Of a DNA stretch of 64,000 nt, positions 1 to 64,000 are shown in pieces. How positions within the stretch are numbered: position 1 is the stretch's first letter; every line of letters starts with the position of its first letter. The position numbers were made by a program, and so were the translations under genes. The DNA comes from an uncultured archaeon (GTDB lineage: Archaea; Asgardarchaeota; Lokiarchaeia; Sigyniarchaeales; SOKP01): contig CAZOYD010000005.1 in NCBI GenBank assembly GCA_964583985.1, positions 1-64,000 on the forward strand, given 5' to 3'. The notes under the pieces are model-generated. The model was not told the DNA's origin. It made no database searches and saw only the letters and a list, made by a program, of their open reading frames with translations.

Positions 1-347
1 TCGAAGAAGCATTAAATGCCAAAGGTTTAAAAGTGATTATTATCAAAAGGGAGTGTGGTTTACAAGCACATAGATATAGGATGCAACAAATAAGAAGAAT
101 AGAAAGTCAAGGTAAGAAAGTTCAAGAGGAAGTTTATCATATAACAGGATGTCAAATGTGTCATGAATGCAGTAGGATTCTTAGTTGCCCCGCTATCAGA
201 AGAGTAGAAATTAACGGATATGAAACAATGCAAATTGATGATGATAGATGCATTCGATGTGGAGTCTGCTATCAAATCTGTCCTAATGGAGCAATACATA
301 AATCTACCCTAAATTTATTAGGTGAGGAGGTACCATTCCAGCATTAA
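1..347 (+). CDS. iorA: Indolepyruvate:ferredoxin oxidoreductase alpha subunit, C-terminal part (5'-truncated by window edge)
   Basis: Frame is open from position 3. Contains VIIIKRECGL and two ferredoxin motifs (CQMCHEC...CP, CIRCGVCYQICP). Lies directly upstream of an iorB-like gene. Confidence 0.85.
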   Translation, partial: EEALNAKGLKVIIIKRECGLQAHRYRMQQIRRIESQGKKVQEEVYHITGCQMCHECSRILSCPAIRRVEINGYETMQIDDDRCIRCGVCYQICPNGAIHKSTLNLLGEEVPFQH

Positions 348-373
348 GAAATTAAATAACTAAAATTAGGAAT

Positions 374-1036
374 ATGGAAAAAATGAAATTTAAAGAAACA
401 GATATAATAAACATAGTAATAGCAGGAACTGCCGGTCAAGGAGTCATAACCCTTAAGAGATTGATAGAGTTTGCTGCTCAAAAATCTGGTATCGAGCGAA
501 TATTTGGAAGTGAAATGCACGGGCTCGCACAAAGAGAAGGAGCTATTACTAGTCATACTAGATACCAAAAAAAAAAATTCAAGGATGAACGAAAAAATCT
601 TCAATCATCCTTGATTTGTTATGCTGATGCTGATTTATTCATCTGTTTAGAACCTGTGGAAGCTTTAAGGAGAGGTATTTTTGCTTCTCAGAAAACTACT
701 TTTGTTCTGAATGAATATGACATTCCAGGAGTGATGATCACCGCAGATTTAGAAGCATATCCTCCTTTGGATAAAATTGTTGAAATTTTAAAAGAATATT
801 CAAATAATGTACATACAATTAATGCAACAAAAATTTGTTTCAATAGCTTTAATTCAAATTTATTGGTAAACATTTTCATGCTTGGTTATGCCATTCCAAC
901 TGGAAAACTTCCTTTTATCGAAGTGGAACATTACGAAGAAGTTATAATTGAATGGTTAAGGAATCCAGAAACAAATATTAAGGCATTACATCTTGGTATA
1001 GATGAAGGAAAAAAAAAAAGCGAATCTAATTTCTAA
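374..1036 (+). CDS. iorB: Indolepyruvate:ferredoxin oxidoreductase beta subunit
   Basis: GTAGQGVI, SEMHGLAQREGA, LEPVEALR and NIFMLG motifs of the IorB/POR-gamma fold. Confidence 0.85.
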   Translation: MEKMKFKETDIINIVIAGTAGQGVITLKRLIEFAAQKSGIERIFGSEMHGLAQREGAITSHTRYQKKKFKDERKNLQSSLICYADADLFICLEPVEALRRGIFASQKTTFVLNEYDIPGVMITADLEAYPPLDKIVEILKEYSNNVHTINATKICFNSFNSNLLVNIFMLGYAIPTGKLPFIEVEHYEEVIIEWLRNPETNIKALHLGIDEGKKKSESNF

Positions 1037-1110
1037 TCGGCACTCTTATTGCTATTTACAACTAATGCTTTTTTAATACGTGGCATAACTTCACGAGGGA
1101 AACTATGAGC
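1033..1110 (-). pseudogene. 3'-end relic of an alpha/beta hydrolase paralog
   Basis: Minus strand reads AHSFPREVMPRIKKALVVNSNKSAD*. This closely matches GHSFPREIIPRIIEALVVNSKKGN* at 2406-2480, and the DNA is visibly similar. No upstream part of the gene remains. Confidence 0.8.
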
Positions 1111-1271
1111 CCCGAATTCATCTAAATGAAACCAAATGGAATATAGTTATTGAAGAATTTCTTAGAACAATAAATCTCATTAATATAGAATAACTTAAAT
1201 ATAATTAATATATGTTCAAATCCTATTATTAATTGTATTGATTTTTAGGAGTTGGAGAAAAATTTTAAATT

Positions 1272-2267
1272 GTGATTAAAATGACTGTTTTAGTTACAGG
1301 AGCAACGGGTTTTATAGGTTCAAATATTGTAAGAGAGCTGATTAAGGAGGGTATTAATGTTAGGGTTACTCTTAGAAAAACTAGTGATACTCGAAATATT
1401 GATGATCTGAATGTGGAAAAGATCTATTGCGATATTCGCGACAAAGATTCTGTAAAAAAAGCGCTAAAGGGATGCGATACTCTTTATCATACCGCTGCCT
1501 ATTTTGCTCATTGGTCACCTAATAAAAAACTATTTTATGATATTAATGTCGAAGGTACCAAAATTATTCTTGAGGAGGCCCTTTCTCAAGGATTAGAAAA
1601 GGTTGTTTATACTAGCACTTCTAATACGATAGGATCTCATGGGGCCGGAAACTATGTCAATGAAGAAGCAGAATTCAACGGTTGGGATGCAGGTGATCAC
1701 TATGCAATTTCAAAATACCTTGCTGAGGGTGAAGCAATGAAAATTTGCGAGAAAGGTCTACCTTTAGTAATAGTAAATCCAACTTTAGTTATAGGAGTGA
1801 GAGATCGTAAGCCGACACCATCTGGAGCATTAATAGTTGATATTGCTAATGAAAATATGCCGGGGTATATTGAAGGAGCTATAAATGTCATTGATGTTGA
1901 AGATGTAGCACGTGGACACATTCAGGCGGCTCAAAAAGGAAGAATTGGTGAAAGATATCTTTTTGGTAATGAAAATCTGTTTGTTGGAGAATTTTTCGAA
2001 TTAATTGCAGAAATAGCAGGGATTAAACCTCCAAAACGGAAGATTCCCTATCGAGTTGCACTATTACTAGGATATTTATTTCAGATAGGTGCACATATTA
2101 CAAAGAAGCCCCCTCTTGTTTCAGTATCTCAAGTACGGTTAGGAAAGATGGGTGAACATTTTGATTGTTCTAAAGCTATAAATGAACTGGGTTTAAAACA
2201 AACTCCTATTAAGAAAACCATCGAGAAAGCAATTACCTGGTTCAGAGATAATGGGTATTTAATATAA
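1272..2267 (+). CDS. Extended SDR NAD-dependent epimerase/dehydratase (dihydroflavonol reductase/HpnA-like)
   Basis: TGATGFIG Rossmann motif, HTAA, YTST and YxxxK (YAISK). Likely start is the ATG at 1281. Confidence 0.85.
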   Translation: MIKMTVLVTGATGFIGSNIVRELIKEGINVRVTLRKTSDTRNIDDLNVEKIYCDIRDKDSVKKALKGCDTLYHTAAYFAHWSPNKKLFYDINVEGTKIILEEALSQGLEKVVYTSTSNTIGSHGAGNYVNEEAEFNGWDAGDHYAISKYLAEGEAMKICEKGLPLVIVNPTLVIGVRDRKPTPSGALIVDIANENMPGYIEGAINVIDVEDVARGHIQAAQKGRIGERYLFGNENLFVGEFFELIAEIAGIKPPKRKIPYRVALLLGYLFQIGAHITKKPPLVSVSQVRLGKMGEHFDCSKAINELGLKQTPIKKTIEKAITWFRDNGYLI

Positions 2268-2405
2268 ATACTTGATCCTTTTGTAGAGTTGAGAGTATTT
2301 GAAACAGAGAATCAATCTAGATAAAGTTGTACTGATTGGCGGGACATTGGAAGAATATTATAAAATATTTAGGTTGCATGATTTTAAATTCAATTATGTT
2401 AAATT

Positions 2406-3287
2406 CTAATTACCCTTTTTACTATTTACTACTAAAGCTTCTATAATCCGTGGTATGATTTCACGAGGAAAACTATGTCCCATTCCATCTATAATCAATA
2501 ATTCTGCTCCAGGAATGATTGTTGCAATATCCTTCCCCGCTTCAATAAGATTAAAAGGATCTTCACTTCCATGAATCACAATTGTAGGCGCCTTTATGTC
2601 AGATATAAATGGTTTGATATTACCAGGCACCGACATGGCCGCTAATTGGCGAGCTATTCCATCAGGATAATAACTTCTATCATACTCGATTGTTCTATAC
2701 TCTCTTGATTGATTCTCATTATAAGGAAAAGTACCGTTAATTAAACGATCGCGCTTGACTCTTTCTTCAATATATGCTTCGCGTTCAGATGGAACGGGTG
2801 CAAAGAATTGCATTAAAATTTCAGGCTTTGAAGGTGGAAGTTCAGGATCTCCTGTAGTACTCATAATTACTGCGAGAGATAGCACACGAGAAGGATGTCT
2901 ATATGCTATTATTTGTGCGATCATTCCCCCCATAGAAGCACCACAAATATGTGCTTTTTTAATATTCAAAGCGTCTAATACACTAATAGCATCATCAGCC
3001 ATATCTTCTAAAGTATATGGAATCTTGGGTATTTCTCCACGGGTATATGCTGCACTAATTTCCATCATATCAGGAATTCCCCCACTTTCAAATTTAGTTG
3101 ATAAGCCTACATCTCGATTGTCGAATCTGATGACAAAAAAACCAAATTTTACAAGTATTTCGCACATCTCATCCGACCAAGCAAGCATTTGACTTCCCAA
3201 TCCCGCTATCAATAATAAGGGTTTTGAAATCGGGTCCCCAATTGTTTCATATTCAATTTCTATATGATTTACAATCGCTTTTGGCAA
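2406..3287 (-). CDS. Alpha/beta hydrolase (esterase/lipase)
   Basis: RFDNRDVGLS, GASMGG nucleophile elbow, HGSEDP and GMGH catalytic His. Confidence 0.9.
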   Translation of the reverse strand: MPKAIVNHIEIEYETIGDPISKPLLLIAGLGSQMLAWSDEMCEILVKFGFFVIRFDNRDVGLSTKFESGGIPDMMEISAAYTRGEIPKIPYTLEDMADDAISVLDALNIKKAHICGASMGGMIAQIIAYRHPSRVLSLAVIMSTTGDPELPPSKPEILMQFFAPVPSEREAYIEERVKRDRLINGTFPYNENQSREYRTIEYDRSYYPDGIARQLAAMSVPGNIKPFISDIKAPTIVIHGSEDPFNLIEAGKDIATIIPGAELLIIDGMGHSFPREIIPRIIEALVVNSKKGN

Positions 3288-3356
3288 TATTGATCAGCCT
3301 TAATTTTTTTATTAGAATTTGAGATTAGAAATGAAAATTTTCAAATATTTGATTAA

Positions 3357-3893
3357 TTAGGCATTTGACCTACGAATGACCTTAACTAAACCTTTTTTTC
3401 TCATTTTATCAAGCATTTTATCAACTTCTTCTATTGGTTTCTGCACGATTGATGCTACCTCTTCCACGGCACACATTCCATCACAGACCTTTAATAACTT
3501 ATATTCATCCATGGTGAGCATTCCTAAATGCACGCTCATTTCTGGTACATCCTTCACTACAATTGGGATTCTGATATCTTCACCTGCTCGAACTGCTGCG
3601 GCTCCAATATCCGCCATGCTTGGGGAATCTCCAAAAAATGATTTAACACCTGTTATGTCATAGTTATCATTGATATAAATATAAATTGTATGTTCTTGAC
3701 CTGAAAGATCATCTGTATCCTCAACATCAGGATACATGTTAACGTGTTTGTATTCCTTAGTATACATCCCCATTTTTAAACCATCAATAATTTCTTTCTT
3801 ATTTAATTTTAACGCGACCATATCATCACATATGTCACACCAAGCCCATGCTTCAATAAGAGAGAAATATTTCTTAACTTTATTTTCTGGCAT
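3357..3893 (-). CDS. Hypothetical protein with N-terminal CxxC...H...H metal-binding domain and C-terminal winged helix
   Basis: WCDICD...YKH...EHTIYIYI at the N-terminus. C-terminal LLKVCDG...VEEVASIVQKPIEEVDKMLDKMRKKGLVKV fits a wHTH pattern. Confidence 0.6.
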   Translation of the reverse strand: MPENKVKKYFSLIEAWAWCDICDDMVALKLNKKEIIDGLKMGMYTKEYKHVNMYPDVEDTDDLSGQEHTIYIYINDNYDITGVKSFFGDSPSMADIGAAAVRAGEDIRIPIVVKDVPEMSVHLGMLTMDEYKLLKVCDGMCAVEEVASIVQKPIEEVDKMLDKMRKKGLVKVIRRSNA

Positions 3894-4117
3894 CCAAATC
3901 CATCTTATTTTTGTTAAATTAGCAATTTTGAAGATTATTTCAAAAAATTATATACTTTAATTATATTGTTTATGAATTTAAAGTTTAATTATGCAAAAAG
4001 AATGTTTAAGCAGTTTAAAAGAGCGCGGAATAATTTAGTATCTAAAACCGAAAATAATTAAAGTCAGATCTAATTTACTAAATCATCTTATAATATCAAA
4101 AAAGTCATCATAGAAAA

Positions 4118-4294
4118 ATGTCCACCTATAAAAAAAATATTTGCTTTAGCTGTAACAAGCCAATTACTCCTTACGAGAATGCTGTTAGATTTCCATGTCC
4201 ACAATGTGGAGACGTGACAATTTGGAGATGTGAACGTTGTCGTACTACTGGGAATACATATAAATGTTTGAAATGTGAATTTGAGGGGCCGTAA
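4118..4294 (+). CDS. Small Zn-ribbon protein (DUF1610/HVO_2753-like), 58 aa, absent from the ORF track
   Basis: MSTYKKNICFSCNKPITPYENAVRFPCPQCGDVTIWRCERCRTTGNTYKCLKCEFEGP*. Four CxxC motifs and a terminal FEGP, in the conserved archaeal position upstream of EF-1beta. Confidence 0.9.
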   Translation: MSTYKKNICFSCNKPITPYENAVRFPCPQCGDVTIWRCERCRTTGNTYKCLKCEFEGP

Positions 4295-4323
4295 GAAAAA
4301 AATACAGATAAAAAGCGATTTTT

Positions 4324-4590
4324 ATGGGAGAATTCGTAGCTTTGGTTGATGTAATTCCAGAAGAGAAGGACGTGGATTTTGAAGAACTCATTAATAAGCT
4401 AAAAAAGGTCATTCCAGATACTTGTGCCATAGAGCACTATGAAATCCATCCCGTAGCATTTGGTCTTAAAAAAGCAAGAGTTAGAGTGCGGTATCCCGAG
4501 GAATGGGGTGGTACTGACAAAATCGAAGAATTCTTTGGACAAGTAGAAGGAATACAAGGTATTGAAGGAATAGCTTTTTCAAAAGCATAA
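4324..4590 (+). CDS. ef1b: Translation elongation factor 1-beta
   Basis: 88 aa with PVAFGLK and GGTD motifs. Confidence 0.92.
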   Translation: MGEFVALVDVIPEEKDVDFEELINKLKKVIPDTCAIEHYEIHPVAFGLKKARVRVRYPEEWGGTDKIEEFFGQVEGIQGIEGIAFSKA

Positions 4591-4666
4591 TTTTGATTCA
4601 TTATTTTTATCAGAGTTCTCAGAAAATAGAAATATTATTATTTAACTTTAATATATAAAAATTCAA

Positions 4667-6472
4667 TTATACAATTCGTTTAAATAACTTATCCATCTCT
4701 TTAAATGAAATAAACTTTAGTGTGGGCCTACCATGAGCACAATGGTAAGGATCCTTTGTTTTAGATAATTTAGTTATTAGTAATCGAGTATCTTTTAAAC
4801 TCAAATCATCTCCGCCTCTCACACTTTTATGGCATGCTAAATAATTAATAATTTTTTCCTTTACTTCTGAGAAACTACTATCTTTTCCAATTTCAGTAAT
4901 ATCACTTATGATATTTTTAATAATATTTGCTTTTACTGTTTTATCAATAATTACAGGAATCTCTCTCAATATAAACGTATTCCCCCCAAAATGTTCAAAG
5001 TCAAATCCAAGTTTTCTGATTTCATCGATATTTGACAATATGAAATATTTTTCACTTGGAGAGACCTCAACAGTTAGTGGTATGATTAGTGCTTGCCTGT
5101 TTTTTTTTAATGATTCATATTGCTCAATAAAATATTCCTTTGTTATTCGTTCGGAAGCAGCGTGTTGATCCAAGATATACATTCCCGATTCACCCTCCTG
5201 ATTTATACCTTCTAGAATTACATATATTTTATTGCTTAACTGTCCTGTATTAGATATCAACCTTAATTTGGGAAAATTTTTAGCAATCACGTATTTTTCT
5301 CTTGTTACACCTTCCAAAATTTCTGTATCATCACTTTCCAATGTATCAGTAATTTGCAGTTGAAGTGATTTCTCTATTTTTGATTCTATTACTTGATCAT
5401 CTTGAATTTTTCTTTCAACTAAGTTATTATCTGTAGATATGTAAGACTTTAAATCTGTGGAAGCAAGCTGTTCATCCTTCATGTATTTTTCTTCAATAAT
5501 CTTACGTAATATGGTATAAATTTTATTATAAATATACTGTTCATCTTCAAATCTTATTTCCAATTTCTTTGGATGTACATTAAAATCTACAATGGAAGGA
5601 TCTATTTCCAAATATAATATAAAAAAAGGAAATGTGCTAATCATAAGAGTTCCTTTATATGCTTCCTGTATGGCCCTATATAATAAATCACTAATGATAT
5701 ATCTCTTATTAATGAAAAAACTTGATTGACTCCTGTTTTTTTTTGCAATATCTCTTCCTCCAATTAATCCATATAATTTAAATTTGGGTTCATTATGGCT
5801 AATCTCTTCTAATGCTTGCGCTACTTTTTTTCCATAGATATGGTAAGCGGTAGTTTTTAGATCATTGGATGCGGGGCAATTTAAAATTGGAAGATCGTTG
5901 TTTAAATAAATAAAATGTATGTTTGGATATGCTAGCGAATATCTCTGAATAATATCTGTAATGTGACCTAATTCCGTAGTATCTTTTTTTAAAAATTTTT
6001 GTCTGGCTGGTGTATTATAAAACAAATTGCTTATTTTGATATTGGTGCCGATTGGACATGAAATCTCTTTTTTTTCTTTAATTATCCCTCCCTCAATCCT
6101 TAATCTAATTCCTGTTCTTAATTCTTGAATTCTGGAGGATATTTCGACTTCACTAACAGCAGCGATACTCGCTAATGCTTCACCTCTAAAACCTAAAGTG
6201 GAGAGGTTTTCAAGATCTTGAATCGTTCTGATCTTACTACTTGTATATCTCTGAAATGCTAATTCTATTTCATCGGGGTGAATTCCAATACCATTATCAA
6301 TAACTTGAATTGAGGATTTTCCTGCTTTTTTCACTATTATCCGGATGTTATTCGCCCCTGAATCGATACTGTTCTCTATTATTTCTTTCACAATGTTAGC
6401 AGGGCGTTCAATGACTTCACCAGCAGCGATTTTTTCCGCATCCAGTAATTTTTGTATTTTAGGTCTCATCAT
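4667..6472 (-). CDS. mutL: DNA mismatch repair endonuclease MutL
   Basis: IAAGEVIERP, GFRGEALASI, DFNVHPKK, DQHAASERITKE endonuclease motif, ACH and CAHGRP. Confidence 0.97.
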   Translation of the reverse strand: MMRPKIQKLLDAEKIAAGEVIERPANIVKEIIENSIDSGANNIRIIVKKAGKSSIQVIDNGIGIHPDEIELAFQRYTSSKIRTIQDLENLSTLGFRGEALASIAAVSEVEISSRIQELRTGIRLRIEGGIIKEKKEISCPIGTNIKISNLFYNTPARQKFLKKDTTELGHITDIIQRYSLAYPNIHFIYLNNDLPILNCPASNDLKTTAYHIYGKKVAQALEEISHNEPKFKLYGLIGGRDIAKKNRSQSSFFINKRYIISDLLYRAIQEAYKGTLMISTFPFFILYLEIDPSIVDFNVHPKKLEIRFEDEQYIYNKIYTILRKIIEEKYMKDEQLASTDLKSYISTDNNLVERKIQDDQVIESKIEKSLQLQITDTLESDDTEILEGVTREKYVIAKNFPKLRLISNTGQLSNKIYVILEGINQEGESGMYILDQHAASERITKEYFIEQYESLKKNRQALIIPLTVEVSPSEKYFILSNIDEIRKLGFDFEHFGGNTFILREIPVIIDKTVKANIIKNIISDITEIGKDSSFSEVKEKIINYLACHKSVRGGDDLSLKDTRLLITKLSKTKDPYHCAHGRPTLKFISFKEMDKLFKRIV

Positions 6473-6681
6473 TTTTCATAACTTTTAATTGATGACATAC
6501 TATTATCTTAGCATATCTTATTTTTTAAAAGAATGCACTATTAAGGTTAAAATAATTTAGGGAAAAAAATTACATAATTTAATTAAGCAGATTTTAGGTG
6601 TTTTTAAAGTAATTCTTTTATACTTGTTTTAATACACTATCTTAAGTAATTATATATTAGCTCCGAAAAGAAGGAATAATT

Positions 6682-7605
6682 ATGGAAGGTTCTCGACCTC
6701 ATTTAGCGCATCGTATTATTATTGGAACATTTCTTTTCATTGTAATCTTCTCTTTAATATTTAGAATATTAAATTACTATATTGAATTTCCAGATGTAAT
6801 AGCTCTAAGTAAAGATATTGATTTTAAATTACTTATTTTGGGACAGAAAAATGGACTATTTAACTTTTATGTTCCGGTGGATGTACCTTCTTGGATGCCT
6901 GAATGGCCACCTTATTACCTATATTTTTGGTATTTTATTTTTCTTCCAATGGGATGGTTTCCTTTACCAATAAGTCTTCTAATATGGAACATTTTAAGTC
7001 TCTGCTTAGTTTCTTTGGTAGGAATTAGGTGTTATGATCGTTTTGAGAATTATAAAGATTTTAAGCTTTTTTTCATTTTTATGAGTTTAGGATATCTCAT
7101 TGATTGCTGGTATGGCAATTCGAATTTTCTCATTCTTATATTTTTATATCTTTCTTATGATTTTTTAGAGAAAAATAGAAAATGGATTTCAGGCATATTT
7201 TTCACTTTGGGAACTTTCAAAATTAATGGCTTTCTATATCTTCCGGTGATTTTACTAAGCAAGAAAATAAAATTTAAAGATTTAATATATTATCTCGTAC
7301 CTTTTACAGTCGCATGTCTACCTTATATCATCTTCCCTGATTTCCTTGGTCAGATGTTATATAATTGGGGTCATAGTGATCCTGGAATTCATGGATTAAC
7401 ACCACTAGATTCCATATTCTGGAAAGCGTTGCAACCATCACATCTAATGTATATAAGTTTCCTATATTTAATTTACTTTGAACACTTGGAAGAAGGAACA
7501 AGAAAAAATTGGATAAGAAAGTTTGTAATTACAACATTTACAACTTATTATCTTTATACTGCAGTTATTGTGTCAATAATACCGGCAATTCAGCTTTGGT
7601 TATGA
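6682..7605 (+). CDS. Polytopic membrane glycosyltransferase, GT87/GT-C-like
   Basis: Many TM helices plus DIDF, YLY-P, YGNSN and GxFFxLGTFK motifs typical of GT87/DUF2029. Confidence 0.6.
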   Translation: MEGSRPHLAHRIIIGTFLFIVIFSLIFRILNYYIEFPDVIALSKDIDFKLLILGQKNGLFNFYVPVDVPSWMPEWPPYYLYFWYFIFLPMGWFPLPISLLIWNILSLCLVSLVGIRCYDRFENYKDFKLFFIFMSLGYLIDCWYGNSNFLILIFLYLSYDFLEKNRKWISGIFFTLGTFKINGFLYLPVILLSKKIKFKDLIYYLVPFTVACLPYIIFPDFLGQMLYNWGHSDPGIHGLTPLDSIFWKALQPSHLMYISFLYLIYFEHLEEGTRKNWIRKFVITTFTTYYLYTAVIVSIIPAIQLWL

Positions 7606-10521
7606 TTGAGTTGTTAACTCTTTAATTTCAATTAACTTTTTCATTGCGTCGATTGGCGTCATTGAATTAAGATCGATTTTATTAATTTCTTCAATTATAT
7701 TTTTAAGTAAATCATCATTGGCGTTGATTGGGGGAAACAAGGTGGTTTGAACATACTTTTTCGCTTTAGAAAAATTTTGCTTGGCAATATCGGTATGTGT
7801 AATTTCATTTAACTTCAAATCAAGTGTTTTTTGTATTTCCTCCAACTCATAATTTTTTCTTCCCAAATCTAACTCCATATCATTTAATTCTTCTTCACAC
7901 TTATTCATTTCGCCTAACTTATTTTGTATTTCAATGTTTAATTTATCTAATTCTATTTTCTTTTCTTCTACAAATTTTTCAAGGAATTTTCCTTTTCCAA
8001 TCCCGTTCCCATTTTCTTTAATAGTGGCTTTAAATGGATCCTTATCTTCAATTTGGTTAAGAATTTCAAAAGCACGGATAATTACATCATCAGGAAGTCC
8101 CGCTAATTTAGCAACGTGAATTCCATATGATTTATCGGTGCTCCCAATTCTCAACTTTCTAATAAAATTGATACTTCCATCATCATTTTCAATAATATCT
8201 AAATGATAATTCTTGATTCTAGGTAAATCAATTTCAGTCAATTGGTGATAATGGGTGCTGAAGAGAGTTTTAGCTTTTATCTCGTGCAATTTTTCGAGAG
8301 TAGCCATTGCAATGCTTTGTCCATCGCTTGTACTGGTTCCTCTCCCTAATTCATCGATGATGATTAAACTTTTCTGCGTTGAATTGTGAAGAATTTTTGC
8401 GGTTTCGGTCATTTCAATCATGAAAGTACTTAATTTACGAGCTAAATCATCAGATGCTCCAATCCTGGTAAAGATTTTATCAACAATTCCAATTTGAGCT
8501 GACTTTGCTGGTACGAAACATCCCATTTGGGCAATAATGCATATTAATGCGACTTGTCGCAAGTATGTACTTTTACCCGCCATATTTGGACCTGTAATTA
8601 TTAGTATTTGTTCTTTTTCTGTATCTAAATAACAATCATTTGGAATAAATTGATCTGTTAGATTAATCTGCTCAACTACAGGATGTCTTCCTTCTTTTAT
8701 AATTATTTTGTCGTCAAGAGAAATTATCGGGCGTGAATAATTATATTTTTCAGAAATTTCTGCAAAACAAGATAAAACATCAATATATGCTATACTTTTC
8801 GCAGTTTCTAAGATCTCTACAGTTTTTCCGACCACTTTTTCACGAATTTTACTATAAATTTCATATTCTAGATCATTTATTTTTTCTTCAGCAAGTACTA
8901 TTTTTTCTTCCAGCTTTTTCAATTCGGCACTTGTGTATCTCTTAGCGTTCTTTAACGTTTGTCGTTCAATATACTCATCTGGTATCTTGGATATATTTCT
9001 TAGCGTATTGAGAGTTATTTGAATGTAATATCCCAATATATTATTATGTCCAACTTTTAATCCTGTTGTCAATTTCAATTGCGATTTTTGTTCCTCCTCA
9101 TAATCAAGAACATATTTTTTACCATTCTGTAAAAGATCTAATAATTCATCAACTCTATCATCAAAACCAAACTTGATCATGTGTCCTTCTTTAACCGTTG
9201 TTGGTGGATCTTCTCTTATTGATGTTTCAATTAAAGTTTTTAATTCATTGAATTCGTTGATCTCTTTCAAATAATCATCAACTTCAGGAATTTTTGATTT
9301 TTCTAACAAATTTTTAATTTTAGGAATTTTTTCTAAGGAATTCTTGATATGTATCAAATCTCTTGCATTAGAATTGTTTGAATAATTAATGCGATTTATA
9401 TGACGTTCTAAATCTCCTAATATTTTCAATTCTTCCCTTAAATCAGATCTCAAGAACACATCGTCCTTAAATTTTTGTACAATATTCAATCTGCTATTAA
9501 TTTCTTCAGGGTTAGTGAGCGGTCGTAACATGACTTTTTTTAATAATCTGGCACCCATGGGAGTATGAGTAAGATTAAAAATAGAAAATAAAGTCACTTC
9601 TTTTCCTTTTTCCCATAAGGAATTAACCAATTCTAAATTTCTCTGGGTAGCATAATCAAGATGTAAAATACTCCTTTCTTGAATCGGATTAATTTTGAAA
9701 ATGTTAGGAAGCATGTCTCTTTGAGTTTCCTTCAAGAATGCAAGTAATCCACCACTAGCTTGAATCGCAAGTCTACGATCTTCAATCCCAAACCCTTCAA
9801 GATTAGATATCTGAAAATGCCTTGTAATTAAATTATATGCATTATCATAATTAAAAGCAAATTCATCGTATGGTTTAAGTAATGCATTAGTTAGATCCTT
9901 TAATAATAAAAAGAGTTTTTCTTCTTTCTTTAGTTCAGATGGAATAATGACTTCCACCGGATCATATTGTGAAAAAAGGCTTAACATTTTTCCTTGAGAA
10001 TCATCGTCGTTGGATAGATATTCAGTGGCTAAGAATTCTCCCGTCGAAATATCAACAAACGCAATCCCAAAACCGCGCTTTTCCTTGATTAAGGAACATA
10101 AATAATTATTCTCGTTAGATTTAAGCATATCTGATTCTATTATGGTTCCTGGAGACATGATCCTTACAACTCCTCGCTTTACTATTCTACCTTTCACCGT
10201 GGCAGGATCCTCTAATTGATCCACTACAACAACTGTCTGCCCCAAGTTAACTAAATTCTTTATATAGCTACCCGCGTGATAAGGTATCCCGGCTAATGGA
10301 TAAGCGTCAGAACCTAATTTTCTTTGAGTTAAAGTAATACCTAATAGAGAGGATACTCTAACAGCATCGTCATAGAAAAATTCATAGAAATCTCCCATTC
10401 TATATGCGATCAAGTGATTCGGATATTTATCCTTGTAAGTTTGTTTCACACTAAACCAGTGTTTCATCATGGGAGTGAGATTTTGTTTTTGAAGATCTTC
10501 AGAAGTGATATCATTTATCAT
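7600..10521 (-). CDS. mutS: DNA mismatch repair protein MutS (MutS1)
   Basis: TPMM, RMGDFYEFF, GRHPVVE, TGPNMAGKST, STFMIEM, DELGRGT, STHYH and SYGIHVA motifs. Confidence 0.97.
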   Translation of the reverse strand: MINDITSEDLQKQNLTPMMKHWFSVKQTYKDKYPNHLIAYRMGDFYEFFYDDAVRVSSLLGITLTQRKLGSDAYPLAGIPYHAGSYIKNLVNLGQTVVVVDQLEDPATVKGRIVKRGVVRIMSPGTIIESDMLKSNENNYLCSLIKEKRGFGIAFVDISTGEFLATEYLSNDDDSQGKMLSLFSQYDPVEVIIPSELKKEEKLFLLLKDLTNALLKPYDEFAFNYDNAYNLITRHFQISNLEGFGIEDRRLAIQASGGLLAFLKETQRDMLPNIFKINPIQERSILHLDYATQRNLELVNSLWEKGKEVTLFSIFNLTHTPMGARLLKKVMLRPLTNPEEINSRLNIVQKFKDDVFLRSDLREELKILGDLERHINRINYSNNSNARDLIHIKNSLEKIPKIKNLLEKSKIPEVDDYLKEINEFNELKTLIETSIREDPPTTVKEGHMIKFGFDDRVDELLDLLQNGKKYVLDYEEEQKSQLKLTTGLKVGHNNILGYYIQITLNTLRNISKIPDEYIERQTLKNAKRYTSAELKKLEEKIVLAEEKINDLEYEIYSKIREKVVGKTVEILETAKSIAYIDVLSCFAEISEKYNYSRPIISLDDKIIIKEGRHPVVEQINLTDQFIPNDCYLDTEKEQILIITGPNMAGKSTYLRQVALICIIAQMGCFVPAKSAQIGIVDKIFTRIGASDDLARKLSTFMIEMTETAKILHNSTQKSLIIIDELGRGTSTSDGQSIAMATLEKLHEIKAKTLFSTHYHQLTEIDLPRIKNYHLDIIENDDGSINFIRKLRIGSTDKSYGIHVAKLAGLPDDVIIRAFEILNQIEDKDPFKATIKENGNGIGKGKFLEKFVEEKKIELDKLNIEIQNKLGEMNKCEEELNDMELDLGRKNYELEEIQKTLDLKLNEITHTDIAKQNFSKAKKYVQTTLFPPINANDDLLKNIIEEINKIDLNSMTPIDAMKKLIEIKELTTQS

Positions 10522-10617
10522 TAATCATCACTTATTTTTTTAAAATAAATATACGTGGAGTATAAGTATTTAATAGAAATTTATTCTATTTATTACAGAT
10601 TTAATAATTAACATATT

Positions 10618-10980
10618 TTAAATCCAAGGAGTTATGTCCAAAGTTCCAACCCAAGGAGAACAAAATTCAAACAGCTCTGATATGTATTTTTGAATTTCAG
10701 CAATAGCTTCTAAGCAACCTGTTGATTTATGAGTGTTATTGTATCGCATAAATAAAAAATTCTTATCATTAAAGATAGGAATTGTGAAATCTCAGTATTT
10801 TACAACAGCAGACTTGATATCTTCTTCTCGATAACCTTTAATTTGACTTAAACATCTAGATAAGGAGAATAATGCGTCAAGATCAATGCAATATGATACA
10901 TCCTTATCACAAAAACCTAAATCATTCTGAAGTGATAACGTGGAAGCAATTATTCTTTCAGGATAAGGAATTAGATGAAT
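10618..10980 (-). pseudogene. 5'-truncated gene relic with internal TGA
   Basis: Minus frame reads IHLIPYPERIIASTLSLQNDLGFCDKDVSYCIDLDALFSLSRCLSQIKGYREEDIKSAVVKY*DFTIPIFNDKNFLFMRYNNTHKSTGCLEAIAEIQKYISELFEFCSPWVGTLDITPWI*. There is one in-frame TGA (10792-10794) and no plausible start. The sequence is protein-like, resembling an alpha/alpha-toroid (prenyltransferase-repeat-like) C-terminus. Confidence 0.55.
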
Positions 10981-11403
10981 TAAAAATCTTTGCAGATAAA
11001 CCTAAGGAAGAAATGTTTTTTAGAATGACAGAAATAGCCATTTCAATATATCCTCAAACAGGAGCTACCATTTTACCCCTTTTATCATTCGGATTGCCAT
11101 TTGCGAAAAATATCCTATTTACTGCCGATAAATTTGGACTAGAAGAATTAAAGAACCTTAACTTTCCAACAATGATATTCTCGCCCGATAAATCAGATAT
11201 AGAAACCAAAAAATTAATTAGAACTTTCAGTAAAAGAATGGATTCATTCATGTTCTTGATGAAATCATCTTACCTTAATGAATAATAAAATGATTGAACG
11301 ATGGTATGATTTAGAAGATGAATGCGGAGAAATTGCATATCAAAAGAAATCACAAAAAGAAATGGATACCATCATTAAAAATATATATGATAATTATCCT
11401 TGA
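10872..11403 (+). pseudogene. Probable fragmented hypothetical gene (ORF 10872-11285 plus frameshifted tail)
   Basis: The ORF's first ~30 codons are the antisense of the relic above. After its stop another frame continues MIERWYDLEDECGEIAYQKKSQKEMDTIIKNIYDNYP* to 11403. Confidence 0.4.
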
Positions 11404-11413
11404 TTTTGAACAT

Positions 11414-12259
11414 TCATCTATGCTTTTCTAGCCAGATCCACATATCTCTATATACTTGCATTCGACCCTTCTCATTCCATAATTCATTGAGAAATCCTTC
11501 ATACATTCTTAAATTTTTATCTTGACTTTTTATTCCTTCATAAAATGCCTTTGTAGCTTCATTGTCATTTATCTTATCTTTTTCACCTTGTAAAATTAAA
11601 ATAGGGCAAAGAAGTCTCGATGCATTTTCCAATGCAAACTTCATAGATCTCTCAATTTCCGCAGCAGTTCTTAGTGATATAAAATCTATTTTCTTCTTAT
11701 CCGCAATGTGGCTTCGTAAGATTTTAAGATCACTTGTTAAAAGATTTTGATCAATCATTATTTTAATTGTTTTATTAGGAGAGATTTTAGATAAGGGAGC
11801 TGCTATTTTATTACCAAGCTTTTTAGTAAATGAAAAATTCTTTGCTAAACGAATCATTGGAGAAGAAACAATAACTCCAGGTAAACTTGGATGTTCAATT
11901 GCATATAAAATACAAACCAATCCACCAAATGATTGCCCCATCAAAAAAATCTTTTTATCATTTGCCTCCAATCTTACTATGTCCATAAAAAGCATTATAT
12001 CTTTTTGAAGATGATCGATGCTATCAATATGCCCTGGAGCCTCACCCGCATTTCTCCAATGACCTCTTAGATCGAAACTATAAATAGCATATCCTTCTTG
12101 AGTAAAATATTCAGCAGGCACTTTCATTCTATCGGAATGAGTACCCCATCCATGAAGTGCTATTATATACGCCTTAAAATCGTCATTTTCTGGCAGCCAA
12201 TATTGATAGAACAACTTCGTATTTTCTCTTCCTTCAAAAAACCCTGTTCCAGTTTTCAT
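11414..12259 (-). CDS. Lysophospholipase/monoacylglycerol lipase family alpha/beta hydrolase
   Basis: HGWGTH, DLRGH, GQSFGG and LQGEKD. The expected catalytic His position reads Asn (EGFLNEL). Confidence 0.85.
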   Translation of the reverse strand: MKTGTGFFEGRENTKLFYQYWLPENDDFKAYIIALHGWGTHSDRMKVPAEYFTQEGYAIYSFDLRGHWRNAGEAPGHIDSIDHLQKDIMLFMDIVRLEANDKKIFLMGQSFGGLVCILYAIEHPSLPGVIVSSPMIRLAKNFSFTKKLGNKIAAPLSKISPNKTIKIMIDQNLLTSDLKILRSHIADKKKIDFISLRTAAEIERSMKFALENASRLLCPILILQGEKDKINDNEATKAFYEGIKSQDKNLRMYEGFLNELWNEKGRMQVYRDMWIWLEKHR

Positions 12260-12399
12260 GTTAAAATCTTCTCTAATTATTGTAATAAGAAATGGGATTA
12301 ATATATTATAAAATTTGATTCTATTTTAATTAACGAAATTTTTTATTAAAAAGCCTCTTTCATATACATTAATATACATATTCTTATAAAATTAGAAAA

Positions 12400-13002
12400 A
12401 TGACAAATGAAATCAATTCTGAAGATGATTTAATAACTCTGATTATTTTGGGGCGAGGAGGACAGGGAGCCGTTACGGCTTGTGAAATATTAGCAGAAGC
12501 TGCATATATGAGTGGGAACTTTATTGATGTACACGCATATCCTTCTTTTGGTGCTGAAAGAAGGGGTGCTCCTGTTCAAGCATATGCCAAATTATCAAGA
12601 AAACATAAAATTTGGGATAGAGCACAAATACAAAATCCGAATATTCTAATTGTTTTTGATGAAACTGTATTGGATTACGAAATCATCTCTTCCCTGAATA
12701 AAAATGGAATTTTTATCATTAACTCTAATAAAGAACCGGAATTTTTATCCAAAAAATTTAATTTTAGTAAGAACATAAAAATTATCGTTGCAGATATAAG
12801 CAAGTTAGCTCTTGAGAAAGATTTAACGATTGATGGAAATCCTATAATAAATACACCGATTTTAGGGCTTCTTTCTAAAGCACTTCCCGATTTGAATCTT
12901 GAAAATTTAAAAAAAGTAGTTCTCAATAGATTAGGTCAAAAGTTAGGCGCTTTAAACTATGAATTAATTGAAGAAGGATATAATATGGCTAAAATTCTTT
13001 GA
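12400..13002 (+). CDS. porC: Pyruvate/2-oxoacid:ferredoxin oxidoreductase gamma subunit
   Basis: GRGGQGAVTA, FGAERRGAPV and NTPILG motifs. Confidence 0.9.
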   Translation: MTNEINSEDDLITLIILGRGGQGAVTACEILAEAAYMSGNFIDVHAYPSFGAERRGAPVQAYAKLSRKHKIWDRAQIQNPNILIVFDETVLDYEIISSLNKNGIFIINSNKEPEFLSKKFNFSKNIKIIVADISKLALEKDLTIDGNPIINTPILGLLSKALPDLNLENLKKVVLNRLGQKLGALNYELIEEGYNMAKIL

Positions 13003-13016
13003 AATGAAAGATACTA

Positions 13017-15644
13017 CTATTTTATAGGCAATCTTAAACTAAATATTGAACCTTTATTCCTTCCTTCTGAGGTGGCTTTAATTTCTCCCCCATGTAAGTT
13101 AAGAATTTCTTTTACGATAAATAATCCTAAACCTGAACCTTGAATGTCTAAATATTCAAAACCTTCACCGAATCTTTCTATTTTGCCAAAACGAGTGAAT
13201 AATGAATTCATTTCTTCTTTTGTCAAACCAATCCCTGTATCTTTTACAATTAACTCAATCCAATCATTTTTTTTTTTCAAAATAACATTTACTTCTCCAT
13301 TAGGTGGCGAATTTTTGATTGCATTTGAAAGTAAGTTTATGATTACTTGTTCCATTCGAATTCGATCTATGTTTATGTATATGCTCTCAGGAAGAGATAG
13401 GTTCAAGTTAATCTTGCGATTTTTTAATAAGTACGAAATTTCACGGCTACATTCCCTGATAATTTCACTTAAGTCTTCTGATTTTATCTCTAATTTAAAT
13501 TTTCCATAATCAATTTTCGAGATATCTACCAAACGATCTACAAGGTACTTTAAACGCGTCCCTCCTTTTTCAATAAGTTCTAGAATTTCTAACGTTTCAG
13601 ATGAGAATTCTTTATTGTACAAGGTCAATAATAATTCTGAACCTCCACTTATAGAGACAAGAGGCGTTTTTAGTTCATGAGAAACTCGAGAAATTAAATT
13701 CTTCCTAATTTTTTCTAATTCCTTCAATTTATTAATTTCTTTATTCACTAGTAATTCAGATTCCTTTTTACTAGTAATGTCCGTAAAAAGAGCTTGCACA
13801 TAAGTTTCTCCCGTAAGTGTCATCAGAGCTGCTTGAAGATTAGTCCAAAAAATGGTACCATTCTTTCTTTGTATTTTAATATCTATTCGATGCATCTTTT
13901 CTCCTTTTACAAACTTTTGAAAAAGTTCTAAAATTGTTGGTAAGTAATCTGGATGAATTATTGAAAGATCCATAAACCTTTTACCAATAAAATCGTCTCT
14001 TTTATATCCAAACATTTCTTCGGTGGTTGGATTAGCATCTATGACTACACCTTGGGAATTAATTAATACTACTGAAAAGGGGGTGTTTTCGTAAATATTT
14101 CTATATTTTTCTTCGGACTCTTTCAATTTTTGTTCAGCAATTTTTCGTTCCGTGATATTTACAGCAGTTACTAAGTTCGCATTTCGGCCTCTAAATAAAA
14201 TAGTTTTAGAAAAATTGTCTAACCAAATAATGTTTTTAGATTTATTTATTAAGCGATATTGATAATAATATCTTACATCTTTTAAGCCCAATTGTTTCTT
14301 TTTAGCTTGTTCCACTACCCAATCTCTATCATCTGGATGAATAACATTTGCAAACCAACCAGGTTCCCAATTCTTAATTTCATCAACCGAATATCCTAAT
14401 AAATCCGCAAATTGTGTGTTAATGTATTTAACCAAATCATCTTGTATTACACATATACCCAATAATGATTCTTCTGCAATAGATCTAAATTTCTCCTCAG
14501 ATTCTTTTAAGTCCTGTTCCAAATTATATATTTCTGTTATATCAGTAAAAGTACCTTCGATTCCAATTGGTTTTCCTTCCTTATTTCTCATTAGATGAGA
14601 ATTTAATTGAACAATAACTTTATTACCCTTTTCCGTCAATGATGGGCAAATATAATTCTTTACACTATTATTTTCTAATATCTCTCTTAGATATTTCTGT
14701 CTTTCTTCTGGAAATTGCCAAAAATCTGTAACTCTTTTACCTACTAAACTCCCAGATAAATCATACTCTAAAATTTTATTATGTGCTGGATTATGATTTA
14801 ACATAATTCCATCTAAGGTGACTTGATAAAATCCAACATCTAAATTATTAATCATATCTCTATATTTTTCCTCAGACTCTTGAAGCCTTAAGATCGCATT
14901 TTTTTGTTCAGTAATATCTTCAGCGTGTTCCACGATTAAATCTGGATTAACATATCCAAAATAAGTAGACATATGTTTTATCTCATCTGAAAGTTCAAAT
15001 TTATATTGTATTTCCGCGCTAATACGTTCTTTCTTTGCCATGCATAGTCTTAAATAGTTAAAAATGTCAGGACGATCCTTATATATTACAGAAGCTTTGT
15101 ACCCTATGAAATTTTTGACATGTTCCTTACTAATTTCTTCTGCGGCCTTATTAAAATCAATTAAAATGAAATCATTTCCTAATTTCTGCCAGGTGTAAGC
15201 GGGAATTGGACCTTCCTTGTATATTGCTTTAAACATCTCTTCATTATCTTTTAATTTTAACTCGGCGACTTTTCGCTCAGTAATATTTCTACCTATCCCT
15301 AAAATAGCATATATATTATCATTTTTTCTAAGTGGAATTCCATAGGTCTCTATAAAAATAGTATCTCCTTCTTTTGTTTTAATTTGGTACTCACTCCATT
15401 CAGATTGTCGTCCCGTTTTACGTATTTCTTTTGTGATGTTATAGGCTTTCATGAGGTTCTCTTGATCGAGAAAATCTCTAAAGGATATCTTTGTGATATC
15501 CTCACGTTGATATCCAAGAGTTTTTAAAGCGACATCATTAGCATCAAGGAAATTTCCATTAAAATCATTGACATATAATAATTCTAATGAATATTCAAAT
15601 AACTCTTTAAATTTCTCCCTAACTTCGATTTTATCATACTCCAC
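13017..15644 (-). CDS. Cytoplasmic multi-PAS sensor histidine kinase
   Basis: Repeated PAS/PAC modules ending in (D/N)ITE. SHELKTPL H-box, NLLSNAIK, DTGIG and GSGLGL. No TM segments. Confidence 0.93.
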   Translation of the reverse strand: MEYDKIEVREKFKELFEYSLELLYVNDFNGNFLDANDVALKTLGYQREDITKISFRDFLDQENLMKAYNITKEIRKTGRQSEWSEYQIKTKEGDTIFIETYGIPLRKNDNIYAILGIGRNITERKVAELKLKDNEEMFKAIYKEGPIPAYTWQKLGNDFILIDFNKAAEEISKEHVKNFIGYKASVIYKDRPDIFNYLRLCMAKKERISAEIQYKFELSDEIKHMSTYFGYVNPDLIVEHAEDITEQKNAILRLQESEEKYRDMINNLDVGFYQVTLDGIMLNHNPAHNKILEYDLSGSLVGKRVTDFWQFPEERQKYLREILENNSVKNYICPSLTEKGNKVIVQLNSHLMRNKEGKPIGIEGTFTDITEIYNLEQDLKESEEKFRSIAEESLLGICVIQDDLVKYINTQFADLLGYSVDEIKNWEPGWFANVIHPDDRDWVVEQAKKKQLGLKDVRYYYQYRLINKSKNIIWLDNFSKTILFRGRNANLVTAVNITERKIAEQKLKESEEKYRNIYENTPFSVVLINSQGVVIDANPTTEEMFGYKRDDFIGKRFMDLSIIHPDYLPTILELFQKFVKGEKMHRIDIKIQRKNGTIFWTNLQAALMTLTGETYVQALFTDITSKKESELLVNKEINKLKELEKIRKNLISRVSHELKTPLVSISGGSELLLTLYNKEFSSETLEILELIEKGGTRLKYLVDRLVDISKIDYGKFKLEIKSEDLSEIIRECSREISYLLKNRKINLNLSLPESIYINIDRIRMEQVIINLLSNAIKNSPPNGEVNVILKKKNDWIELIVKDTGIGLTKEEMNSLFTRFGKIERFGEGFEYLDIQGSGLGLFIVKEILNLHGGEIKATSEGRNKGSIFSLRLPIK

Positions 15645-15858
15645 GTTTATAACCTAATTAAATTATTCTTAAGAGCTAATCCTATGTGAATATTCAAAAA
15701 GATTATGAAAGCCCTAAATATATATGTATTTCTAAAAAGTAAATTAATTGAGTTATAATAACAAACTTAAATTTTGTTTTATATTATTTCCAAAGACATT
15801 TTATTTTAATAGTTATTACATTTCATATTGGTTTTTATTCATTAATGATTGTGTTATT

Positions 15859-16161
15859 ATGACTAATGTTAAAAAAGATTATCAAAAAATTCTTGGATCG
15901 GTACAAAAACCAGTAAAAGGCGAAGCGGGAAAAACTGGTAGCTGGAGTTCAAAAAAACCCGTTATTGATTTAGATAAATGCATACCTGTTAAATCTGGTA
16001 AATTTTCTTGTTTTAATTGCTGGCTTTATTGTCCCGATGCCGTTATCACGCGCACAATTCCTCCCACGATAGATTTAGAATATTGTAAGGGATGTGGGAT
16101 TTGTACGGAAGAATGTCCCGTAAAAGCAATAAGTATGGAAGAGGTGAAAATCGATGAATAA
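15859..16161 (+). CDS. porD: 2-oxoacid:ferredoxin oxidoreductase delta subunit
   Basis: KTGSW, CFNCWLYCPD and YCKGCGICTEECP. Start reassigned to ATG 15859 because the TTG 15748 extension is AT-rich promoter-like sequence. Confidence 0.9.
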   Translation: MTNVKKDYQKILGSVQKPVKGEAGKTGSWSSKKPVIDLDKCIPVKSGKFSCFNCWLYCPDAVITRTIPPTIDLEYCKGCGICTEECPVKAISMEEVKIDE

Positions 16162-17431
16162 TGCAATGGAAGATGCCACGATTTTAACTGGGAATAACGC
16201 TGCAGCTCATGCATTAAGACAAGTTAAAGTAGGAGTTGTTGCTGCTTATCCAATTACTCCACAAAGTCCAGTAGTGGAAAAAATCGCAGAATTTATAAAT
16301 GAGGGGAAATTGAATGCCCGATTTGTTAAAGTAGAATCAGAACATTCTGCTCTCGCAGTTTGTGTTGCTGCTTCTGCGACTGGATCAAGAGTAGGAACTG
16401 CAACATCAGCTCATGGGCTAGAATTGATGTATGAAATGTTGCCTTGGACTTCCGGAAATAGATTGCCAATAATTATAAATTTAGCTACAAGGAGCTTAGG
16501 TGCTCCTTGGTCTGTTTGGACCGACCATTCAGATTTCATAACTATCAGAGATGTTGGTTGGATTCAATTTATGTGTGAAGATAATCAAGAAATTTACGAC
16601 ACTAATTTACAAGCATTTAAAATTGCAGAAGATCATAGAGTAAATTTACCAGTAATAGTAGGTTATGATGGATACATTTTATCACACACAATGATGCCCG
16701 TAGTTTTAGAGGATCAAAAAGATGTTGATGACTTCTTACCTCCATTAAAGCATCATATCAATCTATCTGATATTTCTCAAGTTAAGGGAATAGATCCTGT
16801 AACAACACCACATACACGTGATAGAGGATCTGAGGGAAGGGTTCCGGGATATTTTGAATACAGATATGCCCTCCAAAAAGCATTAGAAAATTCTATTGAA
16901 ATAATTCAAGAAGTACATGATGATTTCGCCAATAAATTCGGAAGAAGTTATGGAAATGGATTATTTAAAACCGCTGAATTTGATGATGCTGATATCATTA
17001 TCTTCGCAATGGGTTCTGTTGCATCTCAAGCTAGAGTAGTTTTAAATAAATTAAGAGATAAGGGATTAAAAGTAGGACTGGTTAGCTTAAAACTGTTTAG
17101 ACCATATCCCGCCAAGCAATTAAGAGAACTTCTCAAGGACAAAAAAACGATAGTAGTATTTGATCGAGATATTGGATATGGGTATGAAGGTGTTTTATGT
17201 TATGAATTAAAATCCGCTTTATATGGGTTAAAAGAAAGTCCATTTATTAAGGGTTTTATAGTTGGATTAGGGGGGAGAGACGTAACAAATGAGCAGCTCA
17301 TTGAAGGTGTCAATAGAGCTTTGAATCAACAAAAAACTGAAGAAATATCTCAAAATACTGAATTTCTCGGGTTAAAATTGGAGGAACTAAACGATTATGA
17401 TGAAGCAACTTTTTTTAAGGAGGTGAAATGA
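16154..17431 (+). CDS. porA: 2-oxoacid:ferredoxin oxidoreductase alpha subunit
   Basis: AYPITPQ, VESEHSA, DGYILSH, FRPYP and GLGGRD motifs. Confidence 0.93.
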   Translation: MNNAMEDATILTGNNAAAHALRQVKVGVVAAYPITPQSPVVEKIAEFINEGKLNARFVKVESEHSALAVCVAASATGSRVGTATSAHGLELMYEMLPWTSGNRLPIIINLATRSLGAPWSVWTDHSDFITIRDVGWIQFMCEDNQEIYDTNLQAFKIAEDHRVNLPVIVGYDGYILSHTMMPVVLEDQKDVDDFLPPLKHHINLSDISQVKGIDPVTTPHTRDRGSEGRVPGYFEYRYALQKALENSIEIIQEVHDDFANKFGRSYGNGLFKTAEFDDADIIIFAMGSVASQARVVLNKLRDKGLKVGLVSLKLFRPYPAKQLRELLKDKKTIVVFDRDIGYGYEGVLCYELKSALYGLKESPFIKGFIVGLGGRDVTNEQLIEGVNRALNQQKTEEISQNTEFLGLKLEELNDYDEATFFKEVK

Positions 17432-17434
17432 AAA

Positions 17435-18334
17435 TTGGTAAATGTTATGGATTTACCTGAAGAAGAATATATTTACCCAGGTACTCGAGCATGTGCTGGA
17501 TGTTCAATGGCATTAATTTATAGAATTGCGTTAAAAGCTTTAGGACCCAAAACGATCATTACTGTTCCTGCTAGTTGTTTAACAGTTCTACATGGAATGC
17601 AAGGATTTTGTACAACTAAGGTTTCAGTTTTGCACACCCCTTTTGCTACTACTGGAGCATCAGCATCAGGAATTGTGGCATCACTTGAAGATAAAGGACT
17701 CGATCAAGATATCAATGTTGTTGCATTTGCTGGTGATGGAGGAACTGTAGATATTGGAATTCAAAGTTTAAGCGGGGCTGCAGAAAGAGGAACAAACTTT
17801 ATTTATGCATGTTATGACAATGAAGCATACATGAATACCGGTGTCCAAAGAAGTGGGAGTACTCCTCCAGGTGCTTTCAGTACCACCACTCCCGGTGGCA
17901 AAGTTGGATATAAAAAAAATATGCCTAAAATTATGGAGGCTCATGGTATTCCATATGTAGCTACGGCAATAGCTTCTTATCCTTTAGATTTATATGAGAA
18001 ATTCTCCCGTGCAAAAGATATGTATGGTCCCAAATATATTCATATTCTTGCTCCATGCCCTCCAGGATGGGGTTATCTCCCCAGTAATTCGATTGAAATC
18101 GGGAGATTAGCAGTTCAAACTGGATTTTGGCCACTTTATGAAGTTATCGATGGTAAATTCATCCTTTCAAGAGATAGTAAGAGATGCCTCGATTCATCTA
18201 AACGAAAACCAATTGAGGAATATATTAAAGTTCAAAAGCGATTTAAGTCTGTCTCTACTGAGCAAATTGAGAATTATAAAGCATACATTAAAGATTTATG
18301 GGAAGGAATCAAATCAAGAATAAAGGAAGAATAA
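17435..18334 (+). CDS. porB: 2-oxoacid:ferredoxin oxidoreductase beta subunit (TPP-binding)
   Basis: ACAGC, GDGGTVDIG, DNEAYMNTGVQRS and PCPPGW motifs. Confidence 0.93.
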   Translation: MVNVMDLPEEEYIYPGTRACAGCSMALIYRIALKALGPKTIITVPASCLTVLHGMQGFCTTKVSVLHTPFATTGASASGIVASLEDKGLDQDINVVAFAGDGGTVDIGIQSLSGAAERGTNFIYACYDNEAYMNTGVQRSGSTPPGAFSTTTPGGKVGYKKNMPKIMEAHGIPYVATAIASYPLDLYEKFSRAKDMYGPKYIHILAPCPPGWGYLPSNSIEIGRLAVQTGFWPLYEVIDGKFILSRDSKRCLDSSKRKPIEEYIKVQKRFKSVSTEQIENYKAYIKDLWEGIKSRIKEE

Positions 18335-18399
18335 AATAATGAAAAGATTTCTTAAATCATATACGAAAGATTAATATTAAATCAGAGTTAATTTATTCA

Positions 18400-19185
18400 A
18401 TGCTCAAAACATTTATCTTCAATGAAGGAAAAAATAGTTGGATTGAAGAAGAACATGTTTTATTATTCCATGACTTATGTGTTTTTCTAGATATGACTCA
18501 AAAGAAAGCATTTTTATGGAATGGTCCTAAAAGTACGAGCGATAAATTGAAAAAAGGAAAAGGTTTGTTGATGAATATATTTTCAAGTTTTCAAGATTCT
18601 GATTTTGAATTGATTGTTTTATCCAAAGAACTTCCTTCCTATATCAAAGATCGATTGAACAACATGCTAGAAACCGCAAAACATGAAGAAAACGTAGAAA
18701 AATATGTTTTTACTAGATTTCTCACGATAAGAATTTACTTAATAATGAGCCTTTTTTCACTTATCTTCCCAATAATGATGATGGTGAATTTATGGGGATC
18801 ACTCTATTGGTCACGAATGGGTTCAAATATTACTATCTCGTCAATAAATTTCATTACTTGGATAAGTTTCGCAAAAATTCTGGTGATTATAACAATGATC
18901 GCGTTAATTATTAATATAGGGATTTCTATCTATGAATATGAGATTACAGCTTTAATTCTTTCTCTTTCAGGAATATTAATTTTTATAGGAATGAGTATTT
19001 ACTTGCAACAAGGGGTTTTTCTTTTTCTTTTTCAATTAGGATCAACGGAATCTCTTTATATTATTAATTTCGCAGATCTTCTCAGATTTTTGCTAATTAT
19101 GACAATCTGCTTAAGTATATTTGAAATACCTAACTTAGTAAAACTTTTTTCTTTTATCAATACTTATAAAATTTTTTTTTTTTAA
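18400..19185 (+). CDS. Membrane protein with N-terminal gelsolin-like domain and about four C-terminal TM helices
   Basis: LLFHDLCVFLDMTQKKAFLWNGPKSTSDKLKKG...ELPSYI resembles the gelsolin repeat core. Residues ~108-250 form four hydrophobic segments. Confidence 0.55.
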   Translation: MLKTFIFNEGKNSWIEEEHVLLFHDLCVFLDMTQKKAFLWNGPKSTSDKLKKGKGLLMNIFSSFQDSDFELIVLSKELPSYIKDRLNNMLETAKHEENVEKYVFTRFLTIRIYLIMSLFSLIFPIMMMVNLWGSLYWSRMGSNITISSINFITWISFAKILVIITMIALIINIGISIYEYEITALILSLSGILIFIGMSIYLQQGVFLFLFQLGSTESLYIINFADLLRFLLIMTICLSIFEIPNLVKLFSFINTYKIFFF

Positions 19186-19293
19186 CGTCAAAATTTCATT
19201 TAACTTTCAATTACATTAATATTATACCAAAAAAACTTTTATTATGACACGTATTTTTAAATTATTTTAATATACATAAAAACTACTGGTAAT

Positions 19294-20172
19294 ATGTCCG
19301 AAGCGGCTAAACTACTTACAGATCTTGAAAAGGAGGATCTAAGAATCTTAATGGCAATTGAAATCGGGATGAAACGATCTGAATATGTAACTATCGACAA
19401 TATTCGATTTTACTCACGTTATAAACTAGAGGAAACCCTTTTTCGCTTAAAAAAAGTTCATAAATATGATCTTATAATAAGAGACTCATCTTCGTATAAA
19501 ATTGGTTATACTCTTAACTCAATTGGTTATGATATTTTGGCTCTTCATGCACTTGTTGAGAAAAAAGTGATCAGTCAATTAGGCCCTATTATAGGAAAAG
19601 GGAAAGAATCAGATGTATATGGCTCCATGGATGATAACGAAAATATACTCGCATTAAAAATATATAGAATGGGACGCACTAGTTTTAAAAGTATAAAGCA
19701 ATTAAGAGATTTAATTGGAGAGCGTGGACATTCTTCATGGCTGTATATTAATAGATTAGCCGCAAGGAGAGAATTTGAAGCTTTAACTAAAATATCTAAA
19801 TTAAAATTGGATACCCCAAAACCAATTGCTTATAATCGACACATGATTGTCATGTCTTATTTGAAGGGAAAAGAATTAGTATATTTTAGAGATCTCGATA
19901 AACCCGAAAAAATTTTTAATAAAATTATAAAACAAATGAAAATAATTTACCAAGAAGCAAAGATAGTTCATGGTGATTTAGGAGAGTTTAACATCATAGT
20001 CGATGAAAAAGAAAATATTTTGATTATTGATTGGTTACAATGGGTTTCCAGTGATCACCCAAGTGCACGATCCTTACTTGAACGAGACATATTTAACATT
20101 TCTAATTACTTCAACAAGAAATTCAATGTCCAAAGTGATGTTCAAGACATTATGAACTCTTTCTTCAATTAG
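19294..20172 (+). CDS. rio2: RIO2-type atypical Ser/Thr kinase
   Basis: N-terminal wHTH (GYDILAL), GKGKESDVY, RMGRTSF, HGDLGEFNI and IDWLQ. Confidence 0.92.
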   Translation: MSEAAKLLTDLEKEDLRILMAIEIGMKRSEYVTIDNIRFYSRYKLEETLFRLKKVHKYDLIIRDSSSYKIGYTLNSIGYDILALHALVEKKVISQLGPIIGKGKESDVYGSMDDNENILALKIYRMGRTSFKSIKQLRDLIGERGHSSWLYINRLAARREFEALTKISKLKLDTPKPIAYNRHMIVMSYLKGKELVYFRDLDKPEKIFNKIIKQMKIIYQEAKIVHGDLGEFNIIVDEKENILIIDWLQWVSSDHPSARSLLERDIFNISNYFNKKFNVQSDVQDIMNSFFN

Positions 20173-20181
20173 AAGGGTTTT

Positions 20182-20775
20182 TTAAAACATTTTTCCTTGA
20201 ATAATTAAATCTTCCAACTCCTCATTGTTGATTATTGTAAAATCATCAACATATGGCTTAAATTTGGATATCACCTCTTCTAATCGAGCATCTTTTTTCA
20301 ATATTGATAAATAAAATTCTGTTTTTCGTTTGCTTACTCTCATCAACTCTAAAATTCCTTGGAAAATATTCGGTAAATTCTGGAGAGAAGTTAATGAAAC
20401 AATTACATCAAAAATCTTTTCTCTAAATGGTAAATTTTCCATATCTGATAAAATTAAATTAATATGGGGCATTTCTTCCTTAAATTCTTCTTTTATTTTT
20501 ACCTTTTTCACCATGTTAAAGGATATATCAAGACAGATGTAATGGGATTGAGTTTTTTTTGAATTTGAAAATTTTTTTGAAATATGAGTGTATAGAAGTC
20601 CAGTACCACATCCTGCATCTAAAATTAATTTTGATTGAAAATTAACACCTTTAAAAGCAAGCTCGAATTTTTCGAGTTGTAAAGATCTATATCTATCATC
20701 ATAATACTCAGATGAGGAGTTATAACTCTCAATTATTTTTTTTTTTTTATCAAAATTAATTTGTTGATCTCTCAA
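20182..20775 (-). CDS. Class I SAM-dependent methyltransferase
   Basis: ILDAGCGTG, LDIS and DMENLPF motifs. Confidence 0.88.
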   Translation of the reverse strand: MRDQQINFDKKKKIIESYNSSSEYYDDRYRSLQLEKFELAFKGVNFQSKLILDAGCGTGLLYTHISKKFSNSKKTQSHYICLDISFNMVKKVKIKEEFKEEMPHINLILSDMENLPFREKIFDVIVSLTSLQNLPNIFQGILELMRVSKRKTEFYLSILKKDARLEEVISKFKPYVDDFTIINNEELEDLIIQGKMF

Positions 20776-20901
20776 ATCAAAAATCCCATTTAGATCTATT
20801 TTATGCGATGATAAGGTTTTAATTCAAAAAAGTTTTTCTTTAAAATATTCTTTTAAATAATATCAATAATAGATTTTTTTTTGAAAAGAGATTGAAAAAA
20901 A

Positions 20902-21162
20902 ATGGAAAGAAATAACACAGGTCAGCGGTCCAAAAATCCGTTACATATTCTTCAAGCTGCTCAAAATTCTGAAATAATACTCAGATTGAAAGATGGAACA
21001 GAATACAAGGGGATGTTGAAAGAGATCGATGCATACATGAATATGATTCTTGAAAATGCAGTTGAGATTATGGATGGGTCCCCAGTAGCAAAATACAACG
21101 AGATTTTCATCAGGGGTAATAATCTCTTGTTTATTAAGCCAGATGCTTCACAAATAATGTAA
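20902..21162 (+). CDS. Sm-like (Lsm) RNA-binding protein
   Basis: Sm1 motif (LKDGTEYKGML...DAYMNMIL) and Sm2 motif (IFIRGNN). Confidence 0.93.
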   Translation: MERNNTGQRSKNPLHILQAAQNSEIILRLKDGTEYKGMLKEIDAYMNMILENAVEIMDGSPVAKYNEIFIRGNNLLFIKPDASQIM

Positions 21163-21173
21163 AAGTATCTATC

Positions 21174-21614
21174 TTGCATTCAGGTCACAAAATTAATGGT
21201 CTTATTTCTGTAGTTGGATATGGAACTTTTATTACTAGAGGTTATTGGAAAAATAAGCATGATGTAGAACCTTGTTTAGTACATAATTATTCGAGAGTTT
21301 TCCCTCCAAATTATTGGTTCCCCGTTATATTTCCTTCGAATGAGTCATTTTGGGCGTTAAAATTTGATGTAACCCAAGAAGATCTAAATCAATTAGATGA
21401 CGATGAAGGTGTTGATTTAGGTTTATTTGAACGTATTCAGATAACTGTTGAGTTAAAGACTCGGGAGAAAATTGCAGCGTTTTTGTATATTCTCACGGAA
21501 AAATTGATTAATTCTCAAAAACTATCATTGGAATTAGATATGAATGATAGATGGAAAGAACATCTCAAAAAGTTTCAAGAAATCGTGCAATTATTCCCAG
21601 AATTAATTCTTTAA
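21174..21614 (+). CDS. Gamma-glutamylcyclotransferase-fold protein
   Basis: VGYGTF and LDDDEG...FER motifs. Start codon uncertain. Confidence 0.7.
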   Translation: MHSGHKINGLISVVGYGTFITRGYWKNKHDVEPCLVHNYSRVFPPNYWFPVIFPSNESFWALKFDVTQEDLNQLDDDEGVDLGLFERIQITVELKTREKIAAFLYILTEKLINSQKLSLELDMNDRWKEHLKKFQEIVQLFPELIL

Positions 21615-22526
21615 AAATTTTATATTCATGGGAATGATCTCTTTTCCCTTAATAATCGCATAAGACGCTGGATTTGGATTGAGAACACCATAATAATTAT
21701 ATGAAGAAAAGATTGAAAGCAACCTTTTATTAAAAAACCATCGAAATCCCTCATTAAAGCATTCATGAGATCTAATGAGGAATTTAAAGTTATTTTTTTT
21801 CATGAATTCTGTAAAAACATCTTCACCAAAAAAATAGATACCTTCTCCTCTATAACTTCTTGAAAATCCCGATAAATCTTCTTTTGGATCGTTCCACATC
21901 ATTTCAAACATCGAATCCTTCAATTGACGTGGTAAATTTTTATGATTAGCGGTCCTGTAATTTTGTAGATTCATTATAGATTTAAAATCCCTGGAAATGC
22001 CTCCATGAACACATAGTATTTTATTGTATATAACGCTACATCTTGGTAAAACTTCATAGACCATTAAAATCGAGTTAAATTCACCTAAATTATGAAATTT
22101 CGTTTTGAATAAATTATAAAATCCATATGATTGGTTCATTTCAACCGTTTCATGATTTCCCCTTAATAAAAAAATTTTATCAGGGAATAAGATTTTTAAT
22201 GCGAGGACCACTATTAAACACTCTAATTGATGTGGACCTCTATCCACAATGTCGCCTAAAAAAACAACAAATTTTGGATTATTTTCTTGAATTAATTTGG
22301 TAAAGTAATTTAATGAATTGAGATTTCCATGGATATCTCCTATAACATATCCATAATCTTGATCATTATTTGGATTTAATTCAATTAGAAAATCTTCTTC
22401 CTTAAAGATTTCATGTGCTCTGAATAAAATCGGATAAATTTCCTTAAATTGTAAATGAGTAATGAGATGAGGATTTTGAACTAAATTGTTTAACCAAGAT
22501 TCATTAATCATAATAAAAAACACCAC
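21603..22526 (-). CDS. PPP-family Ser/Thr protein phosphatase (PP1/PP2A-like)
   Basis: GDIHG, GDIVDRG, LRGNHE, HGG, WNDP, RGxGxxFG, IRSHE and SIFSSYNY motifs. Confidence 0.92.
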   Translation of the reverse strand: MVFFIMINESWLNNLVQNPHLITHLQFKEIYPILFRAHEIFKEEDFLIELNPNNDQDYGYVIGDIHGNLNSLNYFTKLIQENNPKFVVFLGDIVDRGPHQLECLIVVLALKILFPDKIFLLRGNHETVEMNQSYGFYNLFKTKFHNLGEFNSILMVYEVLPRCSVIYNKILCVHGGISRDFKSIMNLQNYRTANHKNLPRQLKDSMFEMMWNDPKEDLSGFSRSYRGEGIYFFGEDVFTEFMKKNNFKFLIRSHECFNEGFRWFFNKRLLSIFSSYNYYGVLNPNPASYAIIKGKEIIPMNIKFLKN

Positions 22527-22606
22527 AATGTATGGAAGGAAATTATATAACGTAATTTGATTATAATAAATTAGATGCCCACTCCTAAAAAAGTTGCGAT
22601 TATAAG

Positions 22607-24631
22607 ATGAAAGAGAAACTTGTTGGAAATCAATTTATATATTTAAGCGATTTCATAAAAAAATATGAGGAAAATACACTCCATATTCAAAATGGGAGCA
22701 AGATTAATGGCGTTGTTTATACTCCTCAAGATATTGCTGATTTCATGACTAATAACATATTTAAAATTTACTTGTGTGATAAAATTAAGGAGATGGGGTG
22801 GTTACCAAGTAGTTTTACAAAAATATTTGATAAATCATCCATCATAACTTTTTTTTATGAACAAGCAGATGAGCTTAAAAAGGTAGTGTGGAACCACGTT
22901 TCTCAAATGAAAATTTTAGATCCTTGTTGTGGTTCTGGCAGGTTTTTGTTAAGTGTGGCTAAATTTCTTTTTAATTTATATAAAATTTTACCGTGCAATC
23001 TTTCTTTAGAGGAAATAAAACGTTATATAATCGAGCATAACATTTATGGCGTAGATACTGAGGAGGGTGCTTTATCAGTTACGAAAGCAAGATTGATGAT
23101 CTGGTATTTTCAATCCGATTTAGAACAAAAGTCCTTGAATATGGAAGACACCATAAATTCTATAATTGATACGTCAAATCTTAACTTCAAGATATTTCAT
23201 TCTGATTTTCTATTGGAATTTAAAATTGAACCTTTTGATTTAATTTTGGGAAATCCACCTTATGTAGAAAATAAAAAAATTGAAGATAAGAAATATAAAA
23301 ATAAGTTAAAAATATTTGATAGTGCTTATAAGCTGTATGATTTATCGATATTATTTATAGAAAAATCTATGGAGGTATTAAATCACAATCACGGATATTT
23401 ATCCTTTCTAATAACCAATAAATTTTTAGCAGCGGATTATGGGATTAAAATTCGCAAAAAAATAGTTTATGATACACAAATTAAACAAATTATTGATATT
23501 TCTTCCCTCTCAATATTTCAAGAAGCAGCAGCTTATCCTATTATCATCTCTCTTAAAATTAAGAACTTTGAAAAAGAAAATTCTTTCGCTTTTATCAAAT
23601 TAGATGAGGATAATATCAATTTCGATCAGAAGAAAATGAGATGGAAAAAAATTTCTCAAAATTCACTAAAAAACTTACCTTCCAATGTGATTCCTTTATC
23701 TGGAGATATTGATTTAGTAAATTGTTTATTTGATAACTATAAATCATTACAAGAAAGATTTCAAGATCTAAAAATAATATATAGACCATTTGGGTTTATA
23801 AAATGGGCTGAACATTTTAAAAATATACAAGAAGAAAAGAAAAATGATCAAGATTTACTTATAATCGGTACAGGAAACCTTGGAAAATACCACATAAAAT
23901 TTAATAAGCTCATAAAGATCGCAAATAATAAGCTAAGAATATCTTATTTTACTTATCGAGATGAATATAAAGAGATATGGAAATTACTCAAATCAGAAAA
24001 GATAATCTTTAGAGAGATAGCAAAAGAATTAACCTGGATCTATGATCCTGGAATATATGTAAACATCACTGGATTATATCAAGTAATTATAGAATCATTT
24101 ACAACTAACGATTATTTTTGTTTATTGGCCATCATGAACTCTAAATTTATGAATGATATTTTCAATACACTATACCAAAGTCTTCATATGGCAGGAGGGT
24201 ATCTCAGATATAATGGCAGTTTTATAAAAAGAATTCCAATTCCAAATCATTTTCCATCTTCCATTTCTGATATTGGTAAGATAAATCATTTTTTAAATCA
24301 ATTGAACTATGATTATCACGCATTAAATATTCATAATACAATAAAATTAGAGGATATTGAAAAATCCATAAATTTGTTCGAAGCGTTAACCAATGCTTTA
24401 GTTAAAGAACTCTACTTAAATAAACATGAATGTAAAGAATTGAATGTTATTCTAAATTCAAAAGATTATTTTCCTGAGATAGAATTCAAGTATATATATC
24501 CCCATTTTGATATATCAAGCTATAAATTTTATAATTTAAAAGAAATAAAAAATAATTTCAGAGATATTTTTATAATTTATATTGAATTAATTGAAAATGA
24601 ATCAATAATGAAAATAATTACTTTGAATTAG
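22607..24631 (+). CDS. N6-adenine DNA methyltransferase (Eco57I/TaqI-like, gamma class) with C-terminal target-recognition region
   Basis: YTP, ILDPCCGSGRFL, IYGVD, GNPPY and YDLSILF motifs. TaqI-C-like C-terminus (EKIIFREIA, AIMNSK, GGYLRY, IKRIPIP). Confidence 0.88.
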   Translation: MKEKLVGNQFIYLSDFIKKYEENTLHIQNGSKINGVVYTPQDIADFMTNNIFKIYLCDKIKEMGWLPSSFTKIFDKSSIITFFYEQADELKKVVWNHVSQMKILDPCCGSGRFLLSVAKFLFNLYKILPCNLSLEEIKRYIIEHNIYGVDTEEGALSVTKARLMIWYFQSDLEQKSLNMEDTINSIIDTSNLNFKIFHSDFLLEFKIEPFDLILGNPPYVENKKIEDKKYKNKLKIFDSAYKLYDLSILFIEKSMEVLNHNHGYLSFLITNKFLAADYGIKIRKKIVYDTQIKQIIDISSLSIFQEAAAYPIIISLKIKNFEKENSFAFIKLDEDNINFDQKKMRWKKISQNSLKNLPSNVIPLSGDIDLVNCLFDNYKSLQERFQDLKIIYRPFGFIKWAEHFKNIQEEKKNDQDLLIIGTGNLGKYHIKFNKLIKIANNKLRISYFTYRDEYKEIWKLLKSEKIIFREIAKELTWIYDPGIYVNITGLYQVIIESFTTNDYFCLLAIMNSKFMNDIFNTLYQSLHMAGGYLRYNGSFIKRIPIPNHFPSSISDIGKINHFLNQLNYDYHALNIHNTIKLEDIEKSINLFEALTNALVKELYLNKHECKELNVILNSKDYFPEIEFKYIYPHFDISSYKFYNLKEIKNNFRDIFIIYIELIENESIMKIITLN

Positions 24632-24765
24632 TCAATACCATTATCATTGTTACATTATCTTCAAAAGCCTATTTTTTATTAATTCAAATAATTTTGAATA
24701 ATGATAAAATCTAAATTTTATAATATCATTTCATCTTATATCAACAAATTGAAATTTAGAGATTA

Positions 24766-25095
24766 GTGAGTTTAATGGCTAAAAAAAAGGTTAAATTAAC
24801 CGAACCAGAAGAAGATGATATTCCAGAGGGAAAACAAGATGAAGATGGGGACGAAGTCATTGATTTATACGATGAAAAAGATGATTTAGACGAAGATTTG
24901 ATTTATGATCTGAATGAAATCGAAGATGATATGCTGGCAGATGAAACTGAGGATGAAGAGTTTGGTTATGAAATCAGTGAAGTTGAAGCATTACTTCGAA
25001 AAGCTAAATGTGTTCCTTGTCCTGGTAGTTCAAGTAAAAGGGAATGTAAAGTTCGAAATGATTTTGGATGCCCTCCTGATAAAGCAAAAAAGTAG
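24766..25095 (+). CDS. Highly acidic hypothetical protein with C-terminal four-Cys cluster
   Basis: Basic N-terminus (MAKKKVK, likely ATG 24775), long D/E-rich tract, then CVPCPGSSSKRECKVRNDFGCPP. Confidence 0.7.
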   Translation: MSLMAKKKVKLTEPEEDDIPEGKQDEDGDEVIDLYDEKDDLDEDLIYDLNEIEDDMLADETEDEEFGYEISEVEALLRKAKCVPCPGSSSKRECKVRNDFGCPPDKAKK

Positions 25096-25157
25096 TTATC
25101 TTGAAATAATCAACCTTTTTTTATTCTTTATTCTTTAAACATAATAAAAACATATCG

Positions 25158-26177
25158 GTGGTTATTTTAATCACAAAAAATTTAAAACGATGCATTTTAA
25201 TTTATTTTGATCTCATTTTTAGCATGTTGATTTGGAATGTGAATCAGAATATTTTCGGGAATCCCTTTTTGCCTTGCTTCATCTTATCTACCACAACATT
25301 CTTGATTATTTATACTCCCTTCGAAATATATTGGAGTTTTGCGGATTTATGGTATGATAGGTGGGATCCCCTATCTTTAAAAGATTATGTAACAAAATTT
25401 GAAAGAATTCCAGTAGAACCAGCTAGAAATAAGAAAAAAGAAATAATTGCCCTCCTTGTTTCATCAAAAAATAGAACTCTAGTTGAGAGAATTAATTGCA
25501 TTATAATAATAGTCCATGGGTTTTCTGATACGAATGAATCACTTCAGAATTATTTTCTCCCTTTTGCACAACTTGGATATGTAGTCCTATCCTATGATGC
25601 TCGAGGCACCGGAAAATCAAAAAAAGTTGGGAGAAGAAGTCAATTCTTAAAAAGGATTGATGATTTTCAGAAAATCTTAAAATGGATATCAACAAACAAC
25701 GATTTAAATAAAAAGAGGATTTGTTGCGTGGGATTTAGTATTGGAGCATTGACCACATTGTGTGGCGGATTCGATAATGACAGGATCGACAAAATAATTG
25801 CTATCTCTGCTATTTCTGACTACAGAAAAAATCTGCCTCGATTTAACATTATTGTCATGCTAAGCTATTTTTTGAAGGGTGTAAAACTTTTTCCAAATCG
25901 CGAAGAAAATAAAAAATTATCTCCATTATATCTAATAAATCAATGCAAGAAACAAGTTTCTGAAGAGAATTGGAAAATTCTATCAAATAGAGTACTGTTA
26001 ATACACAGTAGAAATGACAAGATAATTAAAATGATTAATTTCGAAGAAAATGCCGAAGCTTTAGATCTTCCAACAGAAAATAGGTTGATCATAAACAAAG
26101 GAGGTCACACTCATAAAAAAAATGAACTAATTTTGATTGGTCGTTCATTAGAGTTCCTTGAATCTGACTCAAGATGA
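25158..26177 (+). CDS. Membrane-anchored alpha/beta hydrolase
   Basis: Hydrophobic N-terminus, HGFSD, DARGTGKS, GFSIG, HSRND and GGH. Confidence 0.8.
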   Translation: MVILITKNLKRCILIYFDLIFSMLIWNVNQNIFGNPFLPCFILSTTTFLIIYTPFEIYWSFADLWYDRWDPLSLKDYVTKFERIPVEPARNKKKEIIALLVSSKNRTLVERINCIIIIVHGFSDTNESLQNYFLPFAQLGYVVLSYDARGTGKSKKVGRRSQFLKRIDDFQKILKWISTNNDLNKKRICCVGFSIGALTTLCGGFDNDRIDKIIAISAISDYRKNLPRFNIIVMLSYFLKGVKLFPNREENKKLSPLYLINQCKKQVSEENWKILSNRVLLIHSRNDKIIKMINFEENAEALDLPTENRLIINKGGHTHKKNELILIGRSLEFLESDSR

Positions 26178-26247
26178 AGCTTTAAGTTCTTTTTGTTTGG
26201 TTTATATACTTAAATATAGAAAATTATCAAATTCAAGGTGATCTAAA

Positions 26248-26433
26248 ATGAATTATTGCCAAATTTGTAAGCAACCAATCTTAGATAAAGATTTGAGTAA
26301 AACTTATCAATTTACATTGGGGAATATGATTAATGGGAACTTTTTAGGCATGAAAAAACAATATTTCCATGTAAGATGCATGGAATTAGAGAATAATAAG
26401 AATCCTAAAATAATTAGTATTTTAAATCATTGA
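26248..26433 (+). CDS. Small CxxC...HxxC zinc-finger protein
   Basis: CQICKQPI...YFHVRC. Shine-Dalgarno-like AGGTGA lies 6 nt before the ATG, with a TATA-like element upstream. Confidence 0.7.
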   Translation: MNYCQICKQPILDKDLSKTYQFTLGNMINGNFLGMKKQYFHVRCMELENNKNPKIISILNH

Positions 26434-27881
26434 AACCTAACAATTTTGTCCCAATTAGAAAAATTGATAATTTTTTCATAATAATTAATGATATTTGTAA
26501 ATATAACACAACTTATACAAAAAAGATCAATGAAATCCTCCCGTTGTAAACCAAGCATTGCTGCGTTTGATTTTGAAAAACCAAGTCCTCTGGTAACCTC
26601 AATCTGACCATTAAACCCACTTAAGTTTACAACGAATTCTTGTTTTTTTCCCCCATTTATATAAGAATCACGAGAAATCCTTGCTAAACCTCCTATTGGT
26701 TGGATGATACCACTTGTATTTGCAACATAAATTCTAATATCATATGTGTGTTTTCCACCTCTCCAATTAATTAAGCAAAAATCTGCTAATTCTTGGATAG
26801 TATAAGGAAAAGGGTTTCGTTGTGGTCCAAATTTATTATAGAATTCTTTTTGACTGGTTTTTATAATTCTCCTTATATCCTCTTTTTTTTGATTTTGAGA
26901 GATAATCAAGACCCCCGCACCTCCAGAACCTCCACTTGGTTTTATGACAAATGATCTTTGTTCATTTTTAATCAAATATAATAATTTTTGAAGCATCTCC
27001 TTTTCTGAAAAACATTTTGTGAAAATTAAGTGCTTTAGGTTAAATTCACTAAGAACGTCTTGAGAAAAAAAACTAGCTAAATATGTCAAAGATTTATCAT
27101 CTGTTATTTTAAAAACTGGATTTACTATTATGGTCTTAATTTCTCTATAATTCTTAATCACGTCGTTATTAAAATTTTTATCATTAAAACGCCTTGCGAT
27201 ACCATCTCCAATTAAAACATGGATTTTTTCCTCTTTCAATCTAACCCAATTATTACTATAAGAAATTAAGGAAGAGATTTGATTATAATCCGCCACGAGA
27301 AAGATAAGTTCTGCTTTGTAATTAGGATCATAGTTGGATATATTAAAGATTTTTAAAGTAAAACCTTCCTTTTTCATTCTTTTTCTTAAATATTCAATCA
27401 AGATAACTTTTTCATGAATTAACCTGTCGTCTATAGGTAATCCAATGAGTATGAGAACTTTTTCGGTTCCTTCCTTTCTTTTTTGAATAGCCTTTTCAAT
27501 TGCTTGATAATAACCTTGATAAAGCATTTCTTGTTGTTTAATAGTTAGAATTGAAAGTCCACGATGTGAACCACCATTAGTTTCCAATAGGAAAAATTTA
27601 TTGCCATTGTTATTATTACTGACCATGAAATCAATACTTCCTACATAGAAAGCATCCTGATGAGTTATAACATTTACTTTTTTATCCGTTAACTTCTTTA
27701 GCGCTTCAGATCGTACTCCATCTATGAATGAATCGTCTTGTGACTGCCTTAAATCTGCGAATGAAATTAAATTAAGACCTAAGGATTCTCCTAATTTTAT
27801 CAGTTCTAAATCTGAATCGGTAATATTCTTAGACATTAAATTTAGAAATTTGGCAAATAAATTGTCTACTAAAAAAATCAC
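26427..27881 (-). CDS. Circularly permuted ATP-grasp ligase (YheC/D- or TTL-like motifs)
   Basis: N-terminal SIDFMV...FLLETN, then later DDK, VIKPSGGSGGAGV, IQE, YDIRIYV, GLARIS and VVNLS. Confidence 0.7.
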   Translation of the reverse strand: MIFLVDNLFAKFLNLMSKNITDSDLELIKLGESLGLNLISFADLRQSQDDSFIDGVRSEALKKLTDKKVNVITHQDAFYVGSIDFMVSNNNNGNKFFLLETNGGSHRGLSILTIKQQEMLYQGYYQAIEKAIQKRKEGTEKVLILIGLPIDDRLIHEKVILIEYLRKRMKKEGFTLKIFNISNYDPNYKAELIFLVADYNQISSLISYSNNWVRLKEEKIHVLIGDGIARRFNDKNFNNDVIKNYREIKTIIVNPVFKITDDKSLTYLASFFSQDVLSEFNLKHLIFTKCFSEKEMLQKLLYLIKNEQRSFVIKPSGGSGGAGVLIISQNQKKEDIRRIIKTSQKEFYNKFGPQRNPFPYTIQELADFCLINWRGGKHTYDIRIYVANTSGIIQPIGGLARISRDSYINGGKKQEFVVNLSGFNGQIEVTRGLGFSKSNAAMLGLQREDFIDLFCISCVIFTNIINYYEKIINFSNWDKIVRFQ

Positions 27882-27989
27882 CTATCATCAAGATTGAGAT
27901 ATAGTGAATTTATGACATGTAAAGATATATTTTTTTGTATAATCTCCACTAAAGATTAAAAAATATTAAAAATAAGTGAACTAAGCAAT

Positions 27990-29195
27990 TTATAAGTATA
28001 AATATCCTTGATGATTACCTTTGGTGCTCAATCTCAAACTTCCAAGAATAATTTTTTTTACTTGTGCTTGCTCCTTGTAATTCAAATCTGAAAAAAATAA
28101 TATGTATCTTTTTTCGAGATTTATTACAAATAGTAAACCAATTTTGATTAGTTTGGAATCTTCGGTCATTAACGAGATTATTACATAATGATAAGGCAAA
28201 TTAACTAAGCTCCCAACATTTATTTCCTGTTCAACTAGCGTGTTATTTTCCATATCAAAATCCATTTTAATGAATTTAATATCCTTTAAGGGCATAGAAA
28301 TTTTTCTATAATTTTCTAAAATTTTCGCAAATTGACTTTGTCTTAAAAATCTTCTTTCTTCCTTATCCTTATCATAGAAATATTTATTCTCTTGTTTAAT
28401 TAAAAATATTTTTCTCTTTTTTGATTTAGCAGCATTTTTTTCTATCTCTTTTAATTCCTCAATAGTATCATCATGAAATACAATAATAATGTCTGGATCA
28501 ACAGTTTCTATGAAATAATTTTTATATACAATTCCTGCCTCAGTTTTTATCCAACCATCACTATCTATTAATATGACGTTTGTTTCTTTATGCTTTTCTA
28601 AATAAGAATCAATTAAACTATTACAAGAATGTGCAACAATGAATTTATAATTTGATTTTGGAAATGTACTCCCTATGAATATAGTATCTTCAGTTTCGAC
28701 ATTTTCACTTGAAATTATATAATCCTTTATTTCGCCAATATTTAGGGTTGTTGGAAGATACATCATTTGCTGCCCTAAATCTGAATCAAGATACGCTCCT
28801 TTGTATCCTGCTCTCAAAATATTATTGGCTAAATACTTTATTAAAGTCGTTTTACCACCACTTATCCCTAACACCATCACTTTTAATGGGTTTGTTTCAC
28901 CTTTTTTTTTAATTTCCTCTAAAATTTTATTCTTTACGTCCTCCCATTCCTTAATGATGCTATTTTCTTCTATTTCTGACAGATTGTCCTTATTGTTAGT
29001 ATAAACATCTAATTTGGACGATTCAATTGAATAGATTGGATATACATTTGCGCCTGGAACAATTATTGTATTTTTTTTTTCAATTTTGTCAGGTACAAAA
29101 ATCTTTCCGAAAACTTCTATCTTGCCCTCCACTAAAACTATTCGTGTAGGACCTTGAACCAATAATGTATGACCTTCTGAAATATTCTTTATCAT
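27990..29195 (-). CDS. Clp1/Grc3/Nol9-family polynucleotide 5'-kinase
   Basis: LVQGP...GKIEVFG N-terminal domain, GGKTT P-loop, DSDLGQ, IDSDGWI and ERRFLR. Start placed at ATG 29195. Confidence 0.82.
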   Translation of the reverse strand: MIKNISEGHTLLVQGPTRIVLVEGKIEVFGKIFVPDKIEKKNTIIVPGANVYPIYSIESSKLDVYTNNKDNLSEIEENSIIKEWEDVKNKILEEIKKKGETNPLKVMVLGISGGKTTLIKYLANNILRAGYKGAYLDSDLGQQMMYLPTTLNIGEIKDYIISSENVETEDTIFIGSTFPKSNYKFIVAHSCNSLIDSYLEKHKETNVILIDSDGWIKTEAGIVYKNYFIETVDPDIIIVFHDDTIEELKEIEKNAAKSKKRKIFLIKQENKYFYDKDKEERRFLRQSQFAKILENYRKISMPLKDIKFIKMDFDMENNTLVEQEINVGSLVNLPYHYVIISLMTEDSKLIKIGLLFVINLEKRYILFFSDLNYKEQAQVKKIILGSLRLSTKGNHQGYLYL

Positions 29196-29285
29196 AAATT
29201 TCTCATTTCTATTAGTATTGTTATGACCAAAACATACTCGCAATTAATGTAATTAATTAATGAAAATATACTTTATTTTTCTCTT

Positions 29286-29726
29286 TCAAATTTTAAGTTC
29301 ATGAATATGAAGGATATCTTGAAATCCTAATTTTGTAAACAAAATTGTCGCTGTTTTATCTAAATTAGGAATAAGAGCTAATTTTATTGATTGGATGTGA
29401 TTTCTCTTGAAATAATCAACTGCATTTCTCATTATTAACTCTCCTATCCCATTTTTATCATCTAACACTATTAAATTCGAGACATATCCAAATTTAGATC
29501 CATTACCCGATTTCTTTATAGAGCATTGTGCAATACCTAAAACCTCCGAATTATTCTTTTCATCGAAAGCAGCTAACACTCTTGATTGGGATTCGATAAA
29601 CTTACTCTCCGTTAAATTAGTTCTCCATCTTTCTTCATTGAAATCCCTCCCTTTTACTTTGCAAAGATGTTTCATTAATGAGGTGATCTCATCTATATCG
29701 CTTTCAGAAAATTCTCGGACAATCAT
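29286..29726 (-). CDS. GNAT-family N-acetyltransferase
   Basis: MIVRE..ESD start, GYVSNLIV...GIGELIM and LFTKLGF. Confidence 0.75.
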   Translation of the reverse strand: MIVREFSESDIDEITSLMKHLCKVKGRDFNEERWRTNLTESKFIESQSRVLAAFDEKNNSEVLGIAQCSIKKSGNGSKFGYVSNLIVLDDKNGIGELIMRNAVDYFKRNHIQSIKLALIPNLDKTATILFTKLGFQDILHIHELKI

Positions 29727-29851
29727 TATTTTATTAGCTTAATTCAAAAAACTTGTAAATAAAATTTCTTAAATATCCTTTATAATAAATGATTTTTTTT
29801 TAAGTTTTTTCAATATCTCTTGAATTGAATACTATTAAATTAGAAATATAG

Positions 29852-30409
29852 TTATTTTTTAAATTTTTGATAACAAGGAATGCACATTTTACTCTGATGA
29901 TAATCAACAATTCTCGAACTCATGGTTAATTCTTTACAAACATCACATACTATAGATTCTTCTATTTGAGCTTTTGGAGGAGGATTATACTCCACTTCTT
30001 CGATATCAAATATGTCTTCAATATTAGATTCTAATAATAATTTCACTTTCTCATCTCTTGTAACTTTCTTTTTATCAAATGACGTACTTTTTAATGATAA
30101 TCTTACACCTTTTTTTGCTTTTCTACTGAAAATTGTAAAGTTATTTTTCCCATAATCTCGATAAATTAAATTTCCTTTTCCAAAGGTTGTTCCTAATAAA
30201 GCTTGTAAAGCATCAACACTACAATTATCATTTTCAACAATTGCTACTAATTCCTCATCAGGAGAATGTTCATATCCATTTTCAATAGCATATTTTGCAA
30301 CTAATACGCCTATTACTACTCCTGGACAAATATGTCCATGGAAAATGGTTGCTTTTTTCATCAATTCGTTTATATCCATCTTATTAAACCCTTCTAAGGA
30401 GTTAATCAT
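29852..30409 (-). CDS. fmdE: FmdE-family protein with C-terminal Zn finger
   Basis: FHGHICPG, ENDNCSVDALQ, GTTFGKGNL and CDVCKE...CIPC. Confidence 0.88.
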   Translation of the reverse strand: MINSLEGFNKMDINELMKKATIFHGHICPGVVIGVLVAKYAIENGYEHSPDEELVAIVENDNCSVDALQALLGTTFGKGNLIYRDYGKNNFTIFSRKAKKGVRLSLKSTSFDKKKVTRDEKVKLLLESNIEDIFDIEEVEYNPPPKAQIEESIVCDVCKELTMSSRIVDYHQSKMCIPCYQKFKK

Positions 30410-30443
30410 TTTCTTTAAGTATAAATCACACGTTCTAATCCAT

Positions 30444-30668
30444 TCATTTTAAATAATTATTTTTGATATCTAAATATCTCTTTTTTGTTTTCTCTGCATC
30501 TTCAGAATTATTACATTTCATGTAATTTGAATAGGCTTGGTTTAGAAGCTCCAAGGATTTCTCGTATTCTTTATTCTTAAAATGATTTTCAGATAACTCA
30601 ACAAGATAATCTCCTTTTGTTTGAAAAAATTTCATAAAGTCTTTTCCCGTATTTATCTTATTATCCAT
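30444..30668 (-). CDS. Small TPR-like helical protein
   Basis: HFKNKEYEKSLELLNQAYSNY fits a TPR helix pattern. Confidence 0.55.
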   Translation of the reverse strand: MDNKINTGKDFMKFFQTKGDYLVELSENHFKNKEYEKSLELLNQAYSNYMKCNNSEDAEKTKKRYLDIKNNYLK

Positions 30669-30748
30669 GATTTCACTTATGTTAAGTTGGTAGATCGTGA
30701 TATATTATACTTATGAATATATAAAGTAATAAAATTACCTAAATTATT

Positions 30749-32188
30749 CTATTTTTTTTGTTCAGATTGTGTACGATATTCATTCATATTTATAACTTTT
30801 CCCTTCAAACGGGATTCTTCTGCAGCGAATGCCATCAAGTGGCTTTCCAAACTCTCACGAGCATTGGTTAATGGTTGATTTTTATTCGAATCAAGTATTG
30901 CATTAATGAATTCCTCGACAAGAATAGAATCACCTCCCCCATGACCTGATGAATCTGAAGATAAATGACTTTTAAAGATTATATTCTCAGAACCAGAATA
31001 AGGATCTCGTAATAAAATCTCTTGATATGAATCACCAAATTCTCCTATTAAAGTGGATCTTGTTCCATCAATCCTTATTGTACGTCCTTCTCGATCACTG
31101 AATCCGTGCATTGTCAAATTAGTTGTCACACCATTTTCAAATTCAATGTTCACTATTTGATGATCTACAACATTATTATCACATTTATAAACACATCTTC
31201 CATAAAAACTTCGTTTTAGTATCATCATTTTCGCTTCATAAGAATAATCTCCCGCAATTTCTTCTGGTTGTCCAAAATACAAGGGTTCAACAGGCCAATC
31301 TTTCCAATTTACTAAAGGTTTTAAAGATTTAATTATTTTTGACAAAAAATTTAAGGTTTTTGGATGATATTTCCGCAGGTTGGAAACAAATTTATAAAAT
31401 TTTTTTTGACTTAGTTTCAAAATCTGCAATATAGGCTCAATATCAATATATATTCTTGGTGCATAATATAAACAAGTTTCTTCTATTGGACATCCTTCAA
31501 CACAAAATTCAGGAGCACCTTTTGGAGCATTTTCTCGTTTAAAATGTTTTAAGCTTCCAAAGGAACTAATTTTTTTTGGATAAGATCCTACCAACCAGAA
31601 TATCAAATCTAAATCATGACAGCATTTTGCTAAAATCATGGGAGATGACTGTTCAACATTTCTCCAATTTCCTCGAACAAAACTGTGAGCCATATGGTAC
31701 CAACTAACATTTTCCCTATGAGAAATATTAATTATATCACCAAGCATACCTCGTCTAATGATATTTTGAATTGTCGAGAAGAAACCAGTGTATCTCAAAA
31801 CATGACCAATTGCTAAAACATTACCCGTTTCTTCGACTTTTTTAATTATATCAATACACCCATCAAGAGTATGAGCCATTGGCTTTTCCAGCAAGACGTC
31901 ATAACCCCTTTCTAAAGCCATAATTGTTGGTTCAATGTGAAGTTGATCTTGAGTACAAATGAAAGCGACATCTGCAAACTTTTCTTTAGCAAGCAAGGTT
32001 TCCCATGTATCATAACATGATTCTGGAGGGATATCGTGTAACAATGCAAATTTCTTTAATCTTGAAGATACTGGTTCTGCTACAGCAATAAATCTCAACT
32101 TATCTTTATTTTCAAGAGAATATTGACCATAAACAGTCATTCCTCGATTTCCCGCTCCAATTAATATGGCTTTAACTGGTAGATCCAT
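30749..32188 (-). CDS. Gfo/Idh/MocA-family NAD(P)-dependent oxidoreductase
   Basis: GAGNRG, LLEKPMA, HSFVRGNW, AKCCHDLD and GHGGGD motifs. Confidence 0.9.
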   Translation of the reverse strand: MDLPVKAILIGAGNRGMTVYGQYSLENKDKLRFIAVAEPVSSRLKKFALLHDIPPESCYDTWETLLAKEKFADVAFICTQDQLHIEPTIMALERGYDVLLEKPMAHTLDGCIDIIKKVEETGNVLAIGHVLRYTGFFSTIQNIIRRGMLGDIINISHRENVSWYHMAHSFVRGNWRNVEQSSPMILAKCCHDLDLIFWLVGSYPKKISSFGSLKHFKRENAPKGAPEFCVEGCPIEETCLYYAPRIYIDIEPILQILKLSQKKFYKFVSNLRKYHPKTLNFLSKIIKSLKPLVNWKDWPVEPLYFGQPEEIAGDYSYEAKMMILKRSFYGRCVYKCDNNVVDHQIVNIEFENGVTTNLTMHGFSDREGRTIRIDGTRSTLIGEFGDSYQEILLRDPYSGSENIIFKSHLSSDSSGHGGGDSILVEEFINAILDSNKNQPLTNARESLESHLMAFAAEESRLKGKVINMNEYRTQSEQKK

Positions 32189-32198
32189 ATATACCCCT

Positions 32199-33299
32199 CT
32201 ATTTCAGGATAGACGGAATTATTCCTTCAATTAATAAAAAATCTACTAATGTTATGGCAGTCATGGCTTCTACCACGATAACAACTCTAGGTACTATGCA
32301 GGGGTCATGCTTTCCTTCAATCATGAGGTTAATATTTTCTTTTGTTTTAAAATTAACAGATTGTTGAGATTTTCCGATGCTAGGTGTCGGTTTGATAGCT
32401 ACATTGAATTCTATGGGCATTCCTGTTGAAATTCCTCCTATAATTCCTCCAGAATCATTTTTTGTCGTTTTAATATTGTCATTATCGTAAATCCATGGAT
32501 CGTTATGTTTCGAACCCTTCATTAAAGTGGCATTAAATCCCGAACCAAATTCGATACCTTTTACAGAAGGAATTGAGAATATCGCCTTACTTAGATTTGA
32601 TTCAAGACTATTAAAAATCGGCCCACCTATTCCTGATGGGAAATTACGAACAATGCATCGTATAATTCCCCCTATAGAATCTTTATCTACCATTAGTGTT
32701 TTAATTCTTTCTTCCATTGTTTTTGAAAGCCCTGAATTAAGGGTTCTTACTGTGGAGTTTTCCCGTGCATCTAACAAGGTGTCTATATTTACTGACCTGT
32801 AATCCTTATTATCAACAATATTTCCAATACTCTTTGTATAGGAGAAAACCGAGATGTTTCTTGTTTTAAGTAATTGCTTTGCTATCGCACCCGCTATAAC
32901 AAAACCTGCAGTTATCCTTCCAGAAAATCTCCCAGATCCTCTATAATCCGCAAAACCCCCATACTTTTTCAACGCAACATAATCAATATGAGATGGTCTT
33001 AGCTTGAATTGATCATATTTTGAAGAGTCAACATCTTCATTTTCAATGATAAAACATAAAGGGGCTCCTGTTGTTTTTCCATTAAATATTCCTGATAATG
33101 GTATTGCGAAATCTCTCTCACTTCTTGGAGATGTTATATCTGATTGAGCAGGTCTTCTTTGTTCGAGTTCTTTTTGAATTAAATTTAAATCAAAATCCAA
33201 ACCAGCTGGAATACCATCAATAATAATACCAATCACTTTTCCATGACTTTCTCCAAAGGAAGTGATTATAAATTTTTGACCTAAAGAATTATCAGCCAA
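32199..33299 (-). CDS. aroC: Chorismate synthase
   Basis: FGESHG, RPSHID, GRFSGR, KGIEFG, GGISTG, KPTPSI and HDPC. Confidence 0.95.
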   Translation of the reverse strand: MADNSLGQKFIITSFGESHGKVIGIIIDGIPAGLDFDLNLIQKELEQRRPAQSDITSPRSERDFAIPLSGIFNGKTTGAPLCFIIENEDVDSSKYDQFKLRPSHIDYVALKKYGGFADYRGSGRFSGRITAGFVIAGAIAKQLLKTRNISVFSYTKSIGNIVDNKDYRSVNIDTLLDARENSTVRTLNSGLSKTMEERIKTLMVDKDSIGGIIRCIVRNFPSGIGGPIFNSLESNLSKAIFSIPSVKGIEFGSGFNATLMKGSKHNDPWIYDNDNIKTTKNDSGGIIGGISTGMPIEFNVAIKPTPSIGKSQQSVNFKTKENINLMIEGKHDPCIVPRVVIVVEAMTAITLVDFLLIEGIIPSILK

Positions 33300-33393
33300 T
33301 CAATATCACAATAGAACTATTTGATGATTAATTAATTACTTTGATATTTTATTAATTCTTTTTTATGAATTATTAAATCTAAAAGAAGAAAAT

Positions 33394-34716
33394 ATGAACT
33401 TTACCATATACCCAACCCATCTACTTCAAGGTGAAATTAAAGCCCCCGCATCAAAAAGTTATTCTCATCGTGCTTTTTTAGTAGCTAGTTTAGCCAATGG
33501 GGAAAGTTTAATAAAAAACACTCTCGATTCTGGAGATGTCAAGATTACTTTAGATGGCTTAAGAACTTTTGGTATAAATATAGAAAAACAAGAAGAACAC
33601 AATTATAAAGTCGAAAATCGAGCTAAAATATTAAAACAAAAAGAAATCCTTTTGGATTGTAAGAATTCTGGTACAAGCATACGATTTTTTAGTGCCATTG
33701 CCTTATTAATAGAGGGAGGTGTTAATATTTCTGGGGAGTTTTTTGCGAGAAATCGACCTATTCTTCCATTATTAAATTCTTTAAAAAATTTTGGAGCTAT
33801 CTATAACCTTGCAAACAATATACTTCATATTGAAAGAAAAGAGGAAAAATGTGATATAATCCATATTCCGGGTCATATCAGTTCACAATTTATTTCTGCT
33901 CTCTTAATAATAAGTCCAATAATTCCTTGTGGGCATTCTAAATCCATTGAAATTAATGTCGTAACACCCTTTTCATCTTATCCTTATATAGAAATTACAC
34001 TTGACGTCCTAAAGTCTTTTGGAGTTCATGTAGAAGAAATATTAAATGAAGATAATACTGGTAAATATTATATTTCAAATTCACAAAAATTGGTGGGTAC
34101 TGAATATACAATTCCCGGAGATTTTTCATCAATCGCTTTTATAATTGCTGCGGTTGTCATTTCAAGCGTCGAATCTCAAGTTATCATTAGAAATTTAGAT
34201 TTTGATAAACCTCAAGGAGATAAAAAATTTATCAATATTCTCCAAAAAATGGGTGCTGAAATTGATATAAATAACGTTCAGGGTATGCTTTCTGTAAGAG
34301 GAAATTTAAATAAAAACGTTTTAAAGGGTATTAAAATTGATTGTGATGGAATTCCTGATCTTTTTCCAATTCTATGTGTAATAGGAGCGTTTGCTAAATC
34401 TAAAACGATTCTTTATAATATTTCAAGTCTTAAACATAAAGAAAGTGATAGAATTAAGGTAATGATGCGAGAATTAAAAAAAATGGGAGTAATGATGGAA
34501 TATGATGGAGAAAACATCGTAATATATCATTGTGAAAAACTTGAAGGCATTGATATAGACCACGAAAATGATCATAGAATTGCAATGGCAATTACCATAG
34601 CAGCCTTACATGCGGTTTCAAAATCTAGAATTAAAAATGCTGAAATTTTCCAAGATTCATATCCTAATTTTATCCAAGATATGATCAAATTGGGTGCAAA
34701 ATTAGAAATAGAATAA
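33394..34716 (+). CDS. aroA: EPSP synthase (3-phosphoshikimate 1-carboxyvinyltransferase)
   Basis: SKSYSHR, NSGTSIRF, SSQFIS, KESDR and DHRIAMA. Confidence 0.95.
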   Translation: MNFTIYPTHLLQGEIKAPASKSYSHRAFLVASLANGESLIKNTLDSGDVKITLDGLRTFGINIEKQEEHNYKVENRAKILKQKEILLDCKNSGTSIRFFSAIALLIEGGVNISGEFFARNRPILPLLNSLKNFGAIYNLANNILHIERKEEKCDIIHIPGHISSQFISALLIISPIIPCGHSKSIEINVVTPFSSYPYIEITLDVLKSFGVHVEEILNEDNTGKYYISNSQKLVGTEYTIPGDFSSIAFIIAAVVISSVESQVIIRNLDFDKPQGDKKFINILQKMGAEIDINNVQGMLSVRGNLNKNVLKGIKIDCDGIPDLFPILCVIGAFAKSKTILYNISSLKHKESDRIKVMMRELKKMGVMMEYDGENIVIYHCEKLEGIDIDHENDHRIAMAITIAALHAVSKSRIKNAEIFQDSYPNFIQDMIKLGAKLEIE

Positions 34717-34730
34717 TTTTTACAAAGAAA

Positions 34731-35147
34731 TTATCGAAATGATTTTTGACGCCTTGCTCTAGCTTTTCTACCACCAAAATGCTTCGGTTCAGTTCTCCTT
34801 GAATCACCAGAAAGAAGAGATTCATCATATTCTCGAAATGATTTCTCAATTGTCTTTGTGCCAATAAATTTATTTATTGCCTTTGCTATTGCAATTCGAA
34901 CAGCATCAGTTTGACTCATTATTCCCCCGCCTTTCACTTTAACAGAAATATCACATTTTTCAAGTTTAGGATGGGTTATAACTTCAAATACTTCTTTTAT
35001 TCTCAATCTCCCAATTTCTGGTTCGTAAATATCAAGTGGGACATTATTAATTTTAATTTGCCCTTTCGCTGGAAATTTTAAAGTAGCTCTAGCAATAGCT
35101 GATTTTCTCTTTCCTGCAGATTGAACATACTTAGATTTTTCAGACAT
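34731..35147 (-). CDS. rps9: 30S ribosomal protein S9 (uS9)
   Basis: GKRKSAIARA, GGG, DSRRTEPKHFGG..ARARRQKSFR. Confidence 0.97.
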   Translation of the reverse strand: MSEKSKYVQSAGKRKSAIARATLKFPAKGQIKINNVPLDIYEPEIGRLRIKEVFEVITHPKLEKCDISVKVKGGGIMSQTDAVRIAIAKAINKFIGTKTIEKSFREYDESLLSGDSRRTEPKHFGGRKARARRQKSFR

Positions 35148-35152
35148 AATTT

Positions 35153-35623
35153 TTACGCCTCAATTTCTTTGTTGTTCCATCCAATTCGAGTACAAAGATT
35201 TTCTAATGTAATGTATTTATTATAATACGAAAGCCTACTCTTATCAGAATTTGGAATTTCATCCGATATTAATTTTTGATACCTCGATTTAAATCGGTCA
35301 GGAATATCACCAATGTAGATATGAACTCTCTTTAATGCTTCTTTACCCCTTAGTTTCTTTCTGGGGAGCATCTTTTTAATCACATTTCTCATGAAAGTAT
35401 CTGGTCTTCTTGGCCAAAAAGGACCGCGACGTGGGTTAGTAGCAGTGCTTATTTCCAGTTTTTCCAAATATTTATTATGGATATTTAGCTTAGTTCCGCT
35501 TATTATTGCATATTTTGCATTTATAACAACTATTTTTTCTCCCAATAGTGCCTTTTTAGCAATTTGGCTGCAAAATCGCCCCAATATCTTATCAGTAGCA
35601 TCTATTAATTGATATTCCTGCAT
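35153..35623 (-). CDS. rpl13: 50S ribosomal protein L13 (uL13)
   Basis: IDATDKILGR, NPRRGPFWPRRP and MLP motifs. Confidence 0.97.
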   Translation of the reverse strand: MQEYQLIDATDKILGRFCSQIAKKALLGEKIVVINAKYAIISGTKLNIHNKYLEKLEISTATNPRRGPFWPRRPDTFMRNVIKKMLPRKKLRGKEALKRVHIYIGDIPDRFKSRYQKLISDEIPNSDKSRLSYYNKYITLENLCTRIGWNNKEIEA

Positions 35624-35640
35624 TTCTTCTCACTTACCTT

Positions 35641-35997
35641 CTAATAAAAGATTTTTATATTTTTTCCTTCAGGATTTTGTTCGAATAATTCGTTAATTGA
35701 TAATAACTTGCTTCCTGATTGCTCAATTTTCTTCTTTGCAGAATTTGAACACTCCAAACAAGCTATCGTTAATTTATGATTTAATTCACCAATACCTAAT
35801 ACCTTGCCTGGAATGATAATGGTATCATTGAGATTAGTTTTCTTGTTTATCCTATAAAGATTTGCTTCTATTCTATTACTTCTTGGACTAGCTATCTTTT
35901 TTGATACTTTTTTCCATATTCTTCTCTTAGTTTTCCAAAGTTCTCTAATTAGTTTCCTATTATAATAATTACTAGGACCTTTGCTCTGATGGCTCAT
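35641..35997 (-). CDS. rpl18e: 50S ribosomal protein L18e (eL18)
   Basis: PGKVLGIG, AKKKIEQSG and NPEG. Canonical position after rpo3. Confidence 0.95.
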   Translation of the reverse strand: MSHQSKGPSNYYNRKLIRELWKTKRRIWKKVSKKIASPRSNRIEANLYRINKKTNLNDTIIIPGKVLGIGELNHKLTIACLECSNSAKKKIEQSGSKLLSINELFEQNPEGKNIKIFY

Positions 35998-36075
35998 TTT
36001 TTTTTCTCTCGTATTACGATGGTGTAATTAGTATATAAACTTAAATTTATAATATTTTAATAAATTTTGGATTGT

Positions 36076-36912
36076 TCAAGTCTCTATCTTAAGGTCCTCT
36101 AATTTAGTAATAAATTCATTAATTTTTTCATCAAATATTTCAAACGTCTTCCTAAAGAGAACATCAAAAGGTAATACTCCATCACTTTCGATCGTAATAA
36201 TGTATACATTCTCTTTATCGGATACTTTAATTTTATCAGAATTGCTCTCGCAAGATTTACAAAGAGTGCAAGTTTTCCAATAATCATTCTTCAATTTTAA
36301 TCCTTTATTACTGGTTAATTCATATAGCTTCTCAGGACACATCTTAACAATTAAACTATTAACTTCTGGATCCTTCATATCCTTTTCATTAAATTCTATA
36401 ACGGGATAATTTCGATAAGCAAAATTCGATAAAGCTTGCCATTTCGCGTGATCCTTAGCTTTTCCTAATATAGCATACGCCTCAATGATAACTTTATCAT
36501 TTTTATCAATTTTTACAATAGGAATCCTTGAATCAACCGGAACAATCTTAGGATCGTTTGAGATAAGATCTCCGGAATATATTTCTAAAGGAGAATTAGT
36601 AGAATTACTTATTTCACAAGTTAATGATACTTGACATAGTGAGCAGCCATATCCTTCACATTCACATTCTTCAGGAAGTTTATATGTATCCAAGTCAGTT
36701 TTTAATGGAATTAATCCTAAACGATGCGCAATAATCTCGTCATAAAGCGGACTATCATTTTTTAAGATAATAACTTCATCGATTGCCATTACGGGGATTT
36801 CTGTTAACATAATTCTTCTGATTGCATTTATCATTTCAATAGAAACCCCTTCTACAATGAACTTGAGATTATGTTCGTCTTTATCGATTATATCAAGCTT
36901 AAGAGAACTCAT
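36076..36912 (-). CDS. rpoD: RNA polymerase subunit Rpo3 (D)
   Basis: NAIRRIML, LYDEIIAHRLGLIPL, CECEGYGCSLC, HAKW and CP...CTLCKSC. Confidence 0.96.
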   Translation of the reverse strand: MSSLKLDIIDKDEHNLKFIVEGVSIEMINAIRRIMLTEIPVMAIDEVIILKNDSPLYDEIIAHRLGLIPLKTDLDTYKLPEECECEGYGCSLCQVSLTCEISNSTNSPLEIYSGDLISNDPKIVPVDSRIPIVKIDKNDKVIIEAYAILGKAKDHAKWQALSNFAYRNYPVIEFNEKDMKDPEVNSLIVKMCPEKLYELTSNKGLKLKNDYWKTCTLCKSCESNSDKIKVSDKENVYIITIESDGVLPFDVLFRKTFEIFDEKINEFITKLEDLKIET

Positions 36913-37017
36913 GTTTGTTAGAAACCTAAAATATTATGCATAATAAATGAATATAATATGGAATATGCTATTTTAGATAAATTTTTCTGTTATATCCAAA
37001 AAAATGAGGAAAAAATA

Positions 37018-38346
37018 TTAATAAAATTTCAAGTATTCATATGCTTTATTGTGTGTATCAAAACAATATTTTATTTCTTGGAAACCTTTTCGAAAATCAA
37101 TAACGTCTTCTTTTACCTTTTTTGGATCTTTCTTGTCAATCACGATCTTTTTAATCAATTCCGCAATATCAGTCATTTCACTTTTTCCCATCCCTAACCT
37201 AGTAACTTCAGAAGTTCCGATTCTCAAACCACCAGGGTTCTGATAATGTCTCCCTTCGGTAAGATCACGAGGAAGTAAGTTTCTATTCAAAATTATATTG
37301 CTGGATTCCAATAATTTCTCGATGTCTCCACCTAATCCAATAGTTTTTTCAAGATCGGCAACATCAACCAATATTTGATGAGATTCCGTGAAACCTTTAT
37401 GTTCCATTAAAACTGATAACCCTCTCTCATTAAGTGCTTGTCCAAGAGCTTTTGCATTGTCAATTACTTTCTTATGATACTCTTTTCCAAATTCAAGCAT
37501 TTCGGCATAAGCAATAGCTAAGCCAGCTACATTATGCAAGTGATGATTAGATAAAAGTGCTGGAAAAGCGCTAGATCTTAGTCTCTCAACTAAATCTTCT
37601 CTATTCGAAACCAATGTACCATGCTGAGGACCAGGTAGAGTTTTATGTGTGCTCATAGTCATTACATCTACTCCTTCTCTTAAAGGATCTTGAAAGTATC
37701 CTGACCCGATTAAACCTGCAACGTGAGCGGCATCATATCCGACATAAGCTCCCACTTCCTTGGCGACGTTACTGAGTTCTTTTACAGGATGTGGAAATAA
37801 AAACACGGATCCTCCAAATAATACCAGTTCGGGTTCAAATTCCCTAATAATTTTAGCGGATCCATCTATGTCTAAGTTCATTTCATCATTATCAAACGCA
37901 AGATATTCAATATTTAAACCTCTTGTAGTCCCAGCAGTCCCAAAAATTTCTCGTCCACTTTTTGCGAATCGTGGACCATGAGAAATGTGTCCTCCTCGCA
38001 TAATTGACATGCAACACATTTTTCCATTATTATCTGAAGTGCAAGCGTTATACATCGTTAAATTTGCTACAACTCCAGAGATTGGTCGAACATCGGCATG
38101 AATAGATTTAAAGTATTTATTCGCTAAATCCATGCATATATCCTCAATCTTATCAATATAACGACACCCTGCGTATACTCTTTCTCCGCTCCAACCCTCT
38201 GCGTAGCGATGGCTAAAATCTGAATTACAAGCTTCATCAACTGCATGACTTGTAATGTTTTCTGAAGCAATTAATGGTATGGACTTACTAAACCAATCGT
38301 GATGTTCCATTAAGTTCTCTCGAATTTCAGCAACAATATTCTTCAT
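37018..38346 (-). CDS. glyA: Serine hydroxymethyltransferase (archaeal type)
   Basis: LIASEN, RYAEG, GGHISH, DAAHVAGL, STHKTLPGP (PLP lysine) and GLRIGT. Confidence 0.96.
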   Translation of the reverse strand: MKNIVAEIRENLMEHHDWFSKSIPLIASENITSHAVDEACNSDFSHRYAEGWSGERVYAGCRYIDKIEDICMDLANKYFKSIHADVRPISGVVANLTMYNACTSDNNGKMCCMSIMRGGHISHGPRFAKSGREIFGTAGTTRGLNIEYLAFDNDEMNLDIDGSAKIIREFEPELVLFGGSVFLFPHPVKELSNVAKEVGAYVGYDAAHVAGLIGSGYFQDPLREGVDVMTMSTHKTLPGPQHGTLVSNREDLVERLRSSAFPALLSNHHLHNVAGLAIAYAEMLEFGKEYHKKVIDNAKALGQALNERGLSVLMEHKGFTESHQILVDVADLEKTIGLGGDIEKLLESSNIILNRNLLPRDLTEGRHYQNPGGLRIGTSEVTRLGMGKSEMTDIAELIKKIVIDKKDPKKVKEDVIDFRKGFQEIKYCFDTHNKAYEYLKFY

Positions 38347-38520
38347 TTTAATTTCATCTTTCTTAATTTGGTAAACTTGTAGAAAATTTATTATGTAATT
38401 TTAATAAATCATAATAAAAAAATAAATCGAACCAATAAATTTCATCAAATTTTAATAAGGGAGACGTTCATGTATATTAAAATAAAAATTATGATTGATT
38501 TTGTTGAATATTGATGAAGT

Positions 38521-38811
38521 TTGCGGCAAAAAGCAATTAATTTTATATTAATATTAGGTATAGCCTTTACGAGTGTGATTATTCTTTATTGGAGAATAAC
38601 TATTGAAAGCGAAAATGATAATGCTAATCAACCCTCCATTATTACTAGTTATTATCCATTAATAAATCCTCAGATAAATGAAACAGAAATTCAAGAGTTT
38701 AATATTAGTGCTATTGATCCAGATGGTGAATATCTAACATTTGGACGGTATCTCAATGGAACTGGGGTTAGTGGGAATTTAACTTCCTTTAATTATTCAA
38801 TTTACCCATGA
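38521..38811 (+). CDS. Short membrane-anchored protein with a single, possibly truncated, Ig/cadherin-like domain
   Basis: N-terminal TM/signal segment, then NQPSIITSYYP...INETE..EFNISAIDPDGEYL...LNG with several N-x-S/T sequons. Ends abruptly. Confidence 0.55.
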   Translation: MRQKAINFILILGIAFTSVIILYWRITIESENDNANQPSIITSYYPLINPQINETEIQEFNISAIDPDGEYLTFGRYLNGTGVSGNLTSFNYSIYP

Positions 38812-38820
38812 ATAAATTGA

Positions 38821-39747
38821 TTAATCTCTTGATTCTAAAATCAATCGAGCTTCATATAAATTCAATCGTTTTCCTGCTTTCTGCTTCTCCAAGGCAGTAG
38901 CTAATTTATCTTCTTTAAGTTTTTGGAGTTCATCATTCTTCTCTTTATTGTATTTGTATGATTTTTGAAATTTCTCAGGTTTCTTATTGCGAGTATTCTG
39001 AACTTTCCTCTTAGATACTGTTTTCCTCTGATTCATGACCTTTAAAAATTGCTCATGATACGCATCAGCAGCTTTCTTGTTGTTAATTAATTCTTCTTCT
39101 GTTTTCTTCTTCTTTTCTTTTAGTTCATTTATTCGATCGTAGACTTCTTGGAGTTTTGAATGATAATTTTGAGATTTATTTGACCATTTGGTCAATTGCT
39201 CATATATCTTGTTTAAATTGATTTTAACTATTTGGATTTTTCGTTCGATTTTAAAGAATTCAGAATTTTTCTGTTCTGCCAAGTAATCTTGCTTAGCTTC
39301 TGTCAATTCTCCAATTTTATCAATAATTGAGTTTTCTTCAGCAATATCCAACTTTTCAGTCTCGATAACTCTTTCTAAGTTCTCAATTTTGCGATCAATT
39401 TGCTTGATGGACGAGAAATTATTATTAGATTTTTTATCTTTTCTGAATTCTTTCTGAAGGGCTTTCCGCTCCTCTAAGCAAGAATCAAGAATTGATTTAT
39501 ACTCATTCTTTTTCTCTTTGAGTATTTTTACTTTCTCATTCCAATAGTCTCTTTTCTTTTTGTAATTTTCCTTTGATACTTTGAGCAAATTATCAATCTC
39601 TGTATCAATCTCTTGTAAACTAGTTATAAAATCTTTTGTTTTTTTATTTAATTCATCCCTTTTCTCTCGAAAGTCCTCAATCTGTAGTTGTAATCCTTTA
39701 AATGAGTTCCTAGAAGGTTGAGATGCGCTATTATTATCTTTACTCAT
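38821..39747 (-). CDS. Archaeal long coiled-coil protein (COG1340-like)
   Basis: REKRDELN, IENLER.IET..L....E, ADAYHE and terminal GKRLNLYE. Heptad-rich throughout. Confidence 0.75.
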   Translation of the reverse strand: MSKDNNSASQPSRNSFKGLQLQIEDFREKRDELNKKTKDFITSLQEIDTEIDNLLKVSKENYKKKRDYWNEKVKILKEKKNEYKSILDSCLEERKALQKEFRKDKKSNNNFSSIKQIDRKIENLERVIETEKLDIAEENSIIDKIGELTEAKQDYLAEQKNSEFFKIERKIQIVKINLNKIYEQLTKWSNKSQNYHSKLQEVYDRINELKEKKKKTEEELINNKKAADAYHEQFLKVMNQRKTVSKRKVQNTRNKKPEKFQKSYKYNKEKNDELQKLKEDKLATALEKQKAGKRLNLYEARLILESRD

Positions 39748-39996
39748 GAATAGAATCTTAATCGAGTAATTATAAAGAAGATTATACTAAACAATTATAT
39801 ATTTCAATTTTCCATATATTTTATATTTTTTGTAATAGATATAAAAATCAAATTTTATTACTATTTAAAGACATATCTGTCAAAAATGTGAATTTTGGAA
39901 AAAATTAGAGCATGAATCTAAAATCAATCATTTTTAAAAAGTTAAAGCATTATTCTATAAATAGTAGCATTAAACTTTATTGAAAATCAATAAATA

Positions 39997-40863
39997 ATGA
40001 GCGCTGAATTAATACAAGATAATGATCTTGTTTATTTAATCTTGGACGAACGAAGAAGATGGCTTTTACAAGTAGAAAAAGGAAAAGAATTTCATTCAGA
40101 TAGAGGCATCATTAAATTTGATGATATTATTGGAGAAACATTTGGTACGGTAGTATTTTCGCATCCACACGATACTCAAGGCTACAAATTTTATGTTTTA
40201 AAACCTTTACTCGCTGATTATGTAATATACATGGGAAGAAAAACCCAAATCATCTATCCTGAGGACGCTGGACTTATCATAATGTATTCTGGAATTAAAC
40301 CTGGTAGCAAGGTAATTGAAGCAGGATGCGGTTCTGGAGCTTTATCGTGCATATTAGGAACTTTCGTCCAACCAACTGGTCATGTTTATTCATATGACAT
40401 TAGAGAAAAAAGCTTGCGGACAGCAGAGAGAAATGTCAAAAGAGCAAATTTACAAGAAATCGTCTCAATTAAGAATGGAGATATTCTTATGGATGAATTG
40501 GCTCATGAAAATGTTGATTCTGTTATATTAGATATGCCTCAACCATGGGAGGCAATTTCTAAAGTAAAAAATTATTTAAAACTATCCGGAACTTTAGTCT
40601 CTTTTTCACCTACAATCGAGCAAGTTAAGAAAACAACATTTGCTTTGCAAAATAATGATTTCACAGAGATCTATTCCTATGAATTGATTAAAAGAGCCCT
40701 ACAAGTAAAAGAAAACGCAACAAGACCTCAAGTAAGAATGATCGGTCATACAGGATATATAACTGTAGGAAGGAAGATTTTAGATCTAAAAAATCCGTAT
40801 AGAGAGAGAAAACCTAAAAATTTTGAAAAAGTCTCCTTAGAAGGGATGCCTTTAAAAGAGTGA
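39997..40863 (+). CDS. trmI: tRNA (adenine-N1)-methyltransferase TrmI
   Basis: RKTQIIYPED, EAGCGSGAL, LDMPQPW, FSPTIEQV and RP...MIGHTGY. Confidence 0.94.
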   Translation: MSAELIQDNDLVYLILDERRRWLLQVEKGKEFHSDRGIIKFDDIIGETFGTVVFSHPHDTQGYKFYVLKPLLADYVIYMGRKTQIIYPEDAGLIIMYSGIKPGSKVIEAGCGSGALSCILGTFVQPTGHVYSYDIREKSLRTAERNVKRANLQEIVSIKNGDILMDELAHENVDSVILDMPQPWEAISKVKNYLKLSGTLVSFSPTIEQVKKTTFALQNNDFTEIYSYELIKRALQVKENATRPQVRMIGHTGYITVGRKILDLKNPYRERKPKNFEKVSLEGMPLKE

Positions 40864-40871
40864 TGGGTGAA

Positions 40872-41294
40872 TTAAAATCCTTTTAATTTGACACCTGTCT
40901 GCATTTCTTTTTTCTTTTTGTATCTCTGAGTTTTAAAAAAATTACGTCCTTTTTCTGGTAAAATTTCCATGTACTTCCTGAGAACATCTTCAACGAAGTC
41001 CCTTGTTGGCTTGTTAGCTATTTTACTTGGATTTGTTAGAAAAGATAAGATCTCTTGATCTTTTGAATCTGGAGATATTCCCAAATTCTTAATGGGTATG
41101 TGAAATGAATGAGTAAACCACCCAACAGTTTTTTCATCATGTGCAATAACACGCAAGATATTAGCATCTCCTTTTTTAATTTTAAAATCAATTATTTTCT
41201 TGCCAGGCCTTACGATAATAGTGGCATAAAGAGGAATCTCATTCTTTGGGTCGTGTATTTTTTTTAAGAATTTTTTGAGTTTATCATCACTCAT
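40872..41294 (-). CDS. Hypothetical protein
   Basis: Clean 140-aa ORF filling the gap between genes. No family recognised. Confidence 0.65.
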   Translation of the reverse strand: MSDDKLKKFLKKIHDPKNEIPLYATIIVRPGKKIIDFKIKKGDANILRVIAHDEKTVGWFTHSFHIPIKNLGISPDSKDQEILSFLTNPSKIANKPTRDFVEDVLRKYMEILPEKGRNFFKTQRYKKKKEMQTGVKLKGF

Positions 41295-41405
41295 GTTATT
41301 TCAGATAGTAAAGATCTTATATATTAATTGTATTAATGATTTATCTCTCAAAAAACTTTTCAAAGTAAATATCTTATTTTCTTTAATAAAAAAGAATGAT
41401 AATAT

Positions 41406-41840
41406 TTGATGTTCAAAATGACTGTTAAATTAATGACTTTTGAAATACATTCAAATCCTTTTTGCGATTTAATAGATATTACCAACCAAGTTCAAGATGC
41501 AGTTAATAATAGCGATATACTTAACGGAATCGTCAATGTTCATGTTGCTGGATCGACAGCTGCGATTTCAACAATCGAATTTGAACCCGGATTGGTTAAA
41601 AGCGATATAAAAGAATTTTTAGAAAATATCATACCATATAAACGTGAATACAAGCATCATCGGACTTGGGGTGACCATAATGGTTCAGGTCATGTCAGAA
41701 GTTTTCTTATAAAAACCTCTGAGACCTTTCCTTTTCAAAAAGGAAAGTTAATTTTAGGCAACTGGCAACAGATTATCTTCTGTGAATTTGACGAAAAGCC
41801 TCGCCGACGCACAATTTATTGCCAAATTATTGGGGAATGA
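41406..41840 (+). CDS. yjbQ: YjbQ/UPF0047 family protein
   Basis: DITNQV, GSTAAI...EPGL, YKHH...NGSGH and LGNWQQI..EFD. Confidence 0.92.
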   Translation: MMFKMTVKLMTFEIHSNPFCDLIDITNQVQDAVNNSDILNGIVNVHVAGSTAAISTIEFEPGLVKSDIKEFLENIIPYKREYKHHRTWGDHNGSGHVRSFLIKTSETFPFQKGKLILGNWQQIIFCEFDEKPRRRTIYCQIIGE

Positions 41841-41843
41841 ATG

Positions 41844-42068
41844 TTATGTATTCTTTTGAATTATATTTGTAAATTCTTCAACCAATAAAGTATATACATC
41901 CCTACGACGCATATCATCAAATTCATCAATCATCTTTATGATCTTGGATTTTTTTTCATTTATCTCTGACTCAAATGAAGGGATTTTTCTGATGAATTGC
42001 TCGCTCCTATTCTTTATGCTAATTTGATATTCTAAATATTGTAAAAAATTGCTATTTTTTCCTTCCAT
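41844..42068 (-). CDS. Short helical hypothetical protein, possibly a gene remnant
   Basis: 74-aa ORF. The frame stays open for about 36 more codons upstream, beyond one TAA. Confidence 0.4.
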   Translation of the reverse strand: MEGKNSNFLQYLEYQISIKNRSEQFIRKIPSFESEINEKKSKIIKMIDEFDDMRRRDVYTLLVEEFTNIIQKNT

Positions 42069-42284
42069 TATTTGTACCTTTCCAATTTAATTCACTTGAC
42101 GATATGAAAATAGCTGGTTAATTAAAATGGGAGTATTATTTACATGACTCGTCATTAACATTGGAATATTATCAAAAGAATACGCGTGATCTTGCTTCTA
42201 AACACGAAGAACATAAGATTAAAAATAATGAATTTTACTTGATAATAAAATATTCGAAAATAACCAAGTATCTTAAAATTTAGC

Positions 42285-43229
42285 GTGAAGTGTATGGAAG
42301 AATTTTACAAAGTAATTATTTCTGGACTAGATAACGCAGGAAAAACGTCAATATTAACAGCGTTAGATAAAAAATATGATTTTAACAAGGAAATTGTTGC
42401 TCTAAAGCCCACCATTAGAGTGGAATATCATGCAACCCAATTTTTAAAAAATCGAATAGTTTTCTGGGATATGGGAGGACAAACTAAGTTTCGAGAGTTA
42501 TACCAAAAGAAGCAAGATCTTTATTTCGCTGGGACTGATTTAATGGTATATGTAATAGATATTCAAGATGAGGACAGATTAAATACCTCCTTGGAATATT
42601 TGGATTCCATTTTACATCATTTTATGAAAAATAAATTGGATATTCCCTTGATAATTTCCTTTCATAAGTATGATCCAGAAATAAGGGCAAAAGAGAAGAC
42701 GATTAGCATAATTAATGAGTTAAAAGAACGGATTAGTGAAAAATATCCTTCTTTTAAGATTTTATTCCAACTAACATCAATCTATGATATTATTTCTATC
42801 GTCCAATTAATTTCATACGGGTTGTCTATCTTTGATGACAAATTTTATGATCTCTCAGAATTATTGGAAAATTATTTAAATGAATTTAATTGCACTTCAT
42901 TGATTGTTTTTGATAAAAATGGGATTATCATAAGTGAATACTACAGCGAATTAGTTGAACCTGAGATATACATTGAACTTATCGAATCTATTAAGGATCA
43001 CCTCTTTCTCCTTAAAAGAATGTTGGAAGAATCATATGAGACTGATTATAATTTTTCTAATGTTGGAAAAAACTTGCTTTCATATCTTCACAGAATTGAA
43101 ATTGCTGATAATTCACTGTTTATCTCAGTGATTATTAAAGAATCGCTGAAAGAAGAATTTCTGGAGAAATTTTCTGATTTTCTGAATGAACTTAAAAAGT
43201 TATTAATACCGCTTTTAAGTCAAAATTAA
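42285..43229 (+). CDS. Arf/Rag-like small GTPase with C-terminal roadblock/longin-like domain
   Basis: GLDNAGKTS, PT, WDMGGQ and HKYD. C-terminal SLIVFDKNGIIISEY roadblock-like hairpin. Likely start ATG 42294. Confidence 0.85.
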   Translation: MKCMEEFYKVIISGLDNAGKTSILTALDKKYDFNKEIVALKPTIRVEYHATQFLKNRIVFWDMGGQTKFRELYQKKQDLYFAGTDLMVYVIDIQDEDRLNTSLEYLDSILHHFMKNKLDIPLIISFHKYDPEIRAKEKTISIINELKERISEKYPSFKILFQLTSIYDIISIVQLISYGLSIFDDKFYDLSELLENYLNEFNCTSLIVFDKNGIIISEYYSELVEPEIYIELIESIKDHLFLLKRMLEESYETDYNFSNVGKNLLSYLHRIEIADNSLFISVIIKESLKEEFLEKFSDFLNELKKLLIPLLSQN

Positions 43230-43360
43230 ATTATTCTTCTCCATTGATATATTTCTTTTTTCTCTTTTGAATACTTGATCTTAGTGAAAAATCCTAAAAC
43301 CTAAAAAATAGGAAATATTATCAAATAAAAATAGAACTGAAATTTATTGCTGATACGATA

Positions 43361-44515
43361 ATGTCCGATTTTATAGTCACTCCATGGGAAGTTTCTGGAG
43401 AGGTAGATTATGATCAACTGATAAAAGAATTTGGAATAGAGCCAATTGATGATCAGTTATTGCTTAATTTGAAGAAAGTGACGAATGAGCTTCATCCCTT
43501 TCTAACGAGAAAAATTTTTTTTGCTCATCGAGATTTAAATTGGATATTAGATGAGTATCAAAAAGGAAATCCCTTCTATCTATATACGGGGAGGGGTCCA
43601 TCTGGAAATGTCCATTTAGGTCATGTCATGCCTTGGATATTTACAAAGTGGCTTCAAGATAAATTTGATGTGGAACTATGGTTTCAACTAACAGACGATG
43701 AGAAATTTTTATTTAACCAATCGCTTTCAATGGAAGATGCTTATAAATTTTCATATGATAACGCTTTAGATATCATTGCTTTGGGATTTGATCCTAAAAG
43801 GACTTTTATCTTTTCAGATATTGATCTCGCGGGAACTCTCTATAAAAATGCCTTAAAAATTTCGAAGAAAATTACCTTTTCTACCATAAAAGCTACTTTT
43901 GGATTTGATAATAGTGCTAATATTGGTCAAATTTTTTATACCAGTATTCAAACTGTCCCAGCTATAATCAAGAGCATAATTGAAAATAAAAATGTTCCTT
44001 GTGTGATTCCTCACGCTGTTGATCAAGATCCTCATTTTCGGTTATCAAGAGACGTTTTACCAAAATTAGGTTATTACAAACCAGCTTCCATACAATGTAT
44101 CTTTCTGCCAAGTCTTCAACAAGGAGGAAAAATGTCTGCTTCTATGGAACATACCGCGATTTTCACAAAAGATACACCCGATATTGTTAAGAAAAAAGTA
44201 AATAATGCCTTTACAGGTGGTCAAGCAAGTGCAAAAATTCAAAGAGAATTAGGAGGAAATCCTTCAATATGTTCGGTTTACAAGTATCATTTTATGCTTT
44301 TCACTTTAGATGATGATGAAATCAAAAAAATTCAAACAAGATGCGTTGGTGGAGATCTTTTATGTGGGGAGTGTAAATCTAACCTTATCCAAAAGATAAA
44401 TGGCTTTCTCAAAAAACACCAAGAACAAAGAGAAAAAGCAAAAGATGTATTAGATGATTATTTACTCAATGAGAAGATTGATTTAAGATCAATGATAAAT
44501 GAAAAGATTAAATAA
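43361..44515 (+). CDS. trpS: Tryptophanyl-tRNA synthetase (archaeal/eukaryotic type)
   Basis: VTPWEV, YTGRGPS..VHLGH, TDDEKFL, DQDPHFR, KMSAS and AFTGG. Confidence 0.97.
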   Translation: MSDFIVTPWEVSGEVDYDQLIKEFGIEPIDDQLLLNLKKVTNELHPFLTRKIFFAHRDLNWILDEYQKGNPFYLYTGRGPSGNVHLGHVMPWIFTKWLQDKFDVELWFQLTDDEKFLFNQSLSMEDAYKFSYDNALDIIALGFDPKRTFIFSDIDLAGTLYKNALKISKKITFSTIKATFGFDNSANIGQIFYTSIQTVPAIIKSIIENKNVPCVIPHAVDQDPHFRLSRDVLPKLGYYKPASIQCIFLPSLQQGGKMSASMEHTAIFTKDTPDIVKKKVNNAFTGGQASAKIQRELGGNPSICSVYKYHFMLFTLDDDEIKKIQTRCVGGDLLCGECKSNLIQKINGFLKKHQEQREKAKDVLDDYLLNEKIDLRSMINEKIK

Positions 44516-44573
44516 TTTTAAGAAATATTGGAATATTCATTTTTCAAAGAAAGATTTAAAGCATACACAAGAA

Positions 44574-44591
44574 TATTGAACTTTTTCAATA
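44574..44591. promoter_or_regulatory. Perfect inverted repeat TATTGAA-N4-TTCAATA, candidate Lrp operator
   Basis: Lies about 45 bp upstream of a TATA-like TTTAAATA (44635) in front of an Lrp gene. Confidence 0.4.
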
Positions 44592-44696
44592 CTTAATAAT
44601 AATACTTATTATTTTTTCACGAAAATGGGTAGACTTTAAATATTTTTCAAAATATAATATATTGTTATTTTGCGATTAGCACTCAAGGGTTAAATA

Positions 44697-45212
44697 ATGG
44701 TACCTACAAATCCAAATCAAAAAAAAAATGTGAAGAAGGAAAAATTACTTGATAAAATTGATAGAAACATTATAAGAATTCTGCAGAAAAATGCTAAAAC
44801 TTCCTATAGAGAAATTCAAGAAAAGTTAGGCATATCGATTGGTACAATCCATAATAGAATCACTAAACTCGAGGAGAGCCAAATCATTGAAGGATATACC
44901 ATTAATCTTAACAACATAAAACTTGGATATAAATTCACCTTTCTCATTCGAGTTCAAATTGATGGTAAGCATACTTCAGAAATTTTGGAAGGATTTAAAG
45001 AAAAACCCGAGGTTTGCTCGATTTTTCACACAACCGGTGAGCAATCTGCAGCGTTAATTTGCAGATTTAAAGAACCTGAAAATGTTCACGATTTTATCAG
45101 ATCTATCAATGAAGAACAATGGGTTACCAAGACTACATCTAACATGGTTTTAAAGGAATATAAGAACACTTCCTCGATAAAACTTCCTAAAGAACCTACT
45201 GAGGAAGTTTAG
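44697..45212 (+). CDS. Lrp/AsnC-family transcriptional regulator
   Basis: LDKIDRNIIRILQKNAK.SYREI...GTIHNRITKLEE wHTH followed by a RAM domain (TTGE). Confidence 0.92.
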   Translation: MVPTNPNQKKNVKKEKLLDKIDRNIIRILQKNAKTSYREIQEKLGISIGTIHNRITKLEESQIIEGYTINLNNIKLGYKFTFLIRVQIDGKHTSEILEGFKEKPEVCSIFHTTGEQSAALICRFKEPENVHDFIRSINEEQWVTKTTSNMVLKEYKNTSSIKLPKEPTEEV

Positions 45213-45449
45213 TCATTTCTTTTTGATCTTGATCAAATAATCTTCTCCTTCTGATTTAAATTCGAGCACTTCATGCCCCTGAGATTCTACAAATCTTTTG
45301 ATATTTTCACCCGCTTCGCTGAAATCCCCTTTTACCTCAAGAATTTCTCCACAATCCATTGAATTGAGCATTTTTTTTGTTTGAGCTACTGGTAAGGGAC
45401 AGACAAGATCCGAACAATCTAAAATTTTTGATCTGGTTATTATATCCAC
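45213..45449 (-). CDS. tusA: TusA/SirA-family sulfur carrier
   Basis: LDCSDLVCPLPV motif and GEILEV. Confidence 0.88.
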   Translation of the reverse strand: MDIITRSKILDCSDLVCPLPVAQTKKMLNSMDCGEILEVKGDFSEAGENIKRFVESQGHEVLEFKSEGEDYLIKIKKK

Positions 45450-45459
45450 CTCTTTAAAA

Positions 45460-45819
45460 TCAGCAAAATATTACATTATCCGCACTTACACACATCTCTA
45501 AAAATCCACTCATCGTGGTCTTGGCACATCCAGGCAATAATTCCTCATCTAACATTCCTCTTGCTTTCATGCAAACTCCACAAACAAGTACTTTTGCCCC
45601 TTCATCGATTACATCCATTAACCATTTTCCTACATTATCATAGCTCTTTGGGTCTTGTCCTTTTTTTCCAACCCAAATACCATCTTCTACTAAAAAAATA
45701 TTGACTTTATGCCCCTCTAATAAAGCAGTATAGGCAAATCTAAGTAAAGTATAAGGTCTTTCTTTTGTATACTGACCTGAACCGATTGCAATTGTAAAAA
45801 CTTTCTTTTTCTCAGACAA
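45460..45819 (-). CDS. DsrE/DsrF-family sulfur relay protein
   Basis: NIFLVEDGI, CGVCMKARG and ADNVI. Start placed at TTG 45819 behind AGAGGA. Confidence 0.88.
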   Translation of the reverse strand: MSEKKKVFTIAIGSGQYTKERPYTLLRFAYTALLEGHKVNIFLVEDGIWVGKKGQDPKSYDNVGKWLMDVIDEGAKVLVCGVCMKARGMLDEELLPGCAKTTMSGFLEMCVSADNVIFC

Positions 45820-45946
45820 TTTAATTCTAATCCTCTTAAAAGTATCTAATAAATACTTTAATTTTAGCACATATTAATTTTTTCGTATAGATTTATTAAA
45901 ATTATCGATAAATTAAAAAATGTTTAATCTATTCATCACTTAAGCA

Positions 45947-46837
45947 ATGAATATCGAATTTTTGAGGACTTTTATATTTCTTGCAGAGGATAAAAGTTTT
46001 TCTAAACTTGCTAAAAGATTAAAAATATCTCAGAGCACATTATCTCATCGAATTTCACAAATAGAAAGTGAATTTGGAGGGACTAAATTTATCAATAGAA
46101 CTACTCGAAAGTTTGAATTAACTGAGGACGGTTCTATCTTCCTTGAATATGCCAAGGCAATTATTGAATTATATGATAGAGGTAAGAAAAAATTAGTAAA
46201 ATACAGTGATTCTGTCGCTGAAAATATTACCATTTCAGCTTCAACGCTTCCAGGGTCACATATTTTGCCAAAATATGTTGCTCAATTTAGAGAACAATAT
46301 CCTAATTCTAATTTTAAAATAATAATTAATAATTCTGAGGAATCTTTAGAATTAATTACAAAAAATCAAGTAGATTTTGCAGGTATTGGGAGTTTTATGG
46401 AATATACAAGAGAGAATTTTGATATAATAAAAATTGGAGAAGAACATTTAAAATTTGTTTGTTCCCCTAATCATAACCTCGTAACAAAGAATCAACCAAT
46501 CCCCTTTAAAGAATTGATAAAATTTCCGTTTATAAGTCGAGAGAAGGGATCCGGAACTCGTGAAACTTTTGAACATGATTTTCTCGAGCACCATAAGTTA
46601 GATATCAAATTAGTCATGGATAATAATGATTCGATCATATCTGCAATTAATGAATCCGATTATATCTCTGTTCTTAGTGAAACAATAGCACAAAAAGCCG
46701 TCAATGCTAAACTTATTACATTCTTAGAAATTGAAGAATATCCAAGTATTGCTTCTCGAGATATTTATTTTATCAAACCTAAAGAAAAGGAACTTTCAAT
46801 TTTAAAGAAAAAATTCTGGGAAACCTTAATAAAATAA
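45947..46837 (+). CDS. LysR-family regulator (CysL/YeiE-like)
   Basis: SFSKLAKRLKISQSTLSHRI HTH, ASTLPG.HILP and REKGSGTR. Confidence 0.9.
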   Translation: MNIEFLRTFIFLAEDKSFSKLAKRLKISQSTLSHRISQIESEFGGTKFINRTTRKFELTEDGSIFLEYAKAIIELYDRGKKKLVKYSDSVAENITISASTLPGSHILPKYVAQFREQYPNSNFKIIINNSEESLELITKNQVDFAGIGSFMEYTRENFDIIKIGEEHLKFVCSPNHNLVTKNQPIPFKELIKFPFISREKGSGTRETFEHDFLEHHKLDIKLVMDNNDSIISAINESDYISVLSETIAQKAVNAKLITFLEIEEYPSIASRDIYFIKPKEKELSILKKKFWETLIK

Positions 46838-46838
46838 C

Positions 46839-47240
46839 TTAATCTTTCTTTTTAAAATCTAAAGATATCGAATTTATACAATATCTTTTACCCGTTGGTT
46901 TCGGTCCATCGGGAAATACATGACCCAAATGACCACCACATTTTTTGCATAAAACTTCTGTTCTACGCATTCCAAGGCTCTTATCGGTTTTGGTTTCTAT
47001 TTTATTTTCATCTACAGGGGCATAAAAACTTGGCCAACCACATCCTGATTCGAATTTAGTTTCAGAGTCGAATAAAGGTGCTCCACAACCGGCACAATAG
47101 TATTTACCTTTCTCATGATTATCCCAATACTTTCCTGTAAATGGTCGTTCAGTACTTTTTTCACGCAATACTTCATATTGTTCTTTTGTTAACTTTTTAC
47201 ACCAATCCTCATCATTAATTTGCTTTTCAGTTTCGTTCAT
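46839..47240 (-). CDS. msrB: Peptide methionine (R)-sulfoxide reductase
   Basis: [37 protein letters not shown] and RYCINS. Start placed at ATG 47240. Confidence 0.96.
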
Positions 47241-47488
47241 AATACAACTTAATAGAAAATAGTACAATTAACCGTTCGGATTATAATTAATAAGGAGAAA
47301 AAAGTTTTTCCTACCTTTTTAAATTAAAATCCGAAAATACTTGTATTTTTTATTATTTCGATTGTTATACACAATCTAACATGTCTTTTTTTAAAGATCC
47401 CCAAATCATAAAATTCTTAAAATCCAGAAAATTAATGAATTTATAATAAAAAAAAAAAAAAAATTATGAGAAATATAGGTGAAAATTA

Positions 47489-49060
47489 ATGTCTGTTCCA
47501 ATATTGATATTGAAAGAAGGAACTGAGGAAACAAAGGAAAAAGAAGCACGAATGCAAAATATTAATGCAATGATGGCAATAACAGAGACTGTAAGATCAA
47601 CACTCGGACCAAAAGGAATGAACAAAATGCTTGTTGATGGAACTGGCGAGGTCACTATTACAAATGATGGCGCTGAAATTTTAAAAACCTTGAGTATTGA
47701 AAACGTGGCAGCAAATATGATGGTAAACATTGCAAAATCAATTGATGAAGACATAGGAGATGGTACAACATCTGCCGTTATTTTTTCGGCTCAATTATTA
47801 GCAAATGCTTTGGAATTAATCGAACAAGAAATTCATCCTAAACCCATTACACATGGATTTCATTTAGCTGCTATAAAAGCTCTTTCCATTGTGGATGAAA
47901 TCGCTGAAACTATTTCTGCCGATGACGAAGAAACCTTGAAAAAAGTCGCCATAACAGCAATGAATTCCAAAGACGTGATGGGATTAAAAGATTTTTTTGC
48001 GGATATTGCTTTAAAAGCAGTAAATCTCATAAAAGAAGATGGTAATACTTTTTCTAAAGTTGGAAACGTAAAAATTGTCAAGGCTCCCGGAAAATCACTC
48101 AAGGATACAGAATTGATCGAGGGGGTCTATATTGAAAAAGAAAAAGTAAATGCAATGATGCCTGACGTGATTAAAAATGCTAAAATCGCGGTTATTAGGA
48201 AGAAATTAGATGTGTCTAAAACAGAGATTTCTGGAGAAATTCGCATTACTAATCCTAATGATATTCAGAGATTCTTAGATCAAGAAGAAAAAATATTGCA
48301 TGATTACCTTAAAGTCTTTAAAGACATTGGAGTAAACATGATTGTCAATAACAAGGACATTTCGGATAAGTTTGGAGCATTTTTAGCTAGAGAGGGAATT
48401 GCAGCGATCAAAAGTTTGGGAGATAATGATATGAAAGCAGTTTCTCAAGCTACTGGTGCCAAAGTAGTTGATGATATCATGTCTTTATCTGAAAGTGAAT
48501 TAGGTTATGCTGAAAGCATTAAGTTCCAAAAAATTGACAAGAATGAATACACGGAATTCACGGGATGCAAGAACCCCAAATCAGTTTCAATATTACTGAA
48601 AGGAGGTTTAGATAAAATATTAAGTACCACAGAAGTAACCTTACATGATGTTTTATCTGTTATTGCAAAAGTAATCGATACTAAGAAGGTTGTTGCTGGA
48701 GGGGGCGCCATATATATCGAATTAGCTAAACATTTAAGAGAGTATGCCAATGAGATTAGTGGCAAGGAACAATTAGCAATTATTGCATTTGCTCTCGCTC
48801 TTGAAGAAATTCCTATGACTTTGATCAGAAACGCTGGTTTAGATGAGATTGAAAACATGACTGAATTACGAGCAGCTCATAAATCTGCCAAAGATAAATG
48901 GGTTGGCATTGATACCATAACCAATTCCATTGGTAACAATTATGATAAAGGCATCATAGAACCAGCAGCTTTAATCAATCATGTGATTAAATCTGGAAGT
49001 GGATTAGCAAATCTGATTTTACGCGTCGATAGAATTATAAACGCTAAGGGTAGTAAATAA
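47489..49060 (+). CDS. Thermosome (group II chaperonin) subunit
   Basis: STLGPKGMNKM, TNDGAEIL, GDGTTS and VAGGGA. Confidence 0.96.
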   Translation: MSVPILILKEGTEETKEKEARMQNINAMMAITETVRSTLGPKGMNKMLVDGTGEVTITNDGAEILKTLSIENVAANMMVNIAKSIDEDIGDGTTSAVIFSAQLLANALELIEQEIHPKPITHGFHLAAIKALSIVDEIAETISADDEETLKKVAITAMNSKDVMGLKDFFADIALKAVNLIKEDGNTFSKVGNVKIVKAPGKSLKDTELIEGVYIEKEKVNAMMPDVIKNAKIAVIRKKLDVSKTEISGEIRITNPNDIQRFLDQEEKILHDYLKVFKDIGVNMIVNNKDISDKFGAFLAREGIAAIKSLGDNDMKAVSQATGAKVVDDIMSLSESELGYAESIKFQKIDKNEYTEFTGCKNPKSVSILLKGGLDKILSTTEVTLHDVLSVIAKVIDTKKVVAGGGAIYIELAKHLREYANEISGKEQLAIIAFALALEEIPMTLIRNAGLDEIENMTELRAAHKSAKDKWVGIDTITNSIGNNYDKGIIEPAALINHVIKSGSGLANLILRVDRIINAKGSK

Positions 49061-49065
49061 AGAGT

Positions 49066-49090
49066 CTTTTTTATTATTTCTTTTTTTTAT
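49066..49090 (+). terminator. Oligo-T intrinsic terminator candidate
   Basis: Consecutive T-runs immediately after the thermosome stop codon. Confidence 0.45.
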
Positions 49091-49230
49091 TCTTACCTTA
49101 AATTTCCGCTAATTAGTCTCATTTTTTCCCAATTTTTTCCCTCCTTGAGATAAGAAAAGCATTTAAATTGGTTAACCTCTTCTATTCATTATCTCAATTA
49201 CTACCCAATGCTATTTAGCAGCTGATTTTA

Positions 49231-51138
49231 ATGGATTATCAAAAGGAATTTAATGATTATATTGTTAAAGGAATACTTACAGAACAAGACTTTGAGAAAT
49301 TAAACGCGCTAAATAATGATCATGTCTGTCGAATCATTCATCAATTTGTAGATTTGTGTAATCCCAGTAAACTTACTGTTATCTCTGATTCTGAAAAAGA
49401 CATAGTTTATGTAAGAAAAAAAGCAATTGAATTACATGAAGAATCCAAGTTAAATTTAAATGGACACACAGTCCATTTTGATGGATTTATAACAATGTCC
49501 AATCATGATCAAGCAAGAGATATAGGAAATACAAAGATTTTAATTCCTAAGGGAGGATATAAACCACCCGCATTAAACACCGTTGATAGAGAGGAAGGTT
49601 TAAAAGAAATCTTGAAAATCATGGAGGGTTGCATGAAAGGGAAAGAGTGTATTATTAGGTTTTTCTGTCTTGGTCCAAAAAATTCGAAATTTTCTATACT
49701 CGCTCTTCAACTCACAGATTCATTATACGTGGCCCATTCAGAGGATTTATTGTATCGCGCGGGGTATGAAGAATTCAAAAAATTAAATAATTCAGAAAAT
49801 TTTTTTTATTTCATCCATTCAGCAGGAGAATTAATGGGGAATCCTCCTGTTACGAAAAATCTAAAAGATCGAAGGGTATACATCGATTTAAAGGAATATA
49901 GAGTTCTCTCCGTTAATAATCAATATGCCGGTAATAGTTTGGGCTTAAAAAAATTAGCCCTCAGATTGGCTATTCACAAAGCAAATAATGAAAATTGGTT
50001 GACAGAACATTACTTCATAATGGGAATATGCCCAAAAGGTAAAAACCGAGTAACCTATTTTACAGGTGCTTTCCCGAGTGCATGCGGAAAAACGTCTACG
50101 GCAATGTTACCCGGTCAACAAATAATTGGTGATGATATTGCTTATTTACGTTCTTGGGAAGATGGATTTGCTCATGCTGCCAATATTGAACAAGGTATCT
50201 TTGGAATTATAAAAGATGTAAATCCAATTGATGATCCTGTAATATATGAAGCTCTTACTACCCCACGAGAAACTATTTTTTCCAACATCCTAATTAAAGA
50301 TGGAAATTCATATTGGTTAGGTATGGGTAAAAATATCCCTAAGGAAGGTTTGAACTATTCTGGTAGTTGGTATGAAAATAAAAAAGATGAAAACGGAATC
50401 TTAATTCCATTCGCTCATCCTAATGCGAGATATACTATAAGACTCAGTGAATTATCTAATACTGACCATAGACTTGACGATCCAGAAGGAGTTCCACTGC
50501 ATGGTATACTTTATGGGGGAAGAGATTCAGATACTATGCCTCCAATATTAGAAAGTTTAAGTTGGGAACATGGAATCTTTCTGGGAGCGACAATAGAATC
50601 TGAAACTACATCTGCCACTATCGGAACTGAAGGAGTGAGAAAATCGAACCCAATGGCTAATCTTGATTTCTTAGTAGTACCTTTAGGAAAATATCTAGAA
50701 AATCATGAAAATTTTGGTAGGAAATTAAAATTTTGCCCTAAAGTGTTTTCTACCAACTATTTTCTGAAAAATCAAGCTGGAAAGTACTTGAATGACATAC
50801 TTGATAAAAAAATATGGATAATATGGGCTGAAGGGAGGACTCAAGGTGATTTTGAAGCAATACAAACACCAATTGGATACATCCCCTTATATAAAGATTT
50901 AAAGTATTTATTTGAACTTGAATTAGGAAAATCTTATTCAGAATCAAATTATATTGAGCAATTTTCAATTAGAATAAAAAATATATTAGCAAAACTGGAA
51001 AGGATGGAACAAATGTTCAATGCTGAAAAAGATATTCCAAAATTTATATGGACTCTTCTAAACAAGCAGAAATTCGATTTACTCCATTTGATGAATGTTA
51101 AGGGGAAAGATGTTATATCTCCAAACGATTTTATTTAA
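49231..51138 (+). CDS. pckG: GTP-dependent phosphoenolpyruvate carboxykinase
   Basis: YAGNSLGLKK, AFPSACGKTS, GDDIAY, HPNARY and YGGRD. Confidence 0.95.
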   Translation: MDYQKEFNDYIVKGILTEQDFEKLNALNNDHVCRIIHQFVDLCNPSKLTVISDSEKDIVYVRKKAIELHEESKLNLNGHTVHFDGFITMSNHDQARDIGNTKILIPKGGYKPPALNTVDREEGLKEILKIMEGCMKGKECIIRFFCLGPKNSKFSILALQLTDSLYVAHSEDLLYRAGYEEFKKLNNSENFFYFIHSAGELMGNPPVTKNLKDRRVYIDLKEYRVLSVNNQYAGNSLGLKKLALRLAIHKANNENWLTEHYFIMGICPKGKNRVTYFTGAFPSACGKTSTAMLPGQQIIGDDIAYLRSWEDGFAHAANIEQGIFGIIKDVNPIDDPVIYEALTTPRETIFSNILIKDGNSYWLGMGKNIPKEGLNYSGSWYENKKDENGILIPFAHPNARYTIRLSELSNTDHRLDDPEGVPLHGILYGGRDSDTMPPILESLSWEHGIFLGATIESETTSATIGTEGVRKSNPMANLDFLVVPLGKYLENHENFGRKLKFCPKVFSTNYFLKNQAGKYLNDILDKKIWIIWAEGRTQGDFEAIQTPIGYIPLYKDLKYLFELELGKSYSESNYIEQFSIRIKNILAKLERMEQMFNAEKDIPKFIWTLLNKQKFDLLHLMNVKGKDVISPNDFI

Positions 51139-51164
51139 AATTGAATATTTTTTCGTTCTATTTT

Positions 51165-51845
51165 TCACATCAAGAGTTTCATGCCTTCACGAACTTTGTA
51201 TGTTTGATTGAAGCGATCAACATCGATGAATCTCTTGATTTCTAAATTATTTAGTAGATCCCGCATCTCAATCTTATCCTTGTTCAATTCCTTTGCTAAT
51301 CCCTCTATATCTGATTCATGAGTACGTAACACCTTAAGTAAAGAAGAATAATTTTCATAAATTTGGTTTACAATATATTTTAATACTTCATTTAGATTTT
51401 CACCGTTTCTAGTAATAGTTGGAAAGATAACTGCATCTGGTGGCAAATAGTTTTGTGAACGGACAACTTCTGGATGCCTAGCTCCCGCGATATCTTGTTT
51501 ATTAGCTAAGTACACAATAGGGGTTTCAGGCATTAGAAGTTTCCTTATGGCATTAAGAATTATGATTCCATCTTCATCCTTTTCAGGGTGAGCTGCATCA
51601 AACATAAAAATGATCCCATCAGTACCTTGTACTATAACGTCTCTCATTACCTTGAATCTTAATAAACCTGGTGTTCCAAATAGAAACACATCAAATCCAT
51701 TCAATTTAACGATCCCTAAGTCCATACCCACCGTGTAATAATTATTATCTCTCGCTTTTGCTTCGACATTGAGAGCCTTTTCATCAAAATAACTAATGAA
51801 CGTTGATTTACCACATCTCAGTGGACCACAAACGCATATCTTAAT
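51165..51845 (-). CDS. MglA-like small GTPase fused to C-terminal winged helix (N-terminus extended beyond the track ORF)
   Basis: In-frame upstream of GTG 51731 is IKICVCGPLRCGKST (P-loop). Then TVGMDLG, LFGTPG, ANKQD and a wHTH tail. No ATG/GTG/TTG occurs before the in-frame TGA at 51852-51854, so ATT 51845 is proposed as start. Confidence 0.8.
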   Translation of the reverse strand: MKICVCGPLRCGKSTFISYFDEKALNVEAKARDNNYYTVGMDLGIVKLNGFDVFLFGTPGLLRFKVMRDVIVQGTDGIIFMFDAAHPEKDEDGIIILNAIRKLLMPETPIVYLANKQDIAGARHPEVVRSQNYLPPDAVIFPTITRNGENLNEVLKYIVNQIYENYSSLLKVLRTHESDIEGLAKELNKDKIEMRDLLNNLEIKRFIDVDRFNQTYKVREGMKLLM

Positions 51846-52333
51846 CCTAATTCACCTTTCTACTAAAATTTTGTCGGATTCTATTAGTGTTTCGTATATT
51901 GTTATGTTTTTATTAAATTCTTTTATTTTTAATTCGTTTAATATTCAGATAATATGAATCATTAACGCAAGATAATTTTAATCTAATGTGTAATCGGTGC
52001 TAATTCTTTATATCCCCGTGTTTATAAAAGAATGACCGATGTCGACGAAAAAATTATTCGTTTTTGTATATAAAATAAATTATTCTACATTTATAAATTT
52101 GCTCCTATCTTCAAATTGTCGGATTGTCATAGGAAAAAATCGAATTTCCTTAATTAATTTTGGTTATTTTTCTTGGGCAAAAAGGGAATTTTAAGATCTA
52201 ATTTCCTTAGATAAAATTAAGAATATTAAAAAAAAATAATGATATAAATTCTTTTTTATATACTATTTAGTCATCCTAATTTTTAAGCGAAAAGGCTTTT
52301 AAAATTGATTATAACTGAAACAGTCATTTTTTT

Positions 52334-52420
52334 CGTAATAATATGATCAAATACCGCGAAAAATTGATCAAATGACGTAAAAAATTGTTAAATTCGTACA
52401 TTATATGTAATCTTTAAATA
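52334..52420 (+). promoter_or_regulatory. Phased 21-bp direct repeats followed by a TATA box (promoter of hdr-metVF operon)
   Basis: TGATCAAAT at 52344, TGATCAAAT at 52365 and TGTTAAATT at 52386, each preceded by CG plus an A-rich tract. TTTAAATA at 52413. Confidence 0.6.
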
Positions 52421-52557
52421 TGAAATAGTCATTAATACTCATTATAAAGATATATCTTACTGAAATTAACGATATCTTTTTTTTTTGATCGTTAATTCAT
52501 AAGCAATGTTGTAATTTAGTAAGATAAAAATAAAAAACAAACCAAAACTGAAGAAAA

Positions 52558-55500
52558 ATGCCAAATAGTAATATTATGGTAATAGGAGCAGGTATATCGG
52601 GAATAGAAACTTCTCTTACATTGGCTGATCAAGGATATAGAGTAATTCTAGTTGAGAAAACGTCCTCCGTAGGAGGTAGGATGGCACAACTAGACAAAAC
52701 TTTTCCGACATTAGATTGTTCCATATGTATATTAGCTCCCAAGATGGTCGAATCCTCGAGACATCCAAATATCGAACTAATTCCATATTCAGAAGTCCAA
52801 GAAGTTACAGGAGAGCCTGGGAATTTTGAAGTTAAGATTCTAAAAAAGGCTAAATACGTTAATTGGGACATCTGTACTGGATGTGGAGCTTGTTCTGAAA
52901 AATGCCCGATGAAAAAAATTCCTTCTGAATTTGAGGAGAAAATGGGAAATCGAACAGCAATTTATATACCATTCCCGCAAGCAGTACCACGAAAAGCAGT
53001 AATTGATGCAGAAAAATGCCTTTATTTAACGAAAGGTGCTTGTCAATTATGTGAAAAAGAGTGCGAAGCTGGTGCGATTAATTGGGAAATGAAGGATGAA
53101 GTTGTGGGGTATAATGTAGCATCTATTGTTGTAGCAACTGGATTTGATCTACTAGATCCAGTAGTATTAGATAGATATCATTATGGTGAATATTCAAACG
53201 TCATAACTGCCATGCAATATGAGAGACTTTTAAGTGCTTCTGGTCCTACTGAAGGTGAATTGATTCGTCCTTCGGATAAAAAACACGTACACAATGTGGC
53301 ATTTATTAGTTGCGTAGGTTCCAGGAATGAAGATTTGTGTTCTTATTGTTCTAAATTTTGTTGCATGTATCAGACAAAAGAAGGCGTGGTAACCAGAGAA
53401 CACTCCCCAGATACTAACGTGACAATATTTTTTAATGATATAAGGGTAATTGGAAAAAATCAAGAAGAATTCATTGAGCGAGCTAAAAATGAATATGGGT
53501 TAATATATTATAGAGGAATTCCAGGTGATATTCGTGAAAACACTAAAAATCATAATTTATTTGTCAAACATGCAAATCTAGATACTGGAGATGTAGAAAC
53601 TAGTGAATTTGACTTAGTAGTGCTAGCTAATGCGGTCACTCCCAGAAATGATGCTGGAAAATTAGCCAATATTTTAGGCATTGAACAGAACGAATTTGGA
53701 TTCTTTAAAACCAACGCCTCTACCGAGGATCTTCGATCTACAAGAGATGGAATTTACGTTACTGGTTCATGCCAATCACCTGATGATATTGCTAATTCAG
53801 TTGCAAAAGCAGGTGCTGCTGCTGCTCTTGCAGCTACTCATGCCGTACCTCTAAGTGCTGAAGAAAGGGAAATTTCCCTACCACCATTAATACCTGTTAA
53901 AGCAGGAGATAAACCTAGAATTGGAGTGTTCATTTGTCGATGTGGAGTTAACATTGCTGGCTACATGGATGTCCCAAGCCTAGTAGATTATGCGGAAAAA
54001 TTGCCAAATGTTGTGTTTTCTATGGAAAATAAGTATAGTTGCTCACAATTAACTCAGGATATTATTAAAGAAAAAATCAAAGAATTAAACTTAAATCGAG
54101 TTGTTGTGGCAGCTTGCACGCCAAGAACTCATGAACCCTTATTCCAAAAAACAATCAGAGAAGCAGGATTAAACGAATATTTATTTAATTTCGTGAGCAT
54201 TCGTGAATTAGATTCTTGGGTTCACATGCATGATAATCCAAGAGCTACTGATAAAGCTAAGGATTTAATTAGAATGGGAGTTGCTCGTGTAGCTGCTCAA
54301 AAAGCAGAATATAAAATCAAAGGTAAAGTTATACCCGAAGCTTTAGTGGTGGGTGGTGGTGTTGCTGGGATAAGTGCTGCAATAGAAATTGCTAAAAAAG
54401 GTTTTAAAGTTCATCTCGTTGAGAAAGAAGATAGATTAGGTGGTCAATTGAATTTAATATATAAAATTAATTTTGATAAAATTGATTCTAAACAATTTTT
54501 GGAAGATCTACTTCAAGAATTCAATGGTATGAAAAACATCACTTCTTATTTAGGCTCTGAAATAGTTGAAATCAAGGGATCAATCGGTGACTTCATCGTA
54601 AAGATCAAGAATAAGAAGGATAAACGTGATAATTTGAACGTGGGGGTAATAATAATAGCAACAGGAGCTTATGAATATAAACCAATTGATTGGTATGATT
54701 ATGGAAAGAATAAAAACATAATGACTCAACTCGAGTTATCCGAGAAACTTAAAAATGATGAACTCAAAGATGGGGAAACACTTGTTTTTATTCATTGTGT
54801 AGGCTCAAGACAACCTGAAGGAGCTAATGGCGTAACTTATTGCTCTTTAATTTGTTGTTCGGAATCAATTCGACATGCCTTATATGTTAAGGAGAAATAT
54901 CCGAATTCTAACATATATGTTTTATATCGAGATATTCGAGTTGGAACATACGAAGAACCTTATTACTGGAAAGCCCGTGAAGATGTCAACTATATAAGAT
55001 TCAATGAATATCCTGTTCTTGAAAATAAAGATGGTAAATTAAATATCGATGTTAAAGATATTCTAACTCAAACGGATCTTACGATTAGTGCTGATAAAAT
55101 AGTTTTATCGACGCCATTAATACCCTATGACACCAAGGCATTAGCTGAGCAAATTAAATGCGCTAGAGATCAAAATGGATTTTTCTTAGAAGCTCACGTT
55201 AAACTTAGACCCGTGGATTTTGCAACAGATGGAATCTATTTAGCAGGAACTTGTCATGGGCCTAAAGGGATAGCTGATTCCATATCTCAAGCGAGAGGTG
55301 CCGCAGCACATGCATTAATTCCTCTTATTTCTGGAGAAGTCGAGAATGAACCCTTAGTTTCAGTTGTAGATCCCTCTTTATGCATAGCATGTCAAAAATG
55401 TGAAGAAGTCTGCAATTTTGGAGCTATTGGTGTAAATTTTGATAATGAAATATTGGTTTCTGAATCAAACCCATTGTTATGTAAGGGTTGTGGAGATTGC

Positions 55501-56043
55501 TCAGCCGCTTGTCCTACTGGTGCAATCACAATGAGACATTTTTCAGATGATCAAATTTATCCAATGATAAAAGAAGCTACACGGGGTGAATTCTTAGACG
55601 AACGTCCACGTATCGTAGCTTTTTTATGCAATTGGTGTAGTTACGCTGGTGCTGACACTTGCGGAGTGAGTCGATTCCAGTACCCAACTAACGTTAGACC
55701 TATTCGAGTAATGTGTACAGGTAGAATTCCCAAAAGCTTTATTCTACAAGCATTTTTGGAAGGAGCCGATGGAGTACTTATAGGAGGATGCCATATTGGA
55801 GATTGTCATTACTTGGAAGGAAATTATGACATGCTGCGACGATTTAATGAAGTTCAAGAACTCCTTGAAAAGGTTGGAATCAATCCAAAACGATATCATT
55901 TAGAATGGGTTTCTGCAAGTGAAGGAAAAAAGTTCTCACAAGTTGTTACTCAATTTGTGAATCAAGTTAAAGAATTAGGTCCGATTCCTAAAACTGGCGA
56001 TAAAATTGAACCCAAAAAAGAAAAAGCAAAGGAGGGAGCATAA
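52558..56043 (+). CDS. hdrA: Tandem HdrA-type flavoprotein with C-terminal MvhD fusion
   Basis: Two FAD modules (GAGISG and GGGVAG), LDKTFPTLDC, two CVGSR...YCS.xCC motifs, ICRCG, AACTP and ferredoxin motifs. C-terminal FLCNWCSYAGAD...RVMCTGR...GCHIGDCHY is MvhD. Confidence 0.93.
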   Translation: MPNSNIMVIGAGISGIETSLTLADQGYRVILVEKTSSVGGRMAQLDKTFPTLDCSICILAPKMVESSRHPNIELIPYSEVQEVTGEPGNFEVKILKKAKYVNWDICTGCGACSEKCPMKKIPSEFEEKMGNRTAIYIPFPQAVPRKAVIDAEKCLYLTKGACQLCEKECEAGAINWEMKDEVVGYNVASIVVATGFDLLDPVVLDRYHYGEYSNVITAMQYERLLSASGPTEGELIRPSDKKHVHNVAFISCVGSRNEDLCSYCSKFCCMYQTKEGVVTREHSPDTNVTIFFNDIRVIGKNQEEFIERAKNEYGLIYYRGIPGDIRENTKNHNLFVKHANLDTGDVETSEFDLVVLANAVTPRNDAGKLANILGIEQNEFGFFKTNASTEDLRSTRDGIYVTGSCQSPDDIANSVAKAGAAAALAATHAVPLSAEEREISLPPLIPVKAGDKPRIGVFICRCGVNIAGYMDVPSLVDYAEKLPNVVFSMENKYSCSQLTQDIIKEKIKELNLNRVVVAACTPRTHEPLFQKTIREAGLNEYLFNFVSIRELDSWVHMHDNPRATDKAKDLIRMGVARVAAQKAEYKIKGKVIPEALVVGGGVAGISAAIEIAKKGFKVHLVEKEDRLGGQLNLIYKINFDKIDSKQFLEDLLQEFNGMKNITSYLGSEIVEIKGSIGDFIVKIKNKKDKRDNLNVGVIIIATGAYEYKPIDWYDYGKNKNIMTQLELSEKLKNDELKDGETLVFIHCVGSRQPEGANGVTYCSLICCSESIRHALYVKEKYPNSNIYVLYRDIRVGTYEEPYYWKAREDVNYIRFNEYPVLENKDGKLNIDVKDILTQTDLTISADKIVLSTPLIPYDTKALAEQIKCARDQNGFFLEAHVKLRPVDFATDGIYLAGTCHGPKGIADSISQARGAAAHALIPLISGEVENEPLVSVVDPSLCIACQKCEEVCNFGAIGVNFDNEILVSESNPLLCKGCGDCSAACPTGAITMRHFSDDQIYPMIKEATRGEFLDERPRIVAFLCNWCSYAGADTCGVSRFQYPTNVRPIRVMCTGRIPKSFILQAFLEGADGVLIGGCHIGDCHYLEGNYDMLRRFNEVQELLEKVGINPKRYHLEWVSASEGKKFSQVVTQFVNQVKELGPIPKTGDKIEPKKEKAKEGA

Positions 56044-56046
56044 AAA

Positions 56047-56577
56047 ATGACTCAAATGCTAAAAAAAAATACATCAGATCTAGACACCAATTTTCGCTAT
56101 GAAATTAGTGAAAAAGTAGGAGCAAAATCCCTGTTAAAATGTATACAGTGTGGGGTTTGTTCCTCTGGATGTACGGTCACTGAATATGTGGACATGCAAC
56201 CCCATCGAGTCGTTGCCTCATGTCTCTTGGGGTTAAAGGAAGAAGTGCTTTCAAGTCAAGCGATCTGGACTTGCTCTTTATGCCATAGATGTACTGAAAG
56301 ATGTCCTAAAAACGTGGATTATTCTTTTATCTTAGCTCTTCTGCGAAATATGGCAGTAAAAAGAGGTACGGTTCCTAAAGAATATTCAGGCACCGTAGTA
56401 ACGATCTACAATAATGGATTTGTAGTTCCTTATACTGGTGGATTAAAAGACAACATTGATAGAAGAAGAAATAAAATGGGATTACCCCAGATTGTACCAC
56501 CTAATTTAGAAGAAATTAGATTCATTATTGAAGAAACTGGATTAGGTGAACTAGCAAAAAAAAAGGAGGATGAATAA
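56047..56577 (+). CDS. hdrC: Heterodisulfide reductase subunit C-like
   Basis: CIQCGVCSSGC and IWTCSLCHRCTERCP. Confidence 0.92.
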   Translation: MTQMLKKNTSDLDTNFRYEISEKVGAKSLLKCIQCGVCSSGCTVTEYVDMQPHRVVASCLLGLKEEVLSSQAIWTCSLCHRCTERCPKNVDYSFILALLRNMAVKRGTVPKEYSGTVVTIYNNGFVVPYTGGLKDNIDRRRNKMGLPQIVPPNLEEIRFIIEETGLGELAKKKEDE

Positions 56578-56579
56578 AT

Positions 56580-57467
56580 ATGGAGAAATCATATGCCTTT
56601 TTTCCAGGATGTAGCATACCCTTGAAATCACCTCATTTAGAGAAAGCATTTCGGGATGTTGCAAGAATTTTAGGCTTAAAATTGACAGAAATGGAAGGTG
56701 TGAGTTGCTGTCCAGAACCAGTATCATTACAATCTCTGAACATGGATACGTGGGTGGCATTAGGAGCAAGAAATCTTGCGATTGCAGAAAAAATGGGTAT
56801 GGACATTCTAACGATTTGTTCTGGTTGTTTTGAAACCTTGAAAACTGTTAGTGTTCTCTTAGCTGAAGACAAGGAATATCTTAAAAAAATAAATCAAATC
56901 TTGAAAAAAATCAATTATTCGTATTCTGGTAAAGTAAAAGTATATCATTTTGTCGAAATATTTAGTCAACCTGAATGGTTAGACAAAATAAAGAGTTCAA
57001 TAGTGAGACCATTAGATGATATGATCATTGCCGTACATTACGGTTGCCATTTGATTCGACCAAGTAAAATAATGCAATTTGATCACCCAGAGAAACCTGA
57101 AAAAATCGATATAATCCTTCAAACTTTAGGAGCAAGAACCATTGAATATGCTAATAAATTAGAATGTTGTGGCTTTTGTGCCCGTTTACAAGAGGAAATT
57201 GGTGATAAATTAGTAGAAGACAAAATGACAGAACTATGCGGACTTGAAGAAGAAGTCGACACTTTAATAGCAGTGTGTCCGGCTTGTACAACCCAATATG
57301 ATCGGAAAGAGAAACTTGCGGCTCGTAAAACTGGTAAAACATTAGATATTCCCGTACTATATTTAGCGGAAATAATGGCAATAGCATTAGGTGTAAATTT
57401 AGAAGATCTTAGTTTGAATAATAGATCTGTCAAACCAAATAAGTTAATTGAAAAATTAACAACCTAA
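56580..57467 (+). CDS. hdrB: Heterodisulfide reductase subunit B-like
   Basis: Two CCG domains: FPGC..CCP..CSGC and HYGCH..CCG..CPAC. Confidence 0.92.
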   Translation: MEKSYAFFPGCSIPLKSPHLEKAFRDVARILGLKLTEMEGVSCCPEPVSLQSLNMDTWVALGARNLAIAEKMGMDILTICSGCFETLKTVSVLLAEDKEYLKKINQILKKINYSYSGKVKVYHFVEIFSQPEWLDKIKSSIVRPLDDMIIAVHYGCHLIRPSKIMQFDHPEKPEKIDIILQTLGARTIEYANKLECCGFCARLQEEIGDKLVEDKMTELCGLEEEVDTLIAVCPACTTQYDRKEKLAARKTGKTLDIPVLYLAEIMAIALGVNLEDLSLNNRSVKPNKLIEKLTT

Positions 57468-57547
57468 ATATGAGATTTTTTCTCTCAAATAATTTAAAAT
57501 TAAATTTAAGAAAAAAGTGAGAATTAGTAATTTGGAGATAAACGAAA

Positions 57548-58243
57548 ATGATTATTACCGAATTAAAAGATATTGTAGAAATTTATGATATGGTAAAAGA
57601 TTACAAAAAAATATTAATCGCAGGATGCGATGGTTGCTGTCAACCTCCAAGATCTCTCAATGAAGCAAAATTTCTTGGGCAAATGTTAGAATTAAAAGCA
57701 CGTACCGAAGGAAAGGATCTTACTTGGAAAGCTGTAACTGTTTTAAGACAATGTGATGACAGAATTGCATCTACTACCATCCGACCATTTGTAGAAGATT
57801 ATGAAGCTATAGTTAGTTTATCATGTGGTCTTGGAGTTGTAATGTTAAATAAAGTATTTCCAAAGATTTTAACATTTCCCGCTCAGAATAGCATGTTTGG
57901 TGGAGTACAAAATAATGGTGAGAATAGTTTCATTGAATATTGTGAAGAATGTGGCGAATGCATTATTGGAGAAACAGGTGGCGTATGTCCGCGTGCCGGA
58001 TGTGCGAAACATCTGAGTAATGGTCCCTGTGGTGGTATGGTTGACGGGATGTGTGAAGTTGGAGGATATACAATTCCATGTGCGTGGGTTCGTATTTGGG
58101 AAAGATTAAAGGAGTTCAATAGGCTCGATCTATTTAAAAAATATAGACCGCCACGAGACTATCGAAAATCTACCAGTCCCAGCTATTTAACTATTTATAA
58201 AGATTATACAAATGAAGAAGTCAAAGAGGAGGCGAAAGAATAA
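57548..58243 (+). CDS. metV: Methylenetetrahydrofolate reductase small subunit MetV
   Basis: GCDGC, RQCD, SCGLG and CEECGECII..TGGVCP...CAK.L.NGPCGG...CEV...CAW. Confidence 0.9.
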   Translation: MIITELKDIVEIYDMVKDYKKILIAGCDGCCQPPRSLNEAKFLGQMLELKARTEGKDLTWKAVTVLRQCDDRIASTTIRPFVEDYEAIVSLSCGLGVVMLNKVFPKILTFPAQNSMFGGVQNNGENSFIEYCEECGECIIGETGGVCPRAGCAKHLSNGPCGGMVDGMCEVGGYTIPCAWVRIWERLKEFNRLDLFKKYRPPRDYRKSTSPSYLTIYKDYTNEEVKEEAKE

Positions 58244-59197
58244 ATGGCAAGAAGACCAGCTTATAGTAATTTATGTAAAGCAATTGAAGCAGGACATTTT
58301 GTGTTTACTGGTGAACTTGAACCTAAAAAAATCTTGGATCTTAGCGAGATTATCTATTCTGCAAAAGAAATGAAAAAAACTGGAAGAATAGTAGCAGCTA
58401 ACGTCACCGATGGTCCACAAGGCGATGCTTACATGTCATCATTAGTTCCAAGCTATAAAATTCAAGAAGAAGCAGGTATTGAGGCAGTTTGGCAAGTAAC
58501 TATTCGTGACCGAAATCGGGTTGCTCTTTTTGGAGACGTAGTGGCAGGAGCTGTCTTAGGATTGAAGAATATTTTAACACTTACAGGAGATCATACTGCT
58601 CTTGGAGATCATAAACGTGCTCGACCTGTCTATGATATTGATAGTACTCAATTTGCAGAAATGCTTTCAATGATGATAGATGAAGGAACTGACTATGAAG
58701 GAAATGAAATCCAAGGGGGCAAGATAGAAATGAATTTTGGCTGTGTTGCTAACCCTAATAGTAACCCGCGGGAACCTGAAATTTTAAAAGTTGGACGAAA
58801 AGTCGAACAAGGGGTCGATTTTATTCAAACCCAGACCGCATTTGATATTGATCAAGCGAAAGAGTTTCTCAAAGAATTAGAACAATTTAATGTTCCAGTA
58901 CTACTCGGAGTATTTCCACTAAAATCTTACGGTATAGCATGGTATTTTGATGCTAATATACCTGGAGTGAGTGTTCCAAAAGATCTTCTCAAAGCACTTA
59001 AAAAAGCAGAGAAAGATAACAAGGGTAATAAACAGGGTAAATATGATGCATTGGATAAGATTAATATTGAATTTTTCGCCCCATTTATCAGAGAAATCAA
59101 AAAAACAACGAAAGCTGCTGGCATACATTGCATGGCTGTTGAATATGAAAGACTCTTTGACCCATTATTGAAAGAATATCCGAAATACGTAAATTAA
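58244..59197 (+). CDS. metF: 5,10-methylenetetrahydrofolate reductase
   Basis: ELEP, NVTD, RDRNR, LTGDH, DIDS, FIQTQ and GIHCM. Confidence 0.92.
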   Translation: MARRPAYSNLCKAIEAGHFVFTGELEPKKILDLSEIIYSAKEMKKTGRIVAANVTDGPQGDAYMSSLVPSYKIQEEAGIEAVWQVTIRDRNRVALFGDVVAGAVLGLKNILTLTGDHTALGDHKRARPVYDIDSTQFAEMLSMMIDEGTDYEGNEIQGGKIEMNFGCVANPNSNPREPEILKVGRKVEQGVDFIQTQTAFDIDQAKEFLKELEQFNVPVLLGVFPLKSYGIAWYFDANIPGVSVPKDLLKALKKAEKDNKGNKQGKYDALDKINIEFFAPFIREIKKTTKAAGIHCMAVEYERLFDPLLKEYPKYVN

Positions 59198-59280
59198 CCA
59201 AAAATCAGAAATAATGTATTTTTTATTTAAAATTTAAATTTTTTTTATATATTTGTAAGAAAAACGGTAGGTAGAAAAAA

Positions 59281-59727
59281 ATGAAAAATATGGATGAGAA
59301 AGATAAAAGAATATTAGAAATGCTTATAGAAGATTCTAGAAGACCATATCGTGAAGTTGCAGACGACGTTGGCTTATCTGAATCAACTGTAAGAAAACGA
59401 GTTTTAAAACTCCAAGAGGAAGGAGTAATCGAGAAATTTACAATAAAAATCTGCCGTGAAGAAGAAAGATGTATTATCGCTTTCCTTACCTTAATTCCAA
59501 GAAATGAGTCTGAAATGAAAGATTTATTGCGTGAAACGCAAATTATTCCTCAGTGTGAGGAAGTATACTTTCTTGCAGGTCAATGTGGAGTATTAGTGAA
59601 GGTTAATATCCCGGAAATAACGGAACTGGACGCTTTAATAGAAAATTTCAGGGGAAGAAGCGATGTAAAAAGTGTTGAAAGGGTATGCGTGGTATTAAAA
59701 CCTATTAAGACAAAGTTAAAAGATTAA
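59281..59727 (+). CDS. Lrp/AsnC-family regulator (Ptr2-like N-terminus)
   Basis: MDEKDKRILEMLIEDSRRPYREVA..VGLSESTVRKRV.KL.EEGVIEKFTI. The C-terminal domain is Cys-rich. Confidence 0.9.
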   Translation: MKNMDEKDKRILEMLIEDSRRPYREVADDVGLSESTVRKRVLKLQEEGVIEKFTIKICREEERCIIAFLTLIPRNESEMKDLLRETQIIPQCEEVYFLAGQCGVLVKVNIPEITELDALIENFRGRSDVKSVERVCVVLKPIKTKLKD

Positions 59728-59869
59728 CCTCACAATTTTCGGAACAAATTTTCGAGATTTTAGATATTCGGTACTGGTTTTATGATGAAAAGTCAAGTTT
59801 TTATATCGATTTAAATTTTATAATTCTATTCAAGATTATTATGCTAACTTAATTAATGGGCTTAAAATA

Positions 59870-60844
59870 ATGGAAACTGCTATTAGACTTGAAAATGTCG
59901 TAAAAATCTTTTACAATAAAAAGAATAAAAAGTTTCCCGAACAGAAGAGAGAAATCTTTGCTTTAGGAGGAGTCTCTTTTGAAGTCAATAAGGGAGAAAT
60001 TTTTGGGTTGTTGGGGCCAAACGGTGCTGGAAAAACTACGACCATAAGATGTATTGCAGGTATCCTTCAATTAAATTCGGGCAAAATTTACATAAATAAT
60101 CAAGAGTTAAATAGATCTACAGCGCATAAATTTCGAAAAAATTTAGGATTTCTGACAGAAAATCATGGAAACTATGAAAATTTAACCCTTCATGATAATC
60201 TCCAATTTTTTGGTAGTTTTTATACTTTAGATAATCTTGAAGAAAGAATTGATGCTACTTTGAAGCAAATGGGATTGCTTGAACGGAAAGATATGAAGGC
60301 TGGTAAACTTTCTAAAGGACAAAAACAAAGATTAGCTATCGCTCGAACTATCCTTCATGATCCTGAAATCTTATTTTTTGACGAGCCTACAGCAGGATTA
60401 GACCCTTCAGCATCGGTTCATGTGAGAAATCTCATATTAGAATTAAAACGAGAGGATCGAACGATATTCATTAATAGTCATAATTTAGAAGAGGTGCAAA
60501 AGGTTTGCGATCGAGTAGCTATTTTGGATTTGGGAAAGATTAAGAGAATTGGGGAACCTAGCGAGTTAGGTAAGGATTTATGGGACACTCAAGAACTAAA
60601 GTGTTCATTAAAGGATCCAATCTCCTCTGAAATTAGTGCAACATTATCCAAATTAGATTACATAAAAAGATATAAGATTGAAGATAAAAATATAATCATG
60701 TACTCTGATAATATAGATGAAGTAACTCCAAGGATCGTCAAAGAATTAGTAAGATTGGATGCTAACATATTAGAAGTGAGAAGAACCGTGCATTCTCTTG
60801 AGGACATTTATCTAAAACTAATGGGGGAAGAACAACCAAGGTGA
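59870..60844 (+). CDS. ABC-2 type exporter ATP-binding subunit
   Basis: GPNGAGKTT, LSKGQ, DEPTAGLDP and SHNLEE. Confidence 0.93.
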   Translation: METAIRLENVVKIFYNKKNKKFPEQKREIFALGGVSFEVNKGEIFGLLGPNGAGKTTTIRCIAGILQLNSGKIYINNQELNRSTAHKFRKNLGFLTENHGNYENLTLHDNLQFFGSFYTLDNLEERIDATLKQMGLLERKDMKAGKLSKGQKQRLAIARTILHDPEILFFDEPTAGLDPSASVHVRNLILELKREDRTIFINSHNLEEVQKVCDRVAILDLGKIKRIGEPSELGKDLWDTQELKCSLKDPISSEISATLSKLDYIKRYKIEDKNIIMYSDNIDEVTPRIVKELVRLDANILEVRRTVHSLEDIYLKLMGEEQPR

Positions 60845-61662
60845 ACGTGTTGGATTATAAAAATAGTATAAGGATATTCAAGAAAGATTGGAAGACTTCT
60901 GTCAGACGTAAGGAAATTCTGGCTATAATGAGCATTTTTCCGGTGATTTTTACAATTCTTCTTCCTATTGTAATGTTAATTGGAATAATAGTAGACCCAA
61001 ATGCTTTTTTAAGCTCGTTTGGTGACCCTACTTTATTGAGAACCATTTTACAAATCCCTCCTCATTATAATGACGCGTTAGCTGGGGCTATTGTGGTAAT
61101 TAGAATGATTGTATTACCATTGTTTCTATTTATACCCGGAATGATGCCAATAGTTATCTCATCCGATTCTTTTGCTGGGGAAAAAGAAAGAAAAACAATG
61201 GAAGGAGTACTCCTTTTACCCATAACCAAGACAGAATTAATACTTGGAAAAGTCTTAGCATCGTTCATACCATCAATGGTTATTTCCTTAGTATGTTTTT
61301 TAACCCTAGGAGTAATCGTCAATATGATGCTATTATCATATTTAGATGGTATAATTCTGTTTTTCTCTGATATCCCAATTATGCTAGTAGGATTCATCTT
61401 GGCTCCTTTTTGGGCTCTGTTAAACATTCAAATTAGCGTTATAATTAGTTCTCGAGCTAAAGATATGAAAAGTGCTCAAAGTATCAGTGGAGCTTTGGTT
61501 ACACCCGTGTTAGGAATAATGTTAGTTCAAATCTTTAATCCTGCGTTTTTAACAATCAGTACTGTTTTATTATTCACAGGTTTCATAGTATCATTATGGC
61601 TACTCTTTATCTATCTCAGTAATAAGTTATTAGATCCTGAAAAATTGATTTTAATGCTATAA
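60841..61662 (+). CDS. ABC-2 type exporter permease
   Basis: Six TM helices and DSFAGEKERKTMEGVLLLP...LILGK. Overlaps the ATPase stop codon. Confidence 0.9.
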   Translation: MNVLDYKNSIRIFKKDWKTSVRRKEILAIMSIFPVIFTILLPIVMLIGIIVDPNAFLSSFGDPTLLRTILQIPPHYNDALAGAIVVIRMIVLPLFLFIPGMMPIVISSDSFAGEKERKTMEGVLLLPITKTELILGKVLASFIPSMVISLVCFLTLGVIVNMMLLSYLDGIILFFSDIPIMLVGFILAPFWALLNIQISVIISSRAKDMKSAQSISGALVTPVLGIMLVQIFNPAFLTISTVLLFTGFIVSLWLLFIYLSNKLLDPEKLILML

Positions 61663-61720
61663 TCATTTATTATCTTATTTCCGTTGACTATTTGTTTATT
61701 ATCAAACAATATTTAGAAAA

Positions 61721-62746
61721 TCAAATCTGATGGAAATAATATTTACCATTTCTCTCTATTCTTTCCACTTTTCCAAGATGTTCCAAATAGATTAAATGTC
61801 CGAGTACTTCACTCATTGCCATGTATGAATTAATCTCATCTAATTCAGTTCCAAAATGAATTTGAGAGATGTTAAAAGGCGTGAGTGATTTATCTTGTAG
61901 AATAGCTAAAATTTCAGTCAGGCGATTCTCATGATGCTCTTTAATTTCTTGAATTCTTTTATGGGGGTCATAGATTATATCTTGATGAGCGGGAAAAATT
62001 ACCTTTGGATTTAAATTCTCTATTTTTTCCAAGGATTTTAGGTAATGATCAAGGATATTATCAAAATGATGATCTTCAAATTCATTTCTGAGAGCTGAAC
62101 TTATAACAAAATTGCCAATGTGAGGAGTTATCCTAGATAAGATATGATCTCCAGAAAATAAATACCCATTCCTTTTATTGAAAATGCAAATGTGGTCAAA
62201 ACTATGACCTGGAGTCCATATTATCTTTAAATCATTTAATATCATATCTCCATCGTGAATCAATTGATCTGGTTTTTGATACTGTATTGATTTAGGCCAT
62301 AAGGTAAGAAATTCAACCACGCGTTTACCTTGCTCTTCTGAAATTCCATATTTTACCATCAAATTAGCAACTTTTATCGCTTCTTCCTGGTATTCATCTG
62401 CTTTGGACTCATCTGTTTCCCATCTTAAAATTCGATGAGTAATGTCATGCATTATAAGTTTTAAATCTGGATTTTTTCTTTTCAATTTTCTGATCAATCC
62501 GATATGATCGGTATGGATGTGAGTGATGATACAATAATCAACATCAGAGATGCTATAACCTTGCTCTTCCAAGGTGGAAAAAAATACCTTACCCCAATTT
62601 CCCATATTCAAACCGGAATCAATAAGCACCGTTTTTCTATTCACGTCAAATAAATAAGTACAAACGAATCTAACAGCGAATGGAACATCTATTTTGATCC
62701 TTACAATCTCATTTATTTTTGAGATTTCTGACTTGAATTTTAACAA
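61721..62746 (-). CDS. Metallo-beta-lactamase-fold hydrolase with C-terminal wHTH
   Basis: IDSG, THIHTDHIG, TPGHS, SGDHIL and PAH. Confidence 0.9.
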   Translation of the reverse strand: MLKFKSEISKINEIVRIKIDVPFAVRFVCTYLFDVNRKTVLIDSGLNMGNWGKVFFSTLEEQGYSISDVDYCIITHIHTDHIGLIRKLKRKNPDLKLIMHDITHRILRWETDESKADEYQEEAIKVANLMVKYGISEEQGKRVVEFLTLWPKSIQYQKPDQLIHDGDMILNDLKIIWTPGHSFDHICIFNKRNGYLFSGDHILSRITPHIGNFVISSALRNEFEDHHFDNILDHYLKSLEKIENLNPKVIFPAHQDIIYDPHKRIQEIKEHHENRLTEILAILQDKSLTPFNISQIHFGTELDEINSYMAMSEVLGHLIYLEHLGKVERIERNGKYYFHQI

Positions 62747-62799
62747 ATTATTAACGTTATGTTATTTTATTCGATAGTTAGGAAAAAAATGAAAGAGAT

Positions 62800-63504
62800 T
62801 TAATCTTTAAGGCCATAATACATAAACCAAAAACTAATTAGATAACCAATCCTTACGAAAATAACCATCAATCCTGGAGCTGTTAATCCTTCTAGTAATC
62901 CAAAAACGCAGAAAAAGATTGCACCCAACGAAAGCAAGAATAATTTTTTTTTCACTACTCCTGTTGATTGAAAAGCTTTTATTAAAAAGCCAAATCCAAG
63001 TAATATAATTACACTGAGTAGAAATATAGCCATAAGGATTCCTGCTATAGAAATAATAATTACATTATAATCAATTAAGAGCTCTCCTGGGATTACGGGA
63101 TAATCAAAGTTAAATGCAGCAAATGGGTCCATAAAGATGACTATATAAAAAAATATACTTAATACTGCAAACAATGAGATTATAACCCATTTTAATTTAG
63201 GTACCAACAATTTTGAGCCAATATATATCGCAGTAATAATTGCTGGTGCTAACCAAATATAACTTAAGATTCCAACTAATCCATTAGTATTATCTATGTT
63301 AATTCCTGAAATGAGCACAGTTAAAAAATCTAAAAATACACCTAAAAACGCTAAACCTGCAAACAGATTTGCTAAACCTAAAGCAATTAGGATTTTAGCA
63401 TTTGTTTTTTTAGATTTGTACATGAAAAAAAATCCAAATATGATTCCAAAAATTACCACTCCAGATGCCGTAAGACCATCTATCCATCCGATTAAACTAA
63501 GCAT
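62800..63504 (-). CDS. Stand-alone ~7-TM membrane protein
   Basis: Seven hydrophobic segments with short basic loops and no soluble output domain. Confidence 0.7.
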   Translation of the reverse strand: MLSLIGWIDGLTASGVVIFGIIFGFFFMYKSKKTNAKILIALGLANLFAGLAFLGVFLDFLTVLISGINIDNTNGLVGILSYIWLAPAIITAIYIGSKLLVPKLKWVIISLFAVLSIFFYIVIFMDPFAAFNFDYPVIPGELLIDYNVIIISIAGILMAIFLLSVIILLGFGFLIKAFQSTGVVKKKLFLLSLGAIFFCVFGLLEGLTAPGLMVIFVRIGYLISFWFMYYGLKD

Positions 63505-63616
63505 TTTTAATTTTTACCCCAAAAATTGATACTAAAGTCTAATTTAACAGAAATATAAAAAATACCAAATATAAATGTTTACACAAAATAAGAAGGAGGA
63601 AAAAAAAATAATTCTG

Positions 63617-64000
63617 TTATTGTCTTGTTTTTTTCTGAAAAATTAAAATTCCGATTAATATAAAACCAATTGTAAAAGCAAGAGTGATTAGAACTCCACC
63701 CCATAACGGAATTGCCGTTAATTCTGCCGTAACACCAATCATTGAACTGCTATAAAGATTATCAAACAAACCATTACCTAAAACAGTAACTTGCAGAAAT
63801 ATTTGCTTTGCCCAAAAGGGAGGCGTGAAAAAGACAATTGGACTTTCAAATGGGAATAATGCACCAGAAAGAAACATCATTGGTAAGTAGTAGAATAAAG
63901 CTATTGCGTTAGCTATATCTGGAGTTTTTGAGATGCTTGCAATTATTATTCCAATCCCTACCGAAGAAATGCCGAACAAAAGTGCAACTAAAAATCCTAT
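63617..64000 (-). CDS. ABC-2 permease, C-terminal part (truncated by window edge)
   Basis: GIGIIIAS, PMMFLSGALFP and GILIFQKK. Confidence 0.82.
   Translation of the reverse strand: MGFLVALLFGISSVGIGIIIASISKTPDIANAIALFYYLPMMFLSGALFPFESPIVFFTPPFWAKQIFLQVTVLGNGLFDNLYSSSMIGVTAELTAIPLWGGVLITLAFTIGFILIGILIFQKKTRQ

Follow-up and report, generated by a model that had tools for sequence, protein, structure and literature searches.

The closest described relatives of the enzyme reported here are ligases with a circularly permuted ATP-grasp fold, among them the eukaryotic glutathione synthetases. In the yeast enzyme, the floor of the nucleotide site is formed by early strands, and the magnesium ligands D130 and E146, which lie 16 residues apart, are followed by two phosphate-binding lysines (PMC2845819). 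Cp1B, which is also permuted, joins epoxysuccinate to an amino acid, and the reference list of the paper describing it names YgiC and YjfC as peptide–spermidine ligases (PMC12568646). Like glutathionylspermidine synthetase, these enzymes link a carboxylate with an amine or an amino acid. Classical ATP-grasp enzymes such as YheC/D, RimK/LysX, GshB and TTL/TTLL carry the ExN segment at the C-terminal end, whereas the protein described below carries it near the N terminus.

We analysed a window of 64,000 nucleotides from an uncultured Lokiarchaeia archaeon (Asgardarchaeota; Sigyniarchaeales; SOKP01; GenBank assembly GCA_964583985.1, contig CAZOYD010000005.1, positions 1 to 64,000 of the forward strand). 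A preliminary description of this DNA had proposed a permuted ATP-grasp enzyme in which the metal-binding segment precedes all other motifs. We recovered exactly the same open reading frame, with every listed motif present and in that order (Table 1). The frame opens with GTG; Met16 is invariant in relatives and is the first residue of some database records, and residues 1–15 still align among orthologues of the same genus, such that the start codon is uncertain and may be either of the two given in Table 1. The GC content of approximately 28% is the same as that of the surroundings. The hairpin segment, which includes GSIDFMV (residues 81–87) and FFLLETNGGSHRG (residues 96–108), is C-terminal in classical ATP-grasps and N-terminal here. 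IGDGIARR spans residues 224–231, and the motifs of the C-terminal half are PFPYTIQE (357–364), YDIRIYV (380–386), GGLARIS (397–403) and VVNLSG (417–422). No second ExN was found downstream of residue 422.

Table 1 Features of the ligase gene and its flanks in the window.
Feature	Position	Strand	Remarks
Permuted ATP-grasp ligase gene	26427..27881	−	484 aa from GTG 27881, or 469 aa from ATG 27836
N-terminal beta-hairpin, aa 81–108	27558..27641	−	Putative Mg ligands D84, E100 and N102; conserved NGGSxRG loop
Pre-ATP-grasp (Rossmann-like) domain, aa ~140–232	27186..27464	−	Ends in conserved IGDGxARR; classical ATP-grasp structures start aligning here
TDDK, aa 260–263	27093..27104	−	K263, first phosphate-binding lysine; pairs with DK of RimK-like proteins
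VIKPSGGSGGAGV, aa 312–324	26910..26948	−	K314, second phosphate-binding lysine, and Gly-rich lid loop
C-terminal half of active site	26616..26813	−	PFPYTIQE hinge (E364), YDIRIYV (R383), GGLARIS (R401), VVNLSG (N419)
Clp1-type P-loop polynucleotide kinase	27990..29243	−	Directly upstream of ligase; single copy; 102 bits to CLP1_P
Membrane-anchored alpha/beta hydrolase (S33/S9-like)	25158..26177	+	Convergent; kept in genomes without the ligase

Residues D84, E100, N102, G103, K263, K314, P315, G321, G323, R383 and N419 are invariant or nearly so in relatives with identities as low as 17%, and all of the invariant residues are intact in the full-length copy of this genome. The gene is conserved at 48–82% identity in more than 400 proteins, nearly all of which come from Loki-type Asgard MAGs and are annotated as hypothetical, and is present in 120 of the 134 genomes of its GTDB family (this genome and 119 of the 133 others). 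Because of this conservation, we do not regard the arrangement of motifs as a product of chance.

To place the protein structurally, we used an AlphaFold2 model from a 59-sequence alignment (pLDDT 92.3, pTM 0.92). In the model, strands 80–90 and 93–102 are predicted to form a hairpin, followed by a Rossmann-like domain that begins near residue 142. Foldseek returned permuted ligases as all of the best PDB matches, each at full length over approximately 420–490 columns: human, yeast, plant and trypanosome glutathione synthetase, 3k1t, 3n6x, glutathionylspermidine/trypanothione synthetase, YgiC/YjfC and Cp1B. A second fold search used an independent all-against-representatives alignment (VIA-align). 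Here, 3k1t matched with a Z score of 14.8 over 330 residues (model residues 61–472 to chain residues 25–423); scores were 11–13 for glutathione synthetases (13.2 for the yeast enzyme), 12.5 for YgiC, 12.4 for glutathionylspermidine synthetase, 11.6 for 3n6x and 9.8 for Cp1B. The permuted enzymes were colinear with the model from residue ~20–60 to residue ~440–470. Classical enzymes, in contrast, aligned to residues 140–466 alone (ArgX/LysX, 12.7/11.9; Ddl, ~12; RimK, 9.3; TTL, 9.3; TTLL7, 7.8), and these alignments ended ahead of the C-terminal ExN strands of the classical proteins themselves, for example, at residue 231 of the 281 residues of ArgX, aligned from residue 1. The TTL and TTLL structures together covered model residues ~140–470 only. 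There were 37 PDB representatives at Z ≥ 8, and the 42 matches listed, which extend to Z 8.0, were all ATP-grasp enzymes.

The swap in order could also be seen in profile alignments. When the family profile was aligned using hhalign to 29 RimK/LysX-like proteins of the same archaeal family, TDDK..VIKPxGGSGGxG paired with RimK positions 97–151, and an alternative alignment of the native order paired FFLLETNGGS (residues 91–112) with the C-terminal ExN of RimK at positions 248–267 (pairwise E = 0.017). We also un-permuted the ligase in silico, placing residues 140–472 ahead of residues 68–139. A HMMER search of the ORFs of this genome with that sequence matched the ligase's own gene only, and the hhalign alignment of the un-permuted profile to RimK-like proteins was not extended over the new junction. 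The ligase belongs to the ATP-grasp superfamily by its fold and by the conservation of K263, K314, G317–G323, E364 and D84/E100/N102. As permuted enzymes align colinearly and classical ones from residue ~140 only, and as the order is swapped relative to RimK, it shares its circular permutation with the glutathione-synthetase class; fold model, structural matches and hhalign alignments thus agree with the permutation that had been read from the motifs. D84 and E100 are 16 residues apart and are followed by K263 and K314, the same spacing as between D130 and E146 of the yeast enzyme, and the alignment ranges and motif spacing would place D84, E100 and N102 at the ATP/Mg site. These data show an ATP-grasp fold whose parts follow the glutathione-synthetase-type order and in which none of the nucleotide and magnesium residues (D84, E100 and N102 on the N-terminal hairpin, K263, K314 with the Gly loop, E364, R383 and N419) is missing.

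We next compared the ligase with each group of permuted enzymes. The best structural match, 3k1t, is a 'putative gamma-glutamylcysteine synthetase' of Methylobacillus flagellatus that we take to be a member of Pfam GshA (PF08886). It shares the permuted order, including the C-terminal helix, but is 13% identical, and its activity, as that of a structural-genomics entry, is putative. The eukaryotic glutathione and homoglutathione synthetases (2hgs, 1m0w, 3kal and 5oes) matched at full length with Foldseek E values of 1e-13 to 1e-10 and 10–14% identity; in these enzymes, as in the ligase, the Mg hairpin comes first, and the pair of phosphate lysines and the Gly loop follow. Unlike the yeast enzyme, which has E386, the ligase has no Glu in its Gly loop, and it carries an extra C-terminal helical segment past residue ~441 that the eukaryotic enzymes lack. 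As we found no GCS2, the family searched for the first-step ligase, in this genome, a two-step pathway like that of glutathione is without support. Glutathionylspermidine synthetase, YgiC/YjfC and Cp1B share the permutation but gave no match at the level of sequence, and we found no support for their substrates (glutathione or a peptide with spermidine, or epoxysuccinate with an amino acid) in the case of the ligase. The CP_ATPgrasp_1/2 proteins (PF04174 and PF14403; 3n6x) are permuted in the same way, but the ligase scores far below the cut-offs of both models and has no alpha-E or transglutaminase genes nearby. Its neighbours encode Clp1, GNAT, FmdE, oxidoreductase, alpha/beta hydrolase and methylase proteins, which bears out the earlier remark that the usual CP_ATPgrasp neighbours are missing.

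Sequence profiles gave a different ranking. None of the Pfam and NCBIfam models reached its curated cut-off. The best match was YheC/D (PF14398; 25.7 bits against a cut-off of 26.8; profile positions 27–150 of 255), and scores were lower for ATPgrasp_ST (21.6 against 31.4), the prokaryotic GSH-S_ATP (17.5 against 23), CP_ATPgrasp_2 (16 against 32) and CP_ATPgrasp_1 (12.5 against 23.1). The two CP_ATPgrasp matches ended at or near the ends of the profiles (positions 224–373 of 374 and 227–324 of 332, respectively). At E ≤ 1, the ligase matched neither the eukaryotic glutathione synthetase models, nor GshA (PF08886), nor the tubulin-tyrosine-ligase model PF03133. Among 44 relatives, weak matches were to ATPgrasp_ST in 13, YheC/D in 8, GSH-S_ATP in 7, TTL in 2 and CP_ATPgrasp_2 in 2, the TTL and CP_ATPgrasp counts being taken at E ≤ 0.01. 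When searched against the PDB, the family profile matched TTLL7 (4ylr) over the lid and FDLR region with an E value of 5.5e-5, and no glutathione synthetase matched significantly (best, potato; E = 0.64). The wording of the ATP-binding half is thus nearest to YheC/D, RimK/LysX, GshB and TTL/TTLL, with which it shares KP-GxGxG, FDLRxY and R..N. The closeness to YheC/D and TTL noted in the preliminary description holds at the sequence level and extends to ATPgrasp_ST and prokaryotic GshB, with the Pfam CP_ATPgrasp models further off.

The ligase is a single-copy gene. Beyond its own family, 2 of the 14 genomes of a sister family carry it, as does 1 of the 2 genomes of another; within the genus, it is present in 33 of the 40 other genomes. 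Four near-complete genomes of the genus have lost the gene by clean deletion, and the ligase is therefore dispensable. A phmmer search of 1.84 billion representatives returned 82 matches, approximately 45 of which were full length, with identities down to 20%. Other Asgard families have relatives of ~400 aa with the same permuted layout (N-terminal D..LEAN, then PDxIIRR, ITGxK, KP..G..GK, VQE, FDxR and SNxSxGG), and two such proteins pass the Pfam cut-off for YheC/D (57 and 35.1 bits); a search of Asgard genomes for classical YheC/D was positive in 2 of 120 genomes. We found no longer, fused forms among close relatives; one distant relative is a 674-aa fusion with GPP34. The description of the family as undescribed and Asgard stands in its first part, as no curated model names the family and we found no account of it in the literature on Asgard ATP-grasp enzymes, tubulin tyrosine ligase or TTLL, or on 3K1T. 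The second part was too narrow: one distant permuted relative (MEW5819362.1) comes from a Cyanobacteriota MAG, and the protein-language-model neighbours of the ligase include bacterial clusters, among them a PF08886 cluster (score 0.92).

In relatives, the only gene that is tightly linked to the ligase encodes a divergent M14-like protein of ~390–410 aa with the motifs HxE, NPxG, NLNR and DFHE. Its Pfam matches are below threshold (AstE/AspA, 19 bits; Peptidase_M14, 16 bits). Of 20 short and 14 long loci, 13 each have this gene immediately downstream of the ligase, and it also adjoins a 44%-identical ligase orthologue of another family. It occurs in 86 of the 134 family genomes, always beside the ligase; three of the 86 copies are stop-containing remnants (in genomes G191, G131 and G280), indicating that this gene is still decaying. 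Marker genes put the completeness of this genome at 100%, and neither a protein search nor a six-frame HMM search at E ≤ 1 found the M14-like gene in it. It is present in 8 of the 40 other genomes of the genus, and at least 34 genomes, including at least 25 of this genus, carry the ligase without it. Some genomes of the genus have lost both genes. We never found the M14-like gene in a genome where the ligase is really missing; in G077, the one apparent exception, a contig end cuts the ligase. As the ligase is often alone and the M14-like gene never is, dependence runs one way: the ligase can do without the hydrolase, but the hydrolase cannot do without the ligase.

We consider it probable that this protein is a stand-alone, circularly permuted carboxylate–amine ligase that takes a small metabolite or a short peptide as its substrate and works here without a hydrolase. 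ATP would phosphorylate the carboxylate of the substrate to give an acyl-phosphate, which an amine (an amino acid or a polyamine) would attack to release the amide, ADP and Pi. The NGGSxRG loop after the ExN strand and the invariant R107, R231, R401 and R431 would hold carboxylate groups. More tentatively, the substrates would be small, that is, a metabolite or a short peptide. In many relatives, the M14-like zinc hydrolase probably splits the product again or trims it. Its loss from this genome and from most of the genus, with the ligase kept, suggests that the ligase works alone. We lean towards a small product, a metabolite or short peptide, because every characterized full-length structural neighbour makes such products, because the best, although weak, match of the partner is to N-acyl-amino-acid deacylases (AstE/AspA) and because no gene for a substrate protein is linked to the ligase. 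Furthermore, the nearest Asgard outgroup, the ~400-aa permuted relatives, lies beside a GCS2 carboxylate–amine ligase and a gene with a sub-threshold match to FGase, a small-molecule amidohydrolase family, suggesting operons of metabolite type. The ligase itself has no conserved biosynthetic neighbour.

Permuted ATP-grasp amide ligases are a known kind of enzyme. This one belongs to a family without a name, in which the wording resembles that of YheC/D and the partner differs; in this genome, the ligase is an orphan. Widespread and strongly conserved among Asgard archaea, the family is without a curated model, and its placement with the glutathione-synthetase type makes its chemistry, ATP-dependent amide formation, testable. 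New here are the family-wide counts of ligase and M14-like gene, the evidence against a functional link to Clp1 (below) and, at a single locus, three naturally occurring genotypes (ligase with hydrolase, ligase alone and neither), which offer a ready comparative experiment for finding the product. If that product is a metabolite, it would be an unknown amide compound of Lokiarchaeia; if it is a tag on proteins, it would inform how modifications that resemble the eukaryotic tubulin code arose.

The second of these outcomes is the strongest alternative, although we regard it as unlikely: the ligase would write a reversible amino-acid tag on the C terminus or a side chain of a protein or ribosomal peptide, in the manner of TTL/TTLL, RimK and LysX, with the M14-like protein as the eraser in relatives and the writer alone in this genome. 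The wording of the ATP-binding half and the TTLL7 profile match are consistent with such a role, as is the Z score of 12.7 on the classical part for ArgX/LysX, which act on LysW. The M14-like partner, with its four motifs and its strict dependence on the ligase, makes a pair of ATP-grasp enzyme and M14 carboxypeptidase that mirrors the TTLL/CCP cycle of tubulin glutamylation. However, the structural neighbours that align at full length all ligate small molecules or short peptides, and TTL/TTLL structures rank low (Z 7.8–9.5); no gene for a candidate substrate accompanies the ligase; the partner matches AstE/AspA better than Peptidase_M14, both below cut-off; most of the genus keeps the ligase without any eraser; and the outgroup operons point to metabolites. 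The likeness of fold to small-molecule ligases may nonetheless be compatible with a protein C terminus as the acceptor. The more specific version, a reversible C-terminal tag on an Asgard protein that would be a prokaryotic counterpart of the TTLL/CCP cycle and of which this genus has become a writer only, draws on that analogy and seems to us more doubtful still. The (poly)glutamylation of proteins or peptides suggested in the preliminary description is unsupported, given the nearest folds, the lack of a linked substrate gene and the absence of the M14-like hydrolase here.

Two further readings appear improbable. Inositol-phosphate kinases and synapsin share the fold (Z 8–10), and the ligase could instead be an ATP-grasp phosphotransferase; yet these matches are far weaker than those to ligases and cover the classical part only, and among characterized matches the permuted class consists of ligases only. 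The gene could also be a relic that is decaying after the loss of its M14-like partner, as might be expected from the absence of the partner in this genome, the remnants in three other genomes and the loss of both genes in some members of the genus. Against such decay, the ORF has its full length and retains all of the invariant residues, and a ligase without the partner is the norm in the genus (33 of 40 genomes with the ligase and 8 of 40 with the M14-like gene).

We return to the probable carboxylate–amine ligase and its upstream neighbour. In each of 19 related loci, Clp1 is the gene directly ahead of the ligase and is encoded on the same strand, which could suggest that the two proteins act together on RNA ends, in repair or modification. 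However, the whole region of ~20 kb around the ligase is syntenic across the family, such that adjacency carries little weight; in 4 of 14 long loci, other genes separate Clp1 from the ligase; and the ligase orthologues of two other families have no Clp1 neighbour. Clp1 is also the only copy in the genome, and in the four near-complete genomes of the genus without the ligase, Clp1, a small ORF and the alpha/beta hydrolase remain in place. No RNA or DNA ligase was among the matches listed in either fold search, and C12orf29, an ATP-grasp-like RNA ligase, works through a KxDG lysine-adenylate mechanism and is similar to ligases of the Rnl type (PMC11071452). Synteny, the persistence of Clp1 after deletion of the ligase and the C12orf29 mechanism led us to reject the RNA-ligase role that Clp1 had brought to mind, and any joint action on RNA ends is highly improbable. 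The adjacency is thus uninformative, and the Clp1 neighbour reflects gene order across the family rather than a functional tie to the ligase.

The divergent M14-like zinc hydrolase gene that lies directly downstream of the permuted ATP-grasp ligase in many relatives has recently been decaying in several lineages. Stop-containing remnants of this gene adjoin an intact ligase in genomes G191, G131 and G280 and are the evidence of this decay. The M14-like gene was not found at the locus of a ligase orthologue from a different order (G244). An M20-family peptidase gene is convergent to this orthologue and lies 30 nt from the ligase end.

Coordinates of the genes, remnants and clusters described here
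Feature	Position	Strand	Remarks
M14-like remnant	L092:10712-10906 (G191)		short, with stops; just 3' of intact ligase
M14-like remnant	G131:C22:9388-9564		short, with stops; just 3' of intact ligase
M14-like remnant	G280:C184:21162-21362		short, with stops; just 3' of intact ligase
Ligase orthologue (G244)	L051:7189-8643	+	different order
AIG2/gamma-glutamyl-cyclotransferase-like gene	window 21174-21614	+	5 kb from ligase
Small ORF	window 26248-26433	+	61 aa; between alpha/beta hydrolase and ligase
Clp1-type kinase	window 27990-29243	-	
Three-gene cluster	L053:771-4356		
Three-gene cluster	L054:3982-7643		
Three-gene cluster	L055:4038-7693		
Three-gene cluster	L056:6130-9722		
Three-gene cluster	L058:6004-9620		

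A three-gene cluster that includes a permuted ATP-grasp is conserved in other Asgard families. Its members are a YheC/D-like permuted ATP-grasp of ~400 aa, a GCS2-type carboxylate-amine ligase of ~450-490 aa and a ~305-325-aa protein with a sub-threshold match to N-formylglutamate amidohydrolase. The two-ligase logic of this cluster recalls glutathione-type peptide synthesis. In the metagenomic protein P0198 (674 aa), a distant relative, the permuted ATP-grasp is preceded in the same chain by a GPP34 domain, of the Golgi phosphoprotein 3 family.

Closer to the ligase, the 61-aa ORF has a CxxC motif at its N terminus and an HxxC further on. It is found at the equivalent position in at least 10 related loci at 35-47% identity, including in genomes that lack the ligase, and probably encodes a real small zinc-binding protein. 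The AIG2-like gene is present at some syntenic loci only, and its occurrence is not tied to that of the ligase. The P-loop of the Clp1-type kinase reads LG(I/L)SxGKT(T/A) in 14 of the 15 copies inspected (the L096 copy was not read), with three residues between the glycines, whereas the usual GxxxxGK(S/T) has four.
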